A stretch of 63,578 nt of DNA, filler included, from Intoshia linei (lineage: Eukaryota > Animalia > Orthonectida), in the NCBI GenBank assembly GCA_001642005.1. It is 5 parts of 5 records of this genome, joined end to end, with 100 filler letters (N's around TTAATTAATTAA, not from the genome) between each part and the next. Parts side by side here need not be neighbours in the genome. Positions count along the whole stretch, not along the records: positions 1 to 30,374 come from LWCA01000360.1; 4 more parts are not named here. One strand, 5' to 3'. Under the pieces are notes generated by a model that was given only the letters and a program-made list of their open reading frames with translations, did not search any database and was not told the DNA's origin. Position 1 is the stretch's first letter. Every line of letters starts with the position of its first letter. This document shows, one piece after another, positions 1 through 63,578 of this stretch. A program made the position numbers and the translations under genes.

Positions 1-39
1 GTGACGAGATTTCGAAACAATACAATTATCTAAAACCTA

Positions 40-820
40 ATATTATAACGAAGGTAAATGTAATTTTTTATAATGATAAGGGCTCGTTATTATTAATTGT
101 GCCGAATTGTCACATCACAGACATTATCCAAAATTATCATGACTCATTAATGTTTTTCCACCCAGGAATAACTAAAACCTTTCGAAATATTAGAAAGAAA
201 TATTTTTGGTCACATATTTATCGCAATGTTAAAAATATGTGTCGAAATGTATAAAATGTAACGAGAACAAACACAGAAACCACACACTTTTTAACAAGTT
301 AGAATAGGTTGAGTCCAATATCAATTATGTTTTAAATGTTTTATTAAGTTTAATCAATTATGGCAAATAGATCTGTTGGGTCCATTAACGGAGACAGCAC
401 AATTAATTAAATACATTTTAGTAATGTGTGATCACTTCTCTGGTTGGGTGGAAGCTGAAGCTATTGCCAACATTAATGCACAAACGATTGAAGATTAATT
501 TAGGATTGTCCTCCATTGTGTTAGGATACGATATGTGTTCAAAAATAGTAATACCAAGAGTTCACATGGAGCAACAAATAAAAAAAACCAAATGTATCCA
601 TAATGAACGGGTTAAACATTTTGATAAAAAAGTACAAAAATCTTATAATTACTTTAATAAAAATTTTTCTCCATTTACAATCGCTGACAAACAGCAATCA
701 ATATATAAACTTAGAGATAGGTCAAAATGCCGCCCACCTTCAAAATTTCGATGGGATAAAGATTTGGGAAAATAGGTGTAATGAATAAAATTAGTCACTA
801 TGACTATCCATTATCGTGAA
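40..820 (+). mobile_element. Decayed Ty3/Gypsy-type (or Ginger-like) integrase remnant
   Basis: Frameshifted translation gives an HHCC zinc finger (YHDSLMFFHPGITKTFRNIRKKYFWSHIYRNVKNMC../CIKC) and the start of an rve core (WQIDLLGPLTETAQLIKYILVMCDHFSGWVEAEAI), with stops and frameshifts. Confidence 0.85.
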
Positions 821-976
821 AATAACGTGAAAATAATTTACTTTAAATATTAAATTTTTATCTTTGATCTTAAATATCTAATTCATTACACTCGTATTTT
901 ATATTTATCTTAACATTGTGGATGAATTAAATAATTACATTTGAGGAGGCGTAAATATTAACTGATTTCATGTTTT

Positions 977-1739
977 ATGGGTAAAATGCTTACAATCATA
1001 AAAGACATCCACGTGCAAGATGAACTTTCTAATAAAAAAACATCAAAAGTGGATACCCTAATATTGATATTATTTAAAAATAATTTATATTTGCACATTT
1101 TAAACGTTTTTATAGCTAAAACAAGAATATACCGATAATTTATCTGCGTCTTTATCGCAATATTCTCAAAATAAAGAATCTATACATGAAGATAATCAAG
1201 ATTCGATTAGAGATGACATTACAGAAATTCTTCAAGTTCAAAAAGATAATTCTCTGACAAATGATATTGTAGAACAAAAAGCGGAAGAACCAAAAAAATT
1301 GTTTTGATTTATTGTACCATCTCACGTCAATTTTAATATAATTTACATTTCAAATTTTTTCGAAAATTGAAATTTATTTTACGGTTAGTAACAAGAATCT
1401 AAATCACCTATCAACAGTTATTATAGATTCTTATTATTAATTTAAAGGTATCAACTAATTTTTGGTTTGTAAGAAAAATAAGTTAAATGACCTTTTCAAC
1501 AATCAATGACAGAATGCCATTAAAACGCCTGAAACGTTTTAGTGAATAATTTATTTTTATTTTGATCATATTTTTTACTATTTAGGGTTTCTTTAAAATT
1601 TTCTACTCCCAATCAGTATATATTTTACCATTATTTTAGTAAATACTATTACTACTGTATCATTCCGTTATTCATAGTCATAGTTTACACTGCTGTTTAT
1701 TGGCTACATCGTACATACGACAAAGACGATTTTGAATAA
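977..1739 (+). CDS. Possible small spliced gene or pseudogene with a C-terminal hydrophobic segment; structure unresolved
   Basis: Exon-like stretches MGKMLTIIKDIHVQDEL.., LKQEYTDNLSASLSQY.. and KYYYYCIIPLFIVIVYTAVYWLHRTYDKDDFE* flanked by GT/AG. I could not join them into one consistent frame. Confidence 0.3.
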
Positions 1740-2281
1740 TGGAACAGATTCCATTATATTAACATTCATTGTACATTATTACATTGTATTACATTAGCTA
1801 AAAAATGAAGCATATTTTTTGTTATTTTTGTAAATATATATTCACTTTAAATACATGTACTGTAGGACAAATGTATATGAACGTTGACACTAAATAAAAT
1901 ATAAATGAAAGTTAAATATGACAAATGATATAATTTTGAGTGATAGATTTCAGATTTTACATATTGTATATTGTAGTAGATTCAACTGTAATGTTGAATT
2001 TTTTGAAAAAACGGAAAAACATTAGTTTTAATAATTAAGAATTTCAAAGATAATCGATATTTTTTTATATCTTTTTAATACACAATTTAAATGTATATAA
2101 AATAAAATGAAAAATAAAAATAAGCATAATATTTGTATAAGTTGGATTGTATGTTTTAGATAGTGTCATTTAGAAAATCAATAAATTTAAATTATATAAA
2201 AATTTTTGTTAATAAAAATTTATTGATAAATTTTAAACATGTATTGTATTTTCATTTATTGAAATTTAATATTTAAAAATG

Positions 2282-5200
2282 ATGAATTTTGCTAAAAATT
2301 TCTTAAATGTGTACATTGGAATTCTTGTTTCGTTGTTTTGTTCATTTTCTATCTCTGTTCGATTTACCAAAGTTATGTCGATTGGATCATATAGCCCTAA
2401 AAAGGTAATGATTATAATAAGCATGATGTATACTCAAAAGTAAAATTTATGTATATTGTACAATGTACAAATAATAAGACTTATGAGTACAATAGTTTAT
2501 GTTTAAAATGTTTTACAATTTATATTATTATTATTATTAGGAAGATGAATTCAGGTGTGTGTCTCTTGATGTAGCACATTCTAATGCTAATTATATTAGT
2601 AAATTTACCTATGCTTATTATACATCTTAGGGTGGTCCAAAACTAAGTAAATTAACGACATTGAAAATGTAGTTTTGAGTATGTTATGAAAAAGTACAGG
2701 GTAACATATTATGCCTTTCCTATTGTTATTCGGTTTAACCGATCAGTGACAGATTCATTTTACATTGTCTAAAATCACAGTTTTGAGTAAATCGTCTTTA
2801 TATATAATTACTAGGTTGACTGTTATGTACTGCGTACATTGTAACGTCATACAAACAGTACATATCTGCCATTTTTACATTTGGAAATTTTTAATTCTAC
2901 CAAAAAAATAGATTCAATAAGAAAATGTAACTGAATCAAACGAAGACATCAATTTATAAGATTTCCACCTATATCTCTTTAATGTATATGTGTAGACGTT
3001 CAATGCATATTTTTTTTTAAATTGTAGGATGAATATTGACATTTTTAATTTTACACCTAATAATTAAAACATTTGAAAAATATTGGGTGATAATATATTA
3101 AAAATTATTTTTCACTGGGAATGCGTAGATTTCTGGGGTTAAAATGTTATATTTATATTAACTGGAATAAGCTTTACCAGCATAATCTTTTTTTTCATTA
3201 TAGAACCGTTAATTATATGAAATTTTGTTTTACATATTGTTAATAAAATATTTCCAATTTCAAAAAAAAAATTATTACTACTGAGCTTTTTTGACCATGA
3301 AGGCGTCACTTTATCATATTGAAATTTTTTTTTATGTGTTCGCTGGATATATCTTTATCAGCTATTATGTTGTTTTTAATTCTAAGACTATTTTTATTTT
3401 TTAAAAAAAAGGACAATGTTGGTTTTGATCAGTAAAATTAACTTTTTGAGGTTGCCATTTATTATAATGCTTATGATTTTAAAAACTATCCCAGAATTTA
3501 TGTTTTATAAAATTTAGAACATGTTTAATTTTTACAAAAAGAGTAATTTAGGGTTTTTGGCAATGTTAATCATTTTAAAACGCGTCCCAGAATGTATGTT
3601 GTATTAAATTTGTTGGCTTATTTTATTTTTAAAGAAAAGGGCAAATTGGATTTTTGACTCTAAAGCACTGAAATTCGGAAACTGAAAAATCAATATAAAC
3701 TCGCTTTGGGAAAACTGTATTATAAAGTGGGTTTGTTTACATCCTACGACTGTTAATTTGTTTAATAATGATAACGAACAAACACAAACATCTAATTTTA
3801 TATAAGTAAAAAATAGTCACCAAATAAAAACTTAAATGCTTTTTTGAATATCTCATCCATACCGCGAAAGGGTCAATTTGCGAAATTGAAATTTTTTATT
3901 AATGTTAACTGGAAATAGCTATATTAGCTCTGATTTTTAAAAAAAATGTAGGAATATTTTCATTTATTGAAAAAAAGGGGTAATCTGGTTTTGTTAGTCA
4001 AGATACCAGTTTTTATGATATGATATGCTCATGATTTTAAAACTATGAAGGAATGTATGTTTTATAAAATTTTAGGACTTTTTTCATTTAAAAAAAAAGT
4101 AATTTGGGTTTGGCGTTCGAACTTTGGACAATGAAGGTGTAAGTTTCGAAGGTTGAATGCTCAATTTCAAAAAATTATTTCCATTAAATCTATAGAAAAT
4201 CAATACAAAAATTTAAACAAATTTCGTCTAGAGTCTAAACCCCCAAGAGTGGGTTGATACGGTGGGTTCTACACTGTTATCACTATTATTAATTTTTGCT
4301 TACATTTTATTTTATAAAAAAAACAAATAATTCTCAAAAGTGTTTTCCAGTTAATCAGAAAAAATTACAATCCCCTAAATTTACATTTTCTCTGTCAAAA
4401 CCTTTTTTAACATTTCTTTAACCTATATATTTATCTAATTTTTAAATAAAATTGTATAATTTACAATTATACAATTCAAAATAATAATTTAAAATGAAAT
4501 GACCACTTAACAATTTCATAATATGATTTATACACATTCTACAAAATTTTTCCAGCATACTCAAAGTTACTTTTTAAATATTTTTTCGGATCAGCCTAAT
4601 ATAAATGTAATTTATATTTTATTTTGATTTTTTAAGAGTCAATTCAAATGAATGTTTCAAAAGAAATCAAAAATTTAATATTATTTGGTTGCGAATACGT
4701 CGGATCAGATGAAAGTATTTGGTAACATCTTAACCACTTTAATTAGGTGGTGAACTATTTTGGGCTATTACACGGCATCCACTGAAAAAATTGCAAACAT
4801 TTTACATCCACAAATTTGGTAGAATGCCAAAAATGATATATAGACCAAGGGTTTATTAAAAAAATTTGAAGGTCGATTTTTAATATTTTTAAAATTATAT
4901 TTATACTCTTTTGAATGTATCATATTTAATGAATGCAAATATGAACTATAACTTTTTAGGGTATATCATTATTTTTTCAATTGATAATGAGGTGCACAGG
5001 GAAAATTTTTTGTAAAATAAGTTTATTTAAAGCTGGACCCATCAAAAATAACAAAACTTTGTGTTGTATCCGTTCTTACTTCATGCCAACCCTTAATTAT
5101 ATTTGTTTATTATTATTATTATTATTATTATTGTAGGGAGTGTGACAGCAAAGTTAGTGGAGATTATCCTTGCAATCCAAATGGATGGATTCAAGTTATG

Positions 5201-7400
5201 TTTTATGGAAAAATGAATTTAAATAAACAATCTGATATTAATTTAGATAAAGGTATTAATTTATTGTTAACTTTCTAAGGCTTTTAAATTGGAGTAAGTG
5301 ATTGTGATTTCCCTGGGAAATATAAAGAAATATATGAAAGTATGAAAAATTAAATCTAGTAAGAGATTAACACCAGATTAATGTGATTGATAAATCTAAG
5401 TTATATATTAATAGTAATAATCGATGCTGAGAACTCATAATAAATAATCAAGTTGTATTATGAAGTTTTTGACTAGAAAAATTTTTGAGATTTTCCGATC
5501 AAAACCTATTTAAAAAAAATCGGCTTGCAGAATCCAAAAAAAATATTTATCTAAATAGTTTTGGTGTTATTGTCGAAATTATAAAAATTAAAATTCAGAA
5601 TAATTCCAAGCACTATCGATGTATATTTAAAAAAATTATCGGCAAAATCTAGTATAAGAAATAGTGGACTAATTTATTTGTTAAATAACGATTTAAACAA
5701 CTGATTTTCCTGATGATTTGTGTCACCTCGAGCGTACTTGGTTCCGCTTTGATTAACCCTATCATTAAATGATCAATTTATTTATTTCCTATGAAAATTA
5801 TGTGATTTTAAAACATTTTTAGATTTGGGTTACAAAATTGGAGGAAATAGTAGAATCAATTATTTGGTAATGCGTGTTCATTATAAATACACATCAGGTA
5901 CATTGAATACATTGTTATTGGATTTTTTATGAATGTAAAAATATAATTCCAGATAAACCAATGGCTCAACTGGCATTATCAATAACAAATGAACCGTATT
6001 ATTTATATCTCATTATAACGCATATGAGGAGTTCAACTTTCAACTTACAATATATGATGCATTTAATTTTTTTAATGCTTTTATCATAATTTTGAGATGA
6101 AATAAATGTATATTTTTATATTTTATTCAAAATAAAATTTTTTTTCAATAATAATAAAACGAAAACATTCCAAATTTGACAGAAACTGGATGATAACAGC
6201 ATGATGAAATTTGACCATTTTACTTGCAACTCTATATGAATTATTATAATATTAAATTAGTATATTTTTTTTGAATTTTACTTTAATTAGTCAGCATAAA
6301 AATGTTGGAATTTACATGATGGCAGGTTCAGGCGAATTTCCAGCGAGTCAAAATTGTATCATTTCATCAAACTAAAAAATTTTACTTTTTAGCAAACTTA
6401 AATATTAATTGTAATTACAAAGGAGAGGATACATGGCATCCATTCATGTACTTGATTAATCACAACGAAAAAGGTTTTATATTTTTAAATATAAAATAAA
6501 TGATTCCTATAGATTTACATTTACAAACAAAAATTAAAAAAAGACATTTTCCGTTTATTCTACTTGATAAAAGATTTAATGCGTCTGTAATTGAAGTAAG
6601 TTTACATTTATTTAAAAAATTAAACTATCTAAAACATTTACCTTTTCAGAAATTTTACGAAATAAAGGGATATAACGAGATGCCCATAGATCCAGGCGAT
6701 AAAATTGTAAAGATAAAGTAAATTAAAATAATTTTATTATAGAGTTCAGATATAAAGTTAAATAATGACAATAGCGTTGCTCTTCCAATAGGGTATATTT
6801 AAACTTGCTAATTTTTTTTGACAAGAAATTTACTTAATTAATTACATAATTATTAGTTTAAATTCAATGGAAGAATTTGCAATTGTGTATATAATGTACT
6901 ACGTTATTAGTAGCCGGTATCCGCTTGGAATGATTTGTTCTAAATACAATTTGTCGAGTATATATAAGGATTATAAAAAGAAGACATTTAATAACGATTT
7001 TGGAGTTATTAACATTGAAGACGATAGCGGTGTTATCAATGAACACGGAAAAGATAAAGAAAACGAACTTGAAGATGAATATCAATATGAATATAAAAAC
7101 ATGCAGGGTAATGAAAACTGGGATAAAAATTATTTTAAAACAAATAAAAATGTCAAATTGAATAAGTTTTTCAATAAAAATATAAAAAATAAACAAAATA
7201 CGCTAAGAATAAAAAAATATGAATTGAAAAAGATTATTGATAACTGGATGGATAAGAATAATAATGTGGCTGAACAAAGTACACGAAGTATTAATTCTGT
7301 AGATGAATTCAATCCAAATTATGCTGCTTGGATTTATAAACAATCGTTTAATAATGGGGATCAATATATCCCTGCTGCAAATTTATTTGGAGATATTTAA
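2282..7400 (+). CDS. Secreted peptidylglycine alpha-hydroxylating monooxygenase (PHM)-like protein, predicted catalytically inactive; 12 exons
   Basis: Exons 2282-2404, 2541-2598, 4637-4721, 5137-5252, 5823-5897, 5953-5995, 6291-6355, 6393-6473, 6513-6595, 6650-6706, 6743-6792 and 6857-7400 splice in frame with GT-AG. Product has a hydrophobic N-terminus and collinear PHM motifs: EDEFRCVS, LILFGC, IWECD, LGYKIGGNSRINYLVMRVHY, VGIYMM, NINCNY, FYEI..IDPGDKI, EEFAIVYIMYY. Confidence 0.85.
2811..2870 (-). mobile_element. Helitron-like 3' terminus (hairpin + CTAG) in PHM-like intron 2; element body with internal sub-repeats probably extends towards ~4200
   Basis: Same terminal motif as 19003-19048, 25655-25700, 34631-34680, 41312-41356 and 47380-47430. 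Adjoining sequence tttaattctaccaaaaaaata is shared with 8395-8420, 18955-18990 and 47435-47470. Confidence 0.6.
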
Positions 7401-9115
7401 TTATTTACATGCATAATTGTTAATAAATGCTTTAAAATTGTGTTATTTTTAAATTTAATAAAATTCGTTTATATTTATTACAATTTATATATTAGAAAAG
7501 ACACCAGAAAATAATTTTCTAATAGAATCTCAAAATTAACACACATCATTTTAGTTGGTTGACACCATTTTTTTAATACCATCATAGGGGTACACAGCTA
7601 AAAGGGTTGACAATATCTGGTCTACATGGAAAAATGCATAAAAAAAGAATTTAAAAAAAATATTTAAGAACAGTAAAAAATGTTCATAAAATAACAAATT
7701 AGTGATGATAAACAAATAATATGGATCAATATGCCTAAAATATCGGCATGAAATATTTATAATTTAAAAAGGTACGCGAGTTGCGTAACACGGTAAATAT
7801 TATGTTGGGAACCCCTGATCTATAAGTAAAGGTATATTACTTTACTTATATAAAATTGTGTGTTACCGTTTATTTAAAAAATTATCAGTCTTAAAATTAA
7901 AAAACCCAATTTCTAATACTGTTTACAGATTTTTATATGTGATGTTTATATCCAAGTTTCATTATCCGAATTTAAATTTTTCAAGGGCTTTCTAGGTCAA
8001 CAACCCAATTTCCCCGTTTGTTTAAAAATAAAATCAGCCTAAAAATTTAATAAAACAAATTTTAAGACGGGTTTTAAAATCGTTAAGATTTTCATATTTA
8101 TATCAGCCTCGGAAACGCTAAACTTCATGGTATAAACTACTTCAATTATCCTTTGTTTTAAAAATTAAATATATCCTAAATGTTATAAAACAGCTTTTGG
8201 TATAGTTTTTTAAAATAAAAGTAATATCATTAATCACACTGTCAAAAAGGTACATTTTCACGATGAAAACCTCAGAAATTTTTTAAAAAATTAAAAATAA
8301 TCCTAGAATTTAGAAAAAAATTTACAACTAAGTGAAGTTATCCCCAGATTTTAATCCCCTTATAATAGATAGATATAATAGATAGAATAATAATTTTTAT
8401 TCTACCAAAAAAATAAATTCACGTTGAAAAATCTAACTTAAAAATTCGACTATTAACTATTTTCAATCCTTTAAAGGAGTGGTTCTCAAACTTGTTTCAG
8501 GTGGAACCGTCATATCACATTACTTTTTACTTTAAAGTGAATTATTCTATTTTAATTTTGTTTTGTTATTAAATTTAAAATTAAAATAAACATAATAAAA
8601 TAGTCTCACAGATTTCCAGGCATATAGTTTTTGACCCCAATCGGGAACCACTAACATAGATAAAAAAGTGTCAAAGGAGCTAAAAGTAGTTGGAATAGAT
8701 AGATCAAAAATAGGTATTCTGTAATCTCAAAAAGGTTCAGACGGGTCGTTACTTTTTGAAAGCGAGTCTCATAGCTAGTGATTTGAAAGTCAATTGCAGT
8801 TGATCAACGTGATATATAGAATGATGAAATATAATAAAAGTTGACGGTTATGCAGTCAATAACGTAACACGATGAATGGTTAAATTCTAAATAAATGTAT
8901 ATCATTGTATCACTAATTGCTAAGAAATTAAGTTGAAACATTACCAATCTCTATCGTAAGTATTTTATAATTACTATGTGGATAGAATTTGCGGATTTGT
9001 TTATAGTGTAATAGTGAAAATGTGTTTGTAAGTCAATGAGTAAAAGAGTACACAATGAATTTGAATTCGTATCTGAATTTGAAATTTGCAATTTGAAAAT
9101 AAATATAACTAGAAA

Positions 9116-12100
9116 ATGTTGGGAAACATTACAGACACATTAAAAAGAATAGTCTGTGATTATATTTTGAAAGAAATTTGTGGTAAATTCATAAAAACAA
9201 ACATATCTAGCGATGAATTAAAAGTAAAAAGATTGGAAGGATCAGCTCAAATAACAAATATTGAATTGGATACAAATTATATAAATAGTTTAATCAGACA
9301 AAAGACTACAAATTTATTTATAAAATATGGCAAGATTGAATATATTGATGTAATAATACCTTGGAGAAATCTAAGCAGTTCGCCAACAAAAATTCGAATA
9401 AAGGGAGTACTATTGGAATGTGGAATAAAGGCTCAAAACGATATAAACTCATTACTCCTCTCCCTTTCAACAGCAATGTGTGGTGTAGGCCAATTTTTTG
9501 AAGAAGAACTTGTGAACCCAAAATTAAGTTTCGATGCAACAAAGATTGGAGGTTTAAAAATGTTTACAAGTGTATTGCAGTCTATAATCTACGGAGCAAT
9601 AATTGAATTTGAAAATGTTTCCATTTCTTTAAATTTTTTTGTAGAAAATTGTAACAATTTTTTGATTTTAGAAACGGAAAAAATTCAAATCATCAATGAG
9701 AAGGTGGATAATAACAATCAGAATGAAGGTAAAAATTTATACAAGCAAATTCTTTTTTACGGCTTGAAAATATTCTTCAATAGCATCAAGGATGATTGCG
9801 AAAATATGGTTGAATATGATGTAGACAAGTCTACTTCTTTTGAAGAAGAATCTGAAAATGTTGAAATGGATGTGGGTATATTAATTTTTTATATCCCGTC
9901 TAATAAGTGTTTTAAAATTCTTATGGAAAGCGATGAAAAATTTAATTATTTAATGATGGATGTTTATATTGATACGGCATCCGTTATTCTCTTTCCATAC
10001 GTTTTGTCAATATTTAACACGTTTGCATCTAGTTTAAGTTCTAGTGATGTGCATGGTTTTTCCCTTTACAGTGCAAGCGATACTGGAACGGAATGTGATA
10101 CGAAATGGAAGAATCCAGTGACAGATAAAGCTAATAAAATTGAAGAAAAGTTTGATTGTTCCATTAAATTTTGCGTAAACCAATTTTCACTTATAATTGC
10201 CGAAAATGACATGGAATTGGATTCTATCGAAAACGAAGAATTACTAAATTGTCATGAAACTGCAATAAGAAATTTTTTAAATTTTCGAGAGAAGGAAAAT
10301 TTGAACGAGATTGAGAAAAAAGTTTTTTCTTACGGAAGTTTTCTACAGATGGCATTAACGAGTGTCCAGTTTCAAATAATTTATTCTCATGATTCAATTT
10401 CAATGAATCTTTCCCTCAAAAATTTCGAAATTTACGAATTTGTCCAAACCGACAATAAAATTGTTATCAATGAAATTATCAAACCAAACAAGGATAGCGA
10501 TTTTGATACAAACGTTATCTTATTTCATATTGTTTGTCATAATAAAATCAATGATTCTTCGATATACGGCAAAAAGTGTGATTTTTCTTTAAAATTTTTG
10601 CAACAGATGAATGTCACTTTTGATTACAATATTATTACAAGATTGTCTCGACTTTTGAACATTTTTTCAAATTCAGACATTGAAATTAAAAATAATACTA
10701 AAAATCAAGATTCTTTTTTTATTCAAATTGATTTTGTGAAAATTTATATAAACTTGGCTATACCGTCTTTAAAAACTGAAACGGATTTTCTCGATTTATA
10801 TATTGATGAATTGACCATAATTTATTTGAATAACCCGTCATGTCGCAACAATTGTTTTGATTTAATTTTCACAAATTTACATTGCGATTATGTATTTAAA
10901 GAAAAAAAATTAAATTTTTTCAACATTAGTTGTTTGAATGGCAAGAATAAAATCAAAATTGTTACCAAAAACGAAAAAAATTTAAAAAATTTCGACTACA
11001 TGAAATATCCAAACTATCCCTTCAATATAAATTCCAGAAATTGCAATGGAAACGTAATTACAGTTCCCACGTCGTTTGATGAAATTTGTTGTTATCAGAA
11101 GGATATTCTTTACTCTACTAGTCTATTTTTTAAAATTTCTTTATCAAAAATTAGTATTTTTTTATATCAAAAGGATTTTCTCGATCACTTATACCTTAAA
11201 TTTGCTTTTGATGTACTCGATTGGTTCGACACTTTGGAAAATGGTACGCAAAATATAAATGTTGAAAATTCTCTAATCACCGCGAATGTTGCATTTAATT
11301 TTAAATCGAGTACTCTCGTTGTTTGGCACATTATATCAAACGATGCTGAAAATTGTATAGTCGTTTGGAAAGGTAAAAAATTTGGTTTATTTTACAATGA
11401 CTTGTATGCAAACTCTTTAAATCAAGTCATTGCTTCAAATTTAACAATTACGATAGATTCCTTTGCTGTTTATTATTCCCTTATCCCGGAAATTATTCAA
11501 AATATTGACCAAACGAGCAATGTACTCGAAAAAAAACTATCAAACTTGGAAAATTTAGAAAATTTTCTAATTTCCTGCAAGGACTCTAATATTGATGCAA
11601 TTTCGTCTTTTTCTGAACAATCTGATTCAGAATTAAATCTCAATTGGAAAATTATTATTGAAGATGTTGGAAATATACCTCGAAAATACTCTCACAATCA
11701 CGTACAATTGGAAGATTCTGCAACTATTTTTAAAAATATTAATCTTAGAAAATTTAAAAAAAAACATCCAATGTTTATTTTTGCATTTAAACTCATTTAC
11801 CAGGATAAACCTTCTTTTTCAGATATAACTTTAGCTACAAATGTTTATAATTCACTCATCACTAGCCATGAATCAATGTCAATTTATAAATTTATTCAAA
11901 TGCTCATTACTTTTTTTGATACGAGTGATATAAATACTTCCCTTTATACGGTACCAGATAGCGTTACAAAGTGTAATTTTACCTTTAATAATATACGAAT
12001 GCATTTATCGTATCCAAATTTGAAAATAAAAATTTTTCTAGTATCAAATTTTGCTAGTATTTCGACTAATGTTACATTGGAAGATAATTCTTTTGTTTTA

Positions 12101-15100
12101 AAATTCATTTTTGAAGACTTGGCAATGCACATGTCGTTAATTGAAAAAAATGATTCAAATATTCTTAAAGTTGCTTCAGTAGGACATTTAAGTATTTCTA
12201 TTCATTTTAATTATATCGATGGAACCAATTATAAACTTCAAATATACTTATCAAACGATTTATTATCAATTTGTTGTTGTTTGGACACTATTGGCCTTTT
12301 ACGTCAACTGATTTGCCACGTTTTTGAAATTAAAGTCGAAACTGAACCCAAATCTAATGATAAAGAAAAACATGATACGCAATTACCTAAGTGTGAAAAT
12401 GAAACCAAGACCAACATAATTTTCGATTCAAATGAGGAATACAATTCTGATTCATCTTCTGAACAAAGTTCCAAGGATGAATATGATAATGTAGATTCTA
12501 CATATGAAATACCTACTCGCGATGATTTAAAAAATGCTCAATTACAATCTATGGAAGAATTAATTAAATGTTTTGTGTCACCCGATATCACATTCATTGA
12601 AAATTTTATGGAAACTTCTTTAAATTCTTATTCACTCAACGAATATTCTCCTTCAAAAAATGCAGATTTATCCATAAATTTATCTTCCTTTTCTCTAGTT
12701 TTAACTTTGTTTGATGGGAATGACTTTCCGGTGTCAAATAGAAATAACAATCTTTCAGTTGGTCTCAAAGTTATGGGAATTAAATTACTTTACGAAAAGT
12801 ATGATCCTGTTCCAGCGTCAGTCTTGAATTTGGTCAAATTATCTATCGATGACATTCAAATTATAGACAATAATCCTTCTTCTTCAGTTTCCATAATACT
12901 TTCCAAGTGTCCAGTTAGAAATCAATCCAAAATTTCAAATTGCCAAATTTTTACAATGAAGTATCAATTACATTATAAACCGTATGATGATATTGTTAAT
13001 GAAGCTATTTTTACGTTTTCTATTTTTCCTCTCAAAATTAATATTGATCAGGATACTTTGACCTTTTTGTGCAATTTTTTTTCTAATGAAAATTTAATTA
13101 AAAATAATATTAAGTGTAACGGGAGAGTTGTTATTGATGATGTTTTGATTAATGAAATTGATCCGACTTTTAGTACGTATTTTAGGTTTGTTGAATTTTT
13201 ACCATCTATTGTGCTGCATATTAATTTTCATGGTAGACCTCTTTCTAGTAAAAGAAACAGTTTTTCAGATATCTTGTTGGGGTTTGCACAGTTGGCTTCT
13301 TCTAAAATTGTTCTCAAGAATCTGCAATGCAACGGGTATTTTTATAGTCTGTTTAGGTTATGTCAGGTATGTTAGGTATGTAAGTTATGGCATTATTTTT
13401 AAAAATTTATCCATTTAACAAAATCTTACTTATCAAATCCAATTTATCAACTTATACGAGAAAAACACCAATTAAGCAAAACTGTAAGGAAAAAATACAC
13501 TTTTTCAAATTTTTTTTGAAAAATCCAATTTTACCAAATTATAAGAGAAAAAAAACCAAAACTTTACGGAAATAACACACTTTTGTTAATTTTTATTAAA
13601 AAAATCCATGTTTATTTTTATTTTTTATATAAATACGATTTTACAGAATTATTGGAAAAAAACTCCAAATAACCAAAACCTTAGGGAAATAATACAATTT
13701 TCCAAATTTTTTTAAAAAAAAAACCACGTATATCTTTATTTTTTTGATAAATCCAATTTTACAGAATTATTGGAAAAAATACACTTTTATTAATTTTTAT
13801 TTGAAAAAAATCTAATTTTACCACACTTTACGACCAAAAAATAAAATTTAAATGTATTAATTTAGACTTTGTGGATGGAACGAAGTTATTACGTTCATCT
13901 TAAAGAGTTGGATGGATGATATTTTCAACAATCAATTATCCAGTGTCATTTCTAGTATTGAACCAATTAATCATGTTGCAGTTTTGTGTACTTTTTTATA
14001 TTCATTTTAACAAAACTTTCCAGGAAAGATTGACAAGCAATAATTAGTTTAGTAAATAATTTAGACTGAAATAGTGGTGTCAACTTTAAATATTTTATCT
14101 AACGTGCAAAAATTGACCAATTCATAACAACAATGATATTTTAATTTTTGATATACAGTATTCTCTCCATAACTCGCCAATTCTATTACTTAATAATACG
14201 ATTAATAATCCATATATCTACTTTATTTAACATTTCTATTGACCTTCAAATATTCGAACTTTAGGCGTATTTAAAAATAATCTTGAGGTGATTCAGAAAA
14301 AGTGATTATACCATCTTGTTTACTTTTAAATTTTACTCTTGCATTCAAAAAAAGTTTTCATTTTGTTGGACTGTGTTATTAGTGTGAAATAGTTTGGTCT
14401 TTAATTTTATGGTTAGTTCAAATTTACACTCTGCTCTCATAAAAAAGGAAGATTTTGTCTATCTTTTTAAAGATTGACAAGCTGGATTAAGTATTAAGAC
14501 TGACAGCTTTATAAATATTTGTCAAATGAAATATAATGGTGAAAATGTGTTAATATAAATCTTTTTATAAATTTTCAATCTTTTTCAACATAAATATCGA
14601 CAATCTGGCGGCTTATTTAAACCCAATAATTAAATGTAAAGTTTAAGTAAATTAATATTTTTATTTAAAAATCACATTATCTACCAATACCTCGATAAAT
14701 CTTATAAAGATAAACGTATGAATAAACGGTTTACGTTAATAATCGCGATTAATATAAACACTCTTTAAAACCCTCATAATATTTTGGCTAAAAAATACCT
14801 TCATAACCATCACCTTGTTTTGGTTCAGAATATAAATCTTTAAAACAGACTATTTTTCATAATATTACCACATTTTAATTATTACCGAAGTGCAATTTTT
14901 ATTTACTTACGTTATTTGTTAATTTATTTAATTATTGTTAAAATTTAATTTTTACTTGGCACGATAACATTTTATACATTATTAGATAAAGGATTGAAAG
15001 ATTTGATTGGAATACCAATTGAACAATATAAAACTGATGGAAGGGTGCTACGTGGTATTAGACAGGGTTCTGACGCATTTATATTATCATTGTTTGTTGC

Positions 15101-15340
15101 ATTTAATCAAATAAGATCAAGAATATTGGATATACTTCAAGTAATATTTTTTAATTTCATATTGAAATTGTATTTATAAAATTAATTAGATATTTTTCAT
15201 TTTATATTTAGTATTTTGCTGTTTCCACCTATAAATTAATATCTTGCAAAAACAGAAAACGTTTGGTCGCCATAAGACGAAAATTTAAGTACAAATCAAA
15301 GGAATCAAAACTTACTCAAGACAAAATGAGAAGTCTATAA
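9116..15340 (+). CDS. ATG2: Autophagy-related protein 2 (lipid-transfer protein); exons 9116-13335, 13866-13987, 14986-15140, 15212-15340
   Basis: Chorein_N-type start (LKRIVCDYILKEICGKFIK..LEGSAQITNIELD). C-terminal ATG2 motifs LTLFDGNDF, PLKINIDQDTLTFLCNFF, YFRFVEF, WMDDIFNNQL, GLKDLIGIPIEQYKTDGRVLRGIRQG. Confidence 0.93.
13420..13845. repeat. Degenerate ~30-bp minisatellite array in ATG2 intron 1
   Basis: Repeated units approximating AATTTTACCAAACTTTACGGGAAAAAATAC. Related arrays at ~26860-26960, 54700-54870, 58640-58780 and 59210-59440. Confidence 0.75.
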
Positions 15341-15559
15341 CTGTTTTATAATTTTAAATATGTACATTCTTTGAATAAAACAATAAAAAATAAATAAATT
15401 TTAAAGATCTATTATAAAGGGTAAATTAAAATATGATTACAAATTGCAACATTTTTTATTACAAATTTGCAATGATATTGTTGATATGCAAAGCATATTA
15501 TTCATTGTAAATTAATAAAAAAAATTAATTATGTTAAATTAAAATGTAGACTTTTATAA

Positions 15560-17870
15560 CACTCTTAATTTAAGTGGCAACTACTTTTCATGTGGAACAT
15601 CAAAAAAATTTTCAACTCCTTTAGATGGGTTAAATTTAATTTCTTTTATCATAATCTCAATTTATTAAATTTGAACAAACTTTCAAATTTACATTATAAT
15701 ATTCTTCTCTATTCGTAGATAATAAACTCAAAACAGATGAAAGGTTTTTTATCATTATTAAAATTTCTATAAAGAACGTAAGTACAGTTGCAAAGGCGGT
15801 TCAATGAGAAATTTGATAAATGAAATTTTGGTAATCCCAGAAATAATATTCTAGACTTAAAATTCTAATAATAATTTTTAAACGGTTAAAACTAAAAGTT
15901 TGCAAAATTTATTGAAATTTTTACATTTAAAGGTAATTCAAAAGTTTACAATTATTGACATTTTGAATAATTTTTATGACCCGTTAGAAAAATTTGTAAT
16001 TATAACAACTGAATGAATGAATCATAACTTGACCGTGTGAGTTAAATGCGATAATACAGTAGTAATGTAGTAAGTATTTATTTAAAATCAATTCAATTGA
16101 CAATTGGATATTTTTTTTTCTTTATAAGAAGTGATAAGGTGACCACTAAAGTAATGACTACCGAAAACGAGGAAATGTACAATAAATTGAGGTTGAAAAT
16201 TTGTAAATTGATCAAAGAAATATATTGCAGATTTATCATATCCTTACATATAATATTTATCGTAGAATTAATTAATTTTGGATCAAAAATACTTTGTTTG
16301 CAAAACTTTGTGTAATGTTTTGAATTGTAAACCCGCTCATACCCGTAGGGGTCCATATTAACATTTCGATTGTCGAGGAAAACTTCTTTCACATAGTCGA
16401 GTAGAGTTTGTTTTAACATACCCAAAAGCACACGTGTAATCATTTGAAATGCCTTGACAATTACTGTTGCGGGTTGGTACCAAATCCACTTTATGTAAAT
16501 AACAAGTTGTATTACTAGAAAGTTCCTTAGACGGTACTAAATACGTATATCCGTGATTGCAATGGGTAGTATATTTCATATCTGTTTTTTTGCATTTTTT
16601 AGACTTGATATATAAAGTATTAATGGTTAAATCATCTAATACTGTACTTATTCATATTTCACTAACATGAAATACATATCCATAATATTGCTGTCCTTTA
16701 ATATCAGATAAAAAGCTAAATAATCCAAATGAATCTAACAAATATAATCTAACATCTATCAAATGACGTTCTGCCTCCGTTTAACGATACAAATATATGT
16801 TTGTCACCAAACATTAATAAACAAGCTAATTTTCCCTCCATTATTATTATTATTTTATCAAAGAAAATACCACGGAAAGGTACTACCATATTACGTAATT
16901 CATCAAAACTGAACAGAATTATAAATGTGGCATCATAATAAAGTTTTTTTATAATATGCAAACCCATATCACGATAATCTATAATAACACAGTAACATGT
17001 TAAAACCTTATTTGCTACTCAAGAATCACCATAATCGTAAGACAAAAACATTTTACAATTATTATCTACACCAAATAGAATTGTTTGATGCTCATATGAT
17101 ATAAATCTAACATTTAATGTCTTTTTGTCATATTTGTCAATTCTCTTAAAATTTTTAAGGCTTCTGTCACTCACATAGTATCTGTAATCGTATGATTTTT
17201 TTTTTATGATAAAAAAATTTAAACAAATCTTTTAATTTGTTATTTTGTTGATTTTTCTTTGGTATCTAAAATTACAATTTTACCCATTGCACGCTCCTGA
17301 CACTGAAGTATGTTATGTTCCATGGAGAAAATGTTATATTTTTGAACTGACCAAGTTTTAATATATTAATGTAATTATATTATAATAATAAATAAGGCTA
17401 CATATTTTTTAAATGTGTATAAAATTTACTCTAACTTTGATACTTATTCTATTATGCAATATTTGAATTCCATTAATTTTTGTTTCATGGTTATGTAAAA
17501 TTATCGAGTTTTCAGAATCCTTAAAATTCATTTGCTTCATTAGCTCTGGTTTAGTAAGGATGTATTTTTTATTATTAATTCCAACTATACTAACAGTAGA
17601 CCAACTATAATGTTGAGTGAAATGTTTTGCCAGTAGATTTCGTTCTCCAGTTATCATATTATAAACGTAAAGTGTATCATTACCTCTTACATAAAAATAG
17701 TCCAAATTATATGAACAAATATCGATATAATATATATCAAAATTGTCAACTCGTGTTAATTCCGTGGAATTTGTATAAAAAACAGCATTGATATTGTAAA
17801 ATATCGTCAATTTTTCATTTTGCTTCATATAATAACTTTTTCATATATCTTTATCTTTTGTAGATATTAT
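15560..17870 (-). pseudogene. VPS10-domain (sortilin/SorCS-like) receptor gene, apparently disrupted
   Basis: BNR/Asp-box-like motifs FLSYDYGDS* and FVSLNGGRT. 10CC-like module KKCKKTD..HCNHG..TTCY..NCQG..DYTCAFGY..RLC, then GYERVY in another frame. In-frame TGA at the Asp-box Trp position and a frameshift. Confidence 0.65.
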
Positions 17871-19002
17871 TGTAATTCGTTTGCAAAATTAAGAAAAAAT
17901 ATAAAATAAATTTTATGGTCTAATTTAATGTTTTCGATGACTAGAAAAGTCACTGACTTATCTACAGTTACTTTCTTTATTACTCTGAATACCTCACTTC
18001 TTTCTCTCTTCAATTGGCAGAATTTTATAATTTTTCTATCTTGAAATTGATATATTTTTACAAAATCCAGTGTAACAAAAATGTAGTGCTTCTTTATCTT
18101 GAAGTATGGTTCAAAGATTTCAGTTTATTTCTGTTAGTTTACTTTAAATTGCAAACTTTTAACTTGAATAGTTAGTATAAGAAGTAGTAAAATATACATT
18201 TCAATATTTAAAAGAAAATATTCTATTTACATTTACAAATTAAAAAAATTCATATTTAGCTTTATTTTCAGCCCCTGCAGCGCCATGAAAATATTTTACA
18301 GTCCATAAAAATGTATGTTATACATTATATTGTGTAAGTCTGTGGTTTCCAGATTTTTTTCACTGCGGACCGGTAATAAACTAAAAAACCTATCGAAATT
18401 ACTAAGTAAAATTAAAAAAATTTGATAAAAACGTAATAAATTCACTATTAAATATACAATTGTAAGTAGTCAGTAGAGCTCTTCATTGACAGTTGAAGCC
18501 CCACCAAAATTTTGACCAATATAAAATAATTATTTACAAAATTATAATTTTACAATACAGAGAAATTGTAGTATTTTGGGCTGCACTGCAGCGTTATAAT
18601 TAAATAAACAGTGAATAAAATAAATTTAATCAACTACAATTATTTAATTCAGCACTAACAGTGCACTGTTTGCCACTTGAGATTCGTAAATTACCTTGTG
18701 TAATAGTCATATTATAATTCAATACATGAAACACAATTTTTAATTTATATTGAAAATGTAATACAATAATAATAGAATGTACTTTGCACTGCAGTTTGCA
18801 GCCCGAGATATGTGAATTTCAGTATTTAACTTAGACATTGAAATTCACGAATTATATACAGTCTAATAATCATATTACTGTTCAATGCATGACACATACA
18901 TGTTCTTACAGGCCCAGCAATTATTTTGTCTACTAGCCACTATTGAGTAAGATTTTATTATTGAATTATTTTTTCGGTAGAATTAAAAGAGTTCGCCCTC
19001 AA

Positions 19003-19108
19003 TAGAGTTAGGATGGTGTTTGTGCGAATTACATAACAGTCAAGCTAGTTATCTATCTATAACACAGTCATCTATAATATAGATTCTATATTGTATATGA
19101 CTAAGATA
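19003..19108. repeat. Duplicated segment (second copy 25655-25763) containing a Helitron-like 3' end
   Basis: tagagttaggatggtgtttgtg.gaattacataacagt.aagctagttatctat..gactaagatagttttaa is near-identical in both places. Confidence 0.8.
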
Positions 19109-19989
19109 GTTTTAATGACGATCTATTCCAGCCATTCTCAACGGGGTCCATGTGGATCCGTTGGAGTTCACAGAACTTTTTTGGGGGGACTTTTTGAAAA
19201 TTATATACATTTGTTACATATTATACATTTTCAGTAACATAAAGTCGTTTTTAAAACATAAAGGCCCAGAAATACTAATATAAAACGTGAATATATATAT
19301 AATTATATAAATTATAAATAAATATAAATAAAAAATAAAGCATAAAAATCATAAATAAAATATCTTATCTATACATTAATTAAATAATAAATAATTCATT
19401 TAATTCCGATTTATGAAAATATGCTAGTTGCTGTATTATTGTAATCATCCATCTTTTGAAGCGATTTGGAAAATAAAAAATAAAATATCATGTTGTTGAC
19501 CTGTGAGTCATACGCTGTAACTGTGAAGCTTTTGAAATAAAATAATAATTTAAAATATATAAGTTTATTATTATTGTCGGTAGGCATGCGTATCGAGCCT
19601 TCCTTAATATCTAAACTTAATCTTTAACTATTTTCAATGTAACCAGATATCAATATTATAATATTAGATACATGGATAGTTAGATAATTGTCAGACATTT
19701 CAAATTTAATAGTTTAAAACATGATATTTGTTGGTCCAGTGATGATTGCATATTCCAATTTGTAATTAACATTCACACCATAGGTATCGCATGAATGGTT
19801 GGTAACACAGACAATTGAAATAATGATTAAGACAAGAAACTTGTTTAGACTAGAATTCATTGCATTTCACTTTTACCTAATTTGATTTTAGAAGATTTGT
19901 TTCATTTTATTTAATATTTGCTATCAAATTTTTAAACCCCTATTGCAGTTAAGGTAAGTTATTATTATTATCATGTGATCAATTTTTTT

Positions 19990-21104
19990 TTCAGTTTTGG
20001 AATCTTTGCAAGATTTTGGATTCAACTTTCTATTGAAAATTACCAAGGTTATTTACAATTATTATTATCATTACATTATGTTAATATTATGTTAACAATA
20101 ATATATAGGATAACTAATGTCGGGAAATCTTATTTAAATTTTCTGAGTTATTTAATATAATAACTTGTATAAAATTGTGATAGTGGCTGACACTTTGAAT
20201 TATTTTGATGCTGATAATGCTGAAATTGGTAAATTTTTAGCGTATTTAGAGATTTTAGTTAAAGAAGTTTTAAAGAAATTTTTTATTACCAAATTTTAAA
20301 GAAGGTTTTTATAGAAATCTTGTATAAATGAGTTTTTTGTCTTGTTATTATTCCGATACAATCATCAATGGAATGTAAAAATATTATGTTTGAAAGTGAT
20401 TACTTTGACATGTCTGATAAATTATCAGTGATAATATTGATAATGTTGTTAATTTAAAAATAGTTATAGATTAACTTGAGATATTAAGGTAAAGCTCAAT
20501 GCGGATACCTATCGACAATGTTGACCAAAAAAATTTCAGCTATTTAATGATATGCATTTCATACAGATCTTGGAAAAAAGTTTTCATTTGGTTGACCAGT
20601 GTATATTGATTGTCGTTTATTTATCATAATTAATTTTTTATATAGATAAAATCACACATGGTGTAATTAACAATATTGAATGCGTAGATTCTGCAAATAT
20701 GATTATAGACACCCGACAAAATCAATGTTTCGTAAAAAATTAACATAAAATGTGTCATATGCTTTTAGCAACATCTTCAGTACCAGGTTTATTATTATTG
20801 TAAATTATAACAATTTTTAATGTTTTGGCGAAATTCTATAAATTTGATTTGTTTTTTTGGTAATAAAACACTTCACAATTTTTGTCTAGGTCAGTGTGTC
20901 CCTGAAATTTATTTTTACAGAATTTAAATTAAGTTTAGATTACGCAGCATGGAGACTTAGCACGAAAGGGACATGGTTTATACAATCTTTAGTTAATTTT
21001 CTCACTAAATATGCATATAATCATCACTTGTTGGATATTCTTACTTTAATAATTTTATTTTAAATTATGTAAACTAGCGTGTCTGTTTGTACTTTGTACA
21101 ATAG
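19990..21104 (+). pseudogene. Caspase-like pseudogene
   Basis: Small-subunit motif across an intron: HMLLATSSVP/DYAAWRLSTKGTWFIQSLVNFLTKYAYNHHLLDILTL. Degenerate catalytic region DLGKKFSFG*PVYIDCR and linker ECVDS. In-frame stops present. Confidence 0.65.
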
Positions 21105-21299
21105 TTAACTTTTACTACTTTTCTCAACTAAAAAAAGTATATTTCAGTAGCTGGGTATTTTCCTATGCTTAACAAAATGATAAATGTTTTTTAATTTCGT
21201 AGAGAATAACCCTTGCGTATTTACCATTTATCAATAACCTTCAAAAAAATAAGAATGAAATTTATTTCAGATAAAATTAGTAAGTTATCATCAATATTT

Positions 21300-22200
21300 G
21301 TATATCTGTAGCCCTGGAATGGCGGGACTTTGATTATTTCTAAGTGCACTGCAACTTAACTATTACAACATCTGTCCCAAGATTCGACGGAATGATAATA
21401 TGTTTATCGTTGAGGATACTGATGCTGCTATCCGAATTGAGAGGAAAACATTAGACTTCTTCGAATTTTTTTTATTTCATTTGCTAAATTTTAATAACGG
21501 ACAATTGTAGGAAATGTTTCAATCTAGCTTACAATTGTAACAGCTATTTTTCCGCCACTCCCCGCTAAATGGTTTGGAGTATTAGGATTTACCATTAATA
21601 GAGAAGGATTGATGGATGAAGACATACGCCAAATTTGTTTACATGAATAACACATGATATCTTGTATTTGCTGCAAAGGTGGATTGACGTGTTTCTGCCA
21701 AGGATGCATGTTTTGAGATTGATTCCATTTCATCTTGCTAGAGGTAAACTGCTTACTTCTTGCAATTGTTAATGCATCTTTTAAAGAATACAAGCATCTG
21801 TTTCGCCAACTGCTCAGCCTTATATATGAATTAGTCTCAACATTTAATTTATTCCTGATTGTTTGAGGGAATTTATAAATGAGTTCTTACTCACACAAGT
21901 TACCTACATGTATATCGTCCATTTCATGAAAACTAGATTTCATACCGTTTTTCATAACTGCTAAAACTTTTGCTACGGAATATTTCTTATCACCAAGAGT
22001 CATGAAATCAAGATAACGGTTACCTAATCTATCACAGATACCGTTTTGAACTTAAAATGCCTGCAAAATATTTTTGAATCTTCTGCTATAATATTTTCAG
22101 ATCGATTATCTGTTCTATTCTCTGCCTCTGCTCTTTATCAACTGATAATATCAATGTATTGTTCGTTTTTTTATGTGACCATTGGCGTTTGTCGCCTTCC
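21300..22200 (-). mobile_element. Decayed LTR-retrotransposon gag/protease remnant
   Basis: SLKDALTIARSK followed by a degenerate zinc knuckle (IMCYSCKQIWRMS) and an aspartic-protease-like PLNSDSSISIL; many stops. Confidence 0.5.
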
Positions 22201-22939
22201 AGGTCAATCCACTTTGAGAATTCATGAATTCCGTTTGCCAGAAAAACTTCCCTAAAGAATTTAACTTGAGTTAATGATTTCTCTATTTGTGGCTATGGAC
22301 TTGAGATTTCATAATTTCATTCATCATATATGATGAATTGGCTACATTTTGTCTCAACTGTTCGTCTGTTTTAGTAATTAAATATTATCAAATTATTAAA
22401 GTAAATGAAAAATTAATAAACCTACAAAAAAAGTCTACAGGGTATATAGATATTATATTTTAAATATAATTTAATTATATTAATGTAATATAATTTATTA
22501 CATTAATATAATTAAATTGGTCTTAACGTTATCTAATATAAAATTATATTTTCTTTTGATAAAGTAATTATTATATTCGATGTACAAACCATTGCATTCT
22601 TATTTCAATATAGTCAAAGAACTCTATTAACCCTTTCATACATTTAGACGAAATTTAAAAGTTTATCTTAAAATCTAAGATTTTTATAATCTCCATGTTT
22701 TATGTCAAAGTATAATAGGGTTGATAAGATTATCTGGACGTTTTTTAATTTGTTGACACCGTAGTCAATAATATAAACATAGAAGCAAAATAGTACAAAG
22801 AAATAATGAATTAAATAAAGCTTTTACATATTTAGATTAAGAATGTATATTAACATCGTATCGATTTTGACCAGATTTTTAAAGAACTTGAATTGAAATA
22901 AATAACTAGATTTTAACGATTTAATCTATTTGTTGTTCT

Positions 22940-23420
22940 AAAAAGCACGTTGTGCTTGTGTGAGAGTTGGATCAGTAGTCTCAACAGTTTCTGGAACTGT
23001 AATAGTCGTATCAGGATTCTTGATCTTTTTATTTCCTCATCCTCACCTCGAAAAATGTTATTGTTACTTACTGATAACTACATTGTAACGATTTACTCTA
23101 TGTATTGTTATCACAGGCAGGTTCTGCCGGTGTGGTCGTTGGTGTAGTAGTCTCCTCAGTATCAGCTACTGTTGCTGTTGTCGTATCAGATGACATGTTT
23201 TTTTTCTCATCATCTCGAAAAATTTTACCTATAATTTCATACAAAATCGTTGGGACAGTCAAAATTAAAATTAGTTTAATTAGTTAGAATTAATCAAAAT
23301 TAGTCTGAACAGTCTATGAGATTGTGATTGTTGTCGTAGTTGTTGTTGGCAAGTTCTTTTTCTCATCCTCATCTCGAAAAATTTTAATGCTACCCATAAT
23401 TTCATACAAAATATTTATTA
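22940..23420 (-). repeat. Three diverged tandem units encoding acidic and Thr-rich (mucin-like) peptides
   Basis: Anchor ttt(c)tcatc(c)tca(t/c)ctcgaaaaat recurs at ~23030, ~23200 and ~23357. Minus strand reads e.g. MSSDTTTATVADTEETTTPTTTPAEP and DTTITVPETVETTDPTLTQA. Confidence 0.65.
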
Positions 23421-24559
23421 AAATTACTACCTGCGGCCATTTTAATAATTATTAGAAATATTAAACAAACTTGAAATCATCGTCATACAAGTAAATTTTA
23501 ACCTTTGAATTATTTGAAATAAATATACTTGTATAAATATATGATGTGGCATTTTGATTAAGAAGAGAATTTGAAAAACTAATATTAAAAAGTTGTAAGT
23601 TTTAAGTTGTAAGTAAGTTGGGTAACCTATACTCACCATTAACTTGGATTTGTTCAAGGATACATTTAGTCCGTATTCAGCAGTCATTACGATTATATCG
23701 ATAATAAAATCTAATATTAATCCTTTATCACCGTTTCATATTTGAGAACAGTAGACATTGATAAATTCATCATACCGACTAAATTTATTGATACCATTTA
23801 GATTTACATGTTAATGATTATATTAAGACTTAAATTAAGTTTTAATTCAAATATTGAACGTCCTAATTGTGTGTACATTTTGCTGTCGTTTTATTTCATC
23901 GTAGATGAATAATTTTCTGAATAAATAGTTACACAGAAACGCTTTTCGCAAATTTTACTTTATATCAATAACGATAATTACTTATTATTATTATTTAGGT
24001 TAAAAAAGAAGTTTTTTTGAGAAAAATGATCAATAATAATATTCAATTGACACAAACTATTGAAAAATTAGACAAAAGATTATTTCTTTTTCCTGAATAT
24101 ATTAATTAACTTGTTTAAAAATTCATCACGTTCAATCATTAATAATTTTATAAAATTAATAATAATAATTTCGTACATTTTATATCCTAATAATTAAAAT
24201 AGTTTGAAAATTGCAATAAAACAACTTTAAGGTCTATTTTCTATGATTTCTTTTTATGTTATTTACAACAATATTTTTTGGTGATGATGGTTTTTTACTT
24301 GATAATTGTCAATTTAATTATTGTACAATAGCAGATAATCGTTTCGAGTTATTTTCTTGATCAATAAAAAAATTTCTGTAATTAATATTTTAAATGGCAA
24401 TACAATCATTAATAAATAAATATTTAATAAATTTTGAATCGAAAAAAATATACACTGTTGAGAGTCTTAACAATATTAAGATGTATTTGGTATAAACATG
24501 ATCATAACCAAAATTGTTATCATTGTCAAAATCGAATTGTTAGAATAGTTAGGAATTAG

Positions 24560-25000
24560 GAACTTCTCTAAACTACAAAAAACTGGAAATATACGTCAAT
24601 TAAATCTTATTAAAAACCATTTCCCAAGAATTTCAGATAACAAATTGATTAATGGGATTCTCACTGGCCCGACATTAGAAAATTATTTAAATCAGTGCAA
24701 TTTGAAGAATCTCTTACTGAAATAGAATTATCTGCATTACGTTCTCTAATATCCGGATTTTTGGGTAATACTCGTGATATTAATTATTCAAATTTAATTG
24801 ATGCATTTATGAAATCTTATCAAAAGATGGGATGCCTCTACAGTCCTAAAATGCATTTTCTCATATAAAGTTATTCCCTTCATATTGTGGTTCCTGGTCG
24901 GATAAACATAGAGAAAGATTTCACCAGCAGCTGCATATATATGAAGACCGATATAACAAATTACGTCCTTTAAATATGATTTGCGAATATATTTGGAATA
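24560..25000 (+). mobile_element. Chapaev(3)-type DNA transposase C-terminal remnant
   Basis: Frameshifted translation KNHFPRISDNKLINGILTGP/IRKLFKSVQFEESLTEIEL..GFLGNTRDINY..SYQKMGCLYSPKMHFL/..SDKHRERFHQQLHIYEDRY..MICEYIW follows the family pattern FPRISDAK..GPQIR..FLGN..MGCxMSLKxHFL..SDEHGERFHQ..ExRY..DYCW. Confidence 0.8.
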
Positions 25001-27757
25001 TAAAATATAAATAAAAATTTTATTAATTTGTATTCTTTAAATTAATATTAATGTAATTAATCGATTTAACTTGATAATAACATATACATGAAAATATCCG
25101 CATTTAACTGTAGTTTTATAAGTAAACTAAAAATATAATATTTGTCTAATTAAAAAAAACTAAATAATTTTAAAATTAATTATTTAAATTTAAGCGAAAC
25201 GATAACAAAAATTTAGGTCCCCTGTTTAGAAGACAGGGCATACTGTTGGTTGGAGACTTAAAGTCTTATTTCATTGAGTATTAATAAAAGCATTAAAAGA
25301 TAATATGTAGGTTTCTAGTAACTTTTCTTTTACAAAAACTTAATTAATGAACAAAGTTTACTTTTTCATTTGAAAATATACACCATGCAGTCACAAAAAA
25401 TTCTTGATAATTCTTCACAAATGTTGTTTTCTCACTTTTTTCTGAGAGAAATCAGATATGATATTATCAAAACTGATATCGTTTTCAATTGACATTATGG
25501 AGAGCGCATTCAAACGAGGTTAAGCTAATCAATTTCGAAGTTCATTTTTAATTATATAATAATATATACATATGTACTTTTATTAATTTGGGGGCCTTTT
25601 TAATGAGTCTCCCTGGGCTACAGCCCATATTGCCTATGCCTTAAAACGGATCCGTAGAGTTAGGATGGTGTTTGTGTGAATTACATAACAGTAAAGCTAG
25701 TTATCTATATATAACAGTCATCTATTGTATATGACTAAGATAGTTTTAACGATGATCTATTCGACTAAATACTATTAACTAAATAAATATTAAGAATGAA
25801 ATTTAAAAGCAGGGACCTTGGTAGTTTTTGGTGTAATATGCTTAATGTCTACCCAATTTTGACTGAGAAAGCGTTATTCTTTGTTACAACATGGATTTGT
25901 GAGACTGGATTTTTTACTAACAATAAATCAATAAATAACAAATCTGTATTAACAAAAAAAAAATAAATATAAGTAACTAGTTACCATTTAATTTATAATT
26001 ATAACAAAAATTCATTAATAATTCTATCCTTTTCAAAAAATATAAAAGAAAATAAACTTTTCATTTTCTGATTTTCTGTTTTTGGTAATTTTTTATATTT
26101 ATCTTCGATTACTAGATAAAATTCTTCACTTCTAAATTGAAATAATAAATTAATTTTCAATCATTCATTTGCGATTTTTTGGTATATGCTAAAAAGTTAG
26201 AAATATGGCACATGATACATATATTATCCTTATCAATTCAATTCATATAATAACACATTAATGTTAATTTCTGAATTTAACAAATTTCTGATGACTACAA
26301 GCAATTTTTATCGATCATTTAACTATTAACTAACATCAAACATTTAATTATTCATTATTCTCTAAAAAATTAACTCAGAAATTATTTTATATGCAAAATT
26401 TATGTAATAATTATATTAGAAATCACTTGTTTAAATATTGCATATGCTAAAAAAATTATCAATAACCAGTAGGAATCCTTGTCGATTTATCTAACTAAAT
26501 TTTATTTAAGATTTATTATCGATAAAAATATTTTATAGATAATCCGCAAAAATTGGGGGTCCGTCAAATTTAAACTTTAAGAACCATTGGTATAAAGCAC
26601 AAATATTTACTTCAAAATGTAATAGATAAAAACTATCATTATTCGTTAATTATACAGTCCTCTAAACAGTAATTTCAACTACACTAATTGCAGTTGGTTA
26701 ATATCCCATAAAAAATAAATAAACACCATTTTAACAATAATATCTCAAAAGCTGCAAATGTTTTAGTTAAGGTTTCACATCCAATTATTCATATATGAAT
26801 CATTCAAAATTTTCAAAATGATCCAATAGTTTATATAGGGTCTACCAAAAAAAAAATCGAAATAGTTAAATCCAACAATTTTTAATAAAAATACTCAATT
26901 CACCAACTCTTATTTGAAAAATCTAGTTTTACCAACCCTTTAGGCAAAAATCTAATGTTTTATTAAGGTTGGAAAAACGTTTGTAGGACGAACCACATTG
27001 CATAACATTAAATAAGGAAATATTATACGTGCCATTGCATTCATTTTTTTTAATTTCGTCTAGTAATTCAGATTCTAAATTTAACAGCTACAAATTATAG
27101 TAAAAATGTGTAGTACAGAGTTTGTACTATCCTGTTTGATATAATATATTATATCATATTTAATGACATATAAACATACAAAATGAGGTTATTTTTAAAT
27201 ATTTGTATGCACCATCTTAAAATAAATGTTATGAAATATGTATCTTATAAAATTCAAAGTCGTGGTGTCTGTAGTAGTCAGTCAAGCCCGGTCAGATAAA
27301 TAATTTTAAATTCAAACAAATCTAAAAATACCTAATATATGCGAAATGTATGCACTATCCTTGGAAGAATAATTTAAACTATAAAATGTATTCAAATAAA
27401 ATGTGGTTTTATCAGCATGATATGGCCAGTTCAATTGAGACATAACTATGAGAAGTTCCAAATTTTTTTGATTACACCAATTAGTACGAATTGATTCAAT
27501 CTAAATTGTTTTCACATAGTCCAATAATTAACAATATAAATCCTAAGATAACCAAAATGATTCATAAGGGGTTTCACCGGTTTTACTGAAATTCCCTGAA
27601 AACAATTGTATATTTTGTAGTTATTGAATCATGTTTTTTTTAAAAATGTACATTAATAAAGTTGATTTGACTGTAAAAATTGGTAATAGACAAATTATAA
27701 AAACATGAAACTATCCTAAATTGTAGTTATAAACCAAATTAAATTATTTGCATAATA

Positions 27758-28344
27758 CAGTAGTCTCTGCACAACTCGCCAATTTTGTATTTCGCCATAT
27801 GATTATTACTATAATATATAAATATTAAAAATTTATTCTATAAATCCCCATTAATTTAAAATATAAAACTAAAAATTTTATAACCATTTTTCAAAATTAG
27901 TTACGATTTTATGTACATAAGTTTTAAATCACTTTGAAATTTAAAATGCTTCCAAATCTCTAAAGAAAACTTAAAGATTAAATAAGACAGATGGATAATA
28001 CATTTATTTAAAAAATGGGAATCTGTATATTACGTTTACAAAAAAGTCTTTATATTCTATTTACTGATTAGTAAACTCAGTTTTTAATTTAAATATATTT
28101 TTTAGAAAATATTAAAATATAATCAGAAAATAATATAATATTAAAAAAATAATTATTTAATTTCAGTTGTAAAAATGAATTTTTTGATAAAATAAATTTT
28201 AATTTATATTAAACTTTACAATTTAAATTTTATTGTAATTTAGCCTTGGTTCAAAGGTTTTATCTACTGTTTCTATAGTTATATATTATCTATCTGGTCA
28301 ACGTTTCTAAATCCCAAGAATGGCGAGTTATAGAGAGCATACTG
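27758..28344. mobile_element. Tc1/pogo (Tigger-like) MITE with TA target duplication
   Basis: TIRs cagtagtctctgcacaactcgcca / tggcgagttatagagagcatactg, each flanked by TA. Related TIRs at ~14156 and ~44985-45008. Confidence 0.75.
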
Positions 28345-28399
28345 TATATAGTAAATATACAATAACAGTATTACTTGATATTATTAGTTAATAATCAAT

Positions 28400-30240
28400 T
28401 ACGTCAAATCAAAAATTAAAACCTCGATAATATTGAACAAAATTAAGTAAGCTACAATGACATACGAATATTGAGTATTTTCGACAAAAAGAACATGATC
28501 ATTAAAAAAGAATATATCTTTAGAATCATTTTTAGACATGACAAGGTTTAATCTTTTAATACTTCGAACGTCACTAAAAACATTGTAGCATAACTCGATC
28601 ATACTCTAATAAAAAATGATTATAAAAATATGAAGTATAAAAATTTACACTATATTCAACATTTCCAACATAGCATAATTTTGAAAGAGTGACAACTTTC
28701 TACAATGAAATTAAAAAATATTCGGGGTTCATTTATATGAATCACCTTTTCAATCGTATCATTTTCATAGAACGCATCATAATTTTTCTAAAAATGTAAA
28801 CCTTGAAAATAAAAACATACCAACATCATGTTGATATTAGAAGTTAAATTTGATCCCAATGAACTGAAAACTAACCCAACACCATTCATTACAGCATTAA
28901 AACCTAAAAATAGAATGAATACAATACATTCAACTGAACAATTATTTTCGCCGCATATTCCGCATATTTTTTTAATTTGAGTTAAATTTTGAATTATTGA
29001 TTTTCCAAGTTCAATATTAGAATTTTCTCGACTAGAACTAAAAAAATATTTAAAGTAAATAAACGTGATGTAATTACTATATACTAATTCTATCAATTTT
29101 TTGATTGATTGGGCACAACATTAACCACGGAAATGCTAAAATAAAAAAAAAGTTGATAATTGAAAAATTGAGTACTTAAATGATTATTCTTGAATCGTGA
29201 AAAACTTTTAATATGTTTAACAAACTGTTTAATAAAAAGAATAAAATAAATATATTCATAAATTCGTTTATCCACATTAGAATCAATGATAATATTATCA
29301 CTAAATTTAAAAGTTAATATAAAATAAATAGAAATGCAACATGTTACACATTTGAAAATATTCATATTCTTCTGCAGAGACATTGTAAATTTTCATAACG
29401 ATTTTAATTATTTTAAAAATTTCATTTAAGAAGACAACGTAATCATCTATAATATATATATATATATATAGATCACAAGCTGTCACAATCTATCGGTAAA
29501 TTATGATATTTACTCAGAATGGTACAAAATATATGCTAAAAATATTAACACTACAGCACAAATAATATTAATTACAAGTACAATTAAATTTAAGGTAATA
29601 CCATTTTCAATAATTTTAATGGTTAATCTACTCAACGTTTGATTAGTAAATTTCAACAATATAGATAAATTTTCTTGTTGAAATTGTGATAAATGTGAAT
29701 CCTGATATTTGACAAGCTTGATAATTATTTGATCCACTAAATAATCATGTTAATATGCTAAGCAAAGATTTACACAGAATATTGATTGTATCTTTGATAT
29801 CATTGTCAGATAAAATATATGCTTTTAAAAATTCATACTAAAAATAAAAATAAACAAACTTCAACGTAAAACAATTTACCACAATATCAACAACATTTGT
29901 TGTATTTATAGAAGAATCCAGTAAAATATTCAACAATGGAAAAACATTAATTCCCAATTGACAATAAAATTGAAACAGTTTAATAAGGGTATCGAAATTT
30001 AAATAGCAAATAAAATTTTCTAAATATAAATATAAATAAAATATTTGAAACTCACCAATGTTTTTGTCAAGTGATACATTCGTAGAAATTTTTATTAACT
30101 CTAAAATTTAGTATAATAATATAAGTGTTGCAACAATCAACAAATATTGTTTAAATCCTTACTTATGTGTGTTTTATCGTTAGAATTTCAATAACTACCA
30201 GTATTATAATTATATAAAGTCCACATTTCTATTACAGTTT
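28400..30240 (-). pseudogene. Fragmentary exons of membrane-receptor-like gene(s), possibly VPS10-related
   Basis: CGICGENNCS..GVGLVFSSLGSNLTSN resembles a VPS10 propeller segment. TM-like LIVLVINIICAVVLIFLAYILY at 29510-29600. No continuous frame found. Confidence 0.3.
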
Positions 30241-30374
30241 TTTCCGGGTGTTAGTAAGATAAATTTCAAACTCCCAAACTCACATCTTATGTGTCAAAAA
30301 GCCAAAATTTTTTGAAAATCAAAAAATATATTGGAGCAATAATTTAAAATATTTCAACAAAGTTATTATTAAAG

Positions 30375-30474
30375 NNNNNNNNNNNNNNNNNNNNNNNNNN
30401 NNNNNNNNNNNNNNNNNNTTAATTAATTAANNNNNNNNNNNNNNNNNNNNNNNNNNNNNNNNNNNNNNNNNNNN
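30375..30474. other. Artificial contig spacer (N44-TTAATTAATTAA-N44)
   Basis: Identical 100-nt structure occurs four times. The 12-mer gives stops in all six frames. Confidence 0.97.
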
Positions 30475-30757
30475 GGCGGCGGCGGCGGTAAATATTAATC
30501 GATTTAATTTTTTTTATATAAATGCTTAAAATCAAAAAAGGCCTCCACGTGCAAAATAAGTTTTTCTAATAAAAAAAGTGGCACCCTATTGCGGGGATTC
30601 TCAACCTGGGCGATGTCGCTCATTTTGGGCGATTTATTTTCAGAGTGAACATATTTTAAAATTGATATTTTAATAAATAGACAGACATTTCGCTGCGGTA
30701 TTACCAATTCGCAAATCAAAATTATCACAAGAGTTCATCTTTTGTTTACAGCAATTT

Positions 30758-31033
30758 ATGCAAAATACCAAGCCAATTTGTTCAAAATGCCGTACAAGAA
30801 AAAAACATTCAGTTTTTCTTAAAGAAATGAATCAAATAAGTTCATACGCCAAAAACTTTTCAAAACGTCAGGCATCATATGCAAAACATTCTGACAGTAA
30901 TAATGAAGAATTTACATTTCCAGCAAATTACAACAATTTTCATATATATGCTGACGTGAAATTACTTAGACGGTTCAACAGTGCTACAGACACCGATTTA
31001 AAGTTGAAAATGCTCAGAATAGTCTGCAACTAA
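30758..31033 (+). CDS. Hypothetical 91-aa ORF
   Basis: ATG-started ORF with protein-like composition; no recognised motif. Confidence 0.3.
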   Translation: MQNTKPICSKCRTRKKHSVFLKEMNQISSYAKNFSKRQASYAKHSDSNNEEFTFPANYNNFHIYADVKLLRRFNSATDTDLKLKMLRIVCN

Positions 31034-33229
31034 TAAAGGAACCGATGATAAATTGTTTAGTAAAATAAAAAATATAATTTTTTTCATTTAACGATAGTTC
31101 AAAAAAGATTGAGAATCCCTACCCTAATGTATTAGTATTGATACAAGTTTATATATTACAGATACTATATTGAGTAAAACTGATAAAGTTAAATCCTTGA
31201 GTGATTCAGATTGAGTATAAAGAATTACTTGCAAGATAGTTTCTAAAAATTTCTAAAAAATATATCTTTACATAAATCCATATACCTCAAATTTTTTCAA
31301 ATTTTTCAATCGATCCAATATGATAAACAAGTAAACAACATCGGATTTTATAGATTCGTTAATAAGTAAAATTGTCAACTAAATTTAAATTTATGTTAAA
31401 AATTAGAATTTTTTAATACATTTTAAAATCTTGGCATAATAGATATATAAAACCTTAACCGATTTACAACAAAAAACTTTCCTGCAAATTTTTTCAATAT
31501 TTAATTATAATCATAATTTTTTAAATTACATAATTATGTATTATTATTCTATGTTTTTCTAATATAATTTATACCTTTTGAACGTTTTCTAATTGAGTAT
31601 CAGTAAAATTATCTCGATCAGATAAGATTCGTATGTAATTTTTTAATATGCCAATAACAACATTCTATTTGACTAAGATGTACAGTGAATCAATGAAATA
31701 TGTGAATTTTTCAATTCACTGACATAATTGCAACAGCCATAATCATAGTGTTTTAAAACCAGTACTAATTTTTATTAAAAAGATTACATATATATAAAAA
31801 GTATATCAAAAACTTATTAACGTGTTACATATAATAAAAATGTTACACAAAAACCCCTTAAATGGAAAGAGATTATGCCTGTTACAAACATGATCATGCC
31901 AATTGGCCATGTCTATATTACGATATTATTATTTTGATTTTTCATATTTTCGAAATGGTACTTCAATATTGGAGTAATTGCAGATATTTTAATCTATTAA
32001 AAGTCACTAAAATATTCAAATATTATACCTTTAAATTAAAAAAAGCATCCCAAAAATCATCATTATCTTCGAAGCAATTGTATTCCTACAATTTTTATAA
32101 AGGGTTATTTCAATTATTATAATTATTTTACTGTATCAGGTTACCTAATTGATATACCAGGTGTGGCAGAAAAGTTAAACTAAGAAATAAATAAATTAAC
32201 ATACATCCCGTAGTAATAATGGTAATTAAGAAACTACCAAGGTTTTTTCAATTGTTCATGAAACGGAGGCTACTTAAATTCCTGATAGTTATTAACATGT
32301 AAATCAGTTTTTTCTGTTTTATATTTTGTCGGGATATCTGATGTTATTAGTAATTACTAAATATACTATTGAATAAAAAGTTTTTACAATTATCTAATTA
32401 TCTTAATACATCGCTGACACTAAATGTGTGACAAAACAGTCAACCCCTTGTAATGTCCGCCAAAATAATTCTCTAAAAAAAGGCTATGTGGATTTAAGAG
32501 TATAAGATAAAACTTACTACTAAACATAATAATACAAAATATTTAATCAACATTACAGTATTTTAATAATTATTAATTTATTATTAATTACTTTAAAAAC
32601 AGCGTTGTAAACTGTGATCGACGTATCTTTTTTGGTTGACATGTAGTTTAAATTAAATCATGAATACATGTATTTCTTTGGTTTCAAAATTTTTAGATGC
32701 ACAAATAAATTTTATCACCAATCACAATTAATTATATATTTTACATTTATATTTGCAGCTGTAATAAACCTGTTTATACTAAACTGGTATATTTAATCAC
32801 TGTTTATTTGTACAATTACTTTCACTCTTAAAGTGTATTTTCATATTAAATTCTGATAAACCCTCTTTATATCTTAATCAATATTACAGCAGCATAAATG
32901 TGAATTTAAATTAACGTAATGTAAGTTGATTATTGTCAATTAATCTGATTAATGTAAAACATTTATCACAGTCAAGATCAGTAACTGAAATTTTTATCTT
33001 GGGTTCAGTTCTTTCAAAAGAATGCTAGAAATCGTCAAATATTTATGATTGACAAGATTATCAGATAATGGTATAAAATTTTATTAGGATTTTCAATCAT
33101 GAAATATGACAAGTAATATATAAATTTTTTGGAAAGTTTTCATTATTAATAAAGTTAAATTGAAATCATTTAAATTTAAATTCTAATTTTTTTTAAAATA
33201 AATGCATAAATATTAGTTTTAGAACTGAT

Positions 33230-34594
<1,365 letters not shown>

Positions 34595-36688
34595 ATATTT
34601 ATGATTTGTTTTCTACTCTTCATGTCCCGACTAGAATTGATAGTTATGTGCTTCGTATAAGCAGCAGCTAGCTCTGCGAGACCGACTTTTTAATTTATTG
34701 AAAAATGAGTATGATTTTAAATAACACTTAAATTATAGTGATTCAATCTTCCCCCAAAAAGATGAATCACTGAAAAAATAAAATGTTTAATATATCTACA
34801 ATGTACATTGTACATATTATGTAGTACACTTCTTCATCCGAAATGTATGATAGAAAAAAAAACTGTTTTCTAAACTTATTTCATCATGGACCGCTCAAAT
34901 TCCATATATATAGAATTATTCACATTAAAATTAATATTTTTTAATTTTTTGTGTTGTAAAGGGAGATTTTTATCGCAAGTTTGGGATTCACTGAGATAAA
35001 CAGTGACACAGTAGTAAATATATAAAATTCATTAATATTAAACATCGGCTTGGGAAATATCTCATAATCAGTTGAATTAAAAAAAATTGGTTAATTAATA
35101 ATTATAACAACTTTACTCAATAAATATTGAGTAAATTTTTAAATAAATATTATAAGACGTAGTAGAAAAATTTTTCAATGGGCGTTCAAAAAATTTGCTA
35201 AAAAGGGGGCGGTAGATCAAATGCGTTTGGGAACCCCTGCATTAGACATTAATGATTAGATACTTATCAAATAATTTAATTGATAATACATTTGACTAAT
35301 AATCATTAATTCTGCCTTATTTCTATAAAGAAGTCTAACTTTTGCATTTGTCACAATAAACCATTCCCAGAAAAACTAATTACAATATCTTTACTTCTTC
35401 TAATCGATTACTATAATAAGCCGCATCAGATAATCAACTACCCTACCTTGTTACTACAGGTCGAGGAGAATAGCTAATAGCTAATAATATATTTACAAAT
35501 ATATTTCTACTCGATCTATTTTTTATTGTAGCGTCCTTGATGTATATGACAAGACGGCCAACCTTGAAGAAATATATTGGGAAAATTGGGTTTTTGACCC
35601 TGAAGGACTCAATTTCGGAAAATCAAACATAGATATAGACATCATCTGCGAATAACTATTATAAATTTGGTATTTTAATTCTAAGGCTGTTATTGTTTTC
35701 CACAATAGGTAACGCACATATAGAGATTCAATTTTACCTAAGTAAAGGATTCTTAAGATGAAACACATTAATTATAGTTTAAAATTTAAACTATAATATT
35801 AATTAAACTTTAATTAGTATTATATTTTAATTATCATATAATCCGAGTTATGTAGGTGTTTAGATAAATATGTTATAAGTTAACAGTATCGATAGTGTTA
35901 TACATTACATTAAAACATAAATACGTGTATAATATATATAATAATTTTTTATATACACTGTATATACGCTAATGGGATTATTGTCTATTTATAATTAGGA
36001 AGGAAGTAAAGAGTGTTAACCAACTAACATATATAAAAATAATTAAAGATAAAATTATTAAAAATAACTATTTCTATAAAGTTTAATCAAAATATTTCAT
36101 TTATATAAAATTTTTATTATTTACTTGGAATTGTACACGCAGCCACCTCGAAAGCATTTGTAACCTTTTAATCATAATGTTTCAATTTTGATCATAACAT
36201 TAACTTTTAATCAAATAAAATAGAAATTATAAAGGAGAATATATCAAATTAAATAATTTGACTAATAATAATTAATTTCCGAAAAATATACATTTGCAAA
36301 AGTATACATAAAACTGTTAAAAGTTAATATTTATTTAGCGCTTAATTATTATTTCAGATAATTGCAGAATTAAGTTGATATCCGGATTGTTGAAAATTAG
36401 AATAAAAAATTGTATCTAATTTAAAAATATTAGAACATTATACCTGGATAGTATTCAGTTTACACTATAGAATAATTACACAGGAAATGTTTTGTATTTA
36501 TTTATTCATTTATAATCTCATTTAATTGTGGTGACTGTAATTGGAACATTATATTTAATGTTTAATTATTTATTGAAGGCTTAATTCTATAATTACTATA
36601 CATTGTAATGTGAAAAAAATAATAAATGACAACGGAAAAAAAAAATAGAGAAGATTCAGGTTATTAATTCAAAATTGCTTTAATTAGT

Positions 36689-37288
36689 ATGAACTTAGAA
36701 TTAACCAATTCATTTAAATTACGTAAATATATCAAAAAAACATCGGATGAATCAAAACGTGAAGTTCCAACTAGTAACGATAAAACAAAGAAAAAAAAAA
36801 GAATAATGATTCATCGTTTCGTACAAACTGAGATTAAATCTATACAATCTGATGGTGAACTTTTTGAAAATTATCATCAATTTCATAAAAGAATGGATAG
36901 TTTCAATACTCAAAATAAAATTAAAGTCATAGGCAGTCAGAAAAAAATTGCAAATAATAATTCAGATAAAGATAAATCAACAATAAAAGATGACAACCCT
37001 ACAAAAATTTTGAAACCAAAAAAACGGATAAGTAATAAAATTCAAATTCAAAGGTCCGTTTATTTATATGAAGTCAACAAGGTGCTGATGCAGGAGCTTC
37101 ATTGTTTTAAGAGACAAATTTTATATAATATTTACAACAAATCTCTACAAGAAATTACAATAGTTAAAAAACATAAATGTTACATTCGGAAAAAAATGAA
37201 AAATTTATTATTTGAATATCAAAAACCAAGTCGCGACATATGTTCAACATCTCAATGGATTAATTATTTGGAAAGTAAAATGTTATAA
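36689..37288 (+). CDS. Hypothetical Lys-rich protein (199 aa; possible short upstream exon at 36626)
   Basis: 600-nt ORF in very AT-rich DNA with basic NLS-like runs; no family recognised. Confidence 0.55.
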   Translation: MNLELTNSFKLRKYIKKTSDESKREVPTSNDKTKKKKRIMIHRFVQTEIKSIQSDGELFENYHQFHKRMDSFNTQNKIKVIGSQKKIANNNSDKDKSTIKDDNPTKILKPKKRISNKIQIQRSVYLYEVNKVLMQELHCFKRQILYNIYNKSLQEITIVKKHKCYIRKKMKNLLFEYQKPSRDICSTSQWINYLESKML

Positions 37289-39269
37289 AATTTATATTTT
37301 AAATGGACAATTTCCATTGGACATGGTTAATTTTCTAAGCTTAAGGCTCCCAAAATTAAAAATATAGTCCAATTTTGTAAAATTTGTTCAAAATTTTAAA
37401 TACACGGATGCATCATTTTTTTATATATAAATTATAGCTAAAATTCAGAATTTTCCAATTCTTTTGCATCAATAAAATTTCCCTTTAAGATTTTTTACTA
37501 ACTTTAATAACAGAGTGCAGATTCCGTAGTGAAAAGTTTGGTAATCGCTACTTTATACAATTTGCAGCAAGTGACTATAATTTTCAGAGTATTTTAAATT
37601 TAAATTGTCTTCAAAATGTGCTTTCTCGATGCAGTACAATGTATAGAACCCGTATAGACCTTATCGAAATATACACATTTAAAAATTTTATTTATTTATT
37701 TTTTTAATTTTATCTTATTGCTTTAAATTCAATCTATGCTTCTATTATGATATTACAATAATATTTCGTAAATTATCTATATTTATAAATTTTCGTCCTT
37801 TTTTATTTTGAAGAAATATTTAAATATAAGGGTTAATTATGACAATAAATAAATAATAAAAATGCTTTTAAACTTAATGCTACAGTTTGACTTTGACAGT
37901 ATTTCTCTTAATTTAATACTCGCAGCGTCCATTTTTGGACGTTTTTTATCAATGAAAAAATGATTCAAATGACGTGTCGATTTTTCCTTGAGGTTTCGAA
38001 ATGATATTTTTTATTAAATTTTACTAAATTTTATTAATGCTGGGATACAAATGGGAATTTTTAAATAATAATGTAGCGATCGTTTAAGCTTTGACATAAA
38101 TTCCCAACATCTGGCAATTCTGTAATAAATATTAAAAATTCTCCCATAAAAATATTCAAAACTTATAAATTTTTTTGTTTTATTTGAATCTCACGGACAC
38201 ATGGCATATGGTTTTGAATCCCAGGAGTCAAAAAACCAAATCGGGAACCACTGGTCTAAAATAATGTTTTATTTAAATGTTTGACAGAAAAATTTTTATT
38301 ATATTATTTTTCTTCATTTCAACACAGGCGGTTCCGTTTATAATTGGAATTGGAAAAAAAATATATAAAAGCATTATTATATTTTTTTCAGTGTCACCCT
38401 TTAAAACATTTTATGCGAAAAATTAGTTTGTAGTTGTTTGAATATGCTGAATAGTATTAAGTGAATAATATACTATTCAATAGATAAAGCATAGCCGAAT
38501 CTACCCATATCGAGGCACCCGAAAATAAAAAATATACTCTAAAAAATTATATCTAGTCTTGACAAAAAAAATCTTTAAATTTAAAATTTTGAATTGAACA
38601 CTGAAAATACAATTTTTTGAATGCTCAGTTTTGAAAAATAATGCCCCCATTTTATATTAATTTCACTGAGGCCCTGAAGAAGGTTTCTGCTACGGTAGTT
38701 TCGGCTCTGAAGGAACTATTGAAAGTATTAGAAAGAATTAATTTTGTATCAGATAAAATTGATAAATTTAAGAGCCCTATCCACACGTCAATTTTTTTAA
38801 TTTTGGTATATTTTTGATGGAATCATTTATGATATCCAAGCTTAATACCTTAAATTTTTTATTTTTATTAAATAAAAGCTATCAATATCTCAATTATTAA
38901 TTAAAAATATTACCAAATATACATAAATTTAATATTGAAATATTTATAATTAGACCTATTATTACAAGTTTCAGGAGAATATAAAATATACAGAGCTAAC
39001 CAGGTATAAAAAATACCAAAATATTATTGTAATAATAAATTTAGGCAAAATCAGTAAGATATAAAATGTTTTAAATTAAAACCGTTCATGTAAAAATAAA
39101 TATTTTGCAAAATTGTATTTATTTTTGATGAATAAAATAGGCCTAGATTAATGTACCTGTTTTATTTAATTTATTTTGAATAGTTATACTGATTTGAAGC
39201 CAAACTGACAGAATGAAATTGTATTGTTTAGCGGAATAATATAGGCAAAATTTAACACTTGTACGACAT

Positions 39270-39286
39270 TGGCGCCAGAGTGTCTG
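39270..39286 (+). promoter_or_regulatory. Putative BMP-responsive element (Smad1/5 GC box + Smad4 SBE, 5-nt spacer)
   Basis: TGGCGCC-agagt-GTCTG exactly fits GRCGNC-N5-GTCT(G), ~550 nt upstream of an Id-family ATG. Confidence 0.7.
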
Positions 39287-39825
39287 ATTTTATTTTTTAT
39301 AAATATTAATATATATTTTGAGATTTGTTATTGCCTCAAGGTCGGAATTTGAAATAATTTTATCGTTTGAAAATAAAAACTAAAAATAGGTTCCAGAATT
39401 AGAATTAATGATTTATTTGTTTGAGAAAATACGTTTTTGTTAATGTAACTTCACAATGATCAATAATCATAAATTAAAAAAACATTAACACATTTCTAAT
39501 ACCGTGTGAATGAGAATTTGTCAAATATGTTGAGCATGTTGAATGAAAATTTAATTGACAACTTTTATTTTTTGAAATTAAATACATATATTGTACTACA
39601 CGCATGACGTGTGTATTGAAATTTACTTGTATGCAATTTGAAAAAAATGTTAATTGTTTTTATATAACTTACGACTCAGTAATGCTTTGTAGAATACTCC
39701 GCCCACTGAAATAATGGATACTGTATTTGCTAGTAAATTTGTATATTGTCATTTGCAAAATATTAAAATTATTGAATACTATTAGTACAAAATTGTATAG
39801 AATTTTTACATTAATTTAATTCAAT

Positions 39826-40198
39826 ATGCATGCAAGTATGAATCAAGAAACTGAATTTTTTCAAGAAATGGTGAAAACACTTGTAGAAAACGATGAAGAT
39901 GCCGTAGAAGTACAAAAGTGTATAGATCAATTAAGAAAACTTGTGCCTGCATTACACATTTCAAACAATAATCCAAATTTAAGCAAACATTTATCATGTC
40001 ATTTAACACCAGAAACATTTTTGGATTGTGTTATAAAGTATATTAATGAACTAGAAACTGAAATAAATAATAACCAATCCAAACCATCCGACCCAAAATC
40101 TCATAGTAAATTTACATTTTTTTTTATAAAATATATTATTTTTAATTAATTTTTTAGATATCCCTGAAATATCAAGTACATCTTTCAGTCATTCTTGA
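39826..40198 (+). CDS. emc/ID: Inhibitor of DNA binding / extramacrochaetae-type HLH protein; exons 39826-40105 and 40158-40198
   Basis: HLH VQKCIDQLRKLVPAL-loop-LTPETFLDCVIKYINELETEI, preceded by acidic ENDEDAVE instead of a basic region; small two-exon gene. Confidence 0.8.
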
Positions 40199-41311
40199 AA
40201 ATACCACAAATTATTGCAGCATTGCTATGTACAAATAAATATTTTTAAACATGTGCTCAAAACATGTGGTAATATTGAATTTTACTTTACATCTTGTCAC
40301 ATTTGTCAAAATCAATAACAGGCGAGTTCAACGCGAGAACCATATGTCGCGGTTGGCGCAATTCTAGTCGTTCTGTAATTTTAACAGCTGCACATAATTT
40401 AATATTGATTCAGTCAGTCTACCCACATGTCCAAATATTTAATTTTTCTGCTCTAGGTTAAATTTCTATAAGGCTTATAATAAGCAGATGTGATCTACAA
40501 TTATGTATTTTGTAAATCATTTGAATTATCTCAGTGTTTATCGATTTTTGTTCTAAATAGTGTAATATTATTTTTTCATCTTCTATTATTATAATAAACT
40601 AGCTAAATAATAGTGTAGTACTGTAATTTTCTTATTGCTAGTGGGGCAGCCACATAACAAATTAGAGGTTACGTAAAAATAAAAAATAGGGTCAACTTTT
40701 GTTTTTTGCAAACAATGTGTAGTGTCATATAGCCATAGCCACTTATCCAAGGCTCTTAGCTTGACATTCTAAAATTAACACTCAAAATAGAATCATATCC
40801 TTATTATATTAAGTAATGTAGTCAAAAATCTAAGCCTGTTTTTTTATTTGTATGTTTAGTCCAGTTTATTTAAGAAAGTAAGAGTATGCCTTAAAAATAC
40901 CATACTTCTATTACAATTTTTTGAGAGTGATGTTTTATCGCAAATTTCATTTTCAGACATTCAGTCCTTTAAGGTCAAAAACCCTAATTATCCTTTTTTT
41001 AAAATTCAAACGATTCCTAGAATTACAAAAAATACACAATCTGATAAAGATTTTAAAACCATCAAAATTTCATATGTGTGATAAATTTTAATTTCAAAAT
41101 AATATATCTTCACAGTCAAAACCACAAACTACCTTTTTCTAGTCAAGGTATTAGTCGATTGCCACCCATTGAAAAATTTTAAAGTCGATCGCATCAAAAA
41201 AAGGTTTAGCACTCCTGCTTTAAAAGACTGATAATAGTGAGTTATCATTTTTAATTAATATTACATTATTGAATTTATTTTTTTGTATAATTAAAAAAGT
41301 TCGACCTGGGC

Positions 41312-41356
41312 CGAGCTAGCATGCTGTTTGTACAAAGTACATAACAGTCAAGCTGG
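41312..41356 (+). mobile_element. Helitron-like 3' terminus
   Basis: Hairpin TGTTTGTAC-aaa-GTACATAACA, then gtcaag, then CTGG followed by T. Confidence 0.6.
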
Positions 41357-41840
41357 TATTGAATAAAATTGTAATTAATAATTTTTTAAACAATAATTTC
41401 ATATTGGATGTGTCAAATTCAATGAGATTTCCACTATTTATCGGTGCTAATCTGAAATTAGTATAAATAACGGTGTAAAGACAGCACTGAAAAAATAAAG
41501 TAATCGCTACCACAGAACCTGCAACCACTCATTGGTCCTCTCGAAATTAATTTAGCAAATATCGATGAATATTTACAATTTAAAAATAAATAAAACCAGT
41601 ATAGACCTCTGGCTAAAAGCGGATCATTTTTTTCAAAAAATAGGTTAATCTGTCGGTCTTGTATGTTGAAATTGAGCTCAATATAAAAGTAGCACAATTC
41701 TACTACAATGACAAAATAATTTCAAAATCATGGTACAATTAATCATTACTAAATTAATGTAGAATCAATTGCCATATTTTTTCAATTTAATTAAATTGTA
41801 GTTTATTACTTTAAAAAAAATTTATTATCGTTATTTTGAA

Positions 41841-44035
41841 ATGCCAAAAAAAAAGGAATCAACTATTGAAAAAATGGTAACATTTGGAAGAGTAGGAACG
41901 AATTTAAAAATCGGTATTGTCGGATTACCAAATGTGGGGTAATAACTTTTTGATAAAAATATACTTACTATAGAAAGTCCTCCTTTTTCAATGTAATGAC
42001 AAACAGTTCTGTTCCGTCGGAAAATTATCCATTTTGTACAATTGATCCATCAGAAAGTAAGATGGTAAATATTTATAATCATTCCAACATAGGTCGTGTG
42101 GCTGTCCCAGATGATAGATGGGAATATCTCGTTTCTCATTTTAAGCCACTTAGGTATTATCTTAATTAGTGCATATTTAGTTTAATTAGTAATTCTATGT
42201 ATTTTAAGCTTTTAACTTTACAATTAGAAATTAAGTTAGGACCAATAGCTTTTTCCAAAATAAAATTTTAATCTTTTCGAGTCAAAATTGATGGAAAAAT
42301 ATAATATAATATATCATATTATAATAATAAATAAAAAAGACATTCAATACATTTTTTACGCTACTGTATACATCCCTCAAATTTTGTGTGTATGGCTTAG
42401 TACTGTATGGAATGGGTACCATCTAGGGTCGCAAATGATAAAAGTGTATCGATTACATAATTTTAAATTGGATTGAATTTTATTTCAATATTCAAAATAT
42501 AAATTAATTATGTAATAATGGCCTCGTAAAATAGTAAGTGTGATAAAATGAATACTTACATTACTTTCAAAGGTCTGGCGTTGTAGTTTCTGTCTTGATT
42601 ACAACTTTGTTAAATGTTTTGTAAAATTTATTTTTAGCAAAGTACCGGCGTTTTTACAAGTTGTTGATATTGCAGGCCTTGTAGAGGGAGCCAGTTCCGG
42701 AGAAGGCCTAGGAAACGCCTTTTTGTCACACATTACATCATGTGATGCTATATTTCATATGATACGTGAGTTTAGTTAACATTTGTATTATTTGTCTTTA
42801 TAATGTTAACCATATCAAACTGATTTGTATCATGAATTACGCCACCTTAGGTGGTGTCAAATTAGTTTTTTTATTTATTTTTAATTATAATGACGGGCGG
42901 AGTTTTTAAATCACAAAAAAATTAAATTTTCATAAATATCAAATAGGCTTTATATTTTATTTAAGGTGGATTTAAGGACGATGAAATTGTTCATGTATCT
43001 GGAGATGTTGACCCCACCAGAGACATTGACGTTATTAACAATGAATTATTCCTGAAAGATAAAGAATATCTTGAGAAACAATTACTATGCCTAGAAAAAT
43101 CTAGAAAATACACAGATAAACAAAAATTAGTTGAAAAGGTATTTTTATTATATGTATTAATTTACTACATATATAGAAATTGATGTATAATTGTATTTTT
43201 TCAGAAGGTACTTGATGCCTGCCTTGAACACGTTACTAATAAAAAAATGATAAGAAAAGGTGATTGGACTACGGATGAGGTTTAGTATTTAATTGGCATA
43301 AATGATATCTTATTAGATCATAATTATAAGTCAATATATGCTATTAACTACCAAACCAATGATATACCTCTTAAATATATCAGAAAAAGAATACATTCGA
43401 CAGAAATGCAAATTGTATTAAATATTATATAATTTCAGTAATATGAAAATTTAGTTTAAAATCTACGAAAGATTATATTGACAAAATTGATAATGGGTCA
43501 TTACTCATCCCTTATAGTGCATCATTTGAAGCTAAATTAGTGAACCTTGATGAAAATAATTTAAAATCTTTCCTCTCTGAAAATAAAACAAGATCGTACG
43601 ATAATTTTTTATATATATATTTTTTTTAATTTATAGAATGCTTCCGAAAATTATTACATCTGGATTTTCTGCATTAGGTCTGATATATTTTTTTACTAGT
43701 GGAAAAGATGAAGTTAAAGCCTGGATCCTTCACGTTTATCTATCTTTTAATTTTTAATCGTTTTTAGAAAGGAAGTAAAGCACCACAGGCAGGTGGAAGA
43801 ATTCATACAGACATGGAAAATGGTTTCATAATGGCAGAAGTTATGAGTTTTATTGATTTCAAAGAATGTGGTTCCGAAAATGCTGTCAAGGTTTTTATAC
43901 ATTTTATACAATGTTAAAAAGTATTAGGCTGCCGGGAAATACAAACAAAAAGGACGAGATTATACTGTTGAAGATGGCGACATAATATTTTTTAAATTTA
44001 ATGCTGGAGCTGGACTTACAAAAAAAAAAAAATAA
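41841..44035 (+). CDS. OLA1: Obg-like ATPase 1 (YchF family), multi-exon
   Basis: [118 protein letters not shown]. Confidence 0.97.
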
Positions 44036-44098
44036 TTTTTGTAAAGTATATTTATTTTAAATTTATGATTATGTATTAGTAAAACAATTAATAATTAG

Positions 44099-44507
44099 TT
44101 ATTTCAATGAATCGAATTCATAAAAAATGTGCTTTTCTTTTTCTTTAAACTTGTGGTCCATATCATCCCAGTTATCATAATCAGCATTTTCGTTTTTTTT
44201 TTCATTTTCCTCTCCATTATCATAATCAGAAAATTGCATATTTTGGTCATCTTGACTATTCTCATTACGTTTTATCAAGTTTTGATATTTTTTCATTTCT
44301 TAAAAATTAAAATTATTGATATTAATTAAAACCTGAGACAAAATCGTCCATAATCTTTGCGCAATGTTTCATTTTTGAAATTGATTTTTGTTTGATTTTT
44401 GACTCAACTCTATTGAATTTGTAATTTTGCTTAATTTCATCTTTTTTTCCTTCTACCAAAGATATGTAACATTGAATCAAGATTAAAACTACACAATATT
44501 TTAACAT
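44099..44507 (-). CDS. Small secreted protein / candidate peptide precursor (intron 44299-44332)
   Basis: Two ORFs joined in frame by a 34-nt GT-AG intron. Signal-peptide-like MLKYCVVLILIQCYISLVEG, dibasic KK/KR sites, acidic C-terminal half. Confidence 0.7.
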
Positions 44508-46008
44508 GTTAAATCCACGATATTATTAAATTGTAATAACTATTTTATAAATTTTTCTTTATATAGTTGTTGATTCGTGATAATGTTTAAATTATATTAT
44601 ACAATTAATTGTATTTAATGTATGTATAATTAATAATAATATTAATTATCTTTTTATTAAATTTGTTAGGTATTATTAATGTGTGTATGTTACATAAATC
44701 AAATTTCATTTATTTATGTTCATGTTTTTATCTGGATTAATTAATTTTTTGAATAAAATTAATTTCAAAATGTGATGCAATTATATGTAAATTGTAGATT
44801 AAAATTTCTACTCTTCTAAATTTAAAACTTACGTACATAACATCAAAACTAATTCTGAAAAATGGTTACAATAAAAACCATTAGTTTTATATTTTAAATA
44901 AATGATGGGTTATAGAATAAAATTTTAATATTTCTATATTACAGTATAATCAATAATTATTAATCATATGGCGAAATACAGAGTTGACGAGTTGTAGAGA
45001 GAATACTGTATTTTGAAACTGTTGAAATATTAACATGTTATCAAAACGTATAATGTCATTTTGGCTGATTTTATAATAGAAACTACTTTATGAGTCACAT
45101 GTTTATGACAGTTTACAATGAAATGATGAAAATTTACTATTTTTTTTAGTTGGGTGACTATTAATTGATGTTAATATTATTCATTAAAAAATCAAAAATT
45201 TAATTTGCAAACAAACTTTCTGTCATTTTAGATTGAATTTCAATGTTCAGCTCAGTGTTTCTGAAAAATACAGTGATTTAAACTTTAAAGTGAAGTGGTA
45301 TATTTTTCCCTTGCAAATTTGGATTTTCGATTCAGAGTTTGATTACACAGATATACAATAATTTTAATATTGACTTTTCGAATATTTTCTAACCATACAC
45401 GTATAAATATTGTCCATATTCAATATTATTCTGAGGTTCGACATTACACAATTAATGATGTTTTTAAATGCGTTGAAACACTTTTCGTGTCATTTGGCCC
45501 GCGTCATACAAATAGTGAGCGCACTGCAAGATAATCTACAACTACTACGGTATAGGTATACATGTATATTTCGTTTACTTAATAGTTGTTTTTAATAATA
45601 TAATACAGTATCAACTTATCATTTATTGTCTCTATTAAAATTTAATTTAATAATTAAATAAATATTTTTAAATAACTCTTATTTCTAGAAAAATTTTTGA
45701 TTTACTAATTTTAGAGAGAATATAAAAAGTAATAACTTTATTTAAACAGATAATTCAATTTAAATACGTTTATATATTGTTTTTCTAATAATAACACATT
45801 CAATTAATTCTTAGCATTTGTATACGTAAATTATGTAAAATGACAATACAAAAATTAATTTAATTGATGTTACAACATTGAATGTAAAATTTGCTAGCCA
45901 ACAGGAATGTTCTTTGTTTCATAAGTGAAATAAACATTCACTGAATTCGTTCAATCGACATAAAAACACTGTTTCCATGTATGAAATGACTATAGAAGTT
46001 AAAATTAA

Positions 46009-47199
46009 ATGAAAATGAGTAGAGGTATTATAAATTATTTTTTAAAAAAATTTGTAATTAATATTGATTTAGAATATCGTGTTATTCATCCATATCGACC
46101 AAGGGAGTCAGATGAATTATTAATTAAGAAAGGTGATATTATTGCCGATGTTGTAGAAGTTGAAGAAGGATGGCTAGAGGGTTTGTTAAATGGCACCAGA
46201 GGAATTTTTCCCGATAATTTTGTAGAAGTAATATTTATTTCATCTAATTTTTACGCTTTCGATTAAATAATGAAAAAATGTTTTCATTAATAATGAATCG
46301 ATCATTTATTTTTACCAAAAGTAGGTTTATAATGTGACATAATTTCATTTTGAATTATACTGCAAGGTTGTATATTGCATACAGAAATTTTTGTCGTATT
46401 ACTAATTATTCTAATTGATTTTTTTATAGTATAGGTTGAGATTATTCGCTTTTATATCATACTAAGTTTGAAGTGAATTACTGTTAATGACTTATACCTA
46501 ATAATTAGGTTATTTATTTTATTAAGTGTAGCAATTTTGTTAGTGCGAAGTATTTTTTGAACATTCAAAAATTATTTAGTCATTTCTCATTTGTACGTAA
46601 TTTTCTACGGATCCCAAAAAATATTGATATATTTTAAAAAAGCTACCAAAATTGTCTTTTATTGAGAACACTGCTTTAAACTTTAATATCAACTACCACA
46701 GTTAAAAGATATTACTTATCCGCTAGAGTCAAAAGGTTCGGAAACCTGTTATTTTTGATAGTTATATCCAATTTCAATATGATAATAACAAGAACCGAAC
46801 CTGACAAGCTCGAGACCACAGCGAAAATAAAAATAGCCCCTTAAAAAATTTTCGCAAACGATGCATGGTATTATATAGCCCTATCCACGTTTAATAGACT
46901 CTTGATTTGACATTTTTAATTATTATGATTATCCATATAAGTGTAATTTTATGTAAATTTAATATTAAACATGAAACAATAAACAACTGAAAACCGTTGT
47001 GTTGTGTATTATTTGTGATCCTATGAGTGACCGTACCATTCCTAATTTACATATTAGAGCTAAATTTTATTTAATATTTAGCCTATATCTCCTGTATCAA
47101 ATATAAGATCTCAACAAAATAACAAAAATACAACTAATATTGAAACAATTCCTGTTGTTAAAATGAAGCCGATTGTGCGACAAGAACTGATAGCTGAAG
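46009..47199 (+). CDS. CD2AP/CIN85(SH3KBP1)-like SH3 adaptor, 5' part only; exons 46009-46024, 46073-46227, probably 47082-47199
   Basis: N-terminal SH3 YRVIHPYRPRESDELLIKKGDII..EEGWLEGLLNGTRGIFPDNFVE closely matches the first SH3 of CD2AP/CIN85. Rest of gene not seen before the spacer. Confidence 0.75.
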
Positions 47200-47379
47200 G
47201 TAAGTTATATTGTAATATTGTACCGAAATTTATTTTCGTATTCGTATCATTTTCGGTCCGATTCATGGTCTTGTTTGAACTCATTTTTAACACGTAAATC
47301 TTTCTTTGATAGCGAATGCATAACCATCGTCTTCTTTGTGTTTCTATTATACTAAATAATGTTTCAAAAATATACATAA

Positions 47380-47430
47380 CTAGGTTGACTTTTATGTACT
47401 ACGTACAAACAGCACCTAGCTCTGCCGAGG
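47380..47430 (-). mobile_element. Helitron-like 3' terminus with adjoining repeat body (47435-47560 similar to 8395-8520)
   Basis: ctaggttgacttttatgtactacgtacaaacagcacctagctctgcc, preceded by A (CTAG|T on the minus strand). Confidence 0.6.
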
Positions 47431-47707
47431 GTACATTTTTATTATACAAAAAAAATAAATTCACGTTGAAAATATAACTTAAAAATCCTACTATTCATTT
47501 ATCAATCCTTTAAAAGAGTGGTTCCCGAACTTGTTTCAGGTGGAATTATCATATCACATTGAACATTAAACAAAATGTTTTGGAAATGAGAATTTAAAAT
47601 TTTAAAAATTGCGTAGAAATGAAAACAAATTCGAAGGAATGAATTATATAGAATTTCACCCATATTTCTTTATTGGAAATGTGTAGATGTTCAATGCACA
47701 TTTTTTT

Positions 47708-47807
47708 NNNNNNNNNNNNNNNNNNNNNNNNNNNNNNNNNNNNNNNNNNNNTTAATTAATTAANNNNNNNNNNNNNNNNNNNNNNNNNNNNNNNNNNNNN
47801 NNNNNNN
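47708..47807. other. Artificial contig spacer
   Basis: N44-TTAATTAATTAA-N44. Confidence 0.97.
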
Positions 47808-48337
47808 CAAAGCTGTCAAAAATGGGTTTTTAATTGATTCCCTTTTTATAATAGCCTCTTCCCTAAATGTTAACATGCGTTTTCTACCTGATCTTGGCAA
47901 GTCAGCTATGCGTAACCCCTTTTTATATTTTTCAATTATATTTTGTACCGCACATCGGGACATTATTAAGGTTTTACTTATAAAAACCTGACTTTTTCCT
48001 ACCTTAAATAAGGACACATTGCATCTTTTTTCGTCACTTATGCGCGTCATTTACTAAAAAAATAATAATATTTCATTTATAGATCATTACATTTTAGTTT
48101 TTATTGAAATTATGAAGGTGCCTAAGATTTATGTCGTTCGGAATTTTGCAATTTTAATTAAAAATACCTATATTTCATTAATTATTACATTTTTTTTACA
48201 GTTTTTACTTTTTTAGGGTTGTTAAATATTTGTTCTTGATCATACACTAGATATTATATAAGAAAATGTCTTAAATCATAAACCAGAAGTGTTTAAATTA
48301 ATTACAATGGGGTGCCTAAGACTTATGTCGCGCACTG
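47808..48337 (-). mobile_element. Tc1-family transposon 5' end (IR/DR-type TIR plus transposase N-terminus 48050-47808), truncated by the spacer
   Basis: Paired-like HTH MTRISDEKR..GKSQVFISKTL..LPRSGRKR..IKNPFLTA. Terminus TA|CAGTGCGCGACATAAGTCTTAGGCACC. Inner direct repeat ggtgcctaaga(t/c)ttatgtcg at 48117-48136 versus 48311-48330. Confidence 0.9.
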
Positions 48338-48356
48338 TATATAAAAATTGACCACA

Positions 48357-51300
48357 TTAATTTCTCCATCCATTGAACAAATATATGCACCAACAATGTC
48401 GTGTTTACGTAGAGTAAAACCACTAGGGTCATAAATAACCGGCATTTTTAGCCAATTTTTTTCCATATCATATCCTTCATCAATACATTTCAATACGTAA
48501 TAATATGTACGTCTAAATAAATATATAAACTTTATAATTTATGTAAATATAATTCCAAAAATTTGCATAGATATTGTGATAATAATATATATTATATACT
48601 CAATGTTTTTAGCAATTTTTTTTTCAATTTTTAACAAAACATTTACCTTGCTGTTACAGGGTAGTCCAAATTGAAAATTTTATTTATAGAAGCATCATTA
48701 GTTATATCGACTATAGATCTAGAAGCTGCACCAGAACAATTTATAATATGAGAAGACATAATTGAATACACGTTACCATCTTCCAATTTTATCTACATTT
48801 AAATTATATTGAACCATTTCAAAGACGATGTATCACATATGATACATCACTTAAAAATCCTCATAACTACTAAGGTTACAAATATTTTGCAATTATTTTT
48901 TTGTCGTTTAATGCTCTATATCAGGGGTTCGCAAAGTGAACGATATCGCCCCAGGGGTGATTAATTCAGTTAGGGGACAATTTTCAAAATATTATATAGT
49001 ATATAATAATATAGAGAGGGCGTTAATGAATTTTTTGGTGTAAGGGGAGATTTTTATAGCAAGTTTGGGATCCATTGAGATAAACATTAACACAGTAATG
49101 TATAGTAAATATATAATTTTCATTAATATAAAATATCGACCTCGGGAATATCTCATAATCAGTTAAATCAAAAAAAATTAGTTAATTAATAATTATTGAG
49201 TTAATTTTTAAATAAATATAATACGATGTCGTCGAAAAATTTTTCAAGGGGGCGATAGACCAAATCAGTTTGGGATAACCTGTTCAATATTATATACAAT
49301 TTGAATTTCACGTAGAATGATATACCTACCTTTCAGAAACAGTTAAAAGTGACAGTTTTTAAATTTACTTGTTAATAAAAATCTTTTATTGACCACTTAA
49401 TTTAACGTAGTTCACAAATCTAATAAATATAATTATCATGTATGAAACTGGATATTTGTCATCCATCAAATTTAATTTACGGTAATAGCTGTTTTCAGTT
49501 TGAAATTTGGCCTTAATTCCGGAATTCAGTTCTCACATGAATCCTGGAAACGGTGGTTAATTATTTTTTAATTTAAATATTTTCACATATCTTTAGTTTT
49601 AATCGTTTAGCAATTTATAAGGTTAATATAGTTTTGAAGTCGTATATAATTAATTCGGCTTTGAAAGGGATCTGAAATAAATTTTTGTGTGTCATCTTTG
49701 TTTATTTCATCTTTCTCCAAAATGTGAGATAATATTATTCAATTTAAACGTCTATTCTTTGAAGCGTCATTATCATTAAAGAAACCATAAAAATATAGGA
49801 AAAAATAAATATTATAATTAATTAACAAAAGCTACGATTATGTCGCTCAAATGAATGTTCGCCATCAATTTAACGTTAATTTTGATTTATTCAGTCTGAA
49901 TTTCAAATTAAAAATTATAATAACTACATATCTTTTTCAAGTGGTCTACTTTTGAGAATAAATTCTCTGACTACACTCTGAGATTCAATTCTCAATTCAC
50001 AATTCTCTGAGAATTTCATTAAATCACACTGAAATATATTTAATTTGAACTTAAAAAGCAAAAGTATTTTGAAAAATAAAAATATACATTAGTAAATTTA
50101 ATTCTCTCATTTGCCTGGTTTGATTGATCCGTTTCTGTTTCAAAACCGACAACTTCACCTTGTAAATGAACAACTTCCTTTGTGTCATTATGTCGATGTA
50201 ATTCTGAAATTAAATATTGTGGGTCTATCCAACCTTCGTTTTCAAAACCTTGAAATTATCAAATAAATAATTAATTCAAGTAATTACAACATTGGTTTTG
50301 CCTAGTCCAGGGTCTTCCAACCTTATCAAAACCATGGCCTGTTTAAAATCGGAAATTTGAATGGCTTCATAAAAATTTTTTAATTCAAATTATGAAAGAT
50401 GCCACACATGATGTGTGATTTCACTTGTTATTCAAACAAGAGAAATGTTACTTATATACAAAAAAGCTAAAGCTTTAAATAATATTTAAAACATCAGAAT
50501 GACACCTTTGCTGTTGCCCGATATTTTTTAAGTGGCATTAGGTCACATCGCCCATGTTGGTTAACCCTGTTCTTATTGAATAAAATCATATTATGATGTC
50601 TAAATAGACATTTTGAGCAGTTAAATTAAAAACAAAAAATTATTTTCCCTTAAATTGATTGAAATGTAACTCACCTGGATGTACCTACGAAAAAATTACT
50701 GCGATTGCAATACAATGCATTTCAAAATGTACTTTGTTGAAGATAACTTAATATCATTTTACTTTATAAAGATATGTGGAAGCAAACCAATATTCCCAGC
50801 AAGTAAGTCTTTGACGTTCAAAAAGGGATAATTATTATCAATAGATTTTGGAGACAATGTTATATTCATAGCATCTGAATTCCTAGATACATAATTACAA
50901 AAAAAGTAGTATTACACAAATTTTGTAAATTGCGAGTTGAAAATATATGATTAACCCAGGGGTTTCCATACTTTTTTCATGGCGGACCGGTAATAAATTA
51001 CAAAATTTGTCGCGGACCATTAAATCGATATAACTAGGTAACGTTAAAAATATTTATATAAAAAACGTAATAAATTGACTTGTATGTTCTACTTAGTAAA
51101 TTAATTTTTTCAAACTTATTTCGCGGACCAGCATTTGGGAAACGCTGGATTAACCGACTTTTAATGTTGATATAAAATTACTGTATTTTATCCAAATCAT
51201 TCTTATTACTGTAATCAAAAAGAATCAAGTGATCCTCCGGATGAAACCTCAAAGTGTCACGACTGGTAACTAAATTTTTTTAAATACGTTCAAGATTGAT

Positions 51301-51841
51301 CATACGTCGATTGTTAACATCGTTAGTAGTAAAATTATACATAAAATCAAAAGATTCATTCGCCATTTTATTATATATTTCATTTTTGAATCTTTGCCTG
51401 ATTAAACCTAGAGATGCAGCAGAAGATGAATTTTTAAGCTACACATTAAAAATATAATATATTTGAATAAGAACCTTCAAATCTTTATCGACTATGATTA
51501 TTTTATAATCAGGGTTAATATTGTTTTCTAATAAACGATAAGCCATCAGGGATCCCATTAAACCAGCACCAATAATCATAAAATCGCATTCCTTATCAAA
51601 ACGAAATTTGCCAAAAGAAAATGGTTTGTTTTTATCAAAATAGGTTGATATTGGTTTATATGTAAATGGTCGTGGAACTGTTGGAAGAACGTTGAGTTGC
51701 ACTTTTCGTGTAGAGACTGATACGTTTTCGTTTATATTTTCAATATCTTTCGACTTGAAACGTCTTAAAATATAATAGGAAAAGTTACTGATATCATAAT
51801 TACCTAGTTAATCGGGAAAATGATAATTTTAATTTACCCAT
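48357..51841 (-). CDS. FOXRED1: FAD-dependent oxidoreductase FOXRED1-like (complex I assembly factor), 3' end missing
   Basis: MIIGAGLMGSLMAYRL..IIIVDKD, SSSAASLGLIRQRF, GFENEGWIDPQYLI..LQGEVVGF, IINCSGA, RRTYYYVLKC..PVIYDPSGFTLR. Start MG/NYDISNFSYYILRRFKS via a 34-nt intron. Confidence 0.8.
48922..49282. mobile_element. hAT-type MITE (partial copy at ~34950-35239)
   Basis: Ends caggggttcgcaaa / tttgggataacctg. Flanks ctctatat / ttcaatat (6/8 match). Internal sequence is duplicated at 34950-35239. Confidence 0.7.
50957..51147. mobile_element. hAT-type MITE with perfect 8-bp TSD
   Basis: gattaacc|caggggtttcca...tgggaaacgctg|gattaacc. Related end at ~18341-18385. Confidence 0.88.
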
Positions 51842-52149
51842 TTTATATAAAGTTTAGATTAAACATGTATTTATTTTTTAGCAATCCAAATTATTATTAT
51901 TTTGTCAGAAAAGTACAACTTTACCGATTTTAAAACACTGAAATATAGAACAGCATTAATAAATTAGTTAAAAATCTATTAAAGCGATGCACGATGGGAT
52001 CTTTGAAACAGATTTATAATAAAGCCATTTTGTAAATTATATTTATTTGGCACTATTGATACATTTAAACGAAAAAATAAAGTTCATATAAAGGCGCAAT
52101 AAATAAAATAGCAATTTTTTGATCAGGTAACATTTACATTTAATTAAAA

Positions 52150-53680
52150 ATGAGCCCAATGTTAACTAAGAAGATATTATTTCAACGTGACACTGCGTCA
52201 GACAATCATATTAACAAACCATCATTCAAAGCATTCAAACCTGCAAGTGTTTCAAAATCTATAAAGAAAAACAATGATAAATCAGAGTTGAACAAAGAAA
52301 ATATTTTGAAAAATTTACAATTTTGTAAAAGAACCAATATTAAGGTATATTATTTTATATTTGCACACTTAAAAGTTTTGAGTTTTTGATTTAAAACCAA
52401 TACCAAATCGACATTATTGTTGAGACACGTATGTAGATGATTAATATTGAATTTTAAATAATTCATAAATAATTTACATTATTTTTTTTTATTGATACCA
52501 AATTAAGCTTTAATTTATCTTACCAGCGATGAACATTGATTAAAGTAAAATTTTTTTTATTCACCAAAAGAAATGAAATTTTGCAACAGTATATTATATT
52601 AAGGATATGAATGAAGAAACTCGGTGATTAAATTTAGTATAAAATTTCCAATAATGATGAAAAGGACGGTTCAATTAAATTTTTGAATTTCTTTGAAGGT
52701 AGCAACTAGTGATTACGACAATTCCAATGAATCGGAATCGACTAATTTTTAATTTTTTGACGATTCCGATTCTTTAATATTTTTGTTCAAAAAATAAAAA
52801 TTAGTTATATATGGATTATCGCGAAATACATAAAATAAATTAAATTTTTCGAATATTGATTTACTTGTAAAAAACAATTTATCTTCGCCTCCTTCTTCAA
52901 TTGAAATAATGTTCATATTTGAACGTTCTATCTATTATCAAAAATGAAATAGAACGCTTGGTACGACTGGTTTAAAGCTAATGTTTTTACATTATAATTT
53001 AAAAAAATTTTTGGTTCTGATATTAATTATATAATTTTATGAAGGTTTTAAGCATTTTTATTTTGTTTCTTAGTCGTTTATTTCGTAGTTCTACCAATTT
53101 GTTTATTCTTAGTTATTTTTCCATTTAAAAGCTAAATAAAACTAACAAAACTATTATTACAAAAGTACATACTACATTGTAGTATGATTCAAAAGAATTT
53201 AGAATCACATCGGAATCGTTGTTTTTTTTGAGTCGAATAGGAATCGGTACATCACTAGTATCAAATACTGCCATTGTCCGAAATGTAGAATAATTAACAA
53301 AACATTTATTCTAAATTTAATAACAGTAAGTGTTCAACCACTGAATTACAATATCGTAGTTTACAGTTTTATATTGCAGTGGTTAATAATATTGTTTTAA
53401 TGTTAACGTTGATTTGTATAATGAATCTTTGAAACATTTTAATGTTTCTGACAGGTTTTACTTTATTTCCATTATGCTTTCTAGAAATTGATCAATATAA
53501 TTTTAGAAAAAAATTGAATCTCTTGAAACATCGATAGATTTTTATCAAGATGTTATTAAAGAATTAATTTACGAAATAAATATTATTTATCCAAATATGA
53601 CAATGACTAAAATTATAAAGAATATGAACATTGATCCAGAATTGATTAGATTTGATATTGAATTTGACGATTTTTTGTAA
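52150..53680 (+). CDS. SFR1: SFR1/Mei5-like recombination mediator (internal exons uncertain)
   Basis: Last exon 53507-53680 KKIESLETSIDFYQDVIKELIYEI..MTMTKIIKNMNIDPELIRFDIEFDDFL* resembles the Sfr1/Mei5 C-terminus. Basic disordered N-terminus with FKAFKP. Confidence 0.55.
52707..53257. mobile_element. Old hAT-type MITE within the SFR1-like gene
   Basis: Ends tagtgat / atcacta, subterminal tcggaatcg/cgattccga repeats, flanks gtagcaac / gtatcaaa (6/8 match). Confidence 0.6.
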
Positions 53681-54368
53681 TATCTGTTTGAATTAAAATT
53701 ATTTGTTTCGGTTCCAATCTCTGTTCAATTTTTCATTCCTTTCTTCATACAATTTTTCTTCTAAATTTAATATTGCACTATTAATGATAAGTGGTTTATT
53801 TTTTTTTATAAGTTTACCGATAACTATTAATTTTTTATGAATACTAACAAAATTCCATGAACGAAAAAGTATTTATAAATAAAAATAAAATTTTTTAATT
53901 ACGCCCTATTATTGAATTTGTATCTTGTATTCTGTTCATAAGGGGTATCAGATGATAGTGATACATTATATGTATCACTAAAATATTTCATTGGTACCAG
54001 AAAAACTAGTATCCATAATTATGTTGAATTACACCCTATTGTATATCGGTATCAAGAAATTTAAATACAATTTTATTATTACAATCTAAAATATGTCAAA
54101 ATAATTATACGTCATCATAATTGACATCTTTAAATAATACCTTTTGCTATTCATATTTTGAATTATTATTTTCATCAATTATAATTAAATAGTTTAACAC
54201 CAAAAAATACAGGATGATGAATACATCACCTTTTTCGTCTCAATGAGCTAGTCAACGTAATATCAATATTATTTTCCAATCACGTCCAGATTTTTTTTTG
54301 TAATTGAAAATATATCACTGCACATTTTTTTTGAAATTGTAGGATCAATATTTACATTTTCAATTTTT

Positions 54369-54468
54369 NNNNNNNNNNNNNNNNNNNNNNNNNNNNNNNN
54401 NNNNNNNNNNNNTTAATTAATTAANNNNNNNNNNNNNNNNNNNNNNNNNNNNNNNNNNNNNNNNNNNN
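54369..54468. other. Artificial contig spacer
   Basis: N44-TTAATTAATTAA-N44. Confidence 0.97.
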
Positions 54469-55583
54469 TATAATAAAGTTACAATAAAAACGACATTACT
54501 TATGAAACGACCTAATATAATAGATAGTACTGAATGGGATATTACAAAATTAACCAACATTAAATTTGAGTTTTATGGGTATTTGGTGTCGTCTTCATGA
54601 GTTTAACCTACCGTGCTACCTTAATATCTAAAATAGGCCCTAAAACTTTTTACCCCACAATTAATAAAATTTTATAAAAAACATAATTTCAAGCCCTAGG
54701 GAAAAATCAATTTTTACCAATATTTTTATAAAAAATCCGATTTTACCAAACACTTCGATAAGAATCTATTTCAAACCTTAAAATAAAAAATACAATTTTA
54801 CCAAACTTTAAAGGAAAAATTCCTTTTTTTCCAACATTTTTTTGAAATCCAACATTTTACCAATCTTTAATGGTAAGTTTAATTTTGATTTAATTTAACA
54901 TTTTATTTATGTTAAAATAAAAAAATCTTGAATATTCATTTTAAAAAACAAATTGCCTGTCCACTATAAGCAGATTTTTGTCCTTATATCCGTCTGTGAT
55001 TTATATACAAAACAAGCGTTTGATTCCGTTCCTAGCTTTTTGTCCCTTATATCCGGATTCCACTGTAGTGGAATTTTAGAATAATAATGTAACGGCCGTC
55101 GCTATTTTGGTATAAATTCCTAACATCTGTCAATTCTGTAATAAATATTAAAAATTCTCATATATATATAAAGAAAAGTTGATATATTTTATTTGAATCT
55201 CACAGACCCCAGTCATATATTTTTGGACCCCAAGGGGTCCAGAATATTATAACATGCTGTAGATGTTAAGATTAAGTTGTATTTTAAAAAATATATCAAT
55301 CCTGTACTAAACTCACTTTATTCTTCGATGGTTGTGACATCGTAGTGAACCAATGATTATTGATAATGTTTTTTATCTCGATAGACTTTCAAGCTAAATT
55401 AACGGTTATTTGTTATCACAAAATGTTATATTTACTCATGTTTGCGGAAATTTGGAGGTGTGGTATTTTAAAAAGTGTAATAATTTAGTGACCTTTATTG
55501 AGTTTTATTAGATAGTAAATAGAATGAAGCCATCATGACCTTTTAACGTTGGTTAACTTTTTGTTTAATTAAATACTAATTTC

Positions 55584-56822
55584 ATGAATTTAGACGAAAA
55601 AATTGGTAAAATTGAAAGTCGAGTGAATAAAGATGTGACCAGTATAGCTACGGAGTATTTAGGAAAGGATTTAAAAAAAGAAGTTAACACATTGTTTAAA
55701 CCCTTTAACAACGTAAATGATAAAAACTTTTCAAAAATCAACAAAATAACTACAACTGATAAATGTAGCATATTTATGTCAACACCAAAAGTTGTTTCGA
55801 TTAAACATCAAAATTCGTCTTCTAGTATATCTCCAATATACACCAATAAAATGTCTGACGGTATTACAATAAATACTGTTACTAAAACAGACAGTTGTGA
55901 AAGCGTTGTCGATGATAAAAACACTTATTTGGACAGCCCTCAAGTGAGTAAAGATTCTGAATATATTAAAAGACAAGAAAACGTTCGTCGATATATTCGA
56001 ACCGAAGAAGAAGTTAATTTAATTTATGACAAAAACAATACAAATAAGAAATTATGTTTTAAAATGGCAAAGTTAAATTCTGCATTGTTTCGCTGGTTTC
56101 ACCGTAAAATTGTAAAGAACCCGTCTCTCGATTTTTCAAATTCGTTTCGAGATTACATTGGATATGTTCAAAATATTATCAAAGAAAATGCAAATACAGA
56201 ATCTGCATCAATAGAATTTTCTAAAGATGAAGGTAGGCAAACACTAGAAAGTGTCGAATCCATTTGTAAAAATGTAGATACGGAAGAAACGTCTAAACAT
56301 GTTCAAAAAGGTTGAATTTATATTTTATATGGTTAAGTTTTATTTTAGAAGAAACTAAAAAGGAAGATGTTTCCAAGTTTTTAGAAGCAATTACACAAGA
56401 CGATATCGAGATAACCGAAGAGGGTAGTGTATTCAAAGAAAAGTTTTTAATTTGTTTGTTATTCTAGTTTATGATTTAGATGCACTTTCTTTTTTAATGA
56501 TAAAAAATGGGAAAATCGCGGTGCATGTGTATGTTTTTTAAAAAATGAACCCGAAAAGCAACTCATAATTAGGAATTATACTTCAATAGGTACATTGATA
56601 AAATTAAAGTTTACTATTTTTCCATTTATAGCTTCAATAATATTAAACGTTCGAATAAATTCTTTAAAAAATGTAAAAAAAGAAGAAAAAAACAAAATTA
56701 GCTTTACAACTGTATCCAATCCGCCATTAGATCAAAAGCAACCAAATCGACCTCATCTCATTTTACTTAAATTTAAAACACCTCAAGCGGTGGACGATTT
56801 TCTTGTCAAAATTAATAATTAA
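55584..56822 (+). CDS. NUP50: Nucleoporin Nup50; exons 55584-56310, 56349-56442, 56480-56589, 56632-56822 (true start uncertain)
   Basis: KLNSALFRWFHRKIVKNPSLDFSNSFRDYIGYVQNI matches the Nup50 central helix motif (LN..V.DWI..H...NP..DL.PIF.DY). C-terminal RanBD: EEGSVFKEKCTFF..WENRG..QLIIRN..IILNV..SNPPLD..LLKFKT. Confidence 0.85.
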
Positions 56823-56845
56823 TTTTATTTCATAAAATATATAAT

Positions 56846-59800
56846 TTAACTATATATTGGTTCTACAAGCTTGCTCTGGTGTCTATCTGCGGATAGTAGA
56901 GATGCTGCGTACAACATTTTTTTTAAAATTGGCGCTAGTTGGTTGAATTGAGGTCGGCCGGATGGTGTCTCGCAGAGACACATGTTTATTATGCTGGTTA
57001 AATATGTATTTGTTGTCGGTTGAGGCAATCTCAAATTTTCCAGGCATATCTAAGTTTAAATTAGTTTAAAATTTAAAACACTTTCATAGTTTATTAAATA
57101 TACCTGCAATCCAACAACCATGGGTGGTATGTCTTTGAAGGGAGGCATATTTGTAACCATTTCCCAAAGTATTACTCCGAAACTCCAAATGTCTGCCAAT
57201 TGTTTATCATAGTTGTCAAATGCATGACTTATAGCTAATAATATTTTAATATACTTGCATACTAAAATAAGTTACATTCAGGTGCTTTGTAAGCCATGTT
57301 TAGTTCTATATTTTTATCTAAAAAGTTGAATCTATAGTCAAACATTGATATCTGAGCACGGAATTGATATCCTATCTAAATGTTTTTATTTACCTGTTAA
57401 TAATTTCAGTCTTAGACCAGGAGTAGGCAATCTTATGATGGTAAATTCTGATAATTTTGCGCGCCGGACACATTAAAAATTAAACTAATAATGTTCATTT
57501 ACCACGGGTATTAAAATTTTTTTATGTTGACTACTCATAATTCATCAATTCTATAAAAACTTTCCTATCCAAATAATCATCCAATCATAATTAAACTTTG
57601 AGAATTAATTAATTAAATTTTATAATTGCTATCTAATAAGAAATCAATTATATATAATATATAAGAAATTAATTCTGAATTGAAACCCAGATTTTTGTAT
57701 TTCAAATATAAAAGTTAACTCGTGATTTTTTTTGAAGTTTTAGGATTTTTTCATTATTCGAAAAAAAGGAATAATTTGGGTTTTATCGTCAAGATAAATT
57801 TTTGAGAATGAAATGTATATTGTTGCATCCGAAAAAACTGACTTGAAATTTAGGTTTTTTAAATTTGAAGTACTGTTAGTTTTCTAAATTGTTATATGTA
57901 AACAATATCAATAGTGACATTTAAAATCTAAATTAGGGTTTCTCAATATTTTCAAAGTCATGCTCGTCAAGTCCAAAAAGTATTCTATGATCCCTACAAT
58001 GTAAAAAAAATAGAAAAAAATTTAGGGCCTACATTTTTTTAATAACAATATAATATCTTAGATTTGATGACATTTTAATAGCGATTCAAACCTTGTTAAT
58101 TAAAAGGAACAAACATTTTCTGTGGTTCCAAATATGAAAGTTTTCAAATTGAAATACTCCCCTATTTATCTCAGTAGCAAAGGTTATGACACTAAAATAT
58201 TCCAGGGTTATTTGAAACCCTCAAAATTGATAACCCTTTTTATTGGTTTGATTTAATTAAAATAAACTAGAATTTTAGTATTTATATTGAGTTACTAGAG
58301 GTTAAAGAAGCAATTTTTTGGCTTATTTTTAGAGTCTACTCAACTACCTGAAAAATTATGAAAATGTTATTAGCTTCTTATCAGGATTATTATTCATTTT
58401 TTGCAAGATCACCGATGGTCAAAGGTATTACCAGCCCGTACTAGTATTAGTACCAGCTATATTCAAAAATTATTTTATTTTTGTAAAATTTATTATTTCA
58501 AAATTGCCAGATGTTGCAATTTTATTCCAAAACCTAGACGACTGATACATTATTAATTTTAAAATATCACTTTTAATAAAATTTAATATTATTATTTGTT
58601 AATAAAAAATATCATTTCAAGCCCTTATGTAATCTCACTATTTTACAAAAAATCATTTAAACCAACCCCAAAAATAAAAAATACAATTTCACTAAACATT
58701 ACGAGAAGAATCTGTTAATTCAACCACAAAATAAAAACCAAAATTTTAGCAACTATTAAGGTAAAATCCGTTTTTCCGAGTAATTGGTTCTAAACATTAA
58801 AAATTTGCGAAACTCATAAGCGACATTGTATTAAGTTTATATTTTACAAATTAGTCAATTATATATTTAAAAAAATTTCCTGGTACAAGCAAAGTTACCA
58901 CTATTGTTTTTGCTGGTAATTGACCCCCTTTCTCATGATCATTGTTTCATTTAATAATTTACTTTATTTAAAATGTTTTTAAAAAAATTACCGATATCGA
59001 AAAACTTGATAGGGTAAAATTCATAGATATACTATGTTTATTGTGGAGATAATTCATACCATCGCAAATGTTTTTGGCTATAGATACGGAGGTTTGATAA
59101 TCAAGAATGTCTATTTATTTATATTTTTATAGTAGTATAAATACATTGTAGTTGATAAGCATATTTTTATTGGTAGTGCTTCTAATGGGTCACCAAACCT
59201 CATCAGAATCAATCCAATTTTACCAAATCTTACGGGAAATAATCAGTTATCCAACCCAAAAAAAAAAATCAAATTTTACCACCCTTAAAGAAAATATTCA
59301 TTTTATCAATACTTTTTCCAAACTTTGAGTAAATATCACTGTATGCAACTACAAAAGAAAAAATCAACTTTTACCAACTCTTTAAATAAAACATGCACTT
59401 TACCAATATTTTTTTTTAAAATGTATTTTTACCAAATTTGAGTAAAAATCACTTATGCATCCCAAAAAATACAGTCGTATCAATTCCATGACATAAATAC
59501 ACTAAAATTACCCAATATGCCACCATGAATAACATCGTATAAGCAACCATTTTCTGGTTCTTCATAAATAAGGCTAACCCCAGTTGTATCGATGGCTGCT
59601 GCTATCACTGGCCTTATAGAAGAATTGTTAAATATTCTAAAATATACATGTAAAAATCCTTATTTATATAAAAATTAATGTGTTTCTATTCCTTATAAAA
59701 ATAATAATCCCAAAATTCGATAAAACTATATTCCTAGAGACACTATATCGTAAATTTGCATCTTCCTGATCAAAAACTCTATTTAAAATGTATTACCAAA

Positions 59801-61316
59801 CCATTTAATAACAATGTAAATTAAAATTGCCCTCGCACGAGCGATGGATCCCCAAAGAGTTAATAATTTTGACACAAATTAAACAAGTGTACTCATTGTA
59901 ATTTAACTTTAAGTTCAACTAAATTTTGACTCAAAATATGTAAAATTTACTTATTTTATTTATTATTTTATATACAATGTAAATAGACAAATAAATTAGT
60001 CATATTAATTTTTCCAGTGTTTTTTTAAAATTAATTTATAAATAAAAATTTTTAGTAAATAAGTAGAAGGATTAACTGTATTAAAAAGTTGATATAATAT
60101 ACCTTAACTGCAAAAAGTCTAGTTTAAAATCCATAATTTGTAACTTAGTTAAATTTCCACAAATTAATGTTTTAATATTTATATTAACTGATTTCCATAC
60201 ACCACTATAATACTAGAAATATAATAAAAAGTATATTGATAATTATTTTACACTGGCAGTGTAATCACTATAAATGTGATTAATATCTGAAACTTCTTTA
60301 ATATCGATATAAACTGATTTTGTAAAATTTCGAGGTCCTAAACTAAAATTAAGCCCATTAAAATTTAAAATGTAATATACGTATGTTAATATTGAACACG
60401 CCATTTTTCATGTTGCAAACTTTGTACTGTGAATTTTCGTCCAATCTGAGGATTTTATCTGTATTTTGTCAATAAAAGTAAAGTTTAGTGGTGTACCTGT
60501 AAGTTTTTTTCGCATATTTTTGGTAATGTAGGCTATTGGAGCTTTACCGTTCAAATTTCGTTGCATTACATTTGCGCCATTATTAATCAACAACTAATTT
60601 CAATAAATAAAAGTTATCAAATACAATTAATAATGTAACCTCTATGCATGTTAGATGATTAAAGAAACAAGCGTAATGTAAAGGTGTATTTCCATATTTA
60701 TTGAAAGCGTCGACAATGACATTTTGAGATAGTATCTACATTTTATTTTATAAATTAACCATTTTAATATACCAATTTCAATATATTAAAATTTCCATAA
60801 CTTGCAGCCATATGTAAAGGAGTGTCTCCAGTCATATTGACTTTATCTACCAAAATTCCGTTGTCAATCAGAAATTTAGCAATCATGGTGTGCCCATGAA
60901 TTGCTGCCATGTGTATTAATGTTAATCCATGAGAATCACTAAATTTTGCAATGTAATGTAATCAATTAGCAGTCAATTCTAATTCTGCAACTACATCAAT
61001 GTACAATGTTCATTGAACATAATCAAGATAGTTTAATTGGTTTTTAATTCATAAAGTCATAGTCAAGTTTGAAATAGTCAACCAAAAATTTTAATACTTA
61101 TAGAATAATTGTATTTATCGTATACATTGGTGGGATGAAAAGTGGGTGCATTCAATGTTCAATATTGATGCATTTTACTGGTATATGTTTTAGATTTAAA
61201 TAATATTACCAAATATTTAAGTAATTTGATGAATCATCTAGCCATTCTCTCACGGCGATTATATTACCATTAACAACTTCATCTATTATATTTATGGAAT
61301 TATCAAAATTGTACAT
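56846..61316 (-). CDS. ILK: Integrin-linked kinase (ankyrin repeats + pseudokinase), multi-exon
   Basis: GNIIAVREWLDDSSNYLN, DSHGLTLIHMAA, GDTPLHMAASYG, NKYGNTPLHYACF, AQISMFDYRFNF, AYKAPE, ADIWSFGVILWEMVT..PF..IPPMVVGLQICLENLR, RPQFNQLAPILKKM, collinear with ILK. Confidence 0.92.
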
Positions 61317-62421
61317 TGTAAAACTTAAATGTTTACAATAAATACTTTATCTTGTTACTCATATTGGTTGATATAGAAATTTTCACATTCATTTCAATTT
61401 TCTCATTATCATGTTAATTTATCATATTTAGTTTACGTGATACTCGCGTTTCTGTTATTCAATTGGTATAAACAGTGGCTAGCTCTGTCGGGTACAGTGT
61501 ACCCTATTTCAGATATTTATTTTAATTAGTAAATATATCGGATTTGGTTAAATTGAAATAAAATTGTTAAGGGATAAAACCTGGGTTTTAATTATTTATT
61601 TAGTATCAATTTCAATTTAAGTATTTTCGTAATTAATTAATTAGTTAAAATATACTAGTTTTAATTGGAAATTCTAGGAAGTAAAAAATAAATAATAAAT
61701 TGAATCAGTTAGATAGAATCGAATACCAACAAAGTTATAATTTAGTTGATTCTAAAGTTTAGGATCTAAAGTTTAGATTTTGATAAGATAATATTACAAA
61801 AAACCTGTGCACCCGAAAAAAATTAATAATAATGACAATTTTTAATAATTATTACATTTGGGTGAAACTAATGATGATCAAAAGACATGGATTACTCTAT
61901 TTTTGAGAGATGATAAACTTGATCAACTATTAATATTAACCTTTAACCCGTCAATGTTCTCAAAATGAAACATGTTTTTTTAGGTATTGTTTACAGTACC
62001 TTATTAATTGTTTACTACATATTTTATCAGATCAATAAAAAGTCTATATTATTTATCTTCCCTGTGAAGAATTAATATTTTATATCCCTTGGTTGATGCT
62101 TCATAGAATCATGAATAGTGACTGATTTTTATCCCATTTTCAATTTGAAATTTAAATCTTTTTTTTGTGACTAGAAATTTAGCTCGGTCATAAATTTTAA
62201 TAAAATTATTTATTATTTATTATTAAAATTATAATTATTTTAATAAAATAATTAAATAAAACTGATGCTCCTAAAATAGAACAATGGAGAATTCCCAATA
62301 AGTTTTTACAATTGTCAGTTATTTAATTTAATATCAAAGAATTTACTTTTACATGATTTGCGCGTTTGCGATCTATCGACAAACGTATGCAAGACCGATA
62401 GAGATCGCTCACAGATTTCAT

Positions 62422-62521
62422 NNNNNNNNNNNNNNNNNNNNNNNNNNNNNNNNNNNNNNNNNNNNTTAATTAATTAANNNNNNNNNNNNNNNNNNNNNNN
62501 NNNNNNNNNNNNNNNNNNNNN
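62422..62521. other. Artificial contig spacer
   Basis: N44-TTAATTAATTAA-N44. Confidence 0.97.
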
Positions 62522-63578
62522 TCTAAGTCAAATGAACCCATTATGACCATTTAAAAAACCCTTATTTTTGTAAATGTAACTTTATTTTTGTAAATATTAA
62601 ATTGGGTTTTTATGATAATATATACCTTAAATAACATTTAAATAAATTAGTCTATACATTTTTTGTTTATCAATAGATAATATTTTGTAATATATAAAAA
62701 AAATTAAATTTCGATTACAAATAAAAAATATACATTTTTATTTACAAACCTATGTTTGGATTGGATTTTGTTCTGCCTTTTTGAAAATGAGATTTAGATA
62801 TGTTACATTTAGTTATTTTTTTTTTAATGAACTATACATTATTTATCCAAGTCAGATTAAGCGTAGATTTAAAAATATGTAAAAAAGTCACATTTATAAA
62901 TTTTTAATTTTTTTAATTATATGAAATATTATAGAAATGATCCATAAATAATTTACCATCATATTATTAGGGTTTTGTCTTTTATATCTCGATTAAAATG
63001 TCTTGAATTGTTGATGAAATCTTTCACTAAGTTCATCAGAGAATGCACCACAGTTTAAGGAGAAAACACTTGAATGACACATTATGATGTCAAATCGATG
63101 GTTATACTCTAACGAAAGCGAAATGGCAAATAATATTAATTTGAAAAATTGTGATTTTGAAATGTTGGAACTTCTCCATACAATTTTATAATGGACAAAA
63201 CTTCGAATTTAGAGAGTATATTATATTTACATCATTTTACATTTATTCATCATTTACATTATATATACATTATATTATATACATCTTATTGCAGTTATCA
63301 CGTGGGAATGATCTATTTTAAATTATTATGAGTGTTTGATGAGTATGATGACAATGATGTCTCAATAATCTCAAAATTGTGAGAGGTGCAATGGTCTATA
63401 TGGATTACTTTGTCGACCTCTGATCTAAGTGATACAACAATTTTACTGATACCGATACTGATTATCTTATATGTATTTATCTAATGGGGTTTTTATAAAA
63501 CTAAAATTTGGAAAAGTACTCAACAATTTTAAGATTGTTAAAATTTTAAGATATTAGAAATTATTTATTAATAATAAT

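What the first reader, a model, noticed from the sequence alone, without database searches (positions are those of the whole stretch)
2282..7400. Intact secreted PHM-fold pseudoenzyme stripped of copper ligands but keeping disulfide pairs
Seen: 12 exons splice into one uninterrupted frame. Aligned by eye to rat PHM numbering: CuH ligands H107/H108 become K/N (EIKNLILFGC vs TVHHMLLFGC), H172 is kept (MRVHY), CuM ligands H242/H244 become N/N (FMYLINHNEK vs FAYRVHTHHL) and M314 becomes F (SMEEFAIVYIMYY vs SSDEMCNLYIMYY). Substrate/catalytic residues also change: Y79 to F, Q170 to R, R240 to L, N316 to I. Cys pairs equivalent to 81-126, 114-131 and 227-334 are kept, while both partners of 293-315 are lost together. 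Established: these ligands are required for peptide amidation chemistry. Inference: the fold is under selection for a non-catalytic role, e.g. peptide-binding decoy or carrier, regulator of the real amidating enzyme, or secreted host-facing protein. The ORF track misses almost all of this gene.
Basis: partly seen in the sequence, partly recalled or inferred. Interest (0 to 1): 0.85.

Follow-up and report, generated by a model that had tools for sequence, protein, structure and literature searches.

The report
Copper-free PHM-like secreted protein gene
The orthonectid parasite Intoshia linei carries an expressed, correctly spliced 12-exon gene for a relative of the peptide-amidating enzyme PHM that has lost five of its six copper ligands while keeping three stabilising disulfide pairs, so it is almost certainly a catalytically dead offshoot of the enzyme; its new job is unknown.

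Summary
Twelve GT-AG exons (2279-7400, + strand) join into one open 460-codon frame. A 1410-nt spliced contig from an independent 2024 run follows every junction. The genome is Intoshia linei. Its database entry for this gene, hypothetical protein A3Q56_03324 (P0001), is mis-modelled and has no domain call.

Rat PHM is the only solved relative (E 1.8e-6). Those alignments confirm H107/H108 to K/N, H172 kept, H242/H244 to N/N, M314 to F, R240 to L and N316 to I. The mature protein has exactly six cysteines, which match three PHM disulfides.

The same genome keeps a bifunctional PAM (contig C3181) and a DBH-like gene (C1376), each with all six ligands. The loss is therefore specific to this gene. 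An open frame of this length has a chance probability of about 4e-17.

The best reading is a single-copy, selected, secreted PHM-fold pseudoenzyme. Loss of the carboxylate anchor argues against a trap for glycine-extended peptides. No orthologue was found, dN/dS could not be measured, and the function is unknown. It is a new variant of a known kind, of moderate interest.

The parts
2279..2404 (+). Exon 1. It holds the start codon (two Met) and a signal-peptide-like N-terminus. The only strongly hydrophobic stretch of the protein is residues 7-30, and a likely cleavage site follows the small residues S-I-S at about residue 26.
   Evidence: The transcript contig covers it from 2294.
2541..2598 (+). 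Exon 2. It carries F46 at the Y79 position (2550-2552) and C48, the equivalent of C81 (2556-2558).
   Evidence: Record positions 113-169 of the X1 contig.
2599..4636 (+). Intron 2 (2038 nt). It is filled with dispersed repeats.
   Evidence: Joint 2598>4637 GT..AG. Copies of 70-85% identity lie on C1376, C3181 and at window 7841-8321. Depth in X1 reaches about 4000.
4637..4721 (+). Exon 3. It carries the former CuH pair: K73 (4669-4671) and N74 (4672-4674) in place of H107 and H108. The LFGC motif with C80, the equivalent of C114, is kept.
5137..5252 (+). Exon 4. It carries C92 and C102, the equivalents of C126 and C131.
5467..5646 (+). Intronic dispersed repeat, wrongly annotated as an exon in the database protein P0001. 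It is not part of the mRNA.
   Evidence: More than 20 copies across the genome. It is skipped by the transcript joint 5252>5823.
5823..5897 (+). Exon 5. It carries the retained H148, the equivalent of H172 (5879-5881), and R146 at the Q170 position. It is the only exon that alone touches Pfam Cu2_monooxygen.
   Evidence: (E 0.0015, 19.1 bits).
5953..5995 (+). Exon 6, the linker and start of the C-terminal domain. It is missing from P0001.
6291..6355 (+). Exon 7, the first strands of the C-terminal domain. It is missing from P0001.
   Evidence: It is not detectable on its own against PDB.
6393..6473 (+). Exon 8. It carries C196, the equivalent of C227. The former CuM pair is N212 (6458-6460) and N214 (6464-6466) in place of H242 and H244. 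L210 (6452-6454) replaces R240.
6513..6595 (+). Exon 9. Intron 8 is only 39 nt.
   Evidence: joint 6471>6511, cut +2.
6650..6706 (+). Exon 10.
6743..6792 (+). Exon 11. The C293 position is occupied by a non-cysteine residue.
6857..7400 (+). Exon 12. F287 (6876-6878) replaces M314, A288 replaces C315 and I289 (6882-6884) replaces N316. Y291, the equivalent of Y318, and the YIMYY strand are kept, as is C307, the equivalent of C334. A tail of about 145 residues rich in N and K follows, with no relatives. The stop codon TAA is at 7398-7400.

Best explanation
This is a single-copy, transcribed gene of Intoshia linei. It encodes a soluble secretory-pathway protein of 460 residues. The protein has a signal peptide, a two-domain PHM-type fold held by three ancestral disulfides, and a low-complexity tail of about 145 residues.

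It descends from the peptidylglycine alpha-hydroxylating monooxygenase lineage but has lost both copper sites. One of three CuH ligands remains and none of three CuM ligands. Two of the three residues that dock a glycine-extended peptide are also gone. It therefore cannot carry out the copper- and oxygen-dependent hydroxylation, and it acts, if at all, by binding rather than by catalysis.

Shown: the gene structure, the transcript, homology to PHM, the substitutions, the cysteine pattern, the presence of intact PAM and DBH-like genes, and a non-random open frame.

Inferred: secretion; selection on the fold; and a non-catalytic binding role. The substitutions around the old CuM site (L, I, F, N, N) make that cleft more apolar. 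This fits a new hydrophobic ligand or a protein partner better than a peptide carboxylate.
For: - The 12-exon GT-AG model has an open frame of 460 codons.
- An independent spliced 1410-nt contig matches all junctions, with two letter differences in the coding sequence.
- The PHM-like parts occur only on C2558, with no retrocopy in the assembly. The spliced contig is therefore RNA-derived.
- P0001 against PDB hits only PAM/PHM chains, best E 1.8e-6, and the alignments show every substitution.
- Protein-language-model neighbours are PAM-family clusters (score 0.88, 181 shared features). The best structural neighbour of the Atlas model is a peptidylglycine monooxygenase cluster.
- There are exactly six cysteines outside the signal peptide, equal to three PHM pairs. 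Two other pairs were lost as pairs.
- The only hydrophobic segment is N-terminal.
- P(open frame by chance) is about 4e-17.
- PAM on C3181 has HH, H, HxH and M, followed by a PAL-like exon and an NHL hit. The DBH-like gene on C1376 has all ligands.
- About five intron positions and phases are shared with the resident PAM, plus one approximate.
- The scan of the gene span found no alternative exon with ligand motifs.
Against: - No orthologue was found, so purifying selection is inferred only from the open frame, intact splice sites and paired cysteines, not from dN/dS.
- Pfam scores are below the curated cut-offs (18.6 against 23, and 14-19 against 30 bits), although they were measured on single exons or on the mis-spliced P0001.
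- No usable structure model was obtained (pLDDT 31; Atlas pLDDT 0.36).
- The transcript comes from a single run of unrecorded library type.
- Orthonectid proteins evolve very fast (PMC6543705), so some divergence may be drift.
- The function is entirely untested.
Confidence: 0.7

Rival explanations
1. It is an expressed but functionless relic. A duplicated PHM gene was released from selection and is drifting towards pseudogene status, and the transcript is noise.
For: Five of six ligands and two of three substrate contacts are gone. No relatives of the tail exist in 1.84 billion representatives. No orthologue is available for a selection test. The lineage evolves quickly.
Against: Divergence from both rat PHM and the resident PAM is near saturation, at about 24-26% identity. 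Even so, 460 codons stay open in a 24-28% GC context (P about 4e-17). All 11 introns keep GT..AG and are spliced exactly. Cysteines are retained or lost strictly in pairs. The genome is compact at 41.6 Mb.
Confidence: 0.12
2. It is still a metalloenzyme or metal-binding protein that uses a migrated or different ligand set, for example H148, H205, H213 or M284, for new chemistry.
For: H172 is kept, a His sits between the two Asn at the old CuM strand, and several other His and Met residues lie nearby in sequence. Reviews note that catalytic residues can migrate in apparent pseudoenzymes (PMC10211241, abstract listed).
Against: On a beta-strand, the residue at position 243 points to the opposite face from positions 242 and 244. 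This follows from established geometry and was not modelled here. Neither site keeps more than one canonical ligand. No structural model is available to place the alternatives.
Confidence: 0.08
3. It is a decoy or buffer for glycine-extended peptides, or a direct regulator of the resident PAM. These are the reader's specific proposals.
For: The fold, the secretory routing and Y318 are kept. A catalytically competent PAM exists in the same genome to be regulated. Pseudoenzyme-enzyme pairs of this kind are common (PMC5106787 and PMC10211241, abstracts listed).
Against: R240, the salt bridge to the substrate carboxylate, and N316 are replaced by L and I. PHM is not known to work as an oligomer (own knowledge). 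No interaction test was run.
Confidence: 0.1

Closest known systems
Rat/human PHM catalytic core (PHMcc; PDB 1PHM, 1OPM, 8DSL and others)
   Same: It is the only solved family hit (E 1.8e-6). The order of the two domains is the same. The motifs LFGC, VHY and YIMYY are shared. Three of five disulfides, H172 and Y318 are kept.
   Different: H107, H108, H242, H244 and M314 are replaced by K, N, N, N and F. R240, N316, Q170 and Y79 are also changed. Two disulfides are lost. There is an extra N/K-rich tail of 145 residues. Identity is about 26% over the best 121 residues.
The resident bifunctional PAM of Intoshia linei (contig C3181)
   Same: About five intron positions and phases are shared, plus one approximate. 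Two of them use the very same split codons (TG|G for Trp, and G|AT for Asp). Domain order is the same.
   Different: PAM keeps all six ligands and is followed by PAL. Identity is only 24% (z 3.3 against shuffles). The copper-free gene keeps C81-C126, C227-C334, LFGC and YIMYY, which my model of the resident PAM lacks. It is therefore not a recent copy of that gene.
Stand-alone soluble PHM of insects (PMC6529398) and of nematodes and flatworms (own knowledge)
   Same: The architecture is the same: a signal peptide plus PHM only, with no PAL, no transmembrane segment and no cytosolic domain.
   Different: Those enzymes keep all copper ligands and are active. Orthology to them could not be tested because their sequences could not be fetched with these tools.
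Copper-protein derivatives that lost their ligands: arthropod hexamerins and pseudo-haemocyanins (own knowledge) and poxviral SOD-like pseudoenzymes (PMC7605207, abstract listed)
   Same: The fold of a copper protein is kept after loss of the metal ligands and re-used for a non-catalytic role such as storage, carrying or acting as a decoy.
   Different: These are unrelated folds and families. The comparison is an analogy of evolutionary route only.
DBH / MOXD1 / tyramine beta-hydroxylase branch (I. linei copy on C1376)
   Same: It belongs to the same superfamily of type II copper ascorbate-dependent monooxygenases.
   Different: No DBH chain was hit in PDB. The motifs are of PHM type. C1376 keeps all ligands.

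Membership tests
PHM/PAM monooxygenase (Pfam PF01082 + PF03712) | Profile score above Pfam's curated cut-offs for both domains | tested here: inconclusive
   P0001 scores 18.6 bits for PF03712 (cut-off 23) and 14 bits for PF01082 (cut-off 30). Exon 5 alone scores 19.1 bits. The genome scan finds only exon 5. P0001 lacks four true exons, and the joined model has no reference and was not scanned.
PHM/PAM monooxygenase | Significant sequence homology to a solved PHM | tested here: met
   phmmer against PDB gives E 1.8e-6 to 6e-5 for 13 PAM/PHM sequences, and no other family below E 0.1.
PHM/PAM monooxygenase | CuH site: H107, H108, H172 | tested here: not met
   The residues are K73, N74 and H148, so one of three is kept. 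They are confirmed in the transcript contig.
PHM/PAM monooxygenase | CuM site: H242, H244, M314 | tested here: not met
   The residues are N212, N214 and F287, so none of three is kept.
PHM/PAM monooxygenase | Peptidyl-glycine docking residues R240, N316, Y318 | tested here: not met
   The residues are L210, I289 and Y291, so one of three is kept.
PHM/PAM monooxygenase | Five conserved disulfides of PHMcc (numbering from the published structure, own knowledge) | tested here: inconclusive
   Three pairs are kept (81-126, 114-131, 227-334). Two pairs (47-186, 293-315) are lost with both partners. No unpaired Cys lies outside the signal peptide. The C131 equivalent needs an insertion of 5-6 residues in the alignment.
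PHM/PAM monooxygenase | Entry into the secretory pathway (signal peptide) | tested here: met
   Residues 7-30 are the only hydrophobic window (Kyte-Doolittle 19-residue mean of 1.96), with small residues before a likely cleavage site. No dedicated signal-peptide predictor was available.
PHM/PAM monooxygenase | Gene structure shared with a bona fide PAM | tested here: met
   Introns 3, 4, 8, 9 and 11, and approximately 7, share position and phase with the PAM gene on C3181.
Pseudoenzyme (operational definition: homologous fold, catalytic motif missing) | Lacks catalytic residues while an active paralogue exists | tested here: met
Pseudoenzyme | No catalytic activity and no copper bound | not testable with these tools
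   This needs the recombinant protein, metal analysis and a PHM assay.
MANF/CDNF C-terminal SAP-like domain (PF10208), considered for the tail | Profile or pairwise match to ARMET_C | tested here: not met
   Only a weak phmmer hit exists (E 0.03). The ARMET_C profile finds the true MANF on C1673 but not this tail. BLASTP against that MANF domain finds nothing. There is no Pfam hit.

The most novel reading that the evidence does not exclude
A copper-free PHM fold has been recruited in orthonectids as a secreted binding protein with a new ligand or partner. Examples would be a factor acting on the host during the plasmodium stage, or a non-catalytic helper in the secretory or ciliary pathway where PAM normally works. 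That would make it the first natural pseudoenzyme of the peptide-amidating monooxygenase family, and a natural experiment on what the PHM fold does without copper.
Probability: 0.2. Interest if true: 0.65.

Novelty: new variant of a known kind. Interest (0 to 1): 0.45.

Why it matters
PHM/PAM is the only known enzyme that makes amidated peptides (PMC3241674 abstract). Its six copper ligands are treated as invariant. In eight full-text searches I found no report of a natural member of this family without them.

A stable, disulfide-bonded, copper-free PHM fold that is still expressed would show that the scaffold can be re-used for a non-redox role. It would also give structural biologists a natural 'apo' form to compare with engineered copper-depleted PHM (PMC6123673, found).

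In practical terms, the public gene model is wrong. It has one false repeat-derived exon and four missing exons, and it carries no domain annotation. This locus would therefore be invisible to family surveys.

The weight of the finding is limited because it is so far a single gene in one very fast-evolving parasite. No orthologue is known and there are no functional data.

Tried and rejected
- The joined 12-exon protein has no reference, so it was not sent to any search, family or fold tool. I searched exon by exon and with the database protein P0001. The join was used only inside local scripts that read window.fa.
- Pfam on eight single exons hit only exon 5.
- PDB search with exon 7 found nothing. 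Exon 2 is too short for the tool.
- HMMER of the last exon against 1.84 billion representatives found only the gene's own entry and a repeat protein.
- Word-based homologue searches with P0001, whole and over region 1-260, found only itself. One call failed on the E-value limit.
- The look-up of encoding contigs had no record.
- Aligning PAM exon fragments to P0001 with MAFFT, to build a profile, gave a meaningless alignment and was dropped.
- Local tblastn of the model against C3181 and C1376 was too insensitive.
- AlphaFold2 of P0001 without an alignment gave a mean pLDDT of 31, which is unusable, so no fold search was run.
- The MANF-like tail was rejected.
- The scan for alternative exons carrying HH..C, HxH or EMC motifs in 2200-7450 found none.
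- Neither a phylogeny against other animals' PHMs nor dN/dS was possible, because no other PHM sequence could be fetched by reference.
Full report
**Where this is.** The window is contig C2558 of a 41.6-Mb assembly in 3520 contigs, with about 25% GC. The database protein that matches the locus is named 'hypothetical protein A3Q56_03324 [Intoshia linei]'. The organism is therefore an orthonectid, a group described as highly simplified, fast-evolving parasitic relatives of annelids (PMC6543705).

**Checking the observation.** I read 2000-7700 and translated the three forward frames. From these I built an exon model and adjusted it until every boundary was AG|..|GT and the frame stayed open.
- The exons are 2279-2404, 2541-2598, 4637-4721, 5137-5252, 5823-5897, 5953-5995, 6291-6355, 6393-6473, 6513-6595, 6650-6706, 6743-6792 and 6857-7400.
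- Together they give 460 codons and a TAA stop.
- Introns range from 36 nt to 2038 nt.

**Is it transcribed and spliced that way?** One public run holds the stretch. It is X1, from 2024, kept as contigs, with library type not on record. It has 21% of the sampled words, close to the 26% of the stretch that is exon.

Laid on 2200-7450, one contig of 1410 nt runs from 2294 to 7440. Its joints coincide with my introns 2 and 4-11, all GT..AG. Its record coordinates also fix introns 1 and 3.

The PHM-like parts of the gene occur nowhere else in the assembly. There is thus no retrocopy that could mimic a spliced form, and the contig is evidence of mRNA. It differs from the genome at two coding positions, a synonymous change at K226 and Q420K. 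The codons at all former ligand positions are therefore confirmed by independent data. This is one run from one study, so it is a single source.

**The public gene model is wrong.** P0001 (407 aa) has several errors:
- It starts inside exon 3.
- It inserts about 48 residues from 5467-5646.
- It skips exons 6 and 7.

The inserted piece is a dispersed repeat with more than 20 copies in the genome, and the transcript skips it. P0001 carries no precomputed Pfam domain.

**What the protein is related to.** The joined model has no reference, so it was not sent to any search or fold tool. I used single exons by reference, and P0001.
- Single exons are mostly too short. Only exon 5 touches Cu2_monooxygen (E 0.0015), and the whole-genome family scan likewise sees only that exon.
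- P0001 scores below the Pfam cut-offs: 18.6 bits against 23, and 14 bits against 30.
- Against all PDB sequences, however, its only credible hits are 13 PAM/PHM sequences, with best E 1.8e-6.
- Protein-language-model neighbours are PAM-family clusters. The best structural neighbour of the Atlas's own poor model is a peptidylglycine monooxygenase cluster.
- No DBH chain is hit.

Homology to PHM is therefore supported, at about 26% identity over the best 121 residues.

**Residues.** The HMMER alignments place the positions as follows:

| Rat PHM position | This protein |
|---|---|
| H107, H108 | K, N |
| Q170 | R |
| H172 | H (kept) |
| R240 | L |
| H242, H244 | N, N (a His sits at 243) |
| M314 | F |
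| C315 | A |
| N316 | I |
| Y318 | Y (kept) |

Assigning these positions as CuH ligands, CuM ligands and substrate contacts rests on the published PHMcc structures (established knowledge).

The model has seven cysteines. One lies in the signal-peptide core. The other six sit at the positions of C81, C114, C126, C131, C227 and C334. The C131 equivalent needs a short insertion in the alignment. Both partners of 293-315 are gone, and so are both partners of 47-186. No cysteine is left unpaired. That is the pattern expected of a protein that still has to fold in an oxidising compartment.

The only hydrophobic segment is at residues 7-30. The product should therefore be soluble and secreted or luminal, with no membrane anchor and no PAL domain. 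Residues 316-460 are 32% N plus K and have no relatives anywhere.

**More than chance?** Stop codons occur at 0.079 per codon in this gene's introns and at 0.11 in the two wrong frames of its exons. A 460-codon open frame has a probability of about 4e-17, and none of 20000 shuffles of the coding sequence stayed open. Alongside this, all 11 introns are exact and the sequence is diverged almost to saturation. This argues that the reading frame has been maintained by selection. It is not a substitute for dN/dS.

**The rest of the family in this genome.**
- Contig C3181 carries a gene whose PHM core I could join from eight GT-AG exons into an open 266-residue stretch. It has HH, H, HxH and the Met of DEMC.
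- That core is followed by an exon that weakly matches the start of rat PAL (E 0.066) and by an NHL hit further on. This is the canonical bifunctional PAM.
- Contig C1376 carries a DBH/MOXD-type gene with all six ligands.

Ligand loss is therefore specific to the gene in the window.

The copper-free gene shares about five intron positions and phases with the PAM gene, plus one approximate. Two of them split the very same codons. Yet it is only 24% identical to PAM (z 3.3). It also keeps cysteines and motifs (LFGC, YIMYY, C126, C334) that my model of the resident PAM lacks. It is thus an old paralogue, not a recent copy. Its architecture equals that of the stand-alone PHM of insects (PMC6529398) and of nematodes (own knowledge). 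Orthology could not be tested.

**How it most likely works.**
- With one of three CuH ligands and none of three CuM ligands, it cannot bind the two coppers that activate oxygen. This follows from established PHM chemistry.
- With R240 and N316 replaced by Leu and Ile, the canonical grip on a peptide's C-terminal carboxylate is also gone.
- The former CuM surroundings have become more apolar (L, I, F).
- My best reading, at about 0.7 for the core claim, is a secreted, disulfide-stabilised PHM-fold pseudoenzyme that acts by binding something new.
- What it binds is unknown. A regulator of PAM, a host-facing factor or a carrier all remain open, and none was tested.

**Rivals.**
- An expressed relic without function (about 0.12).
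- A metal protein with migrated ligands (about 0.08).
- The specific peptide-decoy or PAM-regulator roles (about 0.1).

**Things that led nowhere.** AlphaFold2 on P0001 alone gave pLDDT 31. A weak resemblance of the tail to the C-terminal domain of MANF (E 0.03) was not borne out by the ARMET_C profile or by comparison with the organism's own MANF. Fragment alignment and local tblastn were uninformative.

**Literature.** Eight full-text searches, one review and one orthonectid paper turned up no description of a PHM or PAM family member without copper ligands, and nothing on amidation in Intoshia. The library does not cover most subscription journals, so this is absence of evidence only.

**Verdict.** The locus is a new variant of a known kind, a pseudoenzyme branch of the PHM family. 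Interest is moderate, because it rests on one gene in one fast-evolving parasite, without an orthologue or functional data.

Noticed in passing
window 5467-5646 (inside intron 4): This is a dispersed repeat with more than 20 copies in the genome, at 44-72% protein-level identity. The public annotation turned it into a false coding exon of A3Q56_03324.
   Followed up: yes
window 2599-4636 (intron 2), also 7841-8321: The 2-kb intron is packed with repeat copies that recur in introns of the PAM gene (C3181) and of the DBH-like gene (C1376) at 70-85% identity. Related sequences reach very high depth in run X1 (up to about 4000), so the repeat family appears to be abundantly represented or transcribed.
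   Followed up: partly
window 9116-13375 (+): A single uninterrupted ORF of 1419 aa matches Pfam ATG2_CAD (autophagy-related protein 2; E 5.5e-18). It is the downstream neighbour and is unrelated to the finding.
   Followed up: partly
window about 7206-7330 (tail residues about 405-445): A 40-residue stretch resembles the C-terminal SAP-like domain of MANF/CDNF in PDB (E 0.03), but without the CxxC motif. The resemblance was not confirmed by the ARMET_C profile or by the organism's own MANF on C1673.
   Followed up: yes
G000:C3181 (L009) 1528-7258 and onward: In my exon model, the canonical bifunctional PAM of I. linei has no Cys at the positions of C126 and C334, and it has fewer introns than the copper-free paralogue (exons 5+6 and 10+11 are fused). 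The N-terminal exons were not located.
   Followed up: partly
G000:C1376 (L008/L010) about 8016-12508 (+): This is a DBH/MOXD1-type copper monooxygenase gene with all six ligands intact. It is the best Pfam hit in the genome for both copper monooxygenase domains.
   Followed up: partly
window introns 7, 8 and 10 (6356-6392, 6474-6512, 6707-6742): Very short introns of 36-39 nt are spliced accurately and sit next to a 2-kb intron in the same gene.
   Followed up: no
window 2248: One X1 contig matches from 2248 onward but carries 255 unrelated letters before it. There is no AG acceptor at that point. It could be a repeat boundary or an alternative 5' end, and it was not resolved.
   Followed up: no
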